Below are positions 1 to 64,000 of a DNA stretch of 64,000 nt, in pieces; the stretch's first letter is position 1; each line of letters begins with the position of its first letter. Source of the DNA: Candidatus Latescibacterota bacterium (lineage in GTDB: Bacteria > Latescibacterota > UBA2968 > GCA-2709665); contig OZ250150.1 in assembly GCA_965237675.1 (NCBI GenBank), positions 672,001 through 736,000 on the forward strand, in the 5' to 3' direction. The translations under genes were made by a program, and so were the position numbers. A model generated the notes under the pieces. The model saw only the letters and a list, made by a program, of their open reading frames with translations, did no database searches and was not told where the DNA came from.

Positions 1-2
1 CG

Positions 3-272
3 AATCGTGTACGTGGACAGATCCCGAAGGACTCCAAGGGGTTTTTACATCCGCTATACGAAATTCTCCTCATAGCCGAAGACAGGCCGGGCGTAATTGC
101 CGACGTCGCTCAGACCCTGGCCCGTGAGAACATCAATATTAACGACATCGAGGTGTTGAATGTAAGGGAAGGGGAAGGGGGCACCATACGAATGGGGTTC
201 GATTCACGTCCATGCGCGGAACAGGCCGTAGACGTGTTGGGAAGAGCGGGATACAGCGTCAGGCTGAGATAA
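3..272 (+). CDS. tyrA: C-terminal ACT domain, probably of prephenate dehydrogenase (partial, 5' end outside window)
   Basis: Frame 3 reads ...LYEILLIAEDRPGVIADVAQTLARENININDIEVLNVREGEGGTIRMGF...SVRLR*. It has the ACT motif DRPG and lies upstream of an aroA-like gene. Confidence 0.75.
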   Translation, partial: NRVRGQIPKDSKGFLHPLYEILLIAEDRPGVIADVAQTLARENININDIEVLNVREGEGGTIRMGFDSRPCAEQAVDVLGRAGYSVRLR

Positions 273-378
273 ACGCTAGGATCCGGAACGGGAAACGATT
301 GAACGAACGAGATCGCTGTCCGTCCGTTTGTTATTCCATTCTGAAGAAAGCGTGGTTTTGGACTTCGCGGGTTCGGTA

Positions 379-1665
379 ATGTCCCAGGGCACGGTCAAGC
401 CCTCGCAGGGCCTTGTGGGCGCGTGCGATCTTCCCGGCGATGCAAATATGTCGGTAATGGCCCTTGTGCTTTCGTCCTCGGCCGATGGAATCTCCCGGAT
501 CCACAGGTGTTCGAGACGACCGGAAGTCGAGCGGACCGGGGTTCTGCTGTCGGAACTCGGGATTACCGTGGCGTGGGACGGTGAGACCGCAACGGTGACT
601 GGCGGCGACTTATTAGAGCCGGACGCCGAGCTGCATGCGGGCGGGTCGCTGGTTCTGTTTTCCTGTCTGGCGGGATTGCTGTCGAATGCGCCTTTTGTGA
701 CCAGGCTTTCCGGGTTTCGGGCGGATACCAACGTCGACCGGGTTTTCGAGGCGCTCCGCGCGTTGGGCGCACACCTGGACATCCGGACTGAGGACCGGAT
801 ATCGGCAGGTGTGGGAGGGGGTAAGTTAACGCCCGGATCCTACCGTATCGGACTTCCTGATCTGGCGGTGAAGTGCGGAATGCTCATGGCCGGATTGGGT
901 GTGGACGGAACGGTTGAACTGGTACAGGAGACAGGCGGGGATGACGATCTGGAGGTGTTGCTGCAAGCTGCGGGCTGCGGGCTGAAAAAGAGGCGGATGA
1001 AGGGCGCCGGGGGTCATCAACTGTTGTTGGACGGACCGGTATCGCTCCACGGCGTTACACATGAGTTGCCGGGTAGTTCGGACGCGGCGCTGTTTTTTGC
1101 TCTCGCTGCGGCAATGCTGAGACGGTCTGAGTTGACGGTAACCCATTTCGGAATGGATTTCAGAAGCCGCAGGATCGTGGACATATTGCGCCGAATGGAC
1201 GTTTTGATGGATATGGAGCACTGCCGGACGGATTCCGGTTTTCCCGTTCGACGCGTCCGGATAAGGGGGTCCGAATTGCGTGGCATTAAGATCTCGGGCG
1301 AAAACGCGAGACTTTTCAGGGACGTGATCCCGTTTCTGGCGGTCGCGGGCGCCGTGTCGCGGGGCGAAACCATAATACGGGATGCGCAGACGTTGCGGGA
1401 CGGTCCGGTGGACTGTATATCGGTATTGGTGGAAAACCTCAGGAAGATGCAGATTCAAGTTGGGGAGATACCGGATGGTCTGGTTGTGAAAGGCGGCCAG
1501 TTGCAGGGCGCCGAGCTCGACGCGGGCGGCGACGCGCGCGTGGCAATGGCACTCACGCTTGCTGGGATGGCGGGCGAGGGGGAAACATCGGTAATTAACC
1601 CAGGCCCCGTGGGTCAGACGTATCCGGGGGTGTTGGAAAGATTGGCTGCCGTTTTGGAGATGTAA
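379..1665 (+). CDS. EPSP synthase (AroA) fold protein with degenerate catalytic motifs (probable pseudoenzyme)
   Basis: Colinear with class II AroA, but has PGDANMSVM, TLRDGPVDC and GDARVAMA in place of PGDKSISHR, ELRVKESDR and DHRIAMA. ATG 379 chosen as start. Confidence 0.8.
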   Translation: MSQGTVKPSQGLVGACDLPGDANMSVMALVLSSSADGISRIHRCSRRPEVERTGVLLSELGITVAWDGETATVTGGDLLEPDAELHAGGSLVLFSCLAGLLSNAPFVTRLSGFRADTNVDRVFEALRALGAHLDIRTEDRISAGVGGGKLTPGSYRIGLPDLAVKCGMLMAGLGVDGTVELVQETGGDDDLEVLLQAAGCGLKKRRMKGAGGHQLLLDGPVSLHGVTHELPGSSDAALFFALAAAMLRRSELTVTHFGMDFRSRRIVDILRRMDVLMDMEHCRTDSGFPVRRVRIRGSELRGIKISGENARLFRDVIPFLAVAGAVSRGETIIRDAQTLRDGPVDCISVLVENLRKMQIQVGEIPDGLVVKGGQLQGAELDAGGDARVAMALTLAGMAGEGETSVINPGPVGQTYPGVLERLAAVLEM

Positions 1666-1755
1666 ATCGCGCTCGTAATTCGGTTGCTTTGAGCATTTGA
1701 TCCCTCCAGGGACGGTTTGAGTCCCTGGGTCAATCGTTGGTACGAGGAGAGTCAT

Positions 1756-1896
1756 ATGAGACTGGTTGTCAGGTTGTTCCTTCTGGCGTTAATGGTGTTT
1801 CTGGGAGGCGTGGTCTTCATTCGGTACACCTACAACTGTTCCTGGAAGGAGAGTTTCGCGATTGCTGACCAGTTTGTGTCGGATCTGACCCGTTGA
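1756..1896 (+). CDS. 46-aa single-pass membrane microprotein
   Basis: RBS AGGAGA followed by ATG; MRLVVRLFLLALMVFLGGVVFIRYTYNCSWKESFAIADQFVSDLTR*. Confidence 0.6.
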   Translation: MRLVVRLFLLALMVFLGGVVFIRYTYNCSWKESFAIADQFVSDLTR

Positions 1897-1979
1897 GCAA
1901 AGTGTGGCGGTGCATTGTGCGGCGGGATTTCAACCGCGCAGATGTAAATTAGCAAAACATCAGGGCGGGGGAACCTGTT

Positions 1980-2846
1980 TTGGGTATTGTTGCAACCACG
2001 CAGTTGCTGGGGGTGATCGGGGATCCGATTGCCCATTCGTTTTCGCCGGACATGCACAATGCCGCCATCCGTGTTCTCGACGTCGACTACCGTTACATGG
2101 CGTTCCACGTGCTGTCGGATGGGGTTGAGCCGGCGCTTCAGGGTATGCGCGCTCTGCAGATCCGGGGTTTGAACGTGACCCTTCCACACAAGAGTGCCGT
2201 GATGGCGTACCTGGACCGGATTTCGGAAGAAGCGCTGGCCGTGGGCGCGGTGAATACGATTGCTTTCAAGGACGGCGAACTGGTCGGGTACAATACCGAC
2301 GTGTACGGTTTGGCCACCGCACTGGATCTGACGGCGGGCCTCGCCGTGCTCCCGGAGCACTGCGTGGTTTTAGGCGCGGGCGGCGTGGCGCGGGCGACTG
2401 TTTACGCGCTGGCTACACAAAATGAGGTCCGGCGGGTGAGCATTCTCAATCGGACCGTTGCTCGTGCGGAGGCGCTTGCGCGTGATATGGAACGGATCAC
2501 AGGCAAGGCGATCGACGCGGGCAATCTGACGAAAGACACCCAGACGAGGCGGTTCGCGGATGCCGGCCTCGTCGTGAATGGAACTTCGCTGGGGATGTAT
2601 CCGAACGTGGAGCAGTCCCCTCTTGCGGATGCAGACGCGATTCACTCACAACTGGTGCTTTACGATACGGTTTTCAACCCGCTGGAAACGCGGCTGATGC
2701 GGCAGTTTCGAGCCGCGGGCGCCCCTGCCTTTGGAGGGCTGGATATGCTGGTACATCAGGGTGCGCGTTCGTTTGCCATCTGGACGGGAATCGAACCGCC
2801 CATCGACGTCATGAAACAAGCGGTAATTGGCCGTTTAGGGGCGTAG
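1980..2846 (+). CDS. aroE: shikimate dehydrogenase
   Basis: IGDPIAHSFSPDMHN, NVTLPHK, GAVNT, GYNTD, GAGG and MLVHQGA motifs. Confidence 0.95.
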   Translation: MGIVATTQLLGVIGDPIAHSFSPDMHNAAIRVLDVDYRYMAFHVLSDGVEPALQGMRALQIRGLNVTLPHKSAVMAYLDRISEEALAVGAVNTIAFKDGELVGYNTDVYGLATALDLTAGLAVLPEHCVVLGAGGVARATVYALATQNEVRRVSILNRTVARAEALARDMERITGKAIDAGNLTKDTQTRRFADAGLVVNGTSLGMYPNVEQSPLADADAIHSQLVLYDTVFNPLETRLMRQFRAAGAPAFGGLDMLVHQGARSFAIWTGIEPPIDVMKQAVIGRLGA

Positions 2847-2848
2847 CG

Positions 2849-3568
2849 GTGTCAGGGAATATTCTGCAGGAACGCCAGGCCAAGCGGGCTTTTGTGCGTC
2901 AGATGTTCGACGGCATTGCCGGAACCTACGACCTGTTGAACCACCTGTTGAGCGCGGGCGTGGATATTCTCTGGCGGCGATGGACGGTGGACGCACTGGA
3001 ATTGCAGGCCGGCTGGTGGATCCTGGACCTCGCTACGGGAACGGGCGACCTGGGCCTCGAAGCGGCTGCGCGCGACTCCGGGATTCGGGTTGTGGGTGCG
3101 GACCTGTCCGTACCTATGCTTCGGCTCGGAAGAAAAAAGCTGAATCGAAGATCCGGCCAACTGTTTCTCTTATGTGGAGACGCGGAGCGGCTGCCGTTTC
3201 CCGACGCACGTTTTCACGCCGTAACGATCGGTTTCGGAGTACGAAACTTTTCGGACCTGACGGCTGGCCTCCGGGAAATACAACGGGTTTTGCGCCCAGG
3301 GGGCCGGTTGGCAATTCTGGAGTTTTCCCGGCCCAGGGCGTTCCTGTTGCGACGGGTCTATTTTTTTTATTTCAAATCTATCCTGCCCGGGATCGGTCGG
3401 CTTGTTTCGCGAAATCCTCAAGCGTATCGGTATCTTTATGAGTCTGTGATGAATTTCCCGGAGGGAAAAGCATTCCGAAGGCGTCTGACGCAAGCCGGTT
3501 TTGTGGAGCCGGTGGAACGCCGGTTGACCTTTGGTATTGCGACCATCCATTTGGCTTCAAAACCGTAA
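2849..3568 (+). CDS. ubiE: UbiE/MenG quinone C-methyltransferase
   Basis: MFDGIAGTYDLLNHLLSAG, LDLATGTGD, IGFGVRN, RVLRPGG, LEFS and YRYLYES. Confidence 0.93.
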   Translation: MSGNILQERQAKRAFVRQMFDGIAGTYDLLNHLLSAGVDILWRRWTVDALELQAGWWILDLATGTGDLGLEAAARDSGIRVVGADLSVPMLRLGRKKLNRRSGQLFLLCGDAERLPFPDARFHAVTIGFGVRNFSDLTAGLREIQRVLRPGGRLAILEFSRPRAFLLRRVYFFYFKSILPGIGRLVSRNPQAYRYLYESVMNFPEGKAFRRRLTQAGFVEPVERRLTFGIATIHLASKP

Positions 3569-3640
3569 AAACTCTTTGCTCGTCATACGGTCGTTATAGA
3601 TTCTTGCCCCAGTTTTATTGAGCGCATCGATTGTGGCCTA

Positions 3641-3954
3641 TTGGCGGTTGCGGCAGCACGTGTCTGGAAACATTTGCGTGCGAATCGGCTTGATGGCTTT
3701 TACTTTCGACGGCAACAAATCATCGACGGCTTTATTGTCGATTTCTACTGTCATTCAGTCGGATTGGTAATTGAAGTCGATGGCGAGGTTCACCAGAATC
3801 AGGTTGCGTATGATGCAAAACGGGATGGCATTCTCAAAGCGCGAGGATTACAGGTTTTACGCATTTCAAATGTTGAAATTCGCACGGATTTAGATGGCGT
3901 TCTCCAATCAATCAGAGCTTATATAAAACAGTGTTTACTCAACGCTTGGTTCAA
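3641..3954 (+). pseudogene. 5'-truncated DUF559 (Vsr-like) endonuclease
   Basis: WKHLRANRLDGFYFRRQQIIDGFIVDFYC..LVIEVDGEVH..YDAKRD..L..RGLQVLRISN. The usual N-terminal segment is missing and there is no stop before argS. Confidence 0.75.
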
Positions 3955-3996
3955 CTCCCCCTTTCCTCGTAGGAGAGGGAGCTGGGGGGAGAGGTC
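3955..3996 (+). repeat. palindromic REP-like repeat (CTCCCCCT..GGAGAGGG..GGGGGGAGAGGTC), copy 1
   Basis: Near-identical copy at 49784-49824 and a partial copy at 49919-49938. Confidence 0.85.
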
Positions 3997-4003
3997 CTCC
4001 TTT

Positions 4004-5707
4004 ATGGTCAATCCTTTTATTGAAGAAATCGTATTGCAGGTGTCAAAAGCGACTGATCTGCGCCCCGATGAGGTGAGGGCGCTGATCGAGGTCCCTCCAA
4101 AACCAGCGATGGGGGATTTCGCCCTACCGTGCTTCAGGCTTGCAAAAACGCTGCGGAAGGCGCCGAATCAGATCGCCAGGGATCTTGAAGAACGAGTGCG
4201 CACGGGCGGACGCATCGCCCGGGTCAGTGCCGAGGGCCCATATCTCAATATTTTCGTGAGCCAGACCGAATTTGTGCGGGAGACGCTATCGGAAATTCTC
4301 GCCGGGGGCGGGCAATTTGGCCAGAGCGGCGTGGGCGCGGGGAAGACGGTCGTGATCGATTTTTCGTCACCAGATATATCCAAGCCATTCACCGTCGCCC
4401 ACATCCGTTCGACGGCAATTGGAAATTCGCTCTGCAGGATATACAGGACCCTCGGTTGGAACGTGCTCGGCATCAACCACCTTGGGGACTGGGGCGCCAA
4501 GCAGGGAATGAATATCGCGGCGTACAAACGCTGGGGAGATGAAAGCGCGGTTCGCAGGAATCCTCCCTATGAGCTATTTAACCTGTACGTAAAATTCAAT
4601 GCCGAGATGGAACGGGATCCGTCTCTCAGAAACGACGTGAAGGACTGGACCAGGAAACTGGAGGCGGGCGATCCCGAGGCGATCCGGCTCTGGAGCTGGT
4701 TCCGGGATGTGACCTTTAAGGACTTCAAGCGAATTTATAAATTGATGGACGTGGAATTTACCGAATACACGGGAGAGAGTTTTTTTCACGATAAGGTGGG
4801 GCCGGTTGTCGAAGCACTTAAGGCGAAGGGGCTGGCTGTGGAGAGTGAGGGCGCCCTCGTGGTGATGCTGGACGATGAAGATATGCCCCCGGCCATCATC
4901 CAGACCGGACACGATACCAGCGTCTATCTCACACGCGATCTGGCCGCGGCGATTTACCGCAAGGAGACCTACGACTTCGATAAGTTGATCTATACGACCG
5001 ACGCCGGGCAGTCCCTGCATTTTCGGCAGCTTTTCAAGGTGCTGGAACGGATGGGCCATGATTGGGCAAAGGACTGTATCCACGTCCCCTTCGGTATTAT
5101 TTCCTTCAAAGACGGAAGGATGTCTACCCGCAGGGGCAATGTGATTTTCCTTGAGGATGTGCTGAACCGCGCGATAGAACTGACACGGGATATTATTGAG
5201 GACAAGAATCCGGATCTTCCCAATAAAGACGGGATCGCCCGGGACGTGGGCATCGGCGCGGTGGTCTACGCGGATCTCGATTCCCGCCGGACGCGGGACG
5301 TGGTGTTCGACTGGGATGAAATCCTTAATTTCAACGGCGAAACCGGCCCCTACGTTCAATATACCCATGCACGCTATTGCAGCGTGCTGCGAAGATACGG
5401 AGGCGCCGTGCCGCCGCCCGAGGCAGACCTTTCACTGTTAACCGAACCCGAGACCGTGGCGGTGGTCAAGTGCCTCGAACGGTTTCCGGCGCGAATCCGG
5501 AACGCGGCCGAGGCCTGCGAGCCGTCTCTGATTGCCGGGTTCCTGATCGAACTCTGTACAGAGGCGAACCGGTTTTACAACGCCCACCGGGTCAATTCGG
5601 AGGACCTGCCCCTGACCCGGGCGCGTATCGCCCTGGTTTATTCCATCACGGTCGTTCTGGCCGCCGGCCTTCATCTGCTGGGGTTGCGGGCGCCCGAGGA
5701 GATGTGA
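4004..5707 (+). CDS. argS: arginine--tRNA ligase
   Basis: PPKPAMGDFALPCF, DFSSPDISKPFTVAHIRST, NHLGDWG, MSTRRG, GETGPYVQYTHAR and C-terminal PEEM. Confidence 0.96.
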   Translation: MVNPFIEEIVLQVSKATDLRPDEVRALIEVPPKPAMGDFALPCFRLAKTLRKAPNQIARDLEERVRTGGRIARVSAEGPYLNIFVSQTEFVRETLSEILAGGGQFGQSGVGAGKTVVIDFSSPDISKPFTVAHIRSTAIGNSLCRIYRTLGWNVLGINHLGDWGAKQGMNIAAYKRWGDESAVRRNPPYELFNLYVKFNAEMERDPSLRNDVKDWTRKLEAGDPEAIRLWSWFRDVTFKDFKRIYKLMDVEFTEYTGESFFHDKVGPVVEALKAKGLAVESEGALVVMLDDEDMPPAIIQTGHDTSVYLTRDLAAAIYRKETYDFDKLIYTTDAGQSLHFRQLFKVLERMGHDWAKDCIHVPFGIISFKDGRMSTRRGNVIFLEDVLNRAIELTRDIIEDKNPDLPNKDGIARDVGIGAVVYADLDSRRTRDVVFDWDEILNFNGETGPYVQYTHARYCSVLRRYGGAVPPPEADLSLLTEPETVAVVKCLERFPARIRNAAEACEPSLIAGFLIELCTEANRFYNAHRVNSEDLPLTRARIALVYSITVVLAAGLHLLGLRAPEEM

Positions 5708-5818
5708 GTCACGGCCCGCTGTATCACCCTTCCGAAACGGCGTTGAACGCCGCCGGTATCCAGGCGTCGTCGTTATTGACGGGACACTGAAGGCATATTT
5801 CTTCAGAGGTGGTTGTGA

Positions 5819-5980
5819 ATGGAAACCGGACTGGCAACGCTTAATTCCATTAACCCGTTACGGGAAACGCGACACCCGAGCCCTCTTGCTGCATCCGGAA
5901 AGAACTCCGCGCTGTTCGTCGCGTTTCAGAGCAACAGTACAGATCGCCAGGCGCAGGCAGGGCGGGGGCGCGCATCGTGA
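5819..5980 (+). CDS. possible 53-aa leader ORF coupled to aroK
   Basis: AGAGGTG RBS-like sequence before ATG 5819; its TGA overlaps the aroK GTG (GTGA). Confidence 0.35.
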   Translation: METGLATLNSINPLRETRHPSPLAASGKNSALFVAFQSNSTDRQAQAGRGRAS

Positions 5981-6522
5981 ACCGGTTGCAGGGCAGGCCA
6001 ATTTTCCTGACCGGGTTCATGGCGACCGGCAAGAGCAAGATCGGGCAAATTCTGGCGCAACGCCTGGGTCGGATATTTGCAGATACCGATGCGTTGATCG
6101 TGGAGACGGCCGGGAAGTCGATTCCCCGGATCTTCGCGGAAGACGGAGAGGCCGCATTCCGCCGTATCGAGCGCGGTTGCGTGGTGCGGGCGGCCGAAAT
6201 GCGGGATGCTGTGATTGCTTTGGGTGGCGGCGCGGTCACACACGAGGAGAACTGGGATACCATTCGCGCGTCCGGTGTGTGTCTGTGTCTGCGGGCATCT
6301 GCTGAGACCATCTTTACGCGCCTGCGCAGGACAGAGGGAGAACGGCCGCTGATGGCTGGATTGAACGATGAGGACCGGATGGCGAAGATCCGGGCGATGC
6401 TGGCCGCCCGGGCGCCGTTTTACGACCGTGCGGATGTATTCGTGGAGTCGACGGAGTGTCGTACACTGGAAGAGACCGTTGAACTGGCAGTGTCGGCTTT
6501 GGAAGGCCTTGATTCGCAATAA
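5977..6522 (+). CDS. aroK: shikimate kinase
   Basis: GFMATGKS P-loop, DTD, GEAAFRRIE, ALGGG and RPL. Confidence 0.95.
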   Translation: MNRLQGRPIFLTGFMATGKSKIGQILAQRLGRIFADTDALIVETAGKSIPRIFAEDGEAAFRRIERGCVVRAAEMRDAVIALGGGAVTHEENWDTIRASGVCLCLRASAETIFTRLRRTEGERPLMAGLNDEDRMAKIRAMLAARAPFYDRADVFVESTECRTLEETVELAVSALEGLDSQ

Positions 6523-6544
6523 GGGCGTTGGAAGGCCACTGCGT

Positions 6545-7693
6545 ATGGGATCTCAAGTCGTACAGAGCGGAATGCGGACCGTAAGGGTCGGTCTTGGCAG
6601 CCGCAGTTATTCGATACTGATTGGACACGGGATTCTGTCCGGATTTGGCGACGCGTACACCGCGGCCGGGTTGGGTTCCACTGCGGCGGTCGTGACCAAC
6701 CCGACGGTGGCGCGGCTCTACCTGGATCCGGTCAGGGCCGGTCTGGAGGCGCGGGGTGTGGCTGTGAGGGTGGTGGAGATTCCGGATGGAGAGGAATTCA
6801 AGACCCTGGAGACGGCAGGGTGGATATATGGCGAACTGATTCAGGCTGGCCTGGATCGGCGCAGTTGTATCGTAACGCTGGGGGGCGGTGTTGTGGGCGA
6901 TACGGCCGGATTCGTGGCGGCGACGTATCTGCGCGGAGTCGATTTCGTGCAAGTCCCCACCACCCTGGAGGCGCAGGTCGATGCCAGCGTGGGCGGGAAG
7001 ACCGGAGTAGATCACCCGCTGGGAAAGAATATGATCGGGGCATTTTATCAGCCGAAACTGGTTTATGTTGACGCGGAAACGCTGATGACCCTGCCCAGGC
7101 GGGAGGTGGCTGCCGGGATGGCTGAGGTGATCAAACACGGATTGATCCGGGACGCGGGACTCGTGGAAGTCCTGGAAAAATCAATCGAGAAGGTGGCGGA
7201 TCTGGCGATAGGACCGGAACAGTTGGTCAGGTTAATCGCGCGAAACTGTCGCATTAAGGCCGATGTCGTGGCGGCAGATGAGACCGAGGCGGGATTGCGG
7301 GAAATCCTCAACTACGGTCACACGGTGGGACACGCGATAGAGGCGGTGACGAATTACACGGTTTACAAACACGGAGAGGCCGTTTTGTTAGGCATGCTGG
7401 CTGCGGGCAGAATCGGGGTCATCAAGGGGTTCTGGAAACCAGCGGACCTGGAACGGCAGAACGCGTTAATCGGAAGACTCGGGATTCCGTCCGGCGCCTG
7501 CGCAATGCAAGCAGACGAACTGATCGGGCGAATGGCGAGCGACAAGAAGGCGCGGGATGGCGTGATCCGGTTTGTCCTGCCGGAGGCGATTGGCCGTGCG
7601 GTGTCGTGCGACACCGTGAATAGACAGGAGATCGAGGACGGAATTCGGTATATGCAGGATCGTTCGCGCGAATCGGGCTGCGGGGCGTCGTAA
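6545..7693 (+). CDS. aroB: 3-dehydroquinate synthase
   Basis: DGEEFK, LGGGVVGDTAGFVAATYLRG, PTTLEAQVDASVGGKT and LNYGHTVGHAIE. Start is 6545 or 6572. Confidence 0.96.
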   Translation: MGSQVVQSGMRTVRVGLGSRSYSILIGHGILSGFGDAYTAAGLGSTAAVVTNPTVARLYLDPVRAGLEARGVAVRVVEIPDGEEFKTLETAGWIYGELIQAGLDRRSCIVTLGGGVVGDTAGFVAATYLRGVDFVQVPTTLEAQVDASVGGKTGVDHPLGKNMIGAFYQPKLVYVDAETLMTLPRREVAAGMAEVIKHGLIRDAGLVEVLEKSIEKVADLAIGPEQLVRLIARNCRIKADVVAADETEAGLREILNYGHTVGHAIEAVTNYTVYKHGEAVLLGMLAAGRIGVIKGFWKPADLERQNALIGRLGIPSGACAMQADELIGRMASDKKARDGVIRFVLPEAIGRAVSCDTVNRQEIEDGIRYMQDRSRESGCGAS

Positions 7694-7710
7694 TCGGGAG
7701 ACGATCCGCT

Positions 7711-8214
7711 TCAACGCGTCAAGCGTCTGATGACGGCGCTGTGTTCAGGGAAGCTCCGAATCAGATCGGTGCGATTCGCCAGTTCAAGCTCTTCAAATTC
7801 GAAACCGGGGGCAACGGTACCGCCCACCAGGGCGTATGAGCCGGGCTCATTCAGCGTGGCGCCGTACCAGCACCGGGCGCCGATTGCCGCCACGAAATAT
7901 TCATCATTTTCGGGGTTGCTGCCGAGCAGGATGCGGTCGTATCTGCCCCTTTGATCGATCGTATGAATGGTGATGGACGATCCGGCGTAGAAGTGCCAGA
8001 CTTCGTCGGACTGAATGCGGTGAAGGGCGGAAAATTCGTTGTCCTTGAGGAGGTAGTAGATGGCGGTAGACAACGATCGGGGACCGATGAAACGCTCCGG
8101 AAGCGCCTGAGCTGCGACTGTCTCCTCCGCGCGGTATATTTCCCGATAGAAACCGCCTTCCGGATGTTTCTTCAGATTCAATTTGGAGATCCAGTAATCG
8201 GCGTTCTGTTCCAT
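7711..8214 (-). CDS. cupin, DUF985 family
   Basis: LNLKKHPEGGFYRE, STAIYYLL, LHRIQSDEVWHFYAG and TVAPGFEF. Confidence 0.9.
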   Translation of the reverse strand: MEQNADYWISKLNLKKHPEGGFYREIYRAEETVAAQALPERFIGPRSLSTAIYYLLKDNEFSALHRIQSDEVWHFYAGSSITIHTIDQRGRYDRILLGSNPENDEYFVAAIGARCWYGATLNEPGSYALVGGTVAPGFEFEELELANRTDLIRSFPEHSAVIRRLTR

Positions 8215-8253
8215 AGCAATGTGTATGGCCTGCGAAAAAGTGGCGCTATGCGC

Positions 8254-9306
8254 CTACGCGATAACCCCGCCGCCCAGGCAAATGTCGCCATTGTAGAAGA
8301 CGGCCGATTGTCCGGCGGCGACACCCGAATCCTTTTCCGACATTTGCACGGTCAGGCGGGTGCCGCCCGCAGGCGTAATGCGACATGGAACGCGTCGGGG
8401 ACCGTGTCGGATCTTGACATGAACATCGTGTCGATCCGGGGCGCCGGAGATCCAGTTCGGATCTGAAACCGTGAAACGACTCGATGCCCGGTCCGTCCGG
8501 TGGGTCTTGTGGGACACGTAGATAACGTTGCCGTCGGTGTCTTTCTTCACCACGTACCAGGGGCCGGCAGCAAGGCCCAGGCCTTCACGCTGTCCGATGG
8601 TATAAAACCAGTAGCCCCGGTGCCGGCCGAGCCGGGCCCCCGATTCCAGTTCGATGATATCTCCGGGTTGCTCACCCAGATGCGCTTTGACAAAGTCGGT
8701 ATAGCTTATTTTGCCCAGAAAGCAGATGCCCTGGCTGTCTTTGCGGTTGTGGTTAGGCAGGCCGAAATCCATTGCATATTCCCGGACCTGCTGTTTGGTG
8801 AGGTGGCCGATGGGGAAACATGCGCGTTGGAGTTGCGCCTGGCTGAGTCCGGAAAGAAAGTATGTCTGGTCCTTGATGGGGTCGGGCGCTTGCCTCAGGT
8901 AACAGGTACCGTCTGTTTCGTCGATCCGGGCATAGTGGCCCGAGGCGACTTTATGGTAGCTGCAGTCGATTCGGTTGGTGAACTCGCCGAATTTGATGCG
9001 CCGGTTGCAGACGATGTCCGGGCTGGGGGTCCGTCCGGCTCTGAGTTCGGACACCGCGTGGGAGACAACCCGGTCCAGGTATTCGGCCTGGAGGGGGATG
9101 ATTCTGAGCGGTACCCCAACCTGTTCGCAGACAGCGCGTGCGTACTTGAGGTCTTCCTCCCAGGGGCAGTCGCCCAGGAAAGCAAGTTCGTCTTCGAGCC
9201 AGATCTTGAGGTAAAAAGCGGTGACCTCGTGGCGGTCCTCCCTGCGCAGCAGGGTCAGGGCCACGGAACTGTCGACGCCGCCGGAGAGCAGGAGTGCGAT
9301 TTTCAT
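8254..9306 (-). CDS. mnmA: tRNA 2-thiouridylase
   Basis: SGGVDSSV, TPSPDIVCN, SGHYA, KDQTYFL, DSQGICF, YTIGQR and GQSAVFY. Confidence 0.96.
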   Translation of the reverse strand: MKIALLLSGGVDSSVALTLLRREDRHEVTAFYLKIWLEDELAFLGDCPWEEDLKYARAVCEQVGVPLRIIPLQAEYLDRVVSHAVSELRAGRTPSPDIVCNRRIKFGEFTNRIDCSYHKVASGHYARIDETDGTCYLRQAPDPIKDQTYFLSGLSQAQLQRACFPIGHLTKQQVREYAMDFGLPNHNRKDSQGICFLGKISYTDFVKAHLGEQPGDIIELESGARLGRHRGYWFYTIGQREGLGLAAGPWYVVKKDTDGNVIYVSHKTHRTDRASSRFTVSDPNWISGAPDRHDVHVKIRHGPRRVPCRITPAGGTRLTVQMSEKDSGVAAGQSAVFYNGDICLGGGVIA

Positions 9307-9441
9307 GGCTCACTCGATGGTGCACCATCCGCGCAAAGCGGATATGTCGAATGTCGCGGGCACACGCCGCTGTCACAAACCGTTACATTTGCAGGCCGGT
9401 CGAGTGTCGGCGATGGAGGTTTCACAGGGCATGTCCGGACC

Positions 9442-10803
9442 TTACTCCCCACGCATCGACACGCCGCCGCTTCCGATACGCACCAGACATTCGGCCAACG
9501 GCTCGGTGGTCCTCAGATCCGGACAACGCAATATGGTCTCCACCAGGTGTTCTGCGCGGGATCTGCCAACGACCGGATCGATGAGGCGATGGGCTTTCGA
9601 GACGAGGTCGTTGAAGGTGATGCCGCTGTCCGGATCCCCCGGGGCCGGAAGCGGGCCGATTCTGTGTGTCCGCCCGCCCGAGGTGGTTACGATCACCCGC
9701 GCCAGCGCTTCATCCGGGAATCGGGCTTCGACGTCCAGGGCGACGGTCATTTCAATCCGGTCGGAAAGGGCCAGTACCTTTGCATCGTTCAAGCCCGAAT
9801 CGACGATTTCAGGTACCCCGACCCTGCCGTGGACAAGAGCGCAGGCAACCGGGTAGGGCAGGCTGTATTGAGCCTCTTCGGTGTTGGCCGGCCGGCGGGT
9901 CCCCAGATGAGTCGCCGCTTCGAAGGTTTCGATCTTGACCGAGACGAGGTTTTCAGGTGTCAGGTTGTGCCTGGTGCGGAGTTCGATCGCGCCCGCGATG
10001 GCGGGTTGCGCCCAACGGCAGCACGGATGGAATTTGTAATAGACCCTTTCAATCCACCAGTCGGACCCAAGGGTTTGCATCGATGCGTGGTACTCGTCCG
10101 CATATAGAGTCGAGCGCATGCCCGTGAAACCGCGGGTCCCGAGTTGAGCGGCGGTGAGGCCCACAAAGGCGCCCCAGTGGATGCCGTCTTTGACCATGGC
10201 CGGATGACGCACACAATCCATTATTGGCGCGTGGTATTCGGCAATGCCAAGCGCGTTTTCCGCTTTCCGGGGTTCGAGATCCAGCAGATGGACACATGCG
10301 GCGGCGGCGCCGAGGCTGCCCCAGGAACCCGAGCCGTGGTAGCTCGGTCCCCGGTGGGGGTGGTCGTGCCATATCGCACCGGCGCGCATGGCGATTTCGT
10401 AGCCGATGGCCACGGCCTCGAGAAACCTGGCGCCCGATGCGTTTTCGGCCTGTGCCATCGCAAGCGCCGCCGGGATGATGACGGCGCCCGGATGACCCTT
10501 CGCCGGGCGGAACCCGTCGTCGACGTCCAGCGCGTTGGCGGCGCACGCGTTTGCCAGGGCGGCGCCGGGGGCACTGCATATTTTGCCTCTGCCCGCTACA
10601 GTGGCTTCACTTCCCGGAAAGGTCGCGGTGGCGTAGTCCGCCACAATATTCGCCGCGGACGTGGGCAGGCCTGCAATGGTTGCGGCAAACAGGTCCAGCA
10701 GGTTCTTGTTGAGTTGCGTCCGGACGACTTCCGGAAGATCGCCGTATCGGGCGTGTGAGATGAAACCGTTTATCGGGTGCACGTGGGGATTTGAAATGTC
10801 CAT
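9442..10803 (-). CDS. MmgE/PrpD family protein
   Basis: ANALDVDDG..GHPG, AIGYEI, HGSG and YKFHPCCRW. Confidence 0.88.
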   Translation of the reverse strand: MDISNPHVHPINGFISHARYGDLPEVVRTQLNKNLLDLFAATIAGLPTSAANIVADYATATFPGSEATVAGRGKICSAPGAALANACAANALDVDDGFRPAKGHPGAVIIPAALAMAQAENASGARFLEAVAIGYEIAMRAGAIWHDHPHRGPSYHGSGSWGSLGAAAACVHLLDLEPRKAENALGIAEYHAPIMDCVRHPAMVKDGIHWGAFVGLTAAQLGTRGFTGMRSTLYADEYHASMQTLGSDWWIERVYYKFHPCCRWAQPAIAGAIELRTRHNLTPENLVSVKIETFEAATHLGTRRPANTEEAQYSLPYPVACALVHGRVGVPEIVDSGLNDAKVLALSDRIEMTVALDVEARFPDEALARVIVTTSGGRTHRIGPLPAPGDPDSGITFNDLVSKAHRLIDPVVGRSRAEHLVETILRCPDLRTTEPLAECLVRIGSGGVSMRGE

Positions 10804-10860
10804 CCGGGATCATGGCTTTACCGCAATCGACCGAAACCAATATAGATCCAGGTCGCCGCT

Positions 10861-11775
10861 TCATTCCATGAGGATCTGTTTCTCGATGTTCAGTCCGACC
10901 CGGTTGCTCCAGGCAAGCAGCATATCTCTGTAAAGCGGGCCCGGCTTACCGCTGCCAACGGGTATGTTGTTGAATTTCGTACAGGGGGCGATGCAATATG
11001 GCGTGGTGGTCAGCCAGGCCTCGTCGGCATTCGCGACGTCGTAAGGTTGGAGGTCTTTTTCGATCCAGTTGAGACCGAGTTCGGCTGCCAGCTCTTTGAC
11101 GGTGAGCAGGCTGACACCCTGGAGTATGTTGCGCGTGGTGGGGGAGTAGATCGTGCGGTCAACCACGATGACAAAGTTGGATCCCGCACATTCCGTGATG
11201 TTGCCGTCCAGGTCGAGAAGCAGCGTGATGGCATTCGGGTCTACCGCGTGCGTTTGCTGGTCAGCCAGCCACCAGTGAAGACGTGACCGGTTTTTGGTTT
11301 TTGGATCCAGACATTGGGGTGGCACATGCCTTAAGGCCGGTGTGACAACGTGAGCGCCATCCTTGAAAAGATGACGCCAGACACGGAAGGGCAGGGGAAA
11401 CGAGTGGATACAGACGGTTGGTGTGAGGCGCACACTTCCCGCGGCGCTTCCGGCATAGATTTCGTTTTCTCCCGGGGTAATGAAGTGAACGATGCCCAGG
11501 TCGGTTTCGGGTGCGATCAATGCACGGTTTGTCTCGATGAGTTCCAGGGTTTTGACACGCATCTCGTTCCGCGTGAGCTGTGGATGAATGCCGGCGTATT
11601 TGCACGATCTGTAAAGCCGGTCCAGGTGATCGTGAAGGCGGAACGGAGCGTGGGCGAATGTGCGGGTCATTTCGGTGAGGGTGGCGCCCAGAATAATGCC
11701 CAGGTCGTAAATATTAATGGCGGCCCGGGAGGCGGGCACAAATTCACCGTTGAGGTAGACAATGGGTTCGGTCAT
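10861..11775 (-). CDS. class IV PLP aminotransferase (IlvE/Dat/PabC-like)
   Basis: YLNGEFVP, FRLHDHLDRL, conserved Lys in PKTKNRSR, ECAGSNF, ILQGVS and ADEAW. Confidence 0.88.
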   Translation of the reverse strand: MTEPIVYLNGEFVPASRAAINIYDLGIILGATLTEMTRTFAHAPFRLHDHLDRLYRSCKYAGIHPQLTRNEMRVKTLELIETNRALIAPETDLGIVHFITPGENEIYAGSAAGSVRLTPTVCIHSFPLPFRVWRHLFKDGAHVVTPALRHVPPQCLDPKTKNRSRLHWWLADQQTHAVDPNAITLLLDLDGNITECAGSNFVIVVDRTIYSPTTRNILQGVSLLTVKELAAELGLNWIEKDLQPYDVANADEAWLTTTPYCIAPCTKFNNIPVGSGKPGPLYRDMLLAWSNRVGLNIEKQILME

Positions 11776-12107
11776 GCGTTAGCTCTATCCGACAAGGTGT
11801 CGACACGCCTCGGACGCCCGGGATTTTGCCTGGTTTACAGCCTCCACCACGGCGGCGTTCAGTTCCTCGAGGTAAAGCCGGTCGTACGGCAGGTAGTCGC
11901 CATAGACCCAGTATCCGGACGCCGCACATTTCGTACATAATATACCGGATGAACAATGTCAAGACAAACGGAAAGGGATTTCGCGGGGCTGCGAGGGGAA
12001 GACCCGCTTCACGGTTGAGGGACGGTTACATCCTCAGGTCGTCTTCGTGACGCCGCGCCATCGATGACGGCCTTCCTACGGGCGCCGCCTCGGCCGTCGG
12101 CCGGGGT

Positions 12108-13643
12108 TCACATCCACAGATTCCGATCCAGACTGCGATACTGGATGGCCTCCCCCACGTGTTGAGGTTTGATTTCGGGTTCTTCTTCGAGGTCGGCGAT
12201 AGTGCGGCTGACTTTCAGAATGCGGTCGTATGCGCGTGCGGACAGACCAAGTTTTGTGATTGCCATTTTGAGCAGTTCTGCGCCTTTGCCGTCGATTCGG
12301 CAATACTCCCGGATTTCTGCTGGACCCATGTGCGCATTGCAGAAAAGGTGTTGTTTCTCCCGGAAGCGATGGAGTTGCACCTGGCGGGCTGCATTGACCC
12401 CTTCGCGAATGGCATCGGACGTTTCTCCGCCAGGTTCATCGGCAAGCTCAGCGTAGTCGACCCCGGGCACCTCGATGTGTATGTCGATCCGGTCGAGGAG
12501 TGGACCGGAGATTCGCGCCATATACCGCTGGATGATCGGCGGGGAACATGTGCATTCGTTCTTGGGATCTCCGAAGTATCCGCAGGGGCAGGGGTTCAGG
12601 GCGCAGGCAAGCATGAATTGGGCAGGATAGGTCAGAGAGATCATCGCGCGGGCGATGGTGACAAATCCGTCCTCGAGAGGTTGGCGCAGAACCTCGAGGA
12701 CATGCTTTTTGAACTCCGGGAGTTCGTCCAGGAAAAGTACGCCGTGGTGTGCGAGGGAGACCTCGCCCGGTCGAGGGTGACGTCCGCCGCCGATCAGGCC
12801 GGCGTCCGAGATGGTGTGGTGAGGGGAACGAAACGGTCGGTTGGCCACCAGGGTGGTATCCGGAGGCAACAGACCAGCCACCGAATGGATTTTGGTGGCT
12901 TCGAGGGCTTCATCCCGGGTCAGGTCGGGCAGAATGGTGGGCAGGCGGCGGGTGAGCATCGTTTTGCCGGAACCGGGCGGGCCGATCATGATAATGTTGT
13001 GACCGCCGCTGGCAGCCACCTCCAGCGCACGCTTTGCGTGCACCTGGCCCCGGACGTCGCGGAAATCGATACGGTAGTCCAGAGCCTGGCTGAAGATCTC
13101 GTCGATATCGACCTGGAGTGACGGCACGGCTCGATACCCTTCGAGGAAGTCCAGTGTCTCCATCAGGTCCCCGACCGGATGGACATCGATACCACCCGCG
13201 ATGGCTGCCTCACGGGCATTTTCACGAGGAAGTATGATTCCCTTGAGACCTTCCCGGCGGGTTTCGACCGCCATCGGCAGGACCCCTCGAACGGGCCGGA
13301 CCGCCCCGTCAAGAGCGAGTTCGCCAAAAATCGAGTATTGGGAGAGGATTTCAGGAGAGATGTCACCGGAAGCGGCCAGGATGCCCACCGCAATCGGCAG
13401 GTCGAAGGCCGAGCCTTCCTTACGGATATCCGCTGGGGCGAGATTGACGGTGACGCGTCGATTTGGAAAGGACCGACCCGTGTTCTTTATGGCGGCGGTC
13501 ACGCGATCCCGGCTTTCTTTGACGGCGTTGTCCGGCAGACCTACCACGGAGAAAGCGGGCACCTGATAATCCAGATCGGTCTCTATACGTACGATATAGG
13601 CGTCAATACCCAGAGTGGCGCAGCTCAACACGCGGGACATCAT
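12108..13643 (-). CDS. comM: YifB/ComM Mg-chelatase-like AAA+ ATPase
   Basis: VGLPDNAVKESRDRV, NLAPADIRKEGSAFDLPIA, GPPGSGKT, GEVSLAHHGVLFLDE and NPCPCG. RBS GAGGAGG. Confidence 0.95.
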   Translation of the reverse strand: MMSRVLSCATLGIDAYIVRIETDLDYQVPAFSVVGLPDNAVKESRDRVTAAIKNTGRSFPNRRVTVNLAPADIRKEGSAFDLPIAVGILAASGDISPEILSQYSIFGELALDGAVRPVRGVLPMAVETRREGLKGIILPRENAREAAIAGGIDVHPVGDLMETLDFLEGYRAVPSLQVDIDEIFSQALDYRIDFRDVRGQVHAKRALEVAASGGHNIIMIGPPGSGKTMLTRRLPTILPDLTRDEALEATKIHSVAGLLPPDTTLVANRPFRSPHHTISDAGLIGGGRHPRPGEVSLAHHGVLFLDELPEFKKHVLEVLRQPLEDGFVTIARAMISLTYPAQFMLACALNPCPCGYFGDPKNECTCSPPIIQRYMARISGPLLDRIDIHIEVPGVDYAELADEPGGETSDAIREGVNAARQVQLHRFREKQHLFCNAHMGPAEIREYCRIDGKGAELLKMAITKLGLSARAYDRILKVSRTIADLEEEPEIKPQHVGEAIQYRSLDRNLWM

Positions 13644-13919
13644 ACAGTCCTCCTCAGATCCTGTCAGGAACGCCATTGAACCCCGAAGAAGCGTGCCGTC
13701 TTTCAAGGAATCCGTTGTTGGCGAAGGCAATCGCTGACGGCACATGAGAACGCAATAGATGTGCCAGAGAAACCACATGTACCTAATATGCTGTCCGGAA
13801 ATGAGATAGATCTCGGGAAAGGAGGATTGGAGAGACCCGTGTGAAAGGGATGTTCAATATTCGGAGAGAGGATTAAACAATGTGGCAATCCGGTTGGCGG
13901 GAGCCATCCCGGGGGACCC

Positions 13920-15098
13920 CTAAAGAGGCTGGTCCGGGTTTACATCGGTCGCATAGTCGACCTCGGGAAGGCCGAAGCCGAAGAGCTTGAGGAATTCCTT
14001 GCGATAGCCCTGCAGATCCGAAATCGCTTCCAGGTTTTCTGTCGTTGCGGATTCCCAAAGGGAAGAGATGCGGGACTGTACGTCTTCTCTGGTTTCCAGG
14101 TTATCGATGCGGATGCGCCCGCCCTCGTCGGTGGGGACCGGCGGTGCGGCATAGACCCGATCCTTCAGGAGCCGGTACATCTGTTGTATACATCCTTCGT
14201 GAATGTTCTTCTCCTTCATAACCTTGTAAAGCAGCGAAATGTAGAGGGGTACCACCGGAATCGCCGCACTGGACTGGGTGACCACGGCCTTGTTTGCGGA
14301 GACGTACGCGCTTCCGTTTCTCTTCTTCAGACGGGCGTCCAATTTCCGAGCCGTGGCTTCAAGGTGAATTTTCGCTTTCCCGATGGTGCCGTCTCCGTAG
14401 ATCGGTTGGGTCAGGTCCGGACCGATATAGGTGAAGGCGACCGTCCGCACACCCTCGGAAAGCACGTCCGCTGCTTCGAGAGCCCGGATCCACAGCTCCC
14501 AATCTTCTCCACCCATCACGGCAACGGTATCGTCGATCTCGATGTCGCTGGCCGGTTCTATGGTAACCTCCGAGACGACCCCCGTGTGGATATCGACCGT
14601 TTTGCCCGTGTAGGGTGCGCCCACAGGTTTCAATACGGAGGTGTATTGGGCTCCGGTTTGGGGATGGGTACGCCGTGGCGACGCCAGGCTGTAGACGACG
14701 AGATCGACGTCTCCCAGGTTGTTTTTGATGGCCGAAACGGTTTGCTGCTTGATGTCATCGGAAAACGCGTCGCCATTGATGCTTCTTGAAAAACAGCCCG
14801 CGTCTTTTCCGGCTCTTTCGAAGGCGACCGAATTGTACCATCCCGCTGTGGCCGTGCGGTTCCTCAGGGCCGGTTTTTCAAAGAAAACACCCACGGTCTG
14901 AGCGCCTCCACCGAAGCACGCTGCAATTCGAGAAGCCAGCCCGTAACCCGTCGACGCACCGATAACCAGCACATTCCGGACGCCTTTCAGGGGCGGCTGT
15001 TTCCTCACCCAGTCGATCTGTTCGTGTACACTATGCGCACATCCGACGGGGTGCGCGGTTGTGCATATGAATCCGCGAATTCTGGGTTTGACAATCAT
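13920..15098 (-). CDS. fabV: enoyl-ACP reductase FabV / trans-2-enoyl-CoA reductase
   Basis: PRIRGFICTTAHPVGC, GASTGYGLASRI, TAGWYN, VMGGEDW, YIGP and HEGCI. Confidence 0.95.
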   Translation of the reverse strand: MIVKPRIRGFICTTAHPVGCAHSVHEQIDWVRKQPPLKGVRNVLVIGASTGYGLASRIAACFGGGAQTVGVFFEKPALRNRTATAGWYNSVAFERAGKDAGCFSRSINGDAFSDDIKQQTVSAIKNNLGDVDLVVYSLASPRRTHPQTGAQYTSVLKPVGAPYTGKTVDIHTGVVSEVTIEPASDIEIDDTVAVMGGEDWELWIRALEAADVLSEGVRTVAFTYIGPDLTQPIYGDGTIGKAKIHLEATARKLDARLKKRNGSAYVSANKAVVTQSSAAIPVVPLYISLLYKVMKEKNIHEGCIQQMYRLLKDRVYAAPPVPTDEGGRIRIDNLETREDVQSRISSLWESATTENLEAISDLQGYRKEFLKLFGFGLPEVDYATDVNPDQPL

Positions 15099-15235
15099 GT
15101 AGCGGCGTCCTTTCACAAAAAACCAGGACTTATGTGGCGTGTTCCGCTTGAGTGTTGTTTCCAGTTTTCGTCCTGACGCTGACTGCGTATTTCATGAAGC
15201 CCTGCGCTTGCCGCCTCCGCGAAAGCGTGGAGATA

Positions 15236-16654
15236 TCACGTTGCATCCACTGGTTCGGCGGCGGGTATTGCCTCTGCCCAGGGCATGAGCGATTCAAAGG
15301 CGGCGGAGGCGCGCAATACGCCCACATCGTCGCGCCAGCGCCCGACAATCTGCAGTCCAATCGGCAATCCGTTCCGGGCAAAGCCGGCCGGAACGGTGGC
15401 CGCCGGCTGGCCCGTGATGTTAAACGGATACGTGAAAGCGGTCCAGCCAAGATAGCTGGTCGGGTGGCCTGCGATGTCACCTGGATGGTCAAACCCGGTG
15501 GTAAAGGCTGTAACCGGGAGTGTCGGGGTGAGAAACAGGTCGTAACGGCCCATGAATTCACGCCAGCCGTGGTAGTAGTCGTTGCGCCGTGCGTAGGCGG
15601 AGGCCAGTTCGGCGCCGGAGACGCACTGGCCCCTTTCGATCACGTCGACAAGACCGGCGTCCATCCGGCCGTGGACGTCGTCCAGGTTGTCCTTGAACAC
15701 GCCCGCGAATGACGCGGACCAGATCGTGTCTGCAATATCCCAGGGGTCGGGCAGTCCGGGATGGGCCTCTTCGACGGTACAACCGAGATCTTGAATCCGC
15801 GCTGCCGCCGCGGTCGCGATCGTTCGGACTTCGGGATCGATCCGGGCGTACCCGAGGTCGGGAGACCAGGCAATATGCAGGTCGGCGATATCGCCTTCCA
15901 TTTCGCTGAGGTAGTCGGTGGAATCGGGCAGCGAGAGGCGGTCCATGTGGTGGGCGCCAGCCATGACCGTGAGCATCATCGCGGCATCCTTCACCGTGCG
16001 GGTAATGGGACCCGCGTGGGAGAGCAATTCGACCACACTGGCCGGGTACTGTGGAACCCGCCCCCAGGACGGTTTGAGTCCGTAAAGGCCACAGAAACTG
16101 GACGGGATACGGATGGAGCCGGCGCCGTCCGTTCCCTGGGCGAGCGGTCCCATGCCCAGGGCGACGGCGGCCGCCGCGCCTCCGCTGGATCCGCCGGCCG
16201 TCCGACCGTACATCCAGGGATTGTGTACCGGGCCGTTGACGCGGTTTCCGGAGTCTCCCTTCCAGCCCAGTTCAGGGGTGGTGGTTTTTCCAAGAAGGAC
16301 CATCCCGGCGCTGGAGAGGCGTTCCGCAAGCGGTGCGTCGTAATCCGGTATCCAGTTGCTATAGAGCAGGGACCCACGGGCGGTGCGGATGCCCTTTGTG
16401 GGGGTGAGATCCTTTAGCGAACCGGGGATACCGGTCAGAATTCCGGTTTCTCCCCTGATATACGCACGTTCGGCGCGTCTTGCCTGTTCGAGGGCGAGGT
16501 CGTGAGTGACGGTGACGTACGGGTTGAACGTAGGATTAAGCCCTTCAATCCGGCGCAACAGCGCTTTCGTGACTTCGACGGGCGAGAGTTCGCGCTTTCG
16601 ATACAGGCTGCGAAGTTCAACTGCCGAAAGATAGCAAAGATCGGCTGAATTCAT
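15236..16654 (-). CDS. amidase signature family enzyme
   Basis: KDL, GKTTTPE, GGSSGGAAAA, GTDGAGSIRIPSSFCG and FTYPFNITGQPA. Confidence 0.93.
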   Translation of the reverse strand: MNSADLCYLSAVELRSLYRKRELSPVEVTKALLRRIEGLNPTFNPYVTVTHDLALEQARRAERAYIRGETGILTGIPGSLKDLTPTKGIRTARGSLLYSNWIPDYDAPLAERLSSAGMVLLGKTTTPELGWKGDSGNRVNGPVHNPWMYGRTAGGSSGGAAAAVALGMGPLAQGTDGAGSIRIPSSFCGLYGLKPSWGRVPQYPASVVELLSHAGPITRTVKDAAMMLTVMAGAHHMDRLSLPDSTDYLSEMEGDIADLHIAWSPDLGYARIDPEVRTIATAAAARIQDLGCTVEEAHPGLPDPWDIADTIWSASFAGVFKDNLDDVHGRMDAGLVDVIERGQCVSGAELASAYARRNDYYHGWREFMGRYDLFLTPTLPVTAFTTGFDHPGDIAGHPTSYLGWTAFTYPFNITGQPAATVPAGFARNGLPIGLQIVGRWRDDVGVLRASAAFESLMPWAEAIPAAEPVDAT

Positions 16655-17000
16655 CGTTCCGCTCCGGGTTGATGCCGACCCGCGTCCGGGGTTGACTGCG
16701 TTGAAGAGACGGGATGGCCCAGAAGCGTCAGTAACTGCGCGACCAGGCGGTATGAAATGCCCCAGAGTACACGCCGGCCGGAACCCGCCAGATCGATAGC
16801 CGGAAAGCGACGTTCCGCGTTCTCGATCCGGAAACTGCGCTCACGATGGCGTCTGGCGTCGACGAGTTCGCGCAACCGGACCCAGAAGGCGTCTTTCACT
16901 TCGTCATTTGGCAGAAACGGACCGTAAGTGCTGACGTTGTATACGAACCCCGAGACCAGAACCGGAAGGGTGGCGCCGGTTAGAACGTCATTTACCGGCT
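16651..17000 (-). pseudogene. C-terminal half of a CoA pyrophosphatase-like Nudix hydrolase
   Basis: LPVLVSGFVY..PNDEVKDAFWV.L.EL..FPAI..VLWGISYRLV. No Nudix box is visible upstream. Confidence 0.5.
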
Positions 17001-17113
17001 GCTGAGGGACCCGGTCGCCGGCTATGGGGACAGATTTCCGAGATTCCGAAGCGCCGCCGCGGTCGCGATTGCGGCGCACCTGCAGGTGTGGTTGGGTATC
17101 ACTGGCCTTCCCG

Positions 17114-17551
17114 TCACCTGGCTGGCTTATATTTCTGATATTGGTTGACGATCAGAAATCCCAGGCCAAGACCGGCAATGACCAGCACCGGAATGCGATA
17201 AATGTTGACCACATCGTACCTGAACACGGCTCCCGAGGCGCCGGCGGAAACGATCAGAAACGACAGGATGATAAGCGGTTTACAGATCGCCTGCGGTACA
17301 AACGCCGCCGTTACGATAGACAGGAGCGCCGAGTGGAAGATGAAGAATCCGGCGTAGCCGTTCCGGACGGCCATCGCGATCTGCCAATCGTACCGGCAGG
17401 CCCAGACCAGATAAACGTGGGCGACGACAACGAGCGCAACCAGGGCGATGGCCGGGCGCTTGCAGGAACCCCTGGTAACGAGTACCATATTCACCGAAAG
17501 GCCGAGATAACCCAGAAAAGCCAGAAGAAACGTGAAGTTTTCGAGCGTCAA
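17114..17551 (-). CDS. hypothetical multi-pass membrane protein
   Basis: 145 aa with about 5 hydrophobic segments; TTG start is uncertain. Confidence 0.65.
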   Translation of the reverse strand: MTLENFTFLLAFLGYLGLSVNMVLVTRGSCKRPAIALVALVVVAHVYLVWACRYDWQIAMAVRNGYAGFFIFHSALLSIVTAAFVPQAICKPLIILSFLIVSAGASGAVFRYDVVNIYRIPVLVIAGLGLGFLIVNQYQKYKPAR

Positions 17552-17770
17552 GATAAGGTCGTTTTCGGCGACGTAGAGCGTGCCGTGGATGAAAGAACCG
17601 GTGGACAGCAGGCCAATAAAATGGGCAAAAAACCGGGATCGGGAATTTGCCCATGAAAACGTTCAGGCCCCTGGTCGAAGAGGGCGCCTGCCGCGTTTAT
17701 CCTGGAGAGTGCCAACAGATGCGGCATCAGCCGCCGGGGATTCTCACGCCGGACTATCTCCGCCTTACTC

Positions 17771-18985
17771 TTACTCTCCGGTATCGACCGGGTTTTTGAT
17801 CCGATCGATCTTATCCTCGCAGTACTTTTTCCATTTACGGGCTCTAAGTCCTTTTTCGTAGCTCCGTATTGCTTTCTCTTTCCAACCCTGCGGTCGCCAG
17901 GCGTCGTATACATCGCCGATAATGACGTATGCCGGAACTCCAAACTTTCGGCTAGAGACGGCTCTTCGGGCGAGATTCAGGGCGTTCTGGTATTGTTTGA
18001 GTTCGAAATAGGCGACCGCCGCCCGGTACTGGGTTTCACTGTCTCTGGAGTTCAGCGCGAGCGCCTGCTTGTATGCGGAGACGGCACTCTTGTAGTTCTT
18101 CCTGAGTGCATGGGAGTGTCCCAGTGCTGTATAGATCTTGACCTTGTCTTTCCCGGTAGGCGCCACGGCAACGGCTTTTCTGAGCGTGACGACTGCTTTT
18201 GAATATTGTTTCGTGCGATTGTAAACCAGGGCCAGGCTTCGATAGGCGTTGATATTGTTCTTGTCTTTGCAATTCGGATCGCTATCGATCGCCCGGTTGT
18301 AACTCCGGATCGCCCTGCTGTTTTTCTTGGTAATCCGAGACAGGTCCCCCAGTTGCCGATGGGCCCTGGCGTATTTCGGGTTGAGTTCTACGGCCGTAGT
18401 GAAAGCGTTCTTCGCCTGTTTGTACTTCCGGGCTTGTCTGGCGGCTAACCCCAAATTGTAGTAATTGGTAGCGTCCGTGGGATCGAGTTGGGTGGCATTT
18501 TCGTACTCTTCAATCGCCTTTCTGTAGTTCTTGCGGTACAAAAACGCCATGCCCTGCTTTGCATAGGCCGCTTTCAGGAGTCTCCGGGTATTGCCGTCCT
18601 GAAAGTTGGGGTCCAGGTTCAGGACCTGGTTAAAGACCGCCTGCGCATCCTTGTATTTTTTCAGGTTGAAATACATGTTGCCCAGTTCATAATGGGCTTC
18701 GACGTAGTCCGATTTGACCGAAACGGCTAACCTGAAATTGCCGATGGCTTTGTCATTATCTTTGAGCTTCTGATAAGTCTTTGCCATCCCGCGATACGCC
18801 TGGGCGTTGTTGCCATCCAGTTTGACAGCTTCTTCGAACGCCTGAAGGGCTTGCTGATAACGCCTTTTCTCGAAGAGGGCCTGACCGGCGTTGTATTTTT
18901 CCGCCGATTCGGGAGACACTTGAGCCCATGCCGGCTGGCAAAATAGAAGACATAAAAGCAGGAGTAAAGACTGTCGGCAACGCAT
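17771..18985 (-). CDS. secreted tetratricopeptide repeat protein
   Basis: Signal peptide (LLLLLCLLFCQPAWA) and repeated A..F..A..LDP..A.AY..LG units. Confidence 0.9.
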   Translation of the reverse strand: MRCRQSLLLLLCLLFCQPAWAQVSPESAEKYNAGQALFEKRRYQQALQAFEEAVKLDGNNAQAYRGMAKTYQKLKDNDKAIGNFRLAVSVKSDYVEAHYELGNMYFNLKKYKDAQAVFNQVLNLDPNFQDGNTRRLLKAAYAKQGMAFLYRKNYRKAIEEYENATQLDPTDATNYYNLGLAARQARKYKQAKNAFTTAVELNPKYARAHRQLGDLSRITKKNSRAIRSYNRAIDSDPNCKDKNNINAYRSLALVYNRTKQYSKAVVTLRKAVAVAPTGKDKVKIYTALGHSHALRKNYKSAVSAYKQALALNSRDSETQYRAAVAYFELKQYQNALNLARRAVSSRKFGVPAYVIIGDVYDAWRPQGWKEKAIRSYEKGLRARKWKKYCEDKIDRIKNPVDTGE

Positions 18986-19040
18986 ATCCGGTGATCCTCT
19001 CGAAAATGCTGGTTAACATGAACGCAATTTATAGACGAAT

Positions 19041-19069
19041 AATATTGCCAAATTCGGGTATGATGTCAA
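19041..19069 (-). promoter_or_regulatory. sigma70-like promoter for the TPR gene
   Basis: TTGACA-17 bp-AATATT on the minus strand. Confidence 0.45.
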
Positions 19070-19145
19070 CCGTTTTAGACATGCGGAAAGGCCACCACCG
19101 GTTGCGTGATGGCCTCTGCGGAGAAAAAAATCCCCTGGTTCAGGT

Positions 19146-19817
19146 TCAATCGTGCAGCTTGAAGCGGATGCGCTGGGTCATCCAGACATTCACGGGTTTG
19201 TCGTTCTGTATGGCTGGCTTGAATACGAATTGTCTAACGGCATCGATGGCCGCCCGCCTGAAAATTTCCTGGCCCTTCAACACCCGAACCTTGTCCGTCC
19301 GACCATCTCTGCGCACCATAAACTTCACGAAAACATTGCCCTCCAACCCCGCCTTGCGCGCAATTTCGGGGTATTCGGGGCTGACTGCCTTGATCTGCAC
19401 CGGTTTTTCCTCCACGCTCCAGAACTCCATCACTTCTTCTTCCATCGGCGCTTCGGTAGCACCCGGGGGAGGGGGCGGCAGATCTACGGGTGCCTGATCC
19501 AGGTCGAGATCGGTCGTTTCGATGGTCACGTCGTCGGGAACGTCGTCACTTTCGGTTTCAACCGGCATTGCGGGCCTCGGCGGAGGGGGCGGACGCTGTA
19601 TCTGACGCGTCTCCGGAATATTCTCCATCTGGATGATGATCTGGTCCTTTTTGCCCGCGGATGCCCGTATATCGAACGTGGGAAAAACGATAGCCATGAA
19701 AAGGTGCAGGGCGCAGGAGATACCGACCGACGACCAGAAGACTTTGGGATAGCGCCTTCTGAGGTCGTGTTCAGGGTATTTACTGCGGACGATATCCTTC
19801 CCTTTGATATAGGCCAT
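19146..19817 (-). CDS. tonB: TonB family energy transducer
   Basis: N-terminal TM, Pro-rich linker, and C-terminal PEYPEIARKAGLEGNVFVKFMV..FKPA..KPV. Confidence 0.92.
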   Translation of the reverse strand: MAYIKGKDIVRSKYPEHDLRRRYPKVFWSSVGISCALHLFMAIVFPTFDIRASAGKKDQIIIQMENIPETRQIQRPPPPPRPAMPVETESDDVPDDVTIETTDLDLDQAPVDLPPPPPGATEAPMEEEVMEFWSVEEKPVQIKAVSPEYPEIARKAGLEGNVFVKFMVRRDGRTDKVRVLKGQEIFRRAAIDAVRQFVFKPAIQNDKPVNVWMTQRIRFKLHD

Positions 19818-19822
19818 ATTCG

Positions 19823-20233
19823 TTACCTCTCTCGATCAGTGGCAAAGTTGACGCGGAGGGCATCGGCATTGCGAAGTTCCTCGACCACTCTGGATACCAG
19901 CCCGTAGGGCGCCCGCGTATCGCATTTCAGTGAGACGATCAGGCGAGGATTCTGCACGCGGCGTTCGTAGAAGATGGCGGCAACCTGGTTGACCTGGGCG
20001 ATTTTGTCGTCTATATAGACCTTCTGATCCGCGGAGATCCATACATAGGATATATGGCGACGCGTTTTGATTTCCTCGACCTTTTCCGCTTTGGGCAGCA
20101 CAATACCGGTGACCCGATAGCGGACGAAAACCGTCGTGACCATGAAAAAGATCAGGAGGAGAAAGGCGATATCTGCCATTGAACCGGTCGGAATGGACGT
20201 ATGTACCCCGGATTTTTTTGAAAAATCTGCCAT
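19823..20233 (-). CDS. exbD: ExbD/TolR family protein
   Basis: SMADIAFLLLIFFMVTT TM segment with the conserved Asp. Confidence 0.92.
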   Translation of the reverse strand: MADFSKKSGVHTSIPTGSMADIAFLLLIFFMVTTVFVRYRVTGIVLPKAEKVEEIKTRRHISYVWISADQKVYIDDKIAQVNQVAAIFYERRVQNPRLIVSLKCDTRAPYGLVSRVVEELRNADALRVNFATDRER

Positions 20234-20261
20234 GCTGAGGGTCTCCTGTTGCCGGACGTGC

Positions 20262-20678
20262 CTACTTTTCCGGGGATGCTAGAGAGATCCGCGTTGCGCC
20301 CGAAAGCTTGATCTCATCCAGAACGTCTATGAAGTCGGTATAGGGCGTCTCCTCGTCCGCCTTGAGGGAAACGATCAGTTTGTCGTTTTCGCCCAGACGC
20401 CGTTCGATATCGGCGCGGAGTTGCGTCAGACGTATTTCCTGTTCCAGGTTTATAAGAATATCACCGGAAGCATTCACCCAGACGTTGCAGATGTTCTTCT
20501 TCTGGATCTTTTTATTTTCTCCGGCGGGCGGAAGCTGCATGCCAATGCCCTTGTCCTGGTTCATCGTGGTGGTAACCAGGAAAAAGACAATCAGCAGAAA
20601 GGCGATATCCGCCATGGACGAAGTTGGGATTTCCGGGTTGGACTTGTTTCGCCTTGACAACGATGGCTTATTTGCCAT
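20262..20678 (-). CDS. exbD: ExbD/TolR family protein
   Basis: SMADIAFLLIVFFLVTT and LKADEETPY. Confidence 0.92.
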   Translation of the reverse strand: MANKPSLSRRNKSNPEIPTSSMADIAFLLIVFFLVTTTMNQDKGIGMQLPPAGENKKIQKKNICNVWVNASGDILINLEQEIRLTQLRADIERRLGENDKLIVSLKADEETPYTDFIDVLDEIKLSGATRISLASPEK

Positions 20679-20681
20679 GGC

Positions 20682-21308
20682 TTATTCTCCCGCAGGCGTA
20701 TCGTAGCCGGCCTGGATCAGTTCGTCCACGAACTGAGAGGAACTTTCCTGCATATCGATGATGATTTTATCGATCTTGGAGACGAAAAGGTTGTGAAATG
20801 CCTGAATCGGAATGGCGATAACCAGGCCGGAGGCGGTTGTTATGAGTGCCTCGGAAATACCGGAAGCCACAATACTGGGCTCTACGTCACCGGCTTTTGC
20901 AATAGCTTCGAAGGCGCTGATCATACCGCTTACGGTTCCCAGGAACCCGAGCAGCGGGGCAATATTGGCCACGGTGGACAACCAGACCATGCCTTTTTCC
21001 AGGAAGGCCATTTCGATGGCGCCGGATTCTTCGATGGCCTTTTCCACGTGTTCAATCCCTCGATCCAGGCGGAGAAGCCCCGCGTGGAGAACGGAGGCGA
21101 CCGGCCCGCGGTGGCTCGCGCAGACTTCGGCGACGCCTTCCGGCCCTCGCTGCTTGAGCGCTTCCTGAACCGCAGTGAAGAATTCCCGGGTGTCGATTGA
21201 AGACCGCCACAGCGACCAGAAACGTTCTATACTTACCGCAATACCGAAAAGCAACATAAGCAGTAGCGGGTGCATGAAGGGCCCGCCGTTAACATAAAGT
21301 TCAACCAT
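20682..21308 (-). CDS. exbB: ExbB/MotA/TolQ proton channel protein
   Basis: GGPFM, APLLGFLGTVSGMISAF and GISEALITTASGL. Confidence 0.93.
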   Translation of the reverse strand: MVELYVNGGPFMHPLLLMLLFGIAVSIERFWSLWRSSIDTREFFTAVQEALKQRGPEGVAEVCASHRGPVASVLHAGLLRLDRGIEHVEKAIEESGAIEMAFLEKGMVWLSTVANIAPLLGFLGTVSGMISAFEAIAKAGDVEPSIVASGISEALITTASGLVIAIPIQAFHNLFVSKIDKIIIDMQESSSQFVDELIQAGYDTPAGE

Positions 21309-21495
21309 GCTTCAATCCCCCCAGATGACGATGTGAATGTTCGCTGCGGTGGAATAATGCGCGCGTGAAGCGCGGGCCGCCGGCGATCGTCCAGGATTCA
21401 ATCCTGGATCCCGGACGATTTTCGAGCCTCGGCATTCGTAATATTATTGCGACCGAAGATCAGAAAACATGTGACATTTCCAGAACCCGGCATGC

Positions 21496-22698
21496 CTATT
21501 TTTTCCCTTCGATATCCACCTCCTCGTTTTTCTTCTTTTTGAAGAATTCCAGTCTCTTTTTTTCCTCATCGGACATCGGAGGGTCGATTTCATCGATCAT
21601 CCGCTTGGCGTTTCCGGCCCAAAGCGGATCTTTCCCGGCTCTCTTGTACCATTTGAGCGCGTTGACGGAATCCTGAACGGAATTGGATTTCTTCCATTTC
21701 CTGTAATGGAACTCTCCTTTCATGTAGCTGAATTTTCCGTTTCCCGGATCCAATCTGAGACCCCTGTTGACCAGCCTCATTTCGCCGGTAGCATCGGCCA
21801 GTTGCTCAACGACGCTCAGGTTATCGGGTTGAAGCCTGATCATTTTTCTCAGGAGGTCGATCTGAAACCGCCTTGGCTTGTTCAGCTGTTTTCCCAACGT
21901 AAACAACTGGTCCAGATAAAGTAAATCCTCCGGGCTGTGGTCGTGGAGCTTTTGATACGCGCTGAATGCTTTATGGGCCATTTCGAGCCGCCGGTACATT
22001 CTGGCGAGATTGTCCAGCGTGCCGTAATCGCCCGGGTTCATCTTCAGAAGCCGCTCCATCTCCTCGAGGGCTTCGTCTTCGTTGCCCATATGAAGGGCGA
22101 GCTTTGCAATGGCATCCTGTACGTCCGGATTGTCCGGTTCCAATTTACGCCACCGTCGCGTATGCTTCAGCGCCGACTCGTAGTCTTCAATTTCGATATA
22201 GAGTGTGACCAGTTGGTGCAGATATTGGATCTGCTGTTCCGGTTTCTTGGAGAGAGTGAGGAGCTTTTCAAACACCTCGATGGCCTCCTGACGCATTTCT
22301 TCCAATACGTACAGCTGACCGAGGTAGAAACGGGCGTTTCGCGCGTTCGGACCATTGGGATTCAGTTCGATCGTCTTCTTGAACCAGGCAATGGCATCAT
22401 GGGTTACTTCGGTTGCGTAGTACAACTTTCCGAGGTAGTAGGCCGTCTGCGCATTCCTGGAATCGAAGCCCCAGGATTTGGTCAATTGTATACGGGCGTC
22501 TTCGTACAGTTTGTTATCCAGATATCGCTTGCCAAAGTAGACGTGCTTCCGTGACATCGCCCCCGAGTCGACGGGCGCCTCCCGTGGCTTGTGCTCTTTC
22601 TCCTTCGACTTCCTTCTGGCCTGTACCGGTGACAACAAGCCCAGGATCAGAAAGCCGCAGAGAAGAATGATGAAACGATTTGCATACCTGGAACGCAT
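21496..22698 (-). CDS. secreted tetratricopeptide repeat protein
   Basis: RBS AAGGAG, signal peptide ending in VQA, and TPR units (YYLGKLYY..AI.WFKK.IELNP). Confidence 0.88.
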   Translation of the reverse strand: MRSRYANRFIILLCGFLILGLLSPVQARRKSKEKEHKPREAPVDSGAMSRKHVYFGKRYLDNKLYEDARIQLTKSWGFDSRNAQTAYYLGKLYYATEVTHDAIAWFKKTIELNPNGPNARNARFYLGQLYVLEEMRQEAIEVFEKLLTLSKKPEQQIQYLHQLVTLYIEIEDYESALKHTRRWRKLEPDNPDVQDAIAKLALHMGNEDEALEEMERLLKMNPGDYGTLDNLARMYRRLEMAHKAFSAYQKLHDHSPEDLLYLDQLFTLGKQLNKPRRFQIDLLRKMIRLQPDNLSVVEQLADATGEMRLVNRGLRLDPGNGKFSYMKGEFHYRKWKKSNSVQDSVNALKWYKRAGKDPLWAGNAKRMIDEIDPPMSDEEKKRLEFFKKKKNEEVDIEGKK

Positions 22699-22799
22699 AA
22701 CAAACACTCCTTGCCTGCACAGCCCCGACCTACCGCCGTATCTGCGTAAATCGCTGGTATCAAATTGTATACAAGTTGTGTAACTCTTAGAAACGTAGA

Positions 22800-22828
22800 A
22801 ATCTAACGAATAGAAATTTGGATGTCAA
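22800..22828 (-). promoter_or_regulatory. sigma70 promoter for the TPR-exbB-exbD-exbD-tonB operon
   Basis: TTGACA-17 bp-TAGATT on the minus strand. Confidence 0.6.
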
Positions 22829-23201
22829 GGCAAAATCCGTACCTATTTTAAGGAATTGAAATTGCGACGTGTCAGGATGGTGGATGTTCCCCGACGCGTC
22901 GTCGGGAGCGGGCCGGGGCGGGACGAATTCCCAATATATCAAAAGGTGGCGTTTCCGCAACTCGAACCGATGACCGGCAACTCCTTTGATCAGGCGCCAT
23001 TCTCTGTTGAACGGTGCATGCCTGCCTCACCCCCGGGACGCGTGCAACACCCGGCCTGGCATCGCATCAATCTGCGCGATGTTTCACCGGCACCGTTCCG
23101 CTGGAATCCGGAGGATGGCCGGCTTTTCGGGCTGATTGAACCGGATTTTCACGACCTGTGATCCGCAAGCTGCCTTATCAAGAATCCTCATCAAATGCCT
23201 G

Positions 23202-23230
23202 TTGACACAACCTGGCGAATCCGGTATATT
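23202..23230 (+). promoter_or_regulatory. sigma70 promoter upstream of guaB
   Basis: TTGACA-17 bp-TATATT. Confidence 0.65.
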
Positions 23231-23405
23231 GGGATCATTGACTTTGTGCAGGAAGTATATGTACGATCATACCCGTAGTATCCAGCGAGTTTCGCATGCG
23301 CAAGAGGCTTTGGGCATCCGACCTTGTCGTTGAGGGAAGATTTTTTCCGCCCCTGATTAACTGCGCGCCCAGGAGGCATCCGGCCTTGTAATGGGCAAAA
23401 TATGC

Positions 23406-23435
23406 AAACCCCTTGACACGTATGTCAAGGGGTTT
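23406..23435. promoter_or_regulatory. perfect 13-bp inverted repeat in the guaB leader
   Basis: AAACCCCTTGACA-CGTA-TGTCAAGGGGTTT. Confidence 0.6.
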
Positions 23436-23505
23436 CTTGTATCCGGGTGTGTTGCAATGGTTGAGTAATTGGATGCGCCGTTGTACTCAAACCAGGGAGA
23501 CATTT

Positions 23506-24978
23506 ATGGACAGAACCAAGGAAAAAATCGCCAGAGAGGGATTGACTTATGACGATGTGCTGTTGATTCCCGACAAATCCGAAGTGTTGCCCAACGAGGT
23601 GGATCTGACCACGCAGCTCACCCGCAGAATCCGGCTGAATATCCCGCTGGTGAGCGCCGCCATGGATACGGTTACCGAAGCCAGGCTGGCCATCGCGATT
23701 GCCCAGGAAGGCGGCATCGGAATTGTTCACAGGAATCTATCCATTGAAGAGCAGGCCGAGGAAGTGGCGAAGGTGAAGCGGTCGGAAAGCGGGATGATCG
23801 TCGATCCATTGACGCTTTCACCGGACAATTATATCCGAGAGGCACTGGATATGATGTCCAATTATCGAATTTCCGGAGTGCCGATCGTGGACGGCGGCAA
23901 GAGGCTGGTAGGTATCCTGACCAACCGGGACCTCAGATTCCAAAAAAACGTACATCGGAAGGTGTCCGAGGTCATGACACACAAGGGCCTGGTAACGGCC
24001 CGATTGGGCATTTCTCTGGAGGAAGCGCAGGAGATTCTTCAGGAACATCGTATTGAAAAGCTGCCCGTGGTCGACGAAAAGGGTGTGCTTAAAGGGTTAA
24101 TCACTGTAAAGGATATCGAGAAAAAGATTCAGTATCCGCACGCGTGCAAAGACAGACTCGGGAGGCTCCGCGTCGGCGCCGCGGTGGGCGTGGGGAACGA
24201 TCTGGAAGCCCATGTCGGAACGCTGGTCGACCGGGACGTGGATGTGATCGTCGTGGATACGGCCCACGGACATTCGCGGGGTGTGCTTGAATCCGTTGAA
24301 CGCATCAAGAATGCCTTTCCGGCAACCCAGGTGATTGCCGGCAACATTGTAACGGCCGAAGGCGCCCGGGATCTGATTCTGGCGGGAACGGATGCCGTCA
24401 AAGTGGGTATGGGGCCTTCGGCAAGTTGCACCACGCGGGTGATTGCCGGGGCCGGCGTGCCCCAGGTATCGGCGATAATGGACTGCGCCGAGGTCGCGGA
24501 GAAGGCCGGCATTCCGGTGATCGCGGACGGCGGAATCACCCAATCGGGAGATATCACCAAGGCCATTGCGGCCGGCGCGAATTCCGTAATGATCGGTTTT
24601 CTGTTCGCGGGGACCGATGAAAGCCCCGGAGAGTCGGTTATCTACCAGGGACGGACGTTCAAGGTTTATCGGGGCATGGGATCGCTGGGCGCCATGCAGC
24701 GCGGAAGCAAGGACCGATATTTCCAGGGAAACGTCGAGACCAACAAGCTGGTCCCTGAGGGAATCGAGGGGCAGGTTCCTTATAAAGGATCCATATCAGG
24801 ATTCATATATCAACTCATAGGCGGGTTGAGAGCAGGCATGGGCTATTGCGGAACGAGAAATGTTGCGGAACTCCGGAAGAACGGACGTTTCGTAAAGGTC
24901 TCGTCCGCAGGTGTTCGGGAAAGCCACGCGCACGATGTAACGGTTACAAAAGAGGCCCCCAACTACCGGCTGGAATAG
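23506..24978 (+). CDS. guaB: IMP dehydrogenase with CBS pair
   Basis: [38 protein letters not shown] and PEGIEG. Confidence 0.95.
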
Positions 24979-24999
24979 AGTCTGAGCGGACGATCGGCG

Positions 25000-25035
25000 A
25001 ACGGCAGATGGCACTCGACATCTGCCGTTTCATTT
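25000..25035 (+). terminator. probable terminator after guaB
   Basis: AACGGCAGATG/CATCTGCCGTT stem followed by TCATTT. Confidence 0.6.
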
Positions 25036-25064
25036 GGATTTCCCATAGGAAGCGGAAGGTCAGC

Positions 25065-26192
25065 GTGCAGATCGATATCCAGGATTTACGGGCCCGGTTT
25101 CCGGTTACGGAACATTGGATATACATGAATCACGCCGGGATCGCGCCCATCTCCCGGTGTGTCTACCGGGCAATGGACGGCATTCTCAAAGACCTGACCC
25201 ACAACGGCATGGTAAACCTGCACGAGTGGGACGAGGTCTGTTTACAGACGCGTAAATCGGCCGCCCGTCTGGTTGGCGCGAGCGCTGCGGAGATTGCCTT
25301 TGTCAAGAATACGACAGAAGGTATTTTGATGGTTGCCAACGGATTGACATGGCAGTCGGGCGACAACGTCGTGATCCCCGATCGGGGATTTCCAGCCAAT
25401 GTCTACCCATGGCTGAACCTGAGGTCAGAAGGCGTCGAGGTGCGGCGTGTTCCCGAGGTTGACGGGCGTATCCCGCTGGATGATTTGTTGAATGCCGTCG
25501 ACGAACGAACACGTGTGCTATCTGTGAGTTCGGTCGAGTTCGCAAGCGGATTTCGGCACGACCTGCGGGAAATCGGCAGATTCTGCAGAGCACGTGGCGT
25601 TCTTTTTTTTGTGGATGTCATTCAGAGCCTCGGGGTGCTGACCCTGGACGTCTCGGACGCCCAAATCGATTTTGTTTCGGCCGACGCTCACAAGTGGCTG
25701 CTGGGTCCGGAAGGAATCGGCATTTTTTATTGCTCACGCCGCGCATGGCCTCATCTGCGGGTGGCGAACCTGGGCTGGGCGAATGTGGTCGAACCCAGGG
25801 ATTTTCTGTCGTACGATACCACGCTGCTGTCCGATGCGCAGCGGTTCGAATGCGGCACGTTGAATACGGTTGGCATTCATGGGTTGAGGGCCGGCCTCGA
25901 CCTCATTCATCGGGCAGGCATCGAACGGATCGAAGCGAAGGTGTTGTCATTGACGGATCAACTCTGCGCCGGGCTTGAGGAAAAAGGCTATCGTGTGGTC
26001 AGCTCGAGAACTTGTGGTGAAAAGTCGGGCATTGTCGTCTTCCATCATTCCCGAATCGACACGGAAGCGATCTACGGGAAGCTGTGTGCGGCACGTATCG
26101 TATGCGCGATACGGGGAGGCCGCATCCGACTGTCGCCGCATTTCTACAATACAGAAGACGAAGTCGATCAGGTGCTGGATATCCTTCCGTAG
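25065..26192 (+). CDS. class V PLP aminotransferase (cysteine desulfurase-like)
   Basis: YMNHAG, NTTEG, DVIQSLG, ADAHKWLLGPEG and IRLSPHFYNT. Confidence 0.9.
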   Translation: MQIDIQDLRARFPVTEHWIYMNHAGIAPISRCVYRAMDGILKDLTHNGMVNLHEWDEVCLQTRKSAARLVGASAAEIAFVKNTTEGILMVANGLTWQSGDNVVIPDRGFPANVYPWLNLRSEGVEVRRVPEVDGRIPLDDLLNAVDERTRVLSVSSVEFASGFRHDLREIGRFCRARGVLFFVDVIQSLGVLTLDVSDAQIDFVSADAHKWLLGPEGIGIFYCSRRAWPHLRVANLGWANVVEPRDFLSYDTTLLSDAQRFECGTLNTVGIHGLRAGLDLIHRAGIERIEAKVLSLTDQLCAGLEEKGYRVVSSRTCGEKSGIVVFHHSRIDTEAIYGKLCAARIVCAIRGGRIRLSPHFYNTEDEVDQVLDILP

Positions 26193-26240
26193 GATCCATT
26201 GCCGCTTGAGAGGCGGTAAAATCCCCGCAAGGCGGATATC

Positions 26241-26657
26241 ATGGCGGAGAACGTCGCAGGCGAGATCGAGAATCTTCTGGCCTCACTTGAAAATGCCGTT
26301 ATCCGACGGGATCCCCAAGCATTGGAAGACGTCCTGGCGGCGGATGTCTGCGCTTTTTTTTCGGGAGCATACGCCTCCGTACGCGGCCGGGAGGCGGTGC
26401 TGGCCACATGGATACGACACTTCGAGCGCTGGTCTGACGTCCGTATCGCACGACGGAATACAGTGGTCGGTTCACAGGGAAATGTGGCCTGGGGGCACTT
26501 TCTGTGGGATGGAGAAGGCAGGATGGGCGCGCAAAACTACAGGTTGGAAGGCGAACGGTGGACCGTGGTTCTGCAATTTGAGAATGGTTGCTGGCGGTTT
26601 GTGCAGATGCATTCGTCCATGCCATACAGGGATTGGGAAGCACATCGCACGGAGTGA
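26241..26657 (+). CDS. SnoaL/NTF2-like protein
   Basis: RDPQAL..LA.D, VRGREAV, GNVAW and RWTVVLQFENGCWRFVQMHSS. Confidence 0.85.
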   Translation: MAENVAGEIENLLASLENAVIRRDPQALEDVLAADVCAFFSGAYASVRGREAVLATWIRHFERWSDVRIARRNTVVGSQGNVAWGHFLWDGEGRMGAQNYRLEGERWTVVLQFENGCWRFVQMHSSMPYRDWEAHRTE

Positions 26658-26820
26658 TTTTCCAGGGATAACGTCCGGTGCCGGTATACCGGATTCGCGG
26701 CGTTGGGAATCCCTGAACCCCTTCGGCGCGGGTAGGATGCATCTGCGCCTTACGATGCGGATTCCGTTCTCCTGGACAGCAGGGTAAAGCGTCGGCGAAT
26801 ACAGATTTCAAAAGAGGGTC

Positions 26821-27936
26821 GTGGTGGATGAATTGCCGGAGACGATTCTGCAATTTGGCGGAGGCAGTTTTCTCCGGGCGTTCGCGGATGTGTTCGTACA
26901 CGAGGCGAATGCCTTCGGTGAAGCCGTGGGGCGCGTCGTGGTGGTGCAGTCCACCAAGGGCAATCGCGCGGCGTTGCTGAACGCGCAGGGCGGGCGGTAT
27001 CACGTTGTGATCAGGGGGTTGGCGGACGGGGAAAAAATCGACAGAACACTCGCGGTTCGGAGTATCAGCCGGGCGCTGGTTGCGAAAGCCGAATGGGCAG
27101 GGGTGATCGCGGTTGCCCGGTCGCCGGCTTTGCGCATGATTATTTCCAACACGACCGAAGCGGGGTACTCGCTCGTTGACAAAGATGATCCCGAAATGCC
27201 CCGTTCATTCCCCGCCCGACTGCTTTGCGTTCTTCAAGCACGATACGAAGCCGGGCTGGCGGGACTGTCGGTGTTGCCCTGCGAACTCGTAGAGCCGAAT
27301 GGCGAGTTGCTGCGGGAACTGGTGCTTGCCCAGGCCGAAGCCTGGCGTCTGAATGCGGGGTTTCAGGACTGGATTCGGATTGAGGTGCGATGGGTGAACA
27401 CGCTGGTGGATCGAATCGTAAGCGGTACGCCGGAAGCGCATCCGCTTCTGGCGTCAGACGGGTTGCTGACGGCAGCGGAGCCGTTTGCCCTTTGGGTGGT
27501 CGAGGCGGAAGCCGGGGATCTCTTCGCACACCCGTGTGTCCGGTTCGTTAACGACGTTCGACCTTATGCGATGCGGAAGGTGCGCATCTTGAACGGAGCC
27601 CATACGGCACTGGTATGCAGGGCGCTTCCGAATGGGTTACGCACGGTTCGGGAGGCCGTTGAGGATCCGCTGGTTGGGTTGTGGTTGAGGCGGCTGATTT
27701 TCGAGGAGATCGTACCAACGCTTCAGGACGTCGTGGACGATGCCGATCGATTTGCCGAACAGGTTCTGGAGCGATTCGCCAATCCTTATCTGGATCACCG
27801 ACTCGAGGATATTGCGCTACATCACGAGCAGAAAGTGAACGTCCGGCTGATGCCGACCTATAAGGCATATCTGGAGGCATTTGGACGGCCGCCGGGTTTA
27901 CTGGGGGACATACTCGCTCGGGAAACCACGCGATGA
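26821..27936 (+). CDS. uxaB: altronate/tagaturonate oxidoreductase-like (mannitol dehydrogenase family)
   Basis: LPETILQFGGGSFLRAF, ISNTTEAG, PCEL, NTLVDRIV, KVRILNGAHT and RFANPY. Confidence 0.8.
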   Translation: MVDELPETILQFGGGSFLRAFADVFVHEANAFGEAVGRVVVVQSTKGNRAALLNAQGGRYHVVIRGLADGEKIDRTLAVRSISRALVAKAEWAGVIAVARSPALRMIISNTTEAGYSLVDKDDPEMPRSFPARLLCVLQARYEAGLAGLSVLPCELVEPNGELLRELVLAQAEAWRLNAGFQDWIRIEVRWVNTLVDRIVSGTPEAHPLLASDGLLTAAEPFALWVVEAEAGDLFAHPCVRFVNDVRPYAMRKVRILNGAHTALVCRALPNGLRTVREAVEDPLVGLWLRRLIFEEIVPTLQDVVDDADRFAEQVLERFANPYLDHRLEDIALHHEQKVNVRLMPTYKAYLEAFGRPPGLLGDILARETTR

Positions 27937-28583
27937 CGTCGTCCGAATGCCGCCGATATGCGATTCCTGGGGGAATTTACCGGACAGAAAAAGAGATTGA
28001 ACGCAGCCGGTTCATCGCTACGATAACACACGCGCAGACGGTGGAATCGGCAAGGTCGTTCGTGGAACGGATACGTGCGGAATTCTCGGACGCGACTCAC
28101 AATTGCTGGGCATATCTGATCGGACCGCCTGGCACGACGGGCACGGCGGGAATGAGCGACGACGGAGAACCCCGCGGCACGGCGGGGCGGCCGATGTTGA
28201 CAACGTTGGTGCATAGCGGCGTGGGCGACGTCGCGGTCGTGGTTACACGGTACTTTGGCGGCACGAAGCTGGGCCGGGGCGGCCTGGTTCGCGCGTATTC
28301 CGGCGCGGTGAAAGCCGTGCTGGAAAAACTCAGTCTTGCTGAACGTGTGGTTTGCCAGATGCTGCACGTGACTATCGATTATGCAACAGTGACGGCCTTT
28401 AAGCGGTTGCTTGCGCGATACGAAGCAGACGTGGCGGCCGAGTCGTTTGCCGAGAAGGTGGAATACAGACTTCGATTGCCCTGCGAGCGCGAGGGGGCAT
28501 TCCGTGCTGAACTCGTCAATCTGACCCAAGGTGAGGCGATCGTGGAGGTGATTTCTCCGGACCGGGGAGGTGTTGATGGATAA
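27933..28583 (+). CDS. yigZ: YigZ/IMPACT family protein
   Basis: SRFI, DATHNCWAY, SDDGEPRGTAG and VTRYFGGTKLGRGGLVRAY. Confidence 0.93.
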   Translation: MTSSECRRYAIPGGIYRTEKEIERSRFIATITHAQTVESARSFVERIRAEFSDATHNCWAYLIGPPGTTGTAGMSDDGEPRGTAGRPMLTTLVHSGVGDVAVVVTRYFGGTKLGRGGLVRAYSGAVKAVLEKLSLAERVVCQMLHVTIDYATVTAFKRLLARYEADVAAESFAEKVEYRLRLPCEREGAFRAELVNLTQGEAIVEVISPDRGGVDG

Positions 28584-29802
28584 AGCGGCACTCCTGGGCG
28601 GCTCGCCCGTCCGATCCAGACCGTTTCCGTCCTGGCCGCAGTCGGACGGGCGGGATCTGGATTATCTGCGCGAGGTACTGGATACGAGCCTGTGGGGAGG
28701 TACCATCCACGGCCCGAAGGTGACGTCGTTTTGCGATGCATTCGCGAAGTATTCGGATGCGCGACATGGCGTGGGGATGGGCAGCTGTACGGCCGGGCTG
28801 GAGTTGTCCCTCCGGGCATTCGGCGTCGGACCGGGAGACGAAGTGATCGTCCCTGCCTACACGTTTATAGCAACGGCGCTGGCGCCGCTTACGATCGGCG
28901 CGGATATCGTATTCGTGGACATCGACCCCCGGACGTTCTGCGCAACGCCTGAGACGATAGAAAGGGCGATATCGCCGCGCACGAAAGCGATGATTCCCGT
29001 CCATTTCGCCGGTCACGCAGCAAACGTGGAAGGAATTCAGGCGTTGGCGGACAAATACGGGCTGAAGGTGGTATGGGACGCGGCCCACGCGCACACATCC
29101 GGATGGCGGGGCAGGATGCTGGGCGGTCTCGGCGACGTGGCGGTCTACAGTTTCAACCACGCAAAGAATCTGACTTGCGGTGAGGGCGGGATTGTGACCA
29201 CGAACGACGAGGAGCTCGCGGATTTTCTGAAGTTTACACTTTCAACGTTCGGAAGAAAAAAGGGCCGGCCCTGGTACGAACATCACCATCTGGGGTTTTC
29301 GGATCCATTGACAGAATTTCAGGGCGCAATTCTGCAGGGACAGTTCGAGCGGTTGGAGGAGCAGAGCCTGAAGCGCGAGGAGAATGCCAGGTTGCTGATT
29401 CGCGGGTTGACGGAGGTTGAAGGAATAAAACCGCCGTTCATTTCGCCGGATGTCACACGCCACGGTTGGCACGTGTTCGTCATGACCTACAACGCGGAGG
29501 CATTCAAGGGGCTTCCCGTGGAGACGTTTCGCAGGGCGCTCGAAGCGGAGGGAATCCCGAACGGCGGGTATACCTATCCTTTGTATGACAATCCCATGTT
29601 CAACAAAGAGACAGGCGAGGTTGCCGGAGCGCAGGGCAGGTGCCGCGTGATGCCGTGTCCTGTGAGCGAGTGGGCATGCAGGGAAGGCGTATTCAATATA
29701 GCGCAATCGACGTTGCTGGATGACGCCGACGGGATGAACGATATTGTGGCGGCAATTGAGAAGGTAAAAGCAAATGCCAACGTTCTGGACTGGAAGGAGT
29801 GA
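28576..29802 (+). CDS. DegT/DnrJ/EryC1/StrS aminotransferase
   Basis: GDEVIVPAYTFIAT, PVHFAG, DAAHAH and SFNHAKNLTCGEGG. Confidence 0.92.
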   Translation: MDKAALLGGSPVRSRPFPSWPQSDGRDLDYLREVLDTSLWGGTIHGPKVTSFCDAFAKYSDARHGVGMGSCTAGLELSLRAFGVGPGDEVIVPAYTFIATALAPLTIGADIVFVDIDPRTFCATPETIERAISPRTKAMIPVHFAGHAANVEGIQALADKYGLKVVWDAAHAHTSGWRGRMLGGLGDVAVYSFNHAKNLTCGEGGIVTTNDEELADFLKFTLSTFGRKKGRPWYEHHHLGFSDPLTEFQGAILQGQFERLEEQSLKREENARLLIRGLTEVEGIKPPFISPDVTRHGWHVFVMTYNAEAFKGLPVETFRRALEAEGIPNGGYTYPLYDNPMFNKETGEVAGAQGRCRVMPCPVSEWACREGVFNIAQSTLLDDADGMNDIVAAIEKVKANANVLDWKE

Positions 29803-29805
29803 GCG

Positions 29806-30624
29806 ATGCCCGAGACCGTTACCCTGACACTGTCCCAGCGGTATCACTTCGACACCTGCGGGTACGTATTGCTGGAAGACGCGTTGACGCCGGACGAGGT
29901 GGAGCGCATGAAGTCGGCGCTTTACCGGCTGAAAGCCGATCCCGAATCAGCGGCTCCGCGCGTGTATGTGCGCCCGAGGGGCGACCACCATGTGCTGTTT
30001 GGAAATCTGGTGGAGTACGACCCCGCCCTGCTGGACTATGCGGCCCATCCCCGACTCGTTCCCCTGGTGGAAGAGGTGGTGGGCGGTGCCGTGCGGCTGG
30101 AGGAGACGGAGGCGATCATCAACCGGCGGGATCCGAAGGCGGATCTAAATCAACTTCGGAAACGCCGGACCAATCCAACGGGTTTTCACAGGGGTACAAC
30201 GGCGACCTGGGGCTGCTATACGGAACAGGATCGGTTTCACTGTGTTTTCGTAAAGACGCTCGCTTATCTGACGGACGTAGGTCCGGATGACGGAGGCACT
30301 TGTCTGATTCCCGGCAGCCACCGATTGACATGGCCCCGCGAGGAGATGATTCGGGCGGCCATGGACGACGAACGGCTGATCCATCAGGTCGAGGCCAGGG
30401 CAGGTTCGGTACTCTTGTTCGGGGAGTCGCTCATTCACAGCACCACCGCCATCAAGAGCGATAAGGAGCGGGTGATTCTGGTTGCGGGATACACGCCGCC
30501 GATGCTACGGGAGTGGATGGGCAACGAAGTAAGCCCCGAATTTGCCGGGACCCTCCCGGAAGAGATACGACCGTTGATTACGGGCAGCGACAGCTGGAAC
30601 TGGCGGCGGAACTATTCACAGTAA
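29806..30624 (+). CDS. phytanoyl-CoA dioxygenase (PhyH) family Fe/2OG protein
   Basis: FDTCGY, GFHRG, YLTDVGPDDGGTCLIPGSH and AGSVLLFGESLIH. Confidence 0.85.
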   Translation: MPETVTLTLSQRYHFDTCGYVLLEDALTPDEVERMKSALYRLKADPESAAPRVYVRPRGDHHVLFGNLVEYDPALLDYAAHPRLVPLVEEVVGGAVRLEETEAIINRRDPKADLNQLRKRRTNPTGFHRGTTATWGCYTEQDRFHCVFVKTLAYLTDVGPDDGGTCLIPGSHRLTWPREEMIRAAMDDERLIHQVEARAGSVLLFGESLIHSTTAIKSDKERVILVAGYTPPMLREWMGNEVSPEFAGTLPEEIRPLITGSDSWNWRRNYSQ

Positions 30625-30651
30625 CATCGATTCTTTCGAGGAGTTCTCTCA

Positions 30652-31395
30652 ATGGCGGACTTGCGTGTATTTGTCGGAGATCTGACCCGATCAGAGTTTC
30701 GGAAGCGGATGGAGGCGGGTGTGATTGAGGCGGGGATTGTGCCGGTCGGTGCCACGGAGCAGCACAATGAACATCTGGAGATGATTCACGATGCATTTCA
30801 CGTGAGTCACGTCGCGGAACAGGCCGCCAAACGGCTTCATCCGCAGGTCGTGGTGGCGTCTCCCGTAAGCATCGGCGTCTCGGAACAATGGATGGAGCAT
30901 ATCGGGACGCTGACGGTGCGGCCGGAGATTTTTTGCGAGTACGTTTACGATGTGTGTGATTCACTCAGGCGGGCGGGTCTTCGAAATATCCTGATTCTGA
31001 ACGGCCATGGAGGAAACGTGAAACCGATTATGCGCCGCATTGACGAATACCGGGAACGGCTGGGTCTGAATCTCCGGTTTCAATCATATTGGGACGTGTA
31101 CGATCCCGCGCTGGTCTTTTCGACCATGGAGACCAACCGTCTTCCCGGACACGCCTGTGAATACGAAACCTCCACGATGATGGCGCTTGCGCCGGAACGG
31201 GTACACGCGGCGGATATAGACAATGAGGCGGCGACGCTCGCAACGAGAGAAAAAGGGGAGCGGCTACTCGAGCCGGCGGTTGCGGGTGTGGCGGCCGTGG
31301 TACGCAAAATGATCGAGGGCGAACCGGTGAATAAGCCTCCGGTCACGTTCGTGGATGGACAACGCATTCATATGGTGACCGGCGACCCGGTTTAG
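30652..31395 (+). CDS. creatininase family protein
   Basis: PVGATEQH..HL...D, LNGHGGN and GHACEYETS. Confidence 0.9.
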   Translation: MADLRVFVGDLTRSEFRKRMEAGVIEAGIVPVGATEQHNEHLEMIHDAFHVSHVAEQAAKRLHPQVVVASPVSIGVSEQWMEHIGTLTVRPEIFCEYVYDVCDSLRRAGLRNILILNGHGGNVKPIMRRIDEYRERLGLNLRFQSYWDVYDPALVFSTMETNRLPGHACEYETSTMMALAPERVHAADIDNEAATLATREKGERLLEPAVAGVAAVVRKMIEGEPVNKPPVTFVDGQRIHMVTGDPV

Positions 31396-31445
31396 CCTGG
31401 CGACCAAACGCGTTGCATATCTGCCTTCAGGCGAACCGCAAAAAA

Positions 31446-31521
31446 TGGAGCCGCCCGGGGGACTCGAACCCCCGACCTACGGATTACAAATCCGTTGCTC
31501 TACCAGCTGAGCTAGGGCGGC
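31446..31521 (-). tRNA. tRNA-Thr (anticodon TGT)
   Basis: GCCGCCCTAGCTCAGCTGGTAGAGCAACGGATTTGTAATCCGTAGGTCGGGGGTTCGAGTCCCCCGGGCGGCTCCA, 76 nt with encoded CCA. Confidence 0.97.
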
Positions 31522-31663
31522 TTGAATTCAGCAATTAATACTCCGGATCTGCGATGAAAGCCGTGCCCCTCCCGTGGTTATCCGGATAACGCTCTACGCC
31601 ACAAAAACGGAAGACAGACGAACCTCAGAGCCCTCATGCGGGTAGAAAGGCGCTCTCGATCCG

Positions 31664-33076
31664 TCAGGACCGCTTCCAGACCGTCCCCTCGGGTGTGTCC
31701 TCCAACGTATAGCCCAATTCTGTGAAACGATCCCGAATCTCGTCCGCCCGCGCCCAATTCCTCTCCTTCCTCGCCTGGTCACGTTCTGCGATCAGCGCCT
31801 TGAGATCGTCGGGAATTTCTTCCTTCCTTTCATCCTCGCGTGGCGTATAAAACACCCCCAGCACCTGATCGATCTCATCCACAAAGCCGTTAATCCGGTT
31901 GGCGCCATTCCGGTCCACCCGTCCCTCGCCAAGCAGATCCTCAACGGCATTCACCATCTCGAACACGGCGCTCATTGCACGCGGTGTCTTCAGATCGTCA
32001 TCCATATGCCTGACAAACCCTTCACGCGCAGTTTCCAACAGGCATGTCGGATCCTCCCCGCCGTCCGTCTGTATGATTTCGCTCAGCCTGCGCCTGAAAT
32101 TGTCCAACCTACGTATTGTATTCCGTGCGGCGTCGAGCACCTCTTTGGAGAAATTAAACGCGGTACGGTAGTGGTTGCTCACCACCAGGTAGCGGAAGGC
32201 ACGGGCGTCATCGGGTGTATTCACGATATCCCGCACCGTCAGGTAATTGCCAAGGCTCTTGGACATCTTTTCGTCGTCTACATTAATATGTGCACCGTGC
32301 AGCCAATAATTGACAAAGCGTTTGCCTGTTACCGCCTCGCTTTGCGCAATCTCATTCTGATGGTGCGGGAAAATCAGATCCACGGCCCCGGCATGGATAT
32401 CGATGGTCTCCCCCAGATATTTGATTGACATGCACGAGCACTCCATGTGCCAGCCCGGCCGTCCCGTACCCAGGTCGGTTTTCCAGAACACGTCCCCGTC
32501 GGCCGATTTCCACGCCTTCCACAGCACGAAATCCCGCGCATCTTCCTTGTCATATTTGTCCGTATCCACACCACTGGCGCCTGCCTGCAGTCCGGAAACG
32601 TCCAGTTGCGCCAATTCCCCGTATGGGGGAAAGCTCCGTATCGAAAAATACACGGAGCCGTCGTGCTCGTATGCATGGCCGCCTTCAATCATCCGATGGA
32701 TCATTTCCACCATTTCGGATATGTGCGCCGTCGCCCGCGGATAGTGATCGGCCGGGAGCAAATTCAACGTTTCCATGTCCTCAAAAAAGGCGGCGGTATA
32801 CCGATCGGTGAGCGCCTTTAAAGTTGTCTCCTGGTCGCGAACTTTCCCGATTATATTGTCGTCCACGTCCGTAATGTTCATCACGTGGCGAACCTGATAA
32901 CCCCGGTATGTCAGATAGCGCTTGATCAGGTCAAAGACGACAAATGTCTTGAAATTTCCGATATGAGAATAGTCGTGAACCGTTGGGCCGCAACTGTAGA
33001 ACGTCACCTTGCCCGGTTCAATTTCCTTGAATTCCTCTTTTTCTCGGGTCAGACTATTGTAAAACCAGATGGCCAT
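31664..33076 (-). CDS. cysS: cysteine--tRNA ligase
   Basis: CGPTV..HIGN, TDVDD, GRPGWHMEC, FPHHQNE and KMSKSLGN. Confidence 0.97.
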   Translation of the reverse strand: MAIWFYNSLTREKEEFKEIEPGKVTFYSCGPTVHDYSHIGNFKTFVVFDLIKRYLTYRGYQVRHVMNITDVDDNIIGKVRDQETTLKALTDRYTAAFFEDMETLNLLPADHYPRATAHISEMVEMIHRMIEGGHAYEHDGSVYFSIRSFPPYGELAQLDVSGLQAGASGVDTDKYDKEDARDFVLWKAWKSADGDVFWKTDLGTGRPGWHMECSCMSIKYLGETIDIHAGAVDLIFPHHQNEIAQSEAVTGKRFVNYWLHGAHINVDDEKMSKSLGNYLTVRDIVNTPDDARAFRYLVVSNHYRTAFNFSKEVLDAARNTIRRLDNFRRRLSEIIQTDGGEDPTCLLETAREGFVRHMDDDLKTPRAMSAVFEMVNAVEDLLGEGRVDRNGANRINGFVDEIDQVLGVFYTPREDERKEEIPDDLKALIAERDQARKERNWARADEIRDRFTELGYTLEDTPEGTVWKRS

Positions 33077-33121
33077 TGACGGTTCCCTCGCTGCCGCATT
33101 CCGGCGACCCATCGCACGCGG

Positions 33122-34225
33122 CTATACGGATGTCTTCAACCTCTGCTCCCGCCCGTGTCGTTCAAACGCCAACTGAATCAGGCGGTCGACCAGTTCCGTG
33201 TACGATATCCCGCTCGCCTCCCAAAGTTTCGGATACATGCTGATCCGTGTAAAGCCGGGAATGGTGTTGATTTCGTTGATCAGTACCTCGTCGTCCCCCA
33301 GCAGAAAGCAATCCACGCGCGCCATCCCTTCACAGCAAAGCACCTTGTAGGCCCGGATTGCCAGCGCCTGCACCTCGTGTACGGCTGACTCGGGAAGATC
33401 TGCCGGAATCGCCAGTCCGGCCCCGTTTTCGTCGATATATTTCGCTTCGTAAGTGTAGAATTCGTGGTGCGGAATAATCTCACCCGGAACGGACGCGATC
33501 GGATCGTCGTTGCCCAACACCGAACACTCGATCTCGCGGCCCCCGGCGTTTGCCTCAATCAAAATCTTGTGGTCGTACTGAAACGCAAATTCGAGCGCGT
33601 CGGCGAAATTCTCCCGCCCGTCCACACGGCTCACGCCAACCGACGAACCCATATTGGCAGGCTTCACATACACAGGCAGGCCCAGCCGTTTCACAACCGC
33701 ATCGAAGTCGATCTCCGCGCAGGACCGGGAAAATGTCACAAAATCAGGGGTCGGAATGCCGGCCTCCCGCAGCAGGCGTTTCATGACGTCCTTATCCATT
33801 GCCACAGCCGAACCCAGGACACCGGCGCCTACGAAAGGAATATCGGCCAGTTTCAACATCCCCTGAACGGTGCCGTCCTCTCCGAACGGCCCGTGCAGAA
33901 CGGGAAAAACCACATCCACGGCCTGCAGCCGCTGATGGTCGGAAGAACGAACGAGATGCGCACCGCCTGTATTCTGCGGCACCAGCAACACTCCGGGATC
34001 GGCATCGCCTACCGTCAGCGCCGGGAGTTCCGAACCTGCGGCCTCGACAGACAGGCGTGACGGAGCACTCAGGTGCCACTGCCCTTCCCTGTCGATTCCG
34101 ATCAGTACCACTTCGTACTTGCGCTTGTCAATTGCCTCGACGACGTTCTTGGCGGACGCCTGCGACACTTCGTGCTCGGCGGACTTACCGCCGAAAAGCA
34201 CGCCGACGCGGATCTTATTGCCCAT
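33122..34225 (-). CDS. ddl: D-alanine--D-alanine ligase
   Basis: FGGKSAEHEVS, LHGPFGEDGTVQG, KPANMGSSVG and NEINTIPGFT. Confidence 0.96.
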   Translation of the reverse strand: MGNKIRVGVLFGGKSAEHEVSQASAKNVVEAIDKRKYEVVLIGIDREGQWHLSAPSRLSVEAAGSELPALTVGDADPGVLLVPQNTGGAHLVRSSDHQRLQAVDVVFPVLHGPFGEDGTVQGMLKLADIPFVGAGVLGSAVAMDKDVMKRLLREAGIPTPDFVTFSRSCAEIDFDAVVKRLGLPVYVKPANMGSSVGVSRVDGRENFADALEFAFQYDHKILIEANAGGREIECSVLGNDDPIASVPGEIIPHHEFYTYEAKYIDENGAGLAIPADLPESAVHEVQALAIRAYKVLCCEGMARVDCFLLGDDEVLINEINTIPGFTRISMYPKLWEASGISYTELVDRLIQLAFERHGREQRLKTSV

Positions 34226-34297
34226 CGACGTTACCTCAAGAGTGAATCGGCGCCTGTTGAGCTCAAATCGAGGGAGACCAATCGTTGCGGGTGACCG

Positions 34298-34984
34298 TCA
34301 GGACGCCCCTTTGTCAAGCGGCGTTGAATCGCTGGAATCCACGGAATCTCCCCGGCGTTTCTTTCTCCGCCAAAGCCAGTACCCGATCCCGCCGGCCACC
34401 ATCAGTACCAGAATCATCCGATTATAAGCCCGCAGAACGTCGACCACCAGCCACCAGTTTTCGCCCACCTTCAACCCGAAATACACCAGCAGGCTGTTCC
34501 ACAGGAGTGTACTCAGGACAACGTATACGAGCATCCGAACCGGGTGTATGCGGCAGATCCCGGCCACGATCCCCACAAAGGCCCGTACGGTGGGCAAAAA
34601 TCGGTTGAAGATCACGATCCGATCGCCGTACCGCAAGAAACCCGCCTCCACCCGGTCCAGGTTCTTCTCTGAAAAAATCCGGGAATTGAATCCCAGGAAG
34701 AATGCACGCCCTTTCCAGTATGCCACACCGTAAACCAGCATACATCCCATTGTGCTGCCCAACCACATTGCCAAATATGCCGGCACCAGCCGAACAATGC
34801 CCATCCCGGCGAGATAGGCGCCAAAGACGATCAGGGTATCTCCCGGGATTGGTGGTACCAGATTCTCCAAAAAGGCGCCGAGAAACAAAAAAAAACAGAT
34901 CAACTCCGGTGGCTGATCGTCCAGAATCAGCAGAAACTGTTCCCATGCCCGCGACAAGAACGCAAGATCGAACGGAAATTCCAA
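34298..34984 (-). CDS. DedA family membrane protein
   Basis: FLENLVPPIPGD, RYG..IF.RFLPTVR. Confidence 0.9.
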   Translation of the reverse strand: MEFPFDLAFLSRAWEQFLLILDDQPPELICFFLFLGAFLENLVPPIPGDTLIVFGAYLAGMGIVRLVPAYLAMWLGSTMGCMLVYGVAYWKGRAFFLGFNSRIFSEKNLDRVEAGFLRYGDRIVIFNRFLPTVRAFVGIVAGICRIHPVRMLVYVVLSTLLWNSLLVYFGLKVGENWWLVVDVLRAYNRMILVLMVAGGIGYWLWRRKKRRGDSVDSSDSTPLDKGAS

Positions 34985-35008
34985 CCGACCCTCCTTACCC
35001 CATGTGGC

Positions 35009-36223
35009 CTAACCCAAATTTCCTTTTCCCGGGTCATGGATCCCAACCCCCAACGCGACGAGCGCGACCGCCTGAGCGGCCATTCCCTCCTCTGTCCCTA
35101 CAAACCCCAGGCCCTCGGTCGTCGTCGCCTTTACCGACATCCGGTCCGCCGCGATACCAAGCGCTGCGGCCATTTTTGCACGCATATCGGAAATGTGCGG
35201 CGCAAGCTTCGGGCGTTGCGCAATCACTGTTGCGTCCACGTTCATGATCTGTGCGCCGGCATCCCGGGCCAGCCCGGACACCCGCTCCAGCAGAATCAGA
35301 CTCGAAATACCGGAATATGCCGGATCGGCGTCGGGAAAGTGCCCGCCGATATCGCCCTGGCCCATCGCACCCAGAACGGCATCCGCTACCGCATGGGATA
35401 GCACATCGGCGTCGGAGTGCCCCTGTAGACCCCGGTCGAACGGAACCGTCACCCCGCCCAGAATCAGCGGCCGGCCCGCGACCAGCCGGTGTACGTCATA
35501 TCCCTGGCCGGTGCGTAAATCCGATGGCATGCCCCCCCCTCTGGATCTCAAAATCGATTCGGCCATCGCCAGATCCTCCGGCGCGGTCACTTTCAGATTG
35601 TCCTCCCGCCCAGTCACGAGGTATACGGGCGCCTTCTGTCGCTCCACAAGCGACGTATCGTCCGTACCCGCGAACGCGCATCGGGCGGCCGCTTCGTGGG
35701 CCCGTCGCAACATTGGCGCGCGAAACGCCTGGGGGGTCTGGACGCGCCACAACCGCGATCGGTCCAGCGTTTGCAACACACGCCCGTTTTCGATTTCCTT
35801 GACCGTATCCCTTACAGGCGTACCCAACGCCGCCGCGCCCTTCTCACGCGCCAAATCGATGACGGCGTCGATCTGCTCGGGCAGAATCAACGGCCGAGCC
35901 CCGTCATGGATCGCAACGACATCCGCGTCATCCGGTACCGCCCCCAGTCCCTCCGCAACAGAATCCTGGCGCCGCGCGCCACCCGTCACCACCGCGGCAA
36001 CTTTCCGGATGCCCCACCGGCCAACGACCTCCCGGCAGCGATCCACGCTATCCGCCAGCGTGACAAGCACGACGCGGTCGACCCGGTTTGCGCGATCGAA
36101 GGCTGCCAACGCGTGGACAAGTAACGGACGCCCGGCCAGGGTGATGAATTGCTTCGGCAGTTCGCACCCCATCCGCCGGCCGGCGCCGGCGGCAAGCACA
36201 ATTGCGTAAACCATATTGGACAC
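35009..36223 (-). CDS. ispDF: bifunctional IspD/IspF
   Basis: [20 protein letters not shown] and QTPQ (IspD); GYDVH, HSDADV..HA..DA and [10 protein letters not shown] (IspF). Confidence 0.95.
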
Positions 36224-36226
36224 CGC

Positions 36227-37264
36227 TTACAGAATCAACATTGCGTCGCCATAGCTGTAGAATCGATACTCCTGCTGCACCGCTTCTTCGTACGCCCCCA
36301 ATGTGAACCCCCGGTCCGCAAATGCGGAAACCAGCATAAGAAGCGTCGAACGGGGCAGATGGAAATTGGTGACCAGCGTGTCTATCAGCTTGAACCGGTA
36401 CGGGGGATAGACGAATAACCTGGTCCAACCGGAACCGGGATTCAAAATCCAGCCATCGCGTTTTTCCATCGCCGATGATTCGAGCGCGCGCACGGTTGTT
36501 GTGCCCACCGCCACAACGCGACCTCCATTCCGCCGGCATGTATTCACTTTCTCGGCGGCTTCGGAACCAATCTCAAAGTACTCCGCATCCATCTCGTGCC
36601 GCCGGGGGTCTTCCACTTCGACGGGCTGAAATGTCCCCGGTCCCACATGCAGCAGCACCGGGACGATCTCGACGCCGGATTCCCGGATCCGTTCGAGGAG
36701 ATCCGACGTAAAATGCAGCCCCGCGGTAGGCGCCGCGACGGCGCCGGGGGTTCGCGCGTACACCGCCTGGTATCGTTCCCGATCTGTGGGATCATCTTCC
36801 CGTTTAATATAGGGTGGCAATGGAATGCGCCCGTGTCGCCCCAGAAGCAATTCCAGAGATGCGTTCCCGTTGAACCGAACCAACCGGCGTCCGGAGGACA
36901 GGACCTCCGTCACCACGGCGACAAGATCCACCTCCTGAAATACCACCTCCGCGCCTTCCCGCAACCGCCGGCCCGGTCGCGCGAGAACTTCCCAGCAATC
37001 TCCGTCGGGACGAATCAGCAGGAGTTCCACGGCCCCGCCACTTCCGGCACGGAATCCGTTGAGGCGAGCGGGGAAAACGCGCGTTTCGTTGACGACCAGA
37101 CAATCACCGGGACGCAGAAAATCCGGAAACGACCTGAACACCGCATGTTCGATCCGCCCGGTTTTTCGATCCAGAACCATCAACCGGGCGCCGTCCCGTT
37201 CGGAAGCCGGGTACTGGGCAATCAAACCTTCGGGAAGTTCGTAATCGTAGTCTGCGAGGTTCAT
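36227..37264 (-). CDS. queA: SAM:tRNA ribosyltransferase-isomerase
   Basis: DYELPEGLIAQYP, PLPPYI, AAPTAGLHF, LHVGPGTF, TNFHLP and YRFYSYGDAM. Confidence 0.97.
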   Translation of the reverse strand: MNLADYDYELPEGLIAQYPASERDGARLMVLDRKTGRIEHAVFRSFPDFLRPGDCLVVNETRVFPARLNGFRAGSGGAVELLLIRPDGDCWEVLARPGRRLREGAEVVFQEVDLVAVVTEVLSSGRRLVRFNGNASLELLLGRHGRIPLPPYIKREDDPTDRERYQAVYARTPGAVAAPTAGLHFTSDLLERIRESGVEIVPVLLHVGPGTFQPVEVEDPRRHEMDAEYFEIGSEAAEKVNTCRRNGGRVVAVGTTTVRALESSAMEKRDGWILNPGSGWTRLFVYPPYRFKLIDTLVTNFHLPRSTLLMLVSAFADRGFTLGAYEEAVQQEYRFYSYGDAMLIL

Positions 37265-37454
37265 GGAACCCAATGTCCGGACTCAGGAATACCTGGACAT
37301 TATTGCTACCGTCTCGTCCGGTGTCGGGGGGTTTGCGGCGTGCCGCTTTCTGAACGCGGACCGGCGAACCCTTGCTTTCCGCACCTGGCCCCGAGGACGC
37401 CCCCGTTCGCAGGTGAAAGCGGACGCCGAAGGTGGCGAATGCCTCCGGTTTACG

Positions 37455-37679
37455 TCAACGCCGGGAAATCAGATTCAGGACGACAGTCAGAACGATGCTA
37501 ACCACAATACACGTCACAAGCGGGAAATAGAGGCCGAACCCCTCCCGGCGAACGGCGATATCTCCTGGAAGCCGCCCCGGAAAAGGGATCCTATCTCCAA
37601 CCCAGAGCAGAAAACCCACCGAAAACACCAAAATCCCCACAACCATCAGGATCCTGCCGAAACCGGAAACCTCGTACAC
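37455..37679 (-). CDS. DUF2905 small membrane protein
   Basis: GRLPGDI..F.LYFPL.TCIV.S with two TM segments; a common neighbour of queA. Confidence 0.88.
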   Translation of the reverse strand: MYEVSGFGRILMVVGILVFSVGFLLWVGDRIPFPGRLPGDIAVRREGFGLYFPLVTCIVVSIVLTVVLNLISRR

Positions 37680-37704
37680 GACAACAACCTTTCAGAGAAG
37701 TCAA

Positions 37705-37733
37705 AACTTACAGAATTCTCGCTACAACGTCAA
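37705..37733 (-). promoter_or_regulatory. sigma70 promoter for the DUF2905-queA-ispDF operon
   Basis: TTGACG-17 bp-TAAGTT. Confidence 0.5.
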
Positions 37734-37865
37734 GGTATTGCATCTCAGAAAGAGGTTCTGGAACAGGCAGCCGAGAAGCCGGCAGCACGACAAATCCAAA
37801 TTTTCGTCCGCGTCGGATGCTCGATCGAATCCACGGCCATTTTCGCCGACGTTCCCGCAAAACAA

Positions 37866-37912
37866 CAAACGTGAAACACGTCGCACCGGAGCGGCGGACC
37901 GTTTCACGTTTG
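37866..37912. repeat. 12-bp inverted repeat
   Basis: CAAACGTGAAAC ... GTTTCACGTTTG. Confidence 0.6.
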
Positions 37913-37933
37913 GCGTTCGACGCGGAGCGGCCT

Positions 37934-38122
37934 CTAGTGTTCTGTCTCGGAAATAGATTGCCTGAATTCGGCCGCCGAGTCGCCCGGCTCGCAAGGCGCC
38001 TGCGACCTGCGTAAGGTCGGCCCAACGCAGCGAGACGGGATGAACCGGCGCCTGCCTGTGCGTGCTGCCTCACGCACGCAGACAGGGATGAATGGTGACA
38101 TATTTCCGGTACGGGACACTAG
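37934..38122. mobile_element. MITE-like non-autonomous element bounded by CTAG
   Basis: Left end CTAGTGTTCTGTCTCGGAAATA versus reverse complement of the right end CTAGTGTCCCGTACCGGAAATA (18/22). No transposase. Confidence 0.75.
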
Positions 38123-39153
38123 GGCGTAAAAACGACCTTCAACGCCTCCATATTCTCCGCTGCCGCGAACCCCTTCTCCCAATCTGCAAGCGGCAGCCGA
38201 TGCGTAATCATCGGATCCACGTCGATCTTGCCGTCGGCAATCATCCAGATGGTCTTATCCCAGCTTGCATACTCCGTCGACATATTGAAATATAGCGTCA
38301 CAACCTTGGTCATTGCCGCATCCCAGTCCAATTGCACCGGACGCTTGCCGGTAAGGCCGATCGCGCATATCCGGCCCCATTTGCAGACCAGATCGATGGC
38401 CTGCGCGATGGCAGGCGGAGCCCCCGAGCACTCAATCACCAGGTCGGCCCCTTTGCCGCCGGTTAACGCCATGCAGCGCTCCACCGGATCCGCCTCGGCG
38501 AAATTCACCACGTGGTCGACGCCCAACCTGCGCGCCGTCGACAGACGCAATTCCTCGTCTGCAGGCGCGCCCACCATCATCACCTCACGCGCGCCCGCCA
38601 CACGGGCGACCTGGGCCGCCAGCAGGCCGATTGGCCCCGGCCCCAGAACCACCACGAAATCGCCCACCTCGATTGCCTGCCTGTCTATAATATCCGTCAC
38701 CGTATTGGCCGCCGGTTCAACCAGCGCCCCCTGCTCAAAACTCATATGATCCGGTATGCGATGCAGCAGGTTGGTGGGATATTTTATATATCTGGTGAAT
38801 GCGCCGTCAATTCCCCAGCCAGGAGATCTCTTCTCAAGGCAGTTCTGAATATGGCCTTTCCGACAGAGGAAACACTTGCCGCAGTGCAACGTATGCGGCT
38901 CTCCGACCACACGGTCTCCCACTCTCCAATCCGATACCGCGCTTCCAACCTCGACGATCTCGCCCGAAAATTCATGACCCAGGATCACGGGCGGCCAGTA
39001 GGGGAATGTATCGTGTTTCACGTGCACATCCGTACCGCAGATGCCCGCCGCCTTTATTTCGATCAGAACCTCGTCGTCTGTAATTTCGGGCTCCGGTACG
39101 TCGCGCAACTCCAGGAACCCGACACCTCGTTTGGTCTTGACAACCGCCTCCAT
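38119..39153 (-). CDS. Zn-dependent medium-chain dehydrogenase (threonine/sorbitol DH-like)
   Basis: GICGTD, GHE, C..C..C.......C structural Zn site and GPGPIG. RBS AAGGAG. Confidence 0.92.
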   Translation of the reverse strand: MEAVVKTKRGVGFLELRDVPEPEITDDEVLIEIKAAGICGTDVHVKHDTFPYWPPVILGHEFSGEIVEVGSAVSDWRVGDRVVGEPHTLHCGKCFLCRKGHIQNCLEKRSPGWGIDGAFTRYIKYPTNLLHRIPDHMSFEQGALVEPAANTVTDIIDRQAIEVGDFVVVLGPGPIGLLAAQVARVAGAREVMMVGAPADEELRLSTARRLGVDHVVNFAEADPVERCMALTGGKGADLVIECSGAPPAIAQAIDLVCKWGRICAIGLTGKRPVQLDWDAAMTKVVTLYFNMSTEYASWDKTIWMIADGKIDVDPMITHRLPLADWEKGFAAAENMEALKVVFTP

Positions 39154-39316
39154 AATCTGCTCCTTTTTTGTTGGATCAATACAACACCGCTCCATCAGCC
39201 GGTTCGAAACAACGGCAACGCTGTGAAACGGAACCATCAGGATCGCGGGTTTTCGAGTGAACCCTGCACAGCGGTGAAATCTCGCGAATTACGCACGCGC
39301 GAGACACGAATTCCCC

Positions 39317-39350
39317 TTGAATTTCCGCTGTGGATAATGTATAATCCACA
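39317..39350 (+). promoter_or_regulatory. sigma70-like promoter overlapped by inverted DnaA-box-like pair
   Basis: TTGAAT-17 bp-TATAAT, with TGTGGATAA (39329-37) and TAATCCACA (39342-50). Confidence 0.5.
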
Positions 39351-39628
39351 TTATTATATCGCGGCCGACCGGCGTGTTCCCCGGTCGGCTGATACGATTG
39401 CAGGAAGCTGTCTCAAAACACCCAGCGGTCTTCGCGCGGCTGCAAAAGCGTCGGTCGCCGTTGGTCAAATCCACCCGTATCTTTAGCTAAGGGGCCTTCG
39501 CCCGCCTGGACCGACACCTTTTCGCTCGTGCTCGGGAACGCACCAGGAATTCCAAAACAGTTGTCATGCGCACTCTGGGGCACCCATTATGATGAAAATG
39601 GTTGCGTCAACGTAGCTTCTAACGGAAA

Positions 39629-39820
39629 TCAACCGCAATCCAGACAACGCACTTCGTCAAAAATCCGATTCTGCTCATCCGGCTCGTCAATCGCAAAATT
39701 AACGAGGCACCGTACGGCCTTGGAAGCGTCTTCCAGACGGTACCGGGCGGCGACCTCTACCAAAAACGCCATCTGATGTGTTTCCAGCAAGATCTCGAAA
39801 CCCCGCTTTTCCTTGAACAC
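39629..39820 (-). CDS. 63-aa conserved-looking protein with C-terminal CxxC
   Basis: RBS GGAGGT followed by GTG, own consensus promoter; SKAVRCLVNFA..IFDEVRCLDCG. Confidence 0.75.
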   Translation of the reverse strand: MFKEKRGFEILLETHQMAFLVEVAARYRLEDASKAVRCLVNFAIDEPDEQNRIFDEVRCLDCG

Positions 39821-39888
39821 GCCAGTACCTCCCTGTTGAGTCGGATGCCTTCGTGCAGCCGAAAATGTCCTTACGCATACGAAGATTC

Positions 39889-39917
39889 ATTATAGGGGTT
39901 GCGGGATATATTGTCAA
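39889..39917 (-). promoter_or_regulatory. perfect consensus sigma70 promoter
   Basis: TTGACA-17 bp-TATAAT on the minus strand. Confidence 0.85.
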
Positions 39918-40017
39918 TGGGGGATTCATCTCCCCACACCCGCTTTATCCGGACCGATGGATACCGAGCACAGGAGATTGACAGCCGGATGTTTTCTAAC
40001 CACCGGCTCCCGAATTC

Positions 40018-42876
40018 ATGTCCATACTTGAAACCTTTGTTGCCATCGACCTCGAAACCACCGGTCTGGAGCCTCCTGGTGCCGAAATCCTGGAAATTGG
40101 CGCTGTCCGGGTGGAAAACGGTCAAATCGTCGACCGTTTCCAAACCTATGTCAGGCCCGCGGGCGTCATCCCCGACGAAACCGTCCGTCTCACCGGGATC
40201 ACGGCAGGGACGGTCCAGGATGCGCCGCCAATCGACACCGTCATCGAGCGTCTCAGGGACTTTCTGGGAGATCTGCCCCTCATCGCCCACCAGGGCCGGT
40301 TTGAATCCCGGTTCTTAATGGCCGTTGCCGTCGTTCCCTTTGAGAACCCGGTGCACAGTGTGCGAGAACTCGCCCGTGTCGCCCTGCCCACCCTCGACGA
40401 ACACCGCGTCGAAACTCTGGCCGGGCACTTCTCCGTTCAATGCAACACGCCCCACAAGGCTCTGGCCGACGCGGAAACCCTGGCGGGGATCTACCTCCAT
40501 CTCGTAGGCCTGTTCCGATCCGTATCCCTGGACCTTAAGCAACAAATGCTTCGTTTGCTTCAGGGCACACGGTCGGGCTTGCTTCCCATTATGGTCGAAT
40601 TGGCCAGAGAAGGCGTGAGGAAAGAGTTCCTGAGCCCGAAGCCGGGCGGCCCGACGGGGGACACCCCGCTGTTCAATGTAGGCGGGGAGACGCCTCAAAT
40701 CCCTGGCGAGCCATCCGATCACCCGCTGGACGTAACGGCGGTCTGCGGCATGTTGGAACCCGGCGGTTGCTTCGAGGAAGGGATCTCAGGGTATGAATTT
40801 CGTCCTCAGCAGGTCGAAATGGCGCAGGCTGTGGCCGAAGCCATCAACACGGGTCGGCACCTGGCCGTGGAAGCCGGTACCGGCGTGGGAAAATCGATCG
40901 CCTATCTCGCACCGTCCATACTGTATGCCGTACAAAACAACGTACGATTCATCGTTTCGACAAACACCAAAAACCTCCAGGAACAGCTCTTTTTCAAAGA
41001 TCTACCCTTGCTGGCGGCGATCCTGGACGTGCCCTTCCACTTCGCCCTGCTCAAGGGTCGAAACAACTATATTTGCCTGAACCGGTGGAATTCCGCCCTG
41101 GCCAACCCGGACGCAAATTTCACGCCCAACGAACGCATCAGCGCCCTGCCTCTGGTGCTGTGGGCGGAAACAACCCGCACGGGAGACATCTCCGAGAATA
41201 CCGGATTCGACCTGAGACGGCAAGCGGGCCTGTGGGCGAAAATCTGCTCCGATTCCGGCTTCTGCCGCAGCCAGCGTTGCCGCAACAACGGCCGGTGTTT
41301 TGCAAATAACATCCGCAGGACCGCAGCAAAAGCGCATCTCGTAGTAATCAATCATTCATTGCTCTTCTCCGATATTGTTTCGGAAAACGCCATCCTTGGC
41401 GAGTACTCGCACCTGGTTTTGGACGAAGCCCACAATCTCGAGAAAGTTGCCGCGCACTACCTGGGAAAAGAACTCAGTATATGGCGGGTCAAGAACCTCG
41501 CCGATCAACTGTGCGGCCCGGGTTCGTCGGACGCGGGTACGCTGCCGGCCCTGAGACACTGGATCGTGGTTGCGGATCCGGAACCGGCCAGGGTCAAAGC
41601 CTTTGACGCCGGCATCAAATCAGCGACTCTTGCGGCACAGGACCTCTGGCTCCGGGCCCGGACCTTTTTTGAGAACCTTACCCAACACCTTCTGCAACGG
41701 ACGGGCGGTCCGGGAACTGCGTACAGAGAAAAAATCCGCTATCGACCTGGCGAACCCGCCTTCGACGCCCTGGCCGAATCGCTGACGGCGTTCTCACTTG
41801 CCCTGGGTGCGCTTTGCAGCCGTCTCAAGGACCTCTCAGACTGGCTCCGAGACCTACCCGGGCACACCTTTGTCAACCAGGATGAAATCAATAACGAACT
41901 CGGCGGTTGCATCGAGACCACGCAAACCATTCTGGATGACCTGGACAACCTCGTCACCGCCGACGATGAGAACGCCGTCTACTGGCTGGAATTACCGGGG
42001 ACGGAAAAAAGCGCCGACACCCGCCTCTTTTCTGCTCCCCTGGACGTTTCCGAGATGCTGAACGACGGGCTTTACGAAGGCAAAGCAACGATCGTATTTA
42101 CGTCCGCCACGCTGGGCATCCGCGGCAAGCTCACCTATTTCCTCCGGCGAATGGGCCTCGAATCCATACCAGAGTCCCGGATGCAGACCCATTGTCTGGG
42201 CTCCCCTTTCGACTACCGGAAACAGGCCCTCGTGTGCACACCGCGCTTTATGCCCTCGCCTAAATCCGCCGAATTCCAGCAGGCGGTGGACACGCTTCTG
42301 CACGACCTGATGCTCAAAACAAAACGAGGTACGCTGGCTCTTTTCACCTCGTACGGAATGTTGAACCGCACCTACGACGCCATCAAACCGGGCCTGCGCG
42401 CTAACGGCGTTCTCGTGCTCGGACAGGGCATTGACGGATCGCGCACGAATATTACCAACCGGTTCAAACTCGAAGAAACCGCCTTGCTCCTGGGTACCGC
42501 CAGCTTCTGGGAAGGCATCGACGTTCCGGGCAACGCGCTCCAGGTCCTGGGCATCGTACGTCTGCCATTCGCCGTTCCCTCCGAACCTCTCGTCGCCGCC
42601 CATATCGAAGAACTGGAAAAACAGGGCAAGAATCCGTTCCTGAACTACTCGGTACCCGAAGCGATCCTGAAGTTCCGGCAGGGCTTTGGACGACTTATCC
42701 GCAACAAAACCGACCGGGGCGCGGTCATCGTGCTGGACAGCAGGGTGCTCAGCACCCGATATGGACGGGCTTTTCTGGAGGCTCTTCCGGTCGGTTATCA
42801 TTCTTTCAATACCCGGGAGGAGATGATCGGCGCGATCTCCGCCTGGTTTGACGACACAAACGGAACAAGCCATTGA
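40018..42876 (+). CDS. dinG: DnaQ-like 3'-5' exonuclease fused to DinG Fe-S helicase
   Basis: AIDLETTG and HKALADA; EAGTGVGKS, Cys cluster, DEAH, TSAT, FWEGIDVPG and QGFGRLIR. Confidence 0.93.
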   Translation: MSILETFVAIDLETTGLEPPGAEILEIGAVRVENGQIVDRFQTYVRPAGVIPDETVRLTGITAGTVQDAPPIDTVIERLRDFLGDLPLIAHQGRFESRFLMAVAVVPFENPVHSVRELARVALPTLDEHRVETLAGHFSVQCNTPHKALADAETLAGIYLHLVGLFRSVSLDLKQQMLRLLQGTRSGLLPIMVELAREGVRKEFLSPKPGGPTGDTPLFNVGGETPQIPGEPSDHPLDVTAVCGMLEPGGCFEEGISGYEFRPQQVEMAQAVAEAINTGRHLAVEAGTGVGKSIAYLAPSILYAVQNNVRFIVSTNTKNLQEQLFFKDLPLLAAILDVPFHFALLKGRNNYICLNRWNSALANPDANFTPNERISALPLVLWAETTRTGDISENTGFDLRRQAGLWAKICSDSGFCRSQRCRNNGRCFANNIRRTAAKAHLVVINHSLLFSDIVSENAILGEYSHLVLDEAHNLEKVAAHYLGKELSIWRVKNLADQLCGPGSSDAGTLPALRHWIVVADPEPARVKAFDAGIKSATLAAQDLWLRARTFFENLTQHLLQRTGGPGTAYREKIRYRPGEPAFDALAESLTAFSLALGALCSRLKDLSDWLRDLPGHTFVNQDEINNELGGCIETTQTILDDLDNLVTADDENAVYWLELPGTEKSADTRLFSAPLDVSEMLNDGLYEGKATIVFTSATLGIRGKLTYFLRRMGLESIPESRMQTHCLGSPFDYRKQALVCTPRFMPSPKSAEFQQAVDTLLHDLMLKTKRGTLALFTSYGMLNRTYDAIKPGLRANGVLVLGQGIDGSRTNITNRFKLEETALLLGTASFWEGIDVPGNALQVLGIVRLPFAVPSEPLVAAHIEELEKQGKNPFLNYSVPEAILKFRQGFGRLIRNKTDRGAVIVLDSRVLSTRYGRAFLEALPVGYHSFNTREEMIGAISAWFDDTNGTSH

Positions 42877-44345
42877 ATCCACAAGGCGTGACATCCATCA
42901 AGGAACCCCTCGCGAAACTGCTCGCGCAGGTACCACAGATAAACCACCCGCCGATTGGACAGGCGTATCACCTCGCCAACGCCAGCCACGAAGGACAGCA
43001 TCGCGACGAGGGACAGCCGTTCATCACCCATCCCATCGCCGTGGCGCTCATCCTGGCATCCGAACTCGGCTTCGCCAGAGACACGGATATGATCTCCGCC
43101 GCCCTGCTCCACGATGCCGCGGAAGATTCCGTACTCGCTCCGGACGAGGACATCCTGCCCACGTTCGGCGCCCGGGTCACGGAACTGGTGAAGGGCGTAA
43201 CCAAAGTGGACGACTCCAGTACCCGCAGCCGATCGGCCCGTCGGTCCGCTACGCTTCAGCGGCTTTTCACGGCCGCACACCGCGACCCGCGAGTACTCAT
43301 TCTGAAACTCGCCGACCGAGTGCACAACATGCGCAGCATTGCAGGCATCAAGGACGCCAAACGACAACATCGAATCGCACAGGAAACCATTGACGTCTAC
43401 GCGCCGCTATCCCGTCTGCTGGGCATGGACCGCATACGCAGGGAACTGGAAGACCGCAGCTTCGGCTGCCTCCACCCCAGAGTCTGCGATCAACTCATTC
43501 ACCTCCTGCAGAACGGCCCGCCACAATCCTATCTCGACTTTCAAACCGAGATGCGCGATATTGTCGTGTACAACGGAATCCGAACGCGCATACGCCTTCA
43601 AACCAAGAGTCTGAGGAGTATCTACGGCAAGGCCACTGGCACCCGTTCCGGCGATAGCCCCCTTCAGGTAGACAACGTCCACGACCGATACACCGTCATC
43701 GTTATTGTTTCCAATCGATATGCGTGCTACAGGACCCTTGGAATTATTCATCACCGGTTCACGCCTCAGATGGACGGCATAAAGGATTTTATCGCCTTGC
43801 CCAAACGGAACGGTTTTCAGGCGCTACTGACAACCGTCATCGAGAAGGGGCAACGCTTTGAAATCGTCATCCAGACCCCATCCATGTACCGGATGGGGGA
43901 ACTGGGCGTCGCGACCCTGCGTGGCGGGGAACTTCAGGAAGAGCGGCGGAACCGATGGCTCCATGATCTGGCCGAATGGCATGAACACGGCGGTTCCGGC
44001 GTTCAATTCCTGGACGAGATCAAACGCATCCTCTTTGTTCAGGAAATGGCCGTTTTCACACCCAACGGCGATCCCATTATTCTGCCGGAAGGCGCCACCC
44101 TCACGGACTTTGCCTTTGCCGTCCACACGGATCTCGGCCTCCACTGCGTTGGCGGACGTGTCAACGGCAAACCCGCTTCACGCTTTTCGGTTCTGAACTG
44201 GGGCGATACTATTGAAATAGAAACCGCACCCCACCCGCAGCTTAAACGCAACTGGCTGCGTTATGTAAAGACCTACCGCGCCCGCCGCCTGATCCGGCGG
44301 CACATCACCCGCGCGGAATCGACCGGCGACCTGATGATCGAGTAA
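42873..44345 (+). CDS. RelA/SpoT homolog: HD hydrolase, degenerate synthetase, TGS; no ACT
   Basis: HPIAVA, LLHDAAED and KLADRVHNMR intact; VFTPNG..DFAFAVHTDLG TGS domain. Confidence 0.88.
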   Translation: MNPQGVTSIKEPLAKLLAQVPQINHPPIGQAYHLANASHEGQHRDEGQPFITHPIAVALILASELGFARDTDMISAALLHDAAEDSVLAPDEDILPTFGARVTELVKGVTKVDDSSTRSRSARRSATLQRLFTAAHRDPRVLILKLADRVHNMRSIAGIKDAKRQHRIAQETIDVYAPLSRLLGMDRIRRELEDRSFGCLHPRVCDQLIHLLQNGPPQSYLDFQTEMRDIVVYNGIRTRIRLQTKSLRSIYGKATGTRSGDSPLQVDNVHDRYTVIVIVSNRYACYRTLGIIHHRFTPQMDGIKDFIALPKRNGFQALLTTVIEKGQRFEIVIQTPSMYRMGELGVATLRGGELQEERRNRWLHDLAEWHEHGGSGVQFLDEIKRILFVQEMAVFTPNGDPIILPEGATLTDFAFAVHTDLGLHCVGGRVNGKPASRFSVLNWGDTIEIETAPHPQLKRNWLRYVKTYRARRLIRRHITRAESTGDLMIE

Positions 44346-44446
44346 GTGGAAATCCACGTGTGAATCGCCGGCGCCGCACAAGGGTCGGCGTCTCCTTTCG
44401 AGAATCCTTGATCCATGTTTTCACAGATTTCCCGAGGAGTCATGGT

Positions 44447-44914
44447 TTGAAATCCCACCTTCCCCTCTTGGCTGTCTTCCTGATCCTTGTGGCCTGTGGA
44501 CGGGACGCCGAACGCGTAAAGGCTGAAATCGCCGCGCAGGAAAAGAAAATTGTCCACGCAAAAACCATTTTTCAACTCGAACAAAAGCGCCTGGTGGAGC
44601 TGCAGGACAGCCTTAAAATCAATATCAGGCAGAATATCGCTCTGAACATGGACACAACCACTGCCACCGCGATCGAAAAAGAACGGTTGGAACTCCAGGA
44701 AACGCTTGTCGAAACGGCGAAACGCAACCTTAACAGCCAGCAGGAATTTCTGGCCCTCCTGAAAAAACGCCTTCAAACTCTTAAAGACCCCCATCAGCCC
44801 ATTGGTCAATCGATCAGCTCGGACAGGGTAGCGGCCAGCACCACGACCCAGCGGCGGGGGGACCCCGGATCTCCCGTATCCGGTTCAGAATGCGTGCGCA
44901 CGAACGAATTTTGA
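44447..44914 (+). CDS. coiled-coil lipoprotein
   Basis: RBS GAGGAG followed by TTG; lipobox LVAC; E/K/Q/L-rich heptads. Confidence 0.7.
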   Translation: MKSHLPLLAVFLILVACGRDAERVKAEIAAQEKKIVHAKTIFQLEQKRLVELQDSLKINIRQNIALNMDTTTATAIEKERLELQETLVETAKRNLNSQQEFLALLKKRLQTLKDPHQPIGQSISSDRVAASTTTQRRGDPGSPVSGSECVRTNEF

Positions 44915-45055
44915 ACGGACCCAATCGGACACCAAACGTCCATATTCTATATCCCGTCCATTGTATTTTCGTTGAGCCCGCGCGCAGTTCCCTTCCCGTC
45001 AGTGGAAGCGAGGCGCCGGGCCGGGCATCCTCACGAGTCAACAGAGGAGACGCCG

Positions 45056-46666
45056 ATGAACAAAGACTCAACATTGATCGCACATTGGAAATTGACCGAC
45101 GACTGCCGGGATCATGCCGGCGATAACCACGGCGGGAATCACGGCGCGGCCCTTTCCCCCGACGGGGCCGGATTCGACGGGCGAGGCGCCTACATTCGGG
45201 TGCCTTCATCCGGCGCGCTCAACTTCGGCGCCGATGACTTCTCCATATCCGTCCACGTATATACCGATGAAATCCTGGACGACGTACCGGGAGACATTCT
45301 CAGCAAATTCGACCCGGGCAGCCGTACCGGCTTCAACTTCGGCCTGATCAACAGCGCGGGCGTCACGGCAGCCCAATCCAACTACCGCCACCTTCATTTC
45401 GGCATCGACAGCGGCCATACGGGCAGGTGGATCGACTGCGGGCGCCCCGGAAACAACCTGCGCGTCTATTCCCTCTGTGTCTACGACGGGGATCTCTACG
45501 CGGGCACGTTTGAAACCGGCGCGGACGAGTCGGGTGGTGTCTATCGATACGACGGAAGTACTGGCTGGATCGACTGCGGGCACCCCGACAGGTGTAACAC
45601 CGTGGCATCGCTCTGTGTTTTCAATGGAACTCTATATGCGGGTTCCTCCCGCTACAAGGCCGGCGGTTCCGCCCTTCCGGAATCCGAAAACCAGAACCCG
45701 GGTGGCAATATGTACAGGTACGAAGGCGGTTCGGATTGGACGCCCATCGGCCGCATGGAAGGCGCGGATTCCTGCGCCGGAATGGCCGTCTACAGGGGCA
45801 ACCTCTACGCAATCCCCCTCTACAGCCAGGGTGTTTTTCGCTACGACGGCGGCGACGTCTGGCGTTACTGCGGTACCCCTGGCCGACGTATGATGTCGCT
45901 GGGGGTCTTCAACGGGCATCTATACGGCGCGGGAAACGAAGGAGAGGGCGCCGGCGGCGTATTCCGTTACGACGGCGGGACCGGGTGGGCGCACGCCGGC
46001 GGCCAGGAGGGTGTGACTCAGGTCTATTCATTTGCCGCTCACGACGGCAGACTCCACGTGGGCACCTGGCCGGAGGGCAAAGTCTTCCGCAACGACGGCG
46101 ACGATCCGTGGACGTGCGCCGGACGACTGGGCGAGGAACTGGAAGTCATGGCGATGGCCGTCTACAACGGCAAACTCTACGCCGGCACCCTGCCGCTGGG
46201 CCAGGTCTACCGGTTCGACGGGGGTGACACCTGGACCCTCACGGGCCAACTCGACACAACTCAGGAAGTCAAATACCGCCGCGTCTGGTCCATGGCCGTC
46301 TACCGGGGAAGACTCTTTGGCGGCACGCTGCCTTCCGGCCACGTCTATGCACTTGAGGCCGGCGCGAACGTGAGCCACGACCACGAACTCGCACCCGGAT
46401 GGCGGCATCTCGTGGCGGTCCGGCAACGCAACCGGCTCCTGCTCTACGTCGACGGCAAACATGTTTCCACCTCGTCGACGTTCGATCCCTCGGAGTTCGA
46501 CCTCACAAACGACGTGCCCCTCAAGATCGGCGCCGGTGGCGTTGACACCTTCAACGGGCGGCTCAGGGATCTTCGTCTCTACGGCCGCGCCCTCACCGGG
46601 GCGGAAATCGCGAATTGCCAAGACCCCGGGTCTGGAAATTGTACCGGGCGTCGCACGGCGGCGTAA
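45056..46666 (+). CDS. LamG-like jellyroll protein with inserted beta-propeller repeats
   Basis: LIAHWKL at the N-terminus, WRHLVAV..LYVDG..FNGRLRDLRLYGRAL at the C-terminus, and repeated VY.G.LYAG..VYRYDG..W. RBS GAGGAG. Confidence 0.8.
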   Translation: MNKDSTLIAHWKLTDDCRDHAGDNHGGNHGAALSPDGAGFDGRGAYIRVPSSGALNFGADDFSISVHVYTDEILDDVPGDILSKFDPGSRTGFNFGLINSAGVTAAQSNYRHLHFGIDSGHTGRWIDCGRPGNNLRVYSLCVYDGDLYAGTFETGADESGGVYRYDGSTGWIDCGHPDRCNTVASLCVFNGTLYAGSSRYKAGGSALPESENQNPGGNMYRYEGGSDWTPIGRMEGADSCAGMAVYRGNLYAIPLYSQGVFRYDGGDVWRYCGTPGRRMMSLGVFNGHLYGAGNEGEGAGGVFRYDGGTGWAHAGGQEGVTQVYSFAAHDGRLHVGTWPEGKVFRNDGDDPWTCAGRLGEELEVMAMAVYNGKLYAGTLPLGQVYRFDGGDTWTLTGQLDTTQEVKYRRVWSMAVYRGRLFGGTLPSGHVYALEAGANVSHDHELAPGWRHLVAVRQRNRLLLYVDGKHVSTSSTFDPSEFDLTNDVPLKIGAGGVDTFNGRLRDLRLYGRALTGAEIANCQDPGSGNCTGRRTAA

Positions 46667-46799
46667 CGGCCATTGTCGCAGGGGAGAGAGGCGGCTTCAC
46701 CGGGATCGACGCACGCGGACCCCGGCGCATCATACGCCAGCCTGTCCTCCACAAGGACGGGAGTCGAATCCGAATACCAACACCTCAGGGAGAACCGTA

Positions 46800-48125
46800 A
46801 TGTTAAGAGCAGGCGCCTCCAGGGTCAACATTACCCCGTTTCTGGGCGGGCCGATGGCCGGTTACTCAGCGCGTAACCGGGGCAGCGAAAGTATCCATGA
46901 CGAACTCTATGCCAAAGCTCTGGTGCTGGATGACGGCAGAACCAGCGTTGGGCTGATTACCACCGACCTCATCGGCATCGATCGGGAGTTCTCGGAGCAG
47001 ATCCGCGGCCTTGTTGAAGAACGGGTTGGCATTCCGCCCGACCGGGTCTGGATGTGCGGGTCCCACACCCATTTCGGGCCGGCCGTGAGCACGGTCCGAA
47101 CGGAGCAAGAAGATGCGGATCCTTATGACCGGTCCTATCGGGACGTGTTGGCGGTAAAGCTGGCCACAGCCGTACAGCTCGCGCATGACCGACTTCGTCC
47201 GGCCCGTCTCGGCGGAGGCGCCACCCGCGCCGAAGGCATCAGCTACAATCGCAGGCTCATCCGCCACGACGGCAAAGTGGAGATGAGCCTTACCCTGCCG
47301 CCACCCTACGACGGATTGAAGTTCGGTCCAATGGATCCGGAGGTGGGCCTCCTGAAAATAGAGGGCAAAGCCGACGGCGACACCATCGCCTCGCTCGTCA
47401 ACTTTGCCTGTCATCCCGTTTCCAGCACGGACCGTATGTATGAATTCACCGCCGACTATCCGGGTTATGCGATGGACCTGATCGAATCCGTAGAAGGTGG
47501 TATCTGTCTCTTCGCGCTCGGCTGCGCGGGCAATATCGTGCCCATACAGCGGCAGGGCCGGTCCAAGCGCCAGGTCGGTCTTTCGCTTGGCGGATGCGCC
47601 CTGAACGCGCTCCAGTGGATTCAGACAACCGGTCAACTCAGCATACGCGCCGGCAGAAAAACGATCGAACTGCCGCTGCGCAAGTTTCCTTCTGCCGCAC
47701 GAATGGAGCAGCAGATCACCGACGCGGAAGCTGCTTTGAACGATGCATTGAAAAGCAAGGCCCCATCTCGGGAAATAACCGAATGCCGGGAAGCCCTGGG
47801 CCTTGCCAGAAATCTGCCCCGCTGGTCGGAACGCTTCAGCGGACGGAAAACCCGTTCCACGGAAATCCAGGTCTTCTGGCTCGGGAACATCCCCGTGATC
47901 GGGCTGCCCGGCGAAGTCTTTGTCGAACTGGGGCTCCGGATCAAGAAAGCCCTGGACGCCTTTCCGGTTCTGGTTGTCAGCCTCAGCAACGACAGTGCAG
48001 GGTATATTCCGGACGACCGCGCATACCGGCAGGGCGGTTATGAATCCAATGTATCGGCCTTCGCCCCGGGCTGCGGTGAACACCTCGTCAAGGAAGCCCT
48101 CGCCCTGGCCGAAGCGATAAAATAG
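46800..48125 (+). CDS. neutral/alkaline ceramidase-like hydrolase
   Basis: ITP, HDELYAKALVLDDG, SHTHFGP, NRR, NFACHP, ADYPG, GCAGN, PGEVF and GYE. Confidence 0.85.
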   Translation: MLRAGASRVNITPFLGGPMAGYSARNRGSESIHDELYAKALVLDDGRTSVGLITTDLIGIDREFSEQIRGLVEERVGIPPDRVWMCGSHTHFGPAVSTVRTEQEDADPYDRSYRDVLAVKLATAVQLAHDRLRPARLGGGATRAEGISYNRRLIRHDGKVEMSLTLPPPYDGLKFGPMDPEVGLLKIEGKADGDTIASLVNFACHPVSSTDRMYEFTADYPGYAMDLIESVEGGICLFALGCAGNIVPIQRQGRSKRQVGLSLGGCALNALQWIQTTGQLSIRAGRKTIELPLRKFPSAARMEQQITDAEAALNDALKSKAPSREITECREALGLARNLPRWSERFSGRKTRSTEIQVFWLGNIPVIGLPGEVFVELGLRIKKALDAFPVLVVSLSNDSAGYIPDDRAYRQGGYESNVSAFAPGCGEHLVKEALALAEAIK

Positions 48126-48186
48126 GCCATGTTCCCACCAGCCCGTGTCCGAGAAACAGGACGCGAATCACAAAGAGGCCACGCCG

Positions 48187-49491
48187 ATGTCGATCCTCCC
48201 AATACTGATTGTTGTCGCCAGTCTCCTTCTCTTAACAAAAAAACACGCGACTGCGGCCGAAGTCACGCTTGCCGCCGGCACGGCCAGAACCGATATCACA
48301 CCCGATCCCGCGATGAAAAACTGGGTCGATGGCAGACCTTATGACGGTGTTCTGGATCCGCTCACCCTGCGTGGACTCGTTCTCTCCGACGGGAACACGG
48401 AGTTCGCTTTGGTTTGCTGGGATCTCATCGACGCGACGGAGGAGTGCGTCGTCAACGTGCGCCGGGCGGTTCGCGGCGCTACAGGCATTCCGGAAACGCA
48501 CATCCTCGTGGCCGCCTCGCACACCCACTCGGCGCCCCGGTCACCGTTTGCCGCATCCACGTTTGCCGGCCGCGGAAGCGAACGTCTGAGAGCCATTCTG
48601 GAAGATCCCGTCTTTCAGGCCTGGAGCCGGCGTCTCCCCGGACAATGCGCAGACGTCCTGAAGCGAGCGCAGGACCGCCTTCAGCCCGTCACCTTGGGCA
48701 TCGGCCGTGCGAATGTCTCGGAATGGCTCTTCAACCGGCGGCCCGTCGATCCCCAGGGCAACGTTGTTACGATGTTTCAGCCGGAAAATCCGCATACGTT
48801 GCCGGATGGTCTGCGTTTCGGTTCGCTGGATCCCACCCTTACCGTCCTCACCCTTCAAAACGCCGACAACACCAACATCGCCACTGTCTACAGCGTACCC
48901 TGCCATCCCGTCTCGATCTATCCTTACCACCGCGGCGTCTCGGCGGACTGGCCCGGGCCTGCCTGTGAGCAGATTTCCAGGGCCCTGGGCGGCGAGACCT
49001 TTTTCGTCCAGGGTTGCTCCGGAGACATCGTCCCCGCCACCCGGGGGGAAGAGGCGCGCACAGAAATGGCCCGTTTCTTTGCGGAACGGGCCGTCGCGGC
49101 CGCACGGTGTTCCCACCGTCTGCCGTCTTCGCCGCTGAAGGTCGCAACCGGCGTCGTCGGCCTGCCGCTTGGTTCCGGAGAGCGAAAAGAAGCCGGCGCC
49201 GACTTCCGGCCGGTCGAACTTCAGGTGGTTGTCTTCGGCCCCTTCGGCCTCGCCGTCCTGCCCGGCGAACCCCTCAACGGCCTCGCACGTGAAATCCAGG
49301 CGCGTTCACCCCTCCCGCACACGCTAGTCATCGGCTATGCCAATGGGCGCGGGGTGAGCTACGTCGGCCTTCCCGGCGAAAAAGCCAGGGGCGGTTACGA
49401 AGCAGGCGCCGGCCAGGGCACCGAAGAAGCCGGCGACTTTATCGTTCAGACCGCGATTCGGATGCTCGGGGAAGCGGTTGAAGATATCTAA
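48187..49491 (+). CDS. neutral/alkaline ceramidase-like hydrolase with signal peptide
   Basis: Hydrophobic N-terminus ending in ATA; DITP, SHTHSAP, NRR, CHP, ADWPG, PGE and GGYE. Confidence 0.85.
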   Translation: MSILPILIVVASLLLLTKKHATAAEVTLAAGTARTDITPDPAMKNWVDGRPYDGVLDPLTLRGLVLSDGNTEFALVCWDLIDATEECVVNVRRAVRGATGIPETHILVAASHTHSAPRSPFAASTFAGRGSERLRAILEDPVFQAWSRRLPGQCADVLKRAQDRLQPVTLGIGRANVSEWLFNRRPVDPQGNVVTMFQPENPHTLPDGLRFGSLDPTLTVLTLQNADNTNIATVYSVPCHPVSIYPYHRGVSADWPGPACEQISRALGGETFFVQGCSGDIVPATRGEEARTEMARFFAERAVAAARCSHRLPSSPLKVATGVVGLPLGSGERKEAGADFRPVELQVVVFGPFGLAVLPGEPLNGLAREIQARSPLPHTLVIGYANGRGVSYVGLPGEKARGGYEAGAGQGTEEAGDFIVQTAIRMLGEAVEDI

Positions 49492-49599
49492 CGGGAACGG
49501 CGAATCCTGTTTAAATACGGCCCACGCGTTTTTGATTGATCACCTGTCGGGGGACAACGGCTCCGTTGAACCTCGTTCCGGTGCGACGATAGCCTTTAC

Positions 49600-49938
49600 C
49601 TCCCACCTCGTTTTTTTCCTCTTCGTCCTTTTTCTTGTGCGCTGGGAAAAAGGACCAAAGAAAAGCCCGCCGGAGACATGATTTTCAAAAAAAGATGGGC
49701 CGTTCGCCGGGCCCATCGAATTCTTTTCCTTCTTTCCCTTTGTGCCTTCGTGTCTCCGAGTGAGGCCGGCTTTTCTGGTTTTTCTCCCCCTCTCCCCTGG
49801 GAGAGGGGGCCGGGGGGAGAGGTCTGCGCCCTTCGCGTTCGTCCACATAATAGCGCTGACGTCAACTGATTCGGTTTTTGGTTTTGGCTGACAGCTGACC
49901 ACTGATAGCTCTTTCTACGGGGGCCGGGGGGAGAGGTC
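49600..49938. repeat. composite of several short palindromic and tandem repeat types
   Basis: GTCCTTTTTC/GAAAAAGGAC hairpin, CTTTGTGCCTTCGTG, 41-bp palindrome at 49784-49824, CTGACAG-CTGACCA-CTGATAG heptamers and a partial palindrome at 49919-49938. Confidence 0.7.
49687..49717 (-). terminator. intrinsic terminator-like hairpin
   Basis: GATGGGCC/GGCCCATC stem followed by T7 on the minus strand. Confidence 0.55.
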
Positions 49939-50021
49939 CCGCGCGTCGTTGAGCGACTGTGTCGCGACGATGGCGATGGTTTTCCCGTATTTGTGCAGCA
50001 GTGATATCATCGGTCGTCTCG

Positions 50022-50057
50022 AAAAAAAAGACCGCGAACAACAGGCCCGCGGTCTCT
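50022..50057 (-). terminator. intrinsic terminator after the Gfo/Idh gene
   Basis: AGACCGCG/CGCGGTCT stem followed by T8. Confidence 0.75.
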
Positions 50058-50079
50058 GAAAGTCATAAAAAAGCCAGCA

Positions 50080-51027
50080 TCATGTCCCCGAGATGGCGTC
50101 GATCATCTCCATCGTCTTCACCGCGTCGTCCAGACTACAGGCCGGGAACGGAAGTGCGCCTCCATTCTGGACCCATCTCAAGAACGTGCGATCCTGCTGA
50201 TAAAATCCTGGTTTGTAGCGGCGATCAATGTCATTCCCTTCGACGTTCTCCGGCTGTCCGCCCCTGCGTCTCAAGGTTGCGGCTTGCCCAAGAGCGGACG
50301 TGAAGGTAACCCCATTGCCGCGCACTTCCACGCGGTGCCCTCCCGGAGCGAACCAGTCCATAGAGGCACGCCCGACAGCCCCGCCTGTGAAGGTCAACAG
50401 CGCCGAACAGCAGTCCGGCATGGGACCTTCCACAGTATGGTGCATCGGCTGGACGCTCACCACGTCACCGCCGAAGAATCGCAACAGGTCCAAGGCGTGG
50501 ATGCCGTTTGCTACGCTCCAGCGTTTCAGGACCTCTTCAGGAAATTTCGGGTTTTCCCGGACCCGCTGGATATCTTCGTGGGCGTCCACAGTGACGCTTT
50601 GTACCGGCCCGGATTCGAGGATCAGCTCCCTGCCCTTGAGAAGCGTGGAATAGAACCGCCGATTTACGCCCACCATCGCCGGCGTACCCACCGCTCGCGC
50701 CAGATCGGCCAGCGCACGGGTCTGGGACGTATAGAGGCCAGGAGGCTTTTCCAGAAAGGTCGGGATACCGGACCGAATGAAGTCTGCGGCGACCGCAGCG
50801 ACCTGGAGGACACTCACGAGAACGAAAACGGCGTCGGGCCGATCCCCTTCCAGCAGGCTCTCGTGCAAGTTCAGGCGATTCGACACGCCGAACCGCGCTC
50901 CTGTCTCTTCCAGAACGCGGGGGTTGCTGTCCACAAGCGTCGTCACACACCCCTCGCGAAGGTCGGTGAGTACTTTCAGGTGCCTTTGGGCTATGTTTCC
51001 GGCTCCGACTACCGCAATGTTCAGCAT
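50080..51027 (-). CDS. Gfo/Idh/MocA family oxidoreductase
   Basis: IAVVGAGNIA, LEKPPG, VGVNRRF and GIHALDLL. Confidence 0.9.
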   Translation of the reverse strand: MLNIAVVGAGNIAQRHLKVLTDLREGCVTTLVDSNPRVLEETGARFGVSNRLNLHESLLEGDRPDAVFVLVSVLQVAAVAADFIRSGIPTFLEKPPGLYTSQTRALADLARAVGTPAMVGVNRRFYSTLLKGRELILESGPVQSVTVDAHEDIQRVRENPKFPEEVLKRWSVANGIHALDLLRFFGGDVVSVQPMHHTVEGPMPDCCSALLTFTGGAVGRASMDWFAPGGHRVEVRGNGVTFTSALGQAATLRRRGGQPENVEGNDIDRRYKPGFYQQDRTFLRWVQNGGALPFPACSLDDAVKTMEMIDAISGT

Positions 51028-51086
51028 TTCGTCCTGTTCCATGTAAGCATTGCACGCCTTGAAGTAACGAATCTGTTCCTCTGGGC

Positions 51087-51530
51087 TCAGATCTCTCGTT
51101 TTGAGCCCGTCGGCAAGGGGTGATACTTCACCTCGACTTCCACATCTGTGACTCTCAGCGGTCTCACCAAATCGTCCGGTCGCTCCACCAGCGGATCTCC
51201 AAACGGTTCGCCCCCTGATGTGGCCGCACCCGCTGCAAGTCAAATATCAGCCACATGCTCTGGTACGGAGCGACCTTATAGCCGTATTCCCGGCGGCATA
51301 TCTCCCCTTGCAGCGACTGGCCGTTGAGCGCGATTTCCAAGCGGTCGTCCGAGACCAGATCGACGATCTTGATCCGCAAGAGCACCTGACTGACGCGGCC
51401 TTCTTGCGCGTCGTCGACCAAGTAAAAGGGAATGGTATGCTGTGCCCGGTCGTCGCCTGCGATCTCCTCCGGCAGCGGGTGACCACTGCGAAGATAAGCA
51501 GTCCGATGAGGAGCACGGCGCCCGCACAAT
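51087..51530 (-). pseudogene. frameshifted C-terminal fragment of a larger protein
   Basis: ..LLRIKI..DRLEIALNG..GANRLEI, then a frame change to LVERPDDLVRPLRVTDVEVEVKYHP..*. No N-terminus. Confidence 0.55.
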
Positions 51531-51564
51531 GGCTTGTCGAGCTATTGAGGAAGCGTGTCTGAAG

Positions 51565-51589
51565 GTGGGGCAGACATTCCTGTCTGCCC
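51565..51589 (+). repeat. REP-like palindrome
   Basis: GTGG-GGCAGACA-TTCC-TGTCTGCC. Confidence 0.7.
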
Positions 51590-51724
51590 TTCTCATCGTC
51601 CGTCTGTCGCAATGCAGACAGAAAAACGGCTTGCACCGCCTTTATGGAGCCAATAGCCCTGGCGGCTCTTGCGTTACCACAATAAAGCGACTTGAGTAAG
51701 GAAACGACCGTATGGATTATTCGC

Positions 51725-52342
51725 TTACGGCCAGGTGGGGCGTTCCATCGAAAAAGACTCGGTGACGCACGCGTAGTCCAGATACCCGAGACGCCCCACG
51801 GGTTTCAGGGCTACGGTGTCGACAAGGCCATCCCTGATAGCCCGATCGGCAATGTGGATGCCAACCACCTGACCGAATACAACCGTGTTCGGATCGTCCG
51901 GATCGTCCGTGGGCAGATCCACGGTCCGGGTATGGATACACTCCAGGTGGACCGGGCTTTCCGCTACACGGGGAGGTTTTACGAGTCTTGAAGGCGCCTG
52001 GGTGACACCCGCGTATTCGAACTCGTTGACGTTTCCAGGCGCGGGTACTGCGGTCGCGTTCATCTGTGTCCGAAGCTCCCAGGTGACGAGGTTTACCACG
52101 AATTCACCGGTTTCCTGCGCATTCTTTATGGAATCCTTCAACCCGCCGTGGGTGTGTGTGGTTGTAGCGGCGAACATGACCTGCGGCGGGGCATAGGCCA
52201 CCGCGTTGAAAAACGAGTACGGGGCCAGGTTGATCGAACCCCGCGCGTCTATCGATGAAATCCATCCGATCGGTCGCGGCACAACGATGGCGTTAAAGGG
52301 ATCGCGACGCAGACCGTGGCGTTCGGACGTCTTGTAAAACAT
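51725..52342 (-). CDS. flavin reductase family (DIM6/NTAB)
   Basis: VVPRPIGWISS, NLAPYSFFN, KDS..N..ETGEFVVN, ESPVHLEC and GRLG..Y. Confidence 0.92.
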   Translation of the reverse strand: MFYKTSERHGLRRDPFNAIVVPRPIGWISSIDARGSINLAPYSFFNAVAYAPPQVMFAATTTHTHGGLKDSIKNAQETGEFVVNLVTWELRTQMNATAVPAPGNVNEFEYAGVTQAPSRLVKPPRVAESPVHLECIHTRTVDLPTDDPDDPNTVVFGQVVGIHIADRAIRDGLVDTVALKPVGRLGYLDYACVTESFSMERPTWP

Positions 52343-52397
52343 ACTCGAGGCCTCCCTTTCCGAAGGTTAACCTCAATTCGAAAAAAGATAACCGTTA

Positions 52398-52543
52398 AAT
52401 TGGCCACAAAACGCACAAAAGGCACAGAAGGTATCGGTGCGAAACGGCGTGTGTCGTAACTCCGTGATCCTGCAGTTATTTCGTTGTCTCTCGGCTATAC
52501 GCCCTGCAACAGGATAGCTGTTTTTGTGCCTTTTGTGGCAATT
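52398..52543. repeat. inverted arrays of 9-bp (G/C)(G/C)CACAAAA units
   Basis: GCCACAAAA-CGCACAAAA-GGCACAGAA versus TTTTTGTGCC-TTTTGTGGC. Confidence 0.7.
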
Positions 52544-52762
52544 AGCCTTAATTCCAAAAATACAGCAAGGCGACACCACGGCAAAGACTGCAGAAACGGG
52601 GTATTGAGGTCGTCCAATTGGACGTTTTCTCCGTTCACGTCCAGTGACCTTAAACATCCTGGAACTCCCACGTCAAATCGCCTTTGTTCTTCTGTGTATA
52701 TTCGACTTAAGGTCCCCAAAAAACGACGAATCAAGGTTAAGTCGTTTTCTTTGTAGCAGGGC

Positions 52763-53764
52763 CTACTTCCACTTGAACACTACACCCAGCGCGGCGCTCG
52801 GATCGTCGGCGAGCATCGTGTAGATTTCCTGGCACTGCTCCGGTTCAGCCACGTGGGTGATGAGGTCTTCAACGAGCAATCTTCCCTCGCCCATCAGGCG
52901 CATCACCAGCCGGCGGTCCCGATCCTTTGCCCATCGGTAGTAAATGTGGTCGGCCTCCGGTGTTTTGGGCTGGTGGGCGCCCAGGATGCTGACTTCGCGC
53001 AAATGCACATCGGCCAGGAAATCCATGTCGACGGAACCGCGCGGAGAACCCAGCGCGACCACACGGCCGGCCGTGCACGCAAGACGGACAGCGGTGGGAT
53101 ATACCGCGGGTTTGCCGGTGGCTTCAATGACGACGTTGGCGCCGTCTTCCACGCAATGGCGGCCGACCGCGTCCCGGATGTCGTCCACCGCGCCGGGGTT
53201 GAAGCAAAGGTCGATGCCGCGGCTTTGCGCCTTGTCCAGACGAAAGTCGTCTAGATCGATGGCGATTACCGGCAGGGCACCGGAGAGCCGCGCGAGCGTC
53301 GCCGCGAGTTGACCGACTATCCCCAGGCCGATGACGACCACAACCTCGCCCAATTCGATGCGCGCCACCCGAATTCCGTGGATGGCAATAGCGCCCATGA
53401 CCATAAACGCGGCGGCTTTGCCCGACACGGAATCCGGGACCTTCTGGTGGAAGGACCTGTCGCCGCGGAGGACGGTATGGCTGGCGTGGTTTCCCTGTCC
53501 GGCGACGCGGTCGCCGGGCCGGACACCCTCCACTTCCTTGCCGACCTCCAGGACGGTGCCGACGTTGCAATAGCCGGTCGTGCGGGGAAAACGCACCTTG
53601 TTTCCGGGTTCGCCGCCGTGGGTCCAGCCGTGGATCTCGGTGCCGACGCTGACGGCGGTGTACTGGTTTTCGATCAGGATGCCGTTTTCCGGCAAAGGAC
53701 CGGTTTCGAACGACGCCACCTCCATGTGGCGAATGCCGGGACTGACGAGACGCCTCGCTTGCAT
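52763..53764 (-). CDS. MDR-family dehydrogenase (SxGTE type)
   Basis: VSVGTE, GYCNVG, GDRV, HAS, GLGIVG and IEATG. Confidence 0.88.
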   Translation of the reverse strand: MQARRLVSPGIRHMEVASFETGPLPENGILIENQYTAVSVGTEIHGWTHGGEPGNKVRFPRTTGYCNVGTVLEVGKEVEGVRPGDRVAGQGNHASHTVLRGDRSFHQKVPDSVSGKAAAFMVMGAIAIHGIRVARIELGEVVVVIGLGIVGQLAATLARLSGALPVIAIDLDDFRLDKAQSRGIDLCFNPGAVDDIRDAVGRHCVEDGANVVIEATGKPAVYPTAVRLACTAGRVVALGSPRGSVDMDFLADVHLREVSILGAHQPKTPEADHIYYRWAKDRDRRLVMRLMGEGRLLVEDLITHVAEPEQCQEIYTMLADDPSAALGVVFKWK

Positions 53765-53848
53765 CGGGAAGTCCTTTCGGGTTGCCTGACGGCGGATATG
53801 AGCGAGTGATCGTTTCGGACGCGAACACCCACCAGACGCCGCGTGTGG

Positions 53849-54889
53849 TTATTGCGCCTGCCTGCGGTCCAGGGTCTGTCGGAAGAGCCCGAGAAAGTTG
53901 CCACCCCAGACTTTCCGGATTTCGTCTTCGGAAAGGCCGCGAGCGAGCATGGCGCTGGTGAGGTGAACAAGCTTTGAGACGTCTCCGACAACAGGGGTAA
54001 GCGAACCCATGCCGTCGTAGTCCGAGCCGATGGCAACGTGGTCGATACCGACGAGGTCCGCCACGTAACAAATATGGTCGACCAGGCGGTCGACGGATGG
54101 GTTCCCGGGATCGATGAAACCCGGCACGAAGGCGATGCCCATCACGCCGCCGGCGCCGGCCAGGGCCTTGAGTTGATCGTCAGTGAGACAGCGCCAGTGG
54201 TTGCAGACCGAAAAGACCGCGGTATGGGTCATCGTCACCGGCAGCGAAGATCGTTCAAGAACCTCGTAGAAGGCCCTGTCATTGATGTGTGCAAGGTCCG
54301 TGATGATGCCCAGCCGGTTGCTTTCCTCAAGCACGGCTTTGCCGAATTCCGTAAGGCCGCTGGCGCTCCTGCGTTCACGCTCACGATCGTCGGGCGTGCA
54401 CGGCCCGAATGGACTCTTGCTGCCCTGAAGATAGGCCGCGTCTTCGCCGCCTTCGCCGTGGGTAATTCCGATGCAGCGCACACCCAGGCGGTAGTAGAGC
54501 CGAAGAATATCCATCTCGGCTTCCAGCCATCGTCCTGCGCCTTCGATCGTGAGCAGGATACCTATTTTATCGGATTCCCGTGCCCGTCCCACATCCGCCG
54601 ATGACAGCACCAGCATCAGGTCGGCGGGATACCGTTCCACGGAAGCCAGGGTCTGTTCAAGGGTTACACGGACGTTTGCCGTGGGACCGTTGCCGACCAC
54701 GAAAAAGCCGGCGTTGAATCCGCCTTCCCTCATTCGGGGAATGTCGATATGATACGCATGGTCCGATTTTTTCAGGTCCATCGGGCGCTCGCCGCGGTGC
54801 ACATGCTCCACGGGCGTGTCGTTGTGGCCGTCGACGATAAGGCAGCGATCGTGGACTGCCTGCGCTTCTTCAAGGGTGACGTCCGGCAT
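53849..54889 (-). CDS. membrane dipeptidase (M19) family
   Basis: VDGHND, IEG, GLTEFGK..SNRLGI..DLAH, TH and HVAIGSDYDG. Confidence 0.92.
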   Translation of the reverse strand: MPDVTLEEAQAVHDRCLIVDGHNDTPVEHVHRGERPMDLKKSDHAYHIDIPRMREGGFNAGFFVVGNGPTANVRVTLEQTLASVERYPADLMLVLSSADVGRARESDKIGILLTIEGAGRWLEAEMDILRLYYRLGVRCIGITHGEGGEDAAYLQGSKSPFGPCTPDDRERERRSASGLTEFGKAVLEESNRLGIITDLAHINDRAFYEVLERSSLPVTMTHTAVFSVCNHWRCLTDDQLKALAGAGGVMGIAFVPGFIDPGNPSVDRLVDHICYVADLVGIDHVAIGSDYDGMGSLTPVVGDVSKLVHLTSAMLARGLSEDEIRKVWGGNFLGLFRQTLDRRQAQ

Positions 54890-54958
54890 GGGAATTGTCC
54901 TCTGGTGGGGGATGAGTGTGTGCCAGTGTGGGACGGAACGATGCCCGTTCGGGCCGGG

Positions 54959-56281
54959 CTACGGCGGGTCGATGGGTACTTTCTGATTCTTGCGAACCAG
55001 CGGGTCGTACGTGAATCCGCTGGAGCGTTTCTCGAACTCGGCCCGCACTTTTTTCATGTACTCCGGGCTCCGGCAGAGGTCAACCGCGGTTCCGGCGAAA
55101 ACTTTGGCGGTCTGCTGGAGCGCTCGCCCGGCGAAAGGCAGGGCGGCCTGCGCGGCCATGTCCCGGTGATGGACAGGGGTGCCCTTCGCATAGCATACCA
55201 TCTGGAATCGACCCAGGGGCGCCAGCCAGGAGACGTTGTCTTCGTCGGTGGAGCCCCGACCCTGGGAGCCGTTGCCCTTTGTGATTTTCGTATTAAAATC
55301 CTTTTTATAACCCAGGGTTTCCGCGCGTGTTCTGTCGGCTTCCGTCGGTTCTGGCGGCCCGAAGAGTTTCAGGTTTTTTCGGACGATCTCACACATCGCC
55401 TTGTTCCGCAGACGCGGGTAAACGGCAGTGATGCGCGACCATTTCATCCGCGTGTCGGTCGCCTTCGCGGCGCCCTGGGCGCAGGCGGTGAGGCGTTCAC
55501 GCACATGGTCGACCTGTGCGCGGTTCTTGCCTCGAACGAAGTACCAGATCTTGGCATAGGCGGGCACCACGTTGGGGGCGTCGCCGCCTTGCCGGATGAC
55601 GGAATGGATCCTGACATTTTCGGGCACGTGTTCCCGGAGATAGTTCGCGGCGATGTCCGTGAGCATCACCCCGTCCAGGGCGCTCCGGCCCCGGTGCCCC
55701 CACGCGCCGTGGGCAGTGCGTCCGAAGAATTCGTAAACGACGGAGTCCAGCGATGACCCGCCGAAATCGTTGACGCCGGAAGAACTCCCCGGATGCCAGG
55801 CGAGGCACGCGTCCAGGTCCCGAAACGCGCCATCGCGGGCCATGTAGACTTTCCCCGCCAGGGTCTCCTCGGCTGGACAGCCGTAGTAGATGATTTTTCC
55901 CGATGTGCCAATTGACTTGAGAATCTTTGCAGCGGCGACCGCGCCCGCGGCCGGGGCAACGCCCAGCAGGTTGTGGCCTCAGCCGTGACCCCACTGACCT
56001 TCCTCGGGACCGCAGTTCGGCAGCGCGTCGTATTCGCCGAGCATCCCCAAAGCCGGCCCTCCGTTGCCCCGGGTTGCGCGAAAGGCGGTGGGGATATTCT
56101 TGAACGGAAATTCGACCTCGAAGCCGCGTGAGGCCAGGTAGTCCGCGATGGCTCCGGAGGATTTGACCTCCCGGAAGGGCCGTTCCGCCCATGCATGTAC
56201 CCGCATAGAAAGGTCGCTGGCGCGTTTCGACTCGTCCGCTACGGTGCGATCGATGAGGTCCTTTTTTTCTTTCGAGGTCAT
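54959..56281 (-). CDS. AbgB-like M20 amidohydrolase with in-frame TGA at the conserved Cys (candidate selenoprotein)
   Basis: EYDALP..GHG-TGA-GHNLLG, GCPAEE, WHP, GRTAH, SALD, NYLREH, PNVVP and GSTD, all in one frame of 440 aa. Confidence 0.85.
55944..55978 (-). promoter_or_regulatory. candidate bacterial SECIS hairpin
   Basis: Directly 3' of the UGA: GCU-GGGC[GUU]GCCC-C-GGC, with the apical loop starting with G at +19. Confidence 0.45.
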
Positions 56282-56388
56282 GACATATCCCTTCTGTAAA
56301 AAACGCCGGTCCACCGTGAATAGAATTGCCGCGTTGGATCGTCAACTGTTCCGGATCGATCTTCACCCCGAGTTTTCGAACGGTACAT

Positions 56389-57477
56389 CTATGCATTAAC
56401 GATGGCATCAACGACCGCGTCGCCCACCTCCGGCGTCGCCGCGGTCCCGCCCAGGTCCGCCGGATGGTTTGCCGGATAAACAAGCGTTCGATCGACGGCG
56501 CGGTCAATTGTCTCCGAGGCGGCGGCGGCTTCCTTATCGTTATGGCGGCTGCCCAGCCAGGACAGCATCATCCCCGCGGAGAGGATCTGGGCTATGGGGT
56601 TGGCGATGCCCTTCCCGGCTATATCGGGCGCGGTACCGTGGGATGGCTGGAACACGCCGTAACGATCGCCTACGTCGGCCGAGGGCGCCATACCCATCCC
56701 GCCGATGGTGGCCGCGGCAAGGTCCGATATGATGTCCCCGAACATGTTTTCGGCAACCACAACGTCGTACCATGAGGGGTTGCGTAACTGGTACACGGTG
56801 AAGGCGTCCACGTAGGCATAATCCCGTTCGATGTCGGGATAGGATTCTGCAATCTCGTCGTAGATCTGCCTGAAAAAGGCCATGCTTTTCAGAATGTTGG
56901 CTTTGTCTACCGAGGTGACGCGGCTTTTCCCGTCAACGGGTGCCCCCTTCCGCTGCTTTGCGATTTCAAAGGCGTACCGTACAATCCGCTCGGTGCCGGC
57001 GCGGGTGATGACCATGTTGTCAACGGCGAGACTGTCGCCAAGAAGAACCCCGGCGCCTCGGGAGGCGTAAAGGCCTTCGGTATTTTCGCGGAGGATGACG
57101 TAGTCGAGCGGCGGATCCCCCGCGAGAAGCGGAGGTACGCCGCGATATTTTTTTATGGGCCGGATCCCGGCGTAGAGGTCCAGTTCGAAACGCAGTGTCA
57201 GCTGAGGTGCGATTTCGGTGCCATCGGAAAATCGGATATCCGGGTCGCCGGCGGAACCGAAAAGGACGGCATCGGCCTGCTTGCAGGCCTCGAGCGTCGG
57301 TTCGGGCAGGTCATTGCCGGTTTCGGAGTAGCACCTGGCGCCGACCGGGTGTTCGGAGAAAGCGAAACGAAGATTCGGATGCGGCTCCTCGAGAGCGAGA
57401 AGGACTTTGAGCGCTTCTGCGACCACTTCCGGGCCGACCCCGTCTCCGGGGAGAACGGCGATGTTGTAGGTTGGCAT
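56389..57477 (-). CDS. isopropylmalate/tartrate dehydrogenase family
   Basis: LPGDGVGPEV, LRENTEGLY, VDKAN, ENMFGDIISD and HGTAPDIAGKGIANP. Confidence 0.92.
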   Translation of the reverse strand: MPTYNIAVLPGDGVGPEVVAEALKVLLALEEPHPNLRFAFSEHPVGARCYSETGNDLPEPTLEACKQADAVLFGSAGDPDIRFSDGTEIAPQLTLRFELDLYAGIRPIKKYRGVPPLLAGDPPLDYVILRENTEGLYASRGAGVLLGDSLAVDNMVITRAGTERIVRYAFEIAKQRKGAPVDGKSRVTSVDKANILKSMAFFRQIYDEIAESYPDIERDYAYVDAFTVYQLRNPSWYDVVVAENMFGDIISDLAAATIGGMGMAPSADVGDRYGVFQPSHGTAPDIAGKGIANPIAQILSAGMMLSWLGSRHNDKEAAAASETIDRAVDRTLVYPANHPADLGGTAATPEVGDAVVDAIVNA

Positions 57478-57533
57478 GCACGTCCTTTACAAGGGTTGTT
57501 GAGGTTTGAAAACACCGAAACGCGGGCGTATCG

Positions 57534-58697
57534 TCAGCGGCGGCGAGGGGAACGCTGGCGATCATGGATGCCGACGCGGAATCCGCCCTCGGATCCCACG
57601 CCGCGCTCGAGCATATCCGGTTCGACGTCGAATCCCGCACCGGGCGTTTCGGGTACGATCAGCCTGCCGTCTCGCATCCGCCACCCGTCCAGGACGATGC
57701 CGGGCATATCGGCGGGCGCCGCTTCCAGGAGGCTGAAGTTGGGAATGGAGGCGGCGAAGTGGGCGTGTGCGTAGCGTTCGATGATACTCCCCCAGCAATG
57801 GGGGGCGCACTTCGCGCCCCAGGGTTGGATGCGATCCGCGGTGGCTTTCCACCAGGTCAGACCCTTGAAGCGGAAGTCGTGCTGCACGATATCAATCCAT
57901 CCCTTTTCGACCATATCGAAGAAGTCGGGTGGAGGCGGCCCGGATTCACCGTCGGCCACGAGCGTGTTGCAGCCTCTCTGGACGATCGCCTCCTTAAAGG
58001 CCTGGTTGAACGCCCGATCTTCAGGAAACGGCTCTTCGAACCAATAGACCCCCACATCCCGGCAGCGTTCGAGTATGTCCAAAGCGATATTGAGCGTGGT
58101 TCCGTTGTTGGCGTCAACCAGAATTTTCGCATCCGGTCCCGCGGCTTCGCGAACCGCGTGGATCACCAGCACGTCCCTGTCCGTTCCTTCCCGAACGGGC
58201 ATCCAGCGGGCTCCGCGACCGATTTTGATTTTAAAATTGCTGTACCCATAGTCGTGCCCGGTTCGGACTTCCTCGTGGAAGATTCGGCGCGCTTTATCGT
58301 CGGAAACACCCAGATCGTCGATATAGATGGAACCGTCGTAGAGTTCCACTTCGCGGGAGCCGCGCGCGCCCAGGAGTTGGTAAAGAGGCACCCCTTCACA
58401 TCTGGCGGCCAGATCCCACAGAGGCAGATCAATGGCTGCGCCGGCCCCGTTCGACCCCAGGGGAAGTTCGAAGAGGTCCGAGGGACGTTTACCAAGCAGC
58501 GCTTCGGCGTGGCCTCGGTCGAGGGGCGACCAGCCGATACCCTCCGCGCCGCCCCCGGTGCAGATGCGCACGACCGGGTCCGTAACGGCCTGGCCATGTG
58601 CGCCGAGGCGGGCGTTAGAACCGATGGTACGCGGACGTCTTCCGCGGATGAGAACCTTTTCGATCTTGACGATGGGATCGGAGTAAATGCTGGGCAT
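57534..58697 (-). CDS. mandelate racemase/muconate lactonizing enzyme (enolase superfamily)
   Basis: LWDLAAR..PLYQLLG, KIKIG, VDAN, WFEEP, DGE, PH and PGAG. Confidence 0.9.
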   Translation of the reverse strand: MPSIYSDPIVKIEKVLIRGRRPRTIGSNARLGAHGQAVTDPVVRICTGGGAEGIGWSPLDRGHAEALLGKRPSDLFELPLGSNGAGAAIDLPLWDLAARCEGVPLYQLLGARGSREVELYDGSIYIDDLGVSDDKARRIFHEEVRTGHDYGYSNFKIKIGRGARWMPVREGTDRDVLVIHAVREAAGPDAKILVDANNGTTLNIALDILERCRDVGVYWFEEPFPEDRAFNQAFKEAIVQRGCNTLVADGESGPPPPDFFDMVEKGWIDIVQHDFRFKGLTWWKATADRIQPWGAKCAPHCWGSIIERYAHAHFAASIPNFSLLEAAPADMPGIVLDGWRMRDGRLIVPETPGAGFDVEPDMLERGVGSEGGFRVGIHDRQRSPRRR

Positions 58698-58817
58698 AAA
58701 GGGTATCCGGAACCCGGGTTGGATGTACGGTCAGGTAAAGTAAGCCAAAAAACGACAGTTGGAAATTAAAAAAGGCCGTGTGGCGCGGCGTCCGGTTTTT
58801 ACCCGGAGAAATAGGTC

Positions 58818-58846
58818 TTGACGCGCGCTACAAGATGTAGTATTTT
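58818..58846 (+). promoter_or_regulatory. sigma70-like promoter upstream of smc
   Basis: TTGACG-17 bp-TATTTT. Confidence 0.5.
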
Positions 58847-59083
58847 TTAGGCACCGCAACGGTTTCTTCCCCAATTTGTTGCGTCTTCCATATCTCCCCT
58901 GCCTTCCCCCTTTCATATTGTACTCGCTAATCCGGGCCAATAGCGAACGTCCGCAAAAGTCCGCGTGACGACACGGCGGATCGGACAGTCTGCCGTTCCT
59001 TCGCTATCGGTGTGCCGTTTTCGATTCGTCCCTCGCATCTGTATTGACACGCCGGATGTTCGTGTTCTTCAGGAGGCGGTGCT

Positions 59084-62000
59084 TTGCATCTTTCCCGACT
59101 GACGGCTTTGGGCTTCAAATCCTTCGTGCAACAGCTGGATCTTTCGCTTCAGAAGGGCATTACATGCGTTGTGGGCCCCAACGGCTGTGGCAAATCCAAC
59201 GTGGTGGATGCGCTGCGCTGGGCGCTGGGCGAGCAGCGGGTTCGGTCGTTGCGCAGCAACAATATGGAGGACGTGATTTTTTCAGGTACCCGGAACCGGA
59301 AACCGCTCGGTATGGCCGAGGTGTCGATCACCATTGCCAATGAAGACCGGATTCTGCCGGTCGACTATACCGAAGTGACCGTTACCCGCCGTCTGTTTCG
59401 ATCCGGAGACAGCGACTATTTGTTGAATAGGGTACCGTGCCGGTTGAAGGATATTCAGAATCTGCTGATGGATACGGGCCTGGGCGCGCACGCTTATTCC
59501 GTCATTGAGCAGGGGATGATGGATGAAATCATCAGCGACAAACCCGAGGAAAGGCGGCGGCTGTTCGAGGAGGCCGCCGGGGTAACCCGATATAAGGTAC
59601 AGCGGAGGGCGGCCTGGAACCGCCTGGAGTCTGTCCAGCAGGACTTGAAGACCGTGGACGCTGTAATGGCGGAAGTCGAGCGCCAGGTGAACGCTCTTGC
59701 ACGGCAGGAGCGGAAGGCGCGGCTCTACAGACAGCTTTCAGACCAGATGAAGGACCTCGACCTCCGGCTCGGTCGATACCGGTTCTTTCAGATGTCCGAA
59801 CGATCCCGGCCGGTTGCGGATGAAATGGCCTTTCTCAAAGAGGACGTGGAGGTTGCCTCCGGAGATATCGCCCGCGCGGAGGCGCGCCTGGAGGAACTTC
59901 GAACGGAACTGGCCGAACGGGATCAAGCCCTTGTGGAAGCAAATGTGGAAGTGAGCAGGCAGAATGACCTCGTACATCGGAGGCAAACGGATATCGCGGT
60001 AGCGCGGGAGAAAATCCGATCGATCGATGCCTTCCTCGAACAGGCGGACCGGCGACAAAAGGACATGGCCGCACGGCAGGACACGGTACGGAGGGAAGGG
60101 GCGGCCGCCGCGCGGCGCGGATCGTTGGCGCAGGCGGCATTGCAGCGCGCGGAAAACGCATTGGAGACGGAGCGCGGCGCGCTGGAAGGGACGAACCAGG
60201 CGCTCGACGCGCGACGAACCCGTGCCGACGAACAAAAGACACAATTGATGAGCGCCCTGGGTGAAATCAATGAAGGGACCGGACGGTTGGAACGCGGACG
60301 GACCAGGCTGGAGGGGATTGCGCAACGCCAGGCCCGCCTTGAAGCCGATGCCAGGCATGTGGTTCTCCGCAAACAGGAGGCCGATGGTTCAGGACGTGAG
60401 GCCGCACGGCAGATACACAGCCTGGAACGGGGGGTGGCCGACCAAGGCAGGCAGCGGGACGCGCACGCGGCGGAGCATCGCCGCCTCCAGGCCGAACTGG
60501 AAGGAATGATGGAAAGGCGCAGCCGCCTGCTGGCCCAACGAGAGGCCGACGGGGCGCGGGTCGGACTTCTGAAAAGACTACGGGAGGGATTCGAAGGCTA
60601 CTCGAGCGGCGTCCGCGCGTTGGCGGTCGATTCTCCCTTTGTGGATCGAGTGCGCGGCGTGGTCGCGGACCGGATTGAGGTGGATGCCCGGTACGCAACC
60701 GCTATTGAAGCGGCCCTTGGACGCGCGCTGGAATGTCTGCTGGTGGACGAACCCGCCGACGCGGTTAAGGCTATGGACTACCTGCGATCGGGCGATCGCG
60801 GATCCGCGGCGTTTCTGCCACTGGATCCCGTTTACAGCGGCAACGGCGCCCGCTGGACGCCGCCGGATGGCGAAGGCGTGGTGGGCAGGGCGTCGGATCT
60901 TTTGGGGGGCGAGGAATCTCCGGTTCATGCACTGCTTCACCGAACGCTGGTGGTGGTCAACGCGGAAAACGCGCTTGCGCTGCTGGAAGATATGCGGTCT
61001 GAGGGTGTGGATCTGGTTACCGAGAAGGGCGAACTGTTCTCGGCCGACGGCACGATATACGGCGGGAAGACGACGGATGGCGGCGCGGGCCTGATCGGGC
61101 GCAGACAGGAGATCGAAACGCTGGAAGCAAATCTGAGTGCTGGGCGCGCCGAATTGGAATCGTTGGATTCGGCACTCGAGAACGCCACCACATCGCTGGC
61201 CGAATTGCAGACTTGCATCGACGAAACGGACAGCAATCTGGCAAGTTTGAGCAATCGTCTGGCCGCGCACCGGCGGGAACTTCAGATCGCACAGTCCGAA
61301 GAACAACGGCAGGTGGGGGCCGAGGTTGAAATTCGGGATGAAATCGCGGCGCTGATGAAAGTTGAAACCGATTTGAGGGAAGCCATCGCTTCCGAGGCAG
61401 CACAGTTGAACGTACTGGATGAACGGCGCGCGCAACTGGAAGCCGCAACCCGCGAGGTGGACATGGCGCTGCGGGAACGGGAACAGCAGCGGCGGGCGGA
61501 GCAGGACGCGGTCTCCAAACGGCAGGTGGAGATCGCTTCATTGAAAGCCGGCGTGGACCGGCAAAGAGACGAGAAGCAGAGATGCGACCGGGACCATGCT
61601 GAAATAGACCGGGAACTGAAACGACTGGTCACCGAGTGCGAGGAACAGCAAAAAGAAAAGAACGACCTGGAGAACGCCGCTCAGGTTGCCGCGGAGGAAC
61701 TGGAGAAATTGCATCGAAAGCGGGACGAACTGGAGGTCAAACGGGACAGGCAGGCGGAACGCCAACAGGCTCTGTCGACAGATACCCGGAAGTTGGAAGC
61801 GGAAGTACGGGAAAAGAACCGGCGCGTAAATCAGAACCGTGATCGATTGGGTCAGCTGCAAGTCGAGATGGCGGAGTTAAAAACGGGAGCGGAGGCGTTA
61901 CGGGCGCGAATTCTGGACGAATACGAGGTGGATGTCAGAGAGGCTGGCGCATTGGACGATCCTGAGTTCATTGAAGACGTGACCGAAAAGCGTGCGAGTG

Positions 62001-62680
62001 AGATTCGCGACCGGCTCCGGCGTATGGGTTCAGTAAATCTGGCCGCCGTGGAAGAGTATGAGGAGCAGAAACGCCACCATGAGTTTATGTCCAAACACAG
62101 GAGCGATTTGCTGGAGGCGGCAGAAACCCTCAAGCGGACCATATCCCGGATCGACCGGACGGCCCGCGGCCGTTTTATGGTGACGTTCGATCAGATCAAA
62201 GAGAATTTCCGGAAGACGTTCGAGGCGTTTTTTGAAGGCGGCCAGGCGGATCTCCTGATGCCAGCCGATCAAGACCCGCTGGAGGCGCCGCTGGAGATTA
62301 TCGCACGGCCGCGGGGCAAACAGCTGCGGCATATCAACCTGCTTTCCGGGGGAGAACGGGCGCTGACCGCGATTGCACTGCTATTCGCGATTTACCTCGT
62401 CAAGCCGAGCCCGTTCTGCATTCTGGACGAGGTCGATGCCCCTCTGGACGATGCCAACGTCGCCCGTTTCGTGCGGGTGCTCAAACGGTTTGCGGCTGAC
62501 ACCCAGTTTATCGTGGTTACCCACAACAAGGTCACGATGGCTGCGGCGGACTGCCTGCACGGTATTACAATGGAAGAGCCGGGGGTGTCCAGGCTGGTAT
62601 CGGTCAGGCTGGATCACGAAGCACACGGCGGTAACGGACAGGCGGAGGCGATGGCGGAAACCACAGCCGCGGACGATTGA
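59084..62680 (+). CDS. smc: chromosome segregation protein SMC
   Basis: GFKSF, GPNGCGKSN, hinge, coiled coils, LSGGE, LDEVDAPLD and VVTH. RBS AGGAGG. Confidence 0.97.
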   Translation: MHLSRLTALGFKSFVQQLDLSLQKGITCVVGPNGCGKSNVVDALRWALGEQRVRSLRSNNMEDVIFSGTRNRKPLGMAEVSITIANEDRILPVDYTEVTVTRRLFRSGDSDYLLNRVPCRLKDIQNLLMDTGLGAHAYSVIEQGMMDEIISDKPEERRRLFEEAAGVTRYKVQRRAAWNRLESVQQDLKTVDAVMAEVERQVNALARQERKARLYRQLSDQMKDLDLRLGRYRFFQMSERSRPVADEMAFLKEDVEVASGDIARAEARLEELRTELAERDQALVEANVEVSRQNDLVHRRQTDIAVAREKIRSIDAFLEQADRRQKDMAARQDTVRREGAAAARRGSLAQAALQRAENALETERGALEGTNQALDARRTRADEQKTQLMSALGEINEGTGRLERGRTRLEGIAQRQARLEADARHVVLRKQEADGSGREAARQIHSLERGVADQGRQRDAHAAEHRRLQAELEGMMERRSRLLAQREADGARVGLLKRLREGFEGYSSGVRALAVDSPFVDRVRGVVADRIEVDARYATAIEAALGRALECLLVDEPADAVKAMDYLRSGDRGSAAFLPLDPVYSGNGARWTPPDGEGVVGRASDLLGGEESPVHALLHRTLVVVNAENALALLEDMRSEGVDLVTEKGELFSADGTIYGGKTTDGGAGLIGRRQEIETLEANLSAGRAELESLDSALENATTSLAELQTCIDETDSNLASLSNRLAAHRRELQIAQSEEQRQVGAEVEIRDEIAALMKVETDLREAIASEAAQLNVLDERRAQLEAATREVDMALREREQQRRAEQDAVSKRQVEIASLKAGVDRQRDEKQRCDRDHAEIDRELKRLVTECEEQQKEKNDLENAAQVAAEELEKLHRKRDELEVKRDRQAERQQALSTDTRKLEAEVREKNRRVNQNRDRLGQLQVEMAELKTGAEALRARILDEYEVDVREAGALDDPEFIEDVTEKRASEIRDRLRRMGSVNLAAVEEYEEQKRHHEFMSKHRSDLLEAAETLKRTISRIDRTARGRFMVTFDQIKENFRKTFEAFFEGGQADLLMPADQDPLEAPLEIIARPRGKQLRHINLLSGGERALTAIALLFAIYLVKPSPFCILDEVDAPLDDANVARFVRVLKRFAADTQFIVVTHNKVTMAAADCLHGITMEEPGVSRLVSVRLDHEAHGGNGQAEAMAETTAADD

Positions 62681-62727
62681 ATCCGGAGAGCGTAAAACGG
62701 CCCACCGCCCCGGGCGGCGTGTCAATT

Positions 62728-62752
62728 GTAGGGGCAACCCTTGTGGTTGCCC
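62728..62752 (+). repeat. GTAG-type REP palindrome
   Basis: GTAG-GGGCAACC-CTTGT-GGTTGCCC. Confidence 0.75.
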
Positions 62753-62955
62753 GGCGTCATCGCAATGCGATGACTCGCCGCGGGTTGGTCGAAAGACAGT
62801 CCATTGACTCTCATGGTTAAACATCCTGTCATGCTGAGGATGCCGACAGGCTGACGAAGCATCTCTGGCACGGGCGATTGGAATGATAGATTGACGGCCA
62901 ACGGGATGCGATGGTATCACCAGCCAAAAGTCGTGAGATGCGACAGGTTATACGC

Positions 62956-62998
62956 CAAAGGATCGGCCGCGTAAAAGCTGCCGATCCTTTGTCTTTTT
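62956..62998 (+). terminator. intrinsic terminator between convergent smc and redoxin genes
   Basis: CAAAGGATCGGC/GCCGATCCTTTG stem followed by TCTTTTT. Confidence 0.75.
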
Positions 62999-63066
62999 GT
63001 GATCGCCGCGGCGATGGCGTCCGTCGCCGTAAGCCTGACATCAGGTTTGACGCAATCGGATTATAT

Positions 63067-63999
63067 TTAAACCGAACCCAGGCTTTTCAGGATCTTCGCG
63101 ACAACGGCATCCGTATCCCGTATTCCCAATCCGGCCAGCCGCTCCAGGATCATCCCTTGCGGATCCACCAGGAAATAGGCCGGTATCCCGCGAACGTTGT
63201 AGGCGCTGGTGGCGCCGGAACCGGATGCCCCCGAGCGCACGTGCACCCCTTCGATCCCGTGTTTTTCGATGGCCTTGCGCCATGCGGCGTCGCTGGAATC
63301 CAGTGAAAGGTTGACGAAAACCACCGGCTGACCGGCCGTTTGCTTCTTTATTTTTCGCAGAAATGGCAAATCGCCGATGCAGGGACCGCACCAACTCGCC
63401 CAGAAATCCAGAAGCACCACCTTGCCCCTGAACTGGCTCAGCGACACGGGTTGTCCTTCCAGGTCCGTCAACGTGAAATCGGGCGCATGGCGCCCCGGTT
63501 GCAGCGCCATCGCCTTGTCCAGGACTGCCTGGACCGCCTCGTTGTATTCCGGATGAGGATTGGTCGCCTGGAAATCCCGCCACATGCGGTTGGTCGACGC
63601 AAAACCGTCACGTCCGTGCTGAAAACTACTGATCAGCTGTTCGGCCAGGTACCAGTAGCGCACTCTCCCGTTCAGTTTCTTCTCGGCCAGATCGAACCTG
63701 CGTGGAAGCATGGGTACTGTCCGTTTCTTTATTGCATAGATCGAATCAAGCTTTGCCTGAACCGCCTGCGGCAGGCCCAAGTCCGCGAGATCGAGCTTCC
63801 GCGACAGCCTGAGCGGCTGACGGTTTTCGTACAGCGAGTCCAGTCGGGCGCCGATCTCCGGCGATATGTCCAATCCCGTGAGATCCATCATTTCGGTCAG
63901 TTTCCGCGTCCTGCGAAAAGACCTGAACCCTTTAAACGGATCCGCCCCTTCTTCTTCGGGCAGCCGGAAAACCAGCGCACCGTCCGTCGTATCGATTGC
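63067..63999 (-). CDS. TlpA/ResA-like thioredoxin-domain protein (partial, 5' end outside window)
   Basis: APDFTL..G..VSLSQFRGKVVLLDFWASWCGPC and YNVRGIP. The frame is open to the window edge. Confidence 0.9.
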   Translation of the reverse strand, partial: AIDTTDGALVFRLPEEEGADPFKGFRSFRRTRKLTEMMDLTGLDISPEIGARLDSLYENRQPLRLSRKLDLADLGLPQAVQAKLDSIYAIKKRTVPMLPRRFDLAEKKLNGRVRYWYLAEQLISSFQHGRDGFASTNRMWRDFQATNPHPEYNEAVQAVLDKAMALQPGRHAPDFTLTDLEGQPVSLSQFRGKVVLLDFWASWCGPCIGDLPFLRKIKKQTAGQPVVFVNLSLDSSDAAWRKAIEKHGIEGVHVRSGASGSGATSAYNVRGIPAYFLVDPQGMILERLAGLGIRDTDAVVAKILKSLGSV

Positions 64000-64000
64000 G

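Follow-up and report, generated by a model that had tools for sequence, protein, structure and literature searches.

An in-frame TGA that divides a predicted amidohydrolase gene of a Candidatus Latescibacterota bacterium most likely encodes selenocysteine (Sec) at a metal-binding cysteine position, in a gene that is not broken. The gene lies on the minus strand of the 64,000-nucleotide stretch of DNA that was analysed as a whole (the window), and we put the probability at roughly 90% that it specifies a full-length cytoplasmic metallo-amidohydrolase or dipeptidase of the M20D family in which UGA-101 is decoded co-translationally as Sec. The table-11 open reading frames (ORFs) at this place are 55979..56314 (111 aa) and 54959..55843 (294 aa); they share one frame and, as the earlier note had described, are held apart by a single TGA, at 55981-55979 of the minus strand (codon 101, peptide context GHG-U-GHN), within the codon series GGT CAC GGC TGA GGC CAC AAC CTG CTG GGC. 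When this TGA is read through, the product is a protein of 440 residues with one recoded codon (U101), in which the motifs quoted in that note are intact: EYDALP at 83-88, PAEE at 136-139, WHP at 162-164, NYLREH at 213-218 and GSTD at 343-346. The N-termini of homologs (MTSKEKK/MTAKTKK) fit a start at the ATG at 56281, which we therefore prefer to the GTG at 56314. Elsewhere in the window TGA acts as a stop, being the terminator of 12 of the 33 long ORFs. Orthologs were surveyed in 168 genomes of the phylum, close orthologs being those with 67-100% identity, and 42 distinct genes were compared by column. The gene and its principal residues are:

54959..56281, minus strand: Sec-M20D amidohydrolase gene, with ATG at 56281, a TAG stop at 54961-54959 and 440 residues including U101
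56012..56014, minus strand: Cys90 (LPNCG), subfamily-specific, a possible Se-S partner 11 residues before U101
55979..55981, minus strand: UGA codon 101, most likely read as Sec, with TGA in 42/42 distinct orthologs and Cys in homologs, placed by PDB alignments
55973..55975, minus strand: His103 (HxC/U-G-H), predicted metal ligand, invariant in alignment A3
55865..55870, minus strand: Glu138-Glu139 (PAEE), predicted general base and metal ligand, invariant in A3
55793..55795, minus strand: His163 (WHP), predicted metal ligand, invariant in A3
55169..55171, minus strand: His371, putative fifth metal ligand, invariant in A3

Judged by its homology, the protein is predicted to be an M20D metallo-amidohydrolase or dipeptidase. 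It scores 181.9 bits against TIGR01891 (cut-off 153.75), and Pfam M20_dimer matches residues 182-273; PF01546 falls short of E 0.001 for this protein and is precomputed on many of its homologs. The AF2 model (pLDDT 93.4) has the two-domain fold, catalytic plus dimerisation, and its top Foldseek matches are all M20D proteins. The best match is HmrA from Staphylococcus aureus (3RAM; phmmer E 1.2e-38, profile E 1.9e-78, TM 0.93 target-normalised, rmsd 1.9 Å), which has the two-domain architecture, GH-x-C-GHN and the EE and His positions in common with the Latescibacterota protein, but has Cys and not Sec, lacks the 7-residue insert that carries Cys90 and is ~25% identical. HmrA prefers Met-X dipeptides (PMC9486568); the M20D comparison group also takes in other Met-X carboxydipeptidases. 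Second-best is human PM20D2, a beta-alanyl-lysine / Xaa-Arg dipeptidase (7YH4, 8ZEL; profile E 2.5e-66, TM 0.86), whose GHACGHN aligns with the GHGUGHN studied here, although PM20D2 is eukaryotic, a Cys form, ~24% identical and likewise without the Cys90 insert. The N-alpha-acylglutamine aminoacylase CsAga (6SLF) and the plant ILR1/ILL2 IAA-amino-acid hydrolases (1XMB), also M20D, match with profile E 9.9e-16 and 1.1e-16, respectively, and share the ligand spacing (Cys/His+2/Glu-Glu/His corresponding to U101/H103/E138-139/H163, the CsAga columns being matched by family motif only), whereas they are 16-18% identical, act on other substrates and are all Cys forms.

The label "AbgB/M20D" in the earlier note is supported in its second part and not in its first: the AbgB-like 3IO1 gives a phmmer E of 3.1e-06, far weaker than HmrA or PM20D2, and neither a second M20 gene nor a transporter (the AbgA/AbgT partners) was found among the eight neighbouring ORFs scanned. 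Some homologs go by the name "aminobenzoyl-glutamate utilization protein B", an automatic JGI label. Sapep was considered as a Cys-ligand M20D comparison and set aside, as it is PepV-like and, according to PMC2937973, its cysteines are not active-site residues.

In alignments to the PDB entries 3RAM, 7YH4, 8XZC, 1YSJ and 3IO1 (four M20D proteins), U101 falls on the Cys of the HxCGH motif, which bears out the assertion that the stop sits exactly on the metal-ligand Cys. Alignment A3 (28 sequences) shows no variation at column 101 (C101, here U101), H103, E138, E139, H163 or H371; His371 is the putative fifth ligand, on the pattern of M20D structures. The EE motif is the definition of M20D (PMC7804941). 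The motif Cys bridges two zinc ions in CsAga, according to a passage of PMC11511702, while for the ILR1 hydrolase a passage of PMC8149794 places it at the metal and describes it as essential, its replacement by Ser abolishing activity; ILR1 His139, Glu172/Glu173 and His197 of the same account correspond to His103, Glu138-Glu139 and His163. On homology and on these statements about other M20D enzymes, residue 101 probably acts as a metal ligand here as well.

Sec101 could instead serve mainly in redox chemistry, either by forming a reversible selenenylsulfide with Cys90 that switches the metal site or by protecting against over-oxidation. Cys90 is kept in 42/42 Sec forms, 19/19 Cys-form loci and 102/105 full-length database homologs, and it stands in an insert absent from HmrA and PM20D2; moreover, Sec usually replaces a redox-active Cys (PMC1794560; section 7 of PMC13188914), so that such a role would follow the usual route. 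Against this, the Cys forms conserve Cys90 to the same degree, the documented role of the M20D motif Cys is that of a metal ligand and not of a redox residue, and the protein is without a thioredoxin-like motif. We regard a mainly redox Sec101 as unlikely.

The Sec machinery, which the earlier note had proposed to look for, is complete in this genome: selA (561 bits), selB (358 bits) and tRNA-Sec (73 bits) lie in one cluster (C1:4984023-4987542), and selD (363 bits) is of the Sec type, with its own in-frame TGA. All four are above curated cut-offs, ARAGORN reports a tRNA-SeC with anticodon TCA, and the genome also has a Sec-type FDH-like gene reading CSRA-U-H. Of the 55 surveyed genomes that carry the TGA, 54 have selA; the exception is G032 (91% complete, 430 contigs), in which no match was found. 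In the genus of the Cys ortholog (G154), selA was found in 0/2 genomes.

The RNA that follows the TGA carries a further signature of the Sec forms. Third-position entropy drops to 0.34-0.63 bits in codon windows 101-120 only, against 0.9-1.4 in all other codon windows, and at codons +5 to +13 the 42 Sec forms hardly vary or do not vary at all, while codon choice is free in the 19 Cys forms; three metagenomic Cys forms that encode an identical or nearly identical peptide use other codons. Within this block two hairpins can be drawn:

55934..55965, minus strand: frozen synonymous block, 16-47 nt after the U of UGA, in all Sec forms
55954..55964, minus strand: hairpin 1, the mini-hairpin GGGC[GUU]GCCC, with its loop 18 nt after UGA
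55936..55953, minus strand: hairpin 2, the best SECIS candidate, with a 7-bp stem CGGCCGY/GCGGUYG and a 4-nt loop RGGU (GGGC in this window)

Hairpin 2 is our best candidate for the SECIS bound by SelB. Its pairing holds in 266 of 266 cells across 38 distinct sequences, including two variable pairs (GC 30 / GU 6 / AU 2 at one, UG 20 / CG 18 at another), RNAalifold recovers 6 of its 7 pairs independently, and its evaluated energy is -11.4 kcal/mol here, with a mean of -10.0 and a range of -11.4 to -7.3 over 42 genes. The covariation is thin, as five of the seven pairs are invariant and both sides have changed at one pair only (2 cells), and the pairing score was reached by 18 of 500 shuffles. 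The bSECIS model in the Fig. 2 legend of PMC13188914 specifies a loop of 3-9 nt, a stem of 4-16 bp, a G in the first two loop positions, a distance of 16-37 nt from UGA and an MFE <= -7.5. Hairpin 2 lies within these bounds, its weakest ortholog (-7.3) coming slightly short of the energy threshold. Its loop begins 32 nt past UGA, as against 17-18 nt for the two canonical SECIS loops of the genome (SelD GGUC, FDH-like GGUCU). The stem of hairpin 1 is invariant in 38/38 sequences, and its loop is GTT in 37 cases, GTA in 4 and ACA in 1. Taken by itself, hairpin 1 has an energy of -4.6 kcal/mol; it may act as a spacer or as an accessory part of the SECIS.

Single-sequence folding of the 91 nt after UGA gave an MFE with z = +1.03 relative to shuffles, and unconstrained MFE is much the same for the Sec forms (-18.7) as for the Cys forms (-18.3); in a gene this rich in GC, MFE is of no use for telling the two apart. 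A 12-bp bulged hairpin (structure a), which is the MFE structure in many sequences, was rejected: it is 93.2% paired without compensatory change, does not outscore a single one of 500 shuffles, and has one pair broken in 23/38 sequences. Rfam at the gathering threshold returned tRNA-Thr only, and a permissive Rfam scan of 55850-56050 returned one chance-level match, on the opposite strand (E 1.9).

These observations bear on whether the codon might be read without selenium, through near-cognate decoding as Cys, Trp or another residue, or as a Cys/Ser variant under selenium scarcity. The inserted residue is not identifiable from sequence data alone, and Cys functions at this position in many close homologs. 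However, the full Sec machinery accompanies the TGA in 54/55 genomes, and the frozen RNA block is limited to TGA forms and fits the bSECIS model. Were Cys the product, free replacement by TGC/TGT would be predicted, yet TGA is retained in 42/42 genes. Read-through of this kind seems to us improbable.

Insertion of Sec also accords with the distribution of the codon. Exactly one TGA is present in 55/55 close orthologs (at least 67% identity, three families, 168 genomes of the phylum), and in the 42 distinct genes it occupies the identical column every time, TAA or TAG never taking its place. A first set of relatives (41 genomes) had one TGA each in 37/37 matches, and two additional Sec forms were recovered from metagenomes. 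A column shared by 42/42 distinct orthologs is far beyond chance. Cys stands at column 101 in the G154 ortholog (65% identity) and in 18 homologs of other phyla, together the 19 Cys-form loci, as well as in 102/105 full-length database homologs, at identities of up to 76%. Four Cys forms (P0005, P0006, P0007 and P0014) are nested within the Sec clade, so Sec is dispensable for the fold. Downstream of the TGA dN/dS is 0.07-0.15, compared with 0.11-0.26 upstream; purifying selection past the codon is as strong as before it, with no sign of the relaxation that the earlier note had wished to see examined.

Public databases contain close relatives in the form of truncated fragments alone, and every public annotation of them that was examined has the gene either split or cut short. 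Taken literally, such annotations describe a naturally split M20D enzyme in which the TGA is a true stop, separating a 100-residue N-terminal piece from a restarted C-terminal piece of ~330 residues. Gene callers do annotate it so, and 14 database entries (294-336 aa) begin just past the TGA. The restarts that they choose differ, though, giving products of 294, 320, 329 and 335 aa, and the break would divide the metal-binding motif into GHG and GHN and remove the essential Cys. It would also be made by TGA always and by TAA or TAG never, and the frozen RNA block and the co-occurrence with selA would be left without explanation. We consider a split enzyme very improbable. A recent nonsense mutation or an assembly or sequencing error, which the earlier note had offered as the alternative and which would normally come to mind for a lone in-frame stop in a single assembly, is refuted by the presence of this TGA in 55/55 orthologs of three families, with identities as low as 67%, by the low downstream dN/dS and by contigs of sequencing runs from two further studies, which have no alternative letter at 55979-55981. 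The earlier proposal that UGA is decoded as Sec is thus strongly supported, by the machinery, the conservation of a codon that is not specific to one assembly, the Cys/Sec pair with Cys in more distant homologs, the selection and a hairpin that fits the SECIS model; those of the note's refuting conditions that were examined all turned out in favour of Sec.

Under Sec decoding, SelD would provide selenophosphate and SelA would convert Ser-tRNA-Sec(UCA) into Sec-tRNA-Sec, which SelB, bound to an mRNA hairpin just past UGA, would bring to the ribosome. The SelB target would be hairpin 2 with its RGGU loop, hairpin 1 occupying the gap between UGA and hairpin 2. Once the protein is folded, Sec101 would replace the HxCGH Cys and hold a two-metal centre together with His103, Glu139, His163 and His371, with Glu138 as the putative general base. 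This would give a hydrolytic site with a selenolate ligand that probably bridges the metals. Sec may be favoured there as a ligand resistant to irreversible oxidation, or for tuned metal affinity or Lewis acidity. What we infer in this scheme is that selenium is actually inserted, how residue 101 bridges, which metal and which substrate are involved, and what advantage selection acts on.

To our knowledge, the selenoproteins described so far almost without exception employ Sec either in redox chemistry or to coordinate redox metals such as Mo, W and Ni. In the formate dehydrogenase alpha subunit (Mo/W-Se) and in [NiFeSe] hydrogenases, Sec directly coordinates the catalytic metal (section 7 of PMC13188914). 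These enzymes resemble the present case in having Sec as a metal ligand and in the SelA/SelB/SECIS route, but they are redox enzymes with redox-active metals and no homology to it, whereas the two-metal site here would be a hydrolytic, Lewis-acid one. The earlier note had expected such a selenoprotein to be unusual. That holds insofar as most selenoproteins are thiol oxidoreductases, and needs tempering insofar as Table 1 of the 2026 inventory (PMC13188914) already has a few predicted hydrolase-like families, namely UshA-like NF041198/NF049981 and the CTP-synthase C-terminal glutamine-amidotransferase-related NF004836. They offer a precedent for Sec in non-oxidoreductase, hydrolase-type scaffolds, but have other folds and motifs (CxU, GxUxG), none is M20/TIGR01891, and for none do the relevant parts of that paper state a Sec in a co-catalytic two-metal hydrolase centre.

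The 119 prokaryotic selenoprotein families of that Table 1 include no M20/TIGR01891 entry, and we found no literature report of a Sec-containing M20 protein or amidohydrolase, although the supplementary BSepDB/deep-Sep candidate lists could include the family. The main text of PMC12013277, PMC13326102 and PMC9312934 makes no mention of amidohydrolase, peptidase, hydrolase, aminoacylase or related words; in PMC2276186 the one mention is of ygeY, which appears there as a neighbouring gene, and PMC8318568, PMC5658510 and PMC13081902 have nothing relevant to Sec-M20D. We give about an even chance to a broader proposal: that this is the first recognised selenoprotein family in which Sec bridges the metals of a co-catalytic two-metal centre in a hydrolytic, non-redox metallopeptidase, that it had a single origin from a Cys form within the Latescibacterota followed by several reversions to Cys, and that it uses an unusual bipartite SECIS in which the invariant mini-hairpin puts the distal GGU-loop hairpin within reach of SelB.

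A Sec/Cys pair found in nature at the metal-bridging ligand of a hydrolytic enzyme would be a clean system for assessing the value of selenium outside redox catalysis, with the close Cys-form relatives (up to 76% identity) as built-in controls. The gain might lie in how tightly and selectively the metal is bound, in Lewis acidity or in a ligand less prone to irreversible oxidation. If the proposal is true, selenium would be selectable for tuning or protecting a Lewis-acid metal site and not for redox chemistry alone. The two-hairpin arrangement would likewise be a test case for the maximal distance between a bacterial SECIS loop and its UGA. Since the gene is split or truncated in public annotations, M20D enzymes of this widespread uncultured phylum are mis-annotated, which a family model with a Sec column would mend.

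The gene is flanked by two others on the same strand:

53849..54889, minus strand: M19 membrane-dipeptidase family protein, downstream neighbour (Pfam PF01244, 272.9 bits)
56389..57477, minus strand: Iso_dh-type (isopropylmalate/tartrate-like) dehydrogenase, upstream neighbour (Pfam PF00180, 308.8 bits)

The M19 neighbour adjoins the gene in 16 of the 17 most similar loci (L076-L092, the one without it being L089) and in none of the other Sec-form loci. Within L076-L120 the Iso_dh-type neighbour accompanies 0/18 Cys-form loci; the Sec-form loci without it include L094 and L096-L098 (f4), and at 22 of this set's 27 Sec-form loci (families f1 and f2) it stands directly beside the Sec gene.

Under translation table 11, the gene at 56281..54959 on the minus strand (Sec-M20D; M20D is the peptidase subfamily with the HxCGH motif) falls into two ORFs in one frame, 55979..56314 (111 aa) and 54959..55843 (294 aa), and the minus strand around 55981-55979 reads GGT CAC GGC TGA GGC CAC AAC CTG CTG GGC. 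Reading through the TGA gives 440 residues with one recoded codon, U101, and this product has every one of the motifs listed in the earlier note, which had described a gene split by a single in-frame TGA. It scores 181.9 bits against the NCBIfam model TIGR01891 'amidohydrolase' (cut-off 153.75) and contains the Pfam M20 dimerisation domain. TGA closes 12 of the 33 long ORFs within the window, and is thus without general reassignment here. Long ORFs overlap the gene in other frames, at 54749-55756 (+; 335 aa) and 55497-56507 (-; 336 aa); both are spurious, of the sort that GC-rich DNA commonly produces.

A search of the window's own 5.6 Mb genome (G000, in which the window is C1:672001-736000) for selA, selB, selD and tRNA-Sec, on which a selenocysteine reading had been made to depend, found all four, as well as an FDH-like gene with a Sec codon:

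G000:C1:4984023-4987542, minus strand: selA, selB and tRNA-Sec(UCA), a head-to-tail cluster outside the window (loci L001, L007 and L018)
G000:C1:309559-310482 (locus L014, about 1520-1560): selD, itself a selenoprotein gene (TCG-U-AAK)
G000:C1:3919073-3920572 (TGA at nt 1954 of locus L215): FDH-like molybdopterin oxidoreductase, NCSRA-U-HAP

The scores are 561 bits for selA, 358 bits for selB and 73 bits for tRNA-Sec, for which ARAGORN gives the anticodon TCA. The selD gene has one in-frame TGA of its own and a SECIS of textbook type, AGUCC[GGUC]GGACU, whose loop begins 17 nt past the UGA; that of the FDH-like gene is GGUUGCC[GGUCU]GGCAGCC. A second TGA in the latter's open frame (L215 nt 3589) is probably its true end, and because it falls short of the TIGR01553 cut-off (152.9 bits), the protein is possibly not a true formate dehydrogenase. 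Together these genes indicate that the organism makes selenoproteins.

The TGA is conserved among relatives. Orthologs were found in 37 of 41 relatives, each match (37/37) containing exactly one TGA, and a search of 168 phylum genomes gave matches at E <= 1e-40 in 81. All 55 matches at 67-100% identity contain one TGA, in families f1 (18 genomes, the window's included), f2 (31/31) and f4 (6/76). The next match below, G154 (65% identity), has no in-frame TGA, nor have the remaining 28 (33-43%); one of these, from a small phylum member (G046:C295:3320-4477) and only distantly related (M20D, 34% identity), has an in-frame TAG. The 63 Sec-form loci fetched represent 42 distinct genes, and 42/42 have TGA as the stop at one shared column, within GHG-U-GHN; the column was compared in fetched loci, 17 of the TGA genomes being represented by the count of one TGA only. 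Metagenome contigs supplied two further Sec forms. Logan contigs from runs of three studies, one run possibly the window's own source, show no alternative letter over 55979-55981. Those relatives that carry names are Candidatus Latescibacterota MAGs. Several MAGs with the Sec gene (L085, L086, L091, L092, L095 and L097) carry submitter labels of Gemmatimonadota/Gemmatimonadetes, which conflict with their clustering with Latescibacterota in the phylum-level search and gene tree.

Cysteine occupies the same column in more distant homologs, the pairing for which the earlier note had proposed a search. The motif is GHGCGHN in G154, in 18 homologs (46-64% identity) that come from MAGs of Planctomycetota, Kiritimatiellae, Lentisphaerota and Armatimonadota, and in more distant ones; among the best 120 protein-database homologs, 102 of the 105 full-length entries (up to 76% identity) have Cys. 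The closest database relatives (up to 98%) are 14 entries of 294-336 aa that all start right after the TGA position and are truncated gene calls, one of them named 'peptidase dimerization domain-containing protein [Candidatus Latescibacteria bacterium]'. selA was found in 131 of the 168 phylum genomes and in 54 of the 55 with the TGA (the exception, G032, is 91% complete in 430 contigs), and in neither of the two genomes (86% and 90% complete) of g29, the genus with a Cys ortholog.

Relaxed selection downstream of the TGA, which would speak against selenocysteine, is not seen. Compared with ten orthologs, the gene has a Nei-Gojobori dN/dS of 0.11-0.26 over codons 1-100 and of 0.07-0.15 over codons 102-440 (comparisons with unsaturated dS); as judged from these substitutions, the region past the TGA is translated, and purifying selection acts on it.

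The RNA that follows the UGA is also constrained. Third-position entropy in the 42 Sec genes stays at ~0.9-1.4 bits in each 10-codon window except windows 101-120, where it falls to 0.56, 0.34 and 0.63 bits; equally conserved protein stretches elsewhere in these genes show 1.1-1.2 bits. Variation is all but absent at codons +5 to +13 (GGC 42/42, GCC 42/42, CCG 40/42, GCC 42/42, GGT 41/42, GCG 42/42), whereas in the 19 Cys forms these codons are free to vary. The Sec-form peptide LLGVAPAVGAV is also encoded by two Cys forms (L158 and L160), with different synonymous codons, and a third (L159), two residues off, also uses other synonymous codons; the constraint therefore follows the UGA, not the protein or codon bias. 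Two adjoining hairpins fall in this block:

55964-55954, minus strand: hairpin 1, GGGC[GUU]GCCC, with an invariant stem
55953-55936, minus strand: hairpin 2, CGGCCGY[RGGU]GCGGUYG

Hairpin 2 is paired in 266/266 cells (38 distinct sequences), with one variable pair GC 30, GU 6 and AU 2 and another UG 20 and CG 18. Covariation support for it is modest, because only one pair changes on both sides and 18/500 shuffles score equally well. RNAalifold, unprompted, returns hairpin 1 and six of the seven hairpin 2 pairs; a rival long hairpin is worse, being 93.2% paired with one pair broken in 23/38. Hairpin 1 alone has -4.6 kcal/mol, and forcing the Sec-form pairings onto Cys forms gives averages of +0.6 and +2.0. 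Hairpin 2 has the features of a bSECIS as set out in the Fig. 2 legend of PMC13188914: its 4-nt loop begins 32 nt past the UGA on a 7-bp stem, and its energy is -11.4 kcal/mol here (mean -10.0; weakest of the 42 genes -7.3, slightly short of the -7.5 limit). In the two canonical SECIS elements of this genome the loop (SelD GGUC, FDH-like GGUCU) begins 17-18 nt past the UGA, and the compact hairpin 1 may shorten the effective distance that separates the UGA from hairpin 2's GGU loop; either hairpin may be the one bound by SelB. In X3, a sequencing run whose contigs were compared with the window, unitigs of 32-41 nt cover only the frozen block within 55935-55984, at depth 87-108 versus ~5 in the flanks, as expected if many co-occurring relatives share it letter for letter.

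The machinery, the TGA conserved in 42/42 genes, the Cys/Sec pair, the selection and the frozen RNA all agree with the earlier proposal that this UGA is decoded as selenocysteine, and on this sequence evidence we put the probability of a genuine, conserved Sec-encoding UGA at about 90%.

In a gene tree of 160 rows (IQ-TREE quick search, LG+G4, Sec/Cys column masked, root placed at the most distant rows), the 42 Sec forms without exception share one 46-row clade (SH-aLRT 87) that sits among Cys forms; one step further out is a clade of 64 rows (support 95). The Sec clade includes four Cys forms (P0007, P0014 and P0005/P0006), and the Sec/Cys label requires at least four changes, at least three being forced by well-supported branches. 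This fits one Cys-to-Sec gain followed by reversions, a direction that is provisional under the chosen root. Six f4 Sec genes (L057-L061 and L096; 6/76 f4 genomes) nest within the diversity of f2, a different order, which hints at lateral transfer within the phylum, on weak branches (SH-aLRT 83).

The UGA lies on the metal-ligand Cys of HxCGH, as originally noted: the column aligns with the Cys of GHACGHN in HmrA (3RAM) and PM20D2 (7YH4, and the mutant 8XZC) and of MHACGHD in YxeP (1YSJ) and the AbgB-like 3IO1. A profile built from 28 homologs, Sec and Cys forms together, shows no variation at C/U101, H103, E138, E139, H163 and H371. An AlphaFold2 model (pLDDT 93.4, pTM 0.91) matches HmrA with TM 0.93 (target-normalised; rmsd 1.9 A), PM20D2 with 0.86 and CsAga (6SLF) with 0.75. 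The motif Cys of CsAga is described as a bridge between its two zinc ions (PMC11511702). In an ILR1 hydrolase, changing the motif Cys137 to Ser abolishes activity, and the metal is modelled among residue 137, His139, Glu172, Glu173 and His197 (PMC8149794), the same ligand spacing as in Sec-M20D. From these M20D alignments, the fold match and the CsAga and ILR1 passages we infer by homology that Sec101 likely acts as a metal ligand and likely bridges the metals. Cys90 (56012-56014), in an LP[NDGE]CG insert 11-12 residues before residue 101, is conserved throughout this M20D subfamily, equally in Sec and Cys forms, whereas HmrA and PM20D2 lack it; it could pair with residue 101 through a Se-S or S-S bond, or be an extra ligand.

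Table 1 of a 2026 review (PMC13188914) lists 119 prokaryotic selenoprotein families and subfamilies, and none is an M20, amidohydrolase or TIGR01891 family. Deep-Sep, BSepDB and a 2022 review make no mention in their main texts of amidohydrolase, peptidase or hydrolase, though their supplementary lists could hold the family; NCBIfam 20.0 has no selenoprotein-specific model for this protein, and we found no literature report, supplementary lists aside, of a Sec-containing M20 protein or amidohydrolase. On these grounds we rate Sec-M20D a new selenoprotein family, joining two known kinds, selenoproteins and M20D hydrolases. What sets it apart is the likely use of Sec to ligate the two-metal site of a hydrolase.

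The gene belongs to a cluster on one strand:

50080-58697, minus strand, kept within the genus: MR/MLE enolase-superfamily, Iso_dh-type dehydrogenase, Sec-M20D, M19 dipeptidase, Zn-ADH-like, flavin-reductase-like and GFO/IDH/MocA oxidoreductase genes, in that order

Iso_dh adjoins the Sec gene in 22 of 27 Sec-form loci among L076-L120 (f1 and f2, not f4), and M19 does so in 16 of the 17 fetched loci of highest similarity (L076-L092) and in no others; neither these nor other cluster neighbours lie beside the 18 Cys-form loci. Together these genes may form an operon that breaks down an unusual peptide or N-acyl amino acid. Among characterised enzymes, the nearest relatives are dipeptidases: HmrA, which prefers Met-X (PMC9486568), and PM20D2, by PDB titles a beta-alanyl-lysine / Xaa-Arg dipeptidase; by analogy, the most likely role of Sec-M20D is in peptide catabolism, as a dipeptidase or N-acyl-amino-acid hydrolase.
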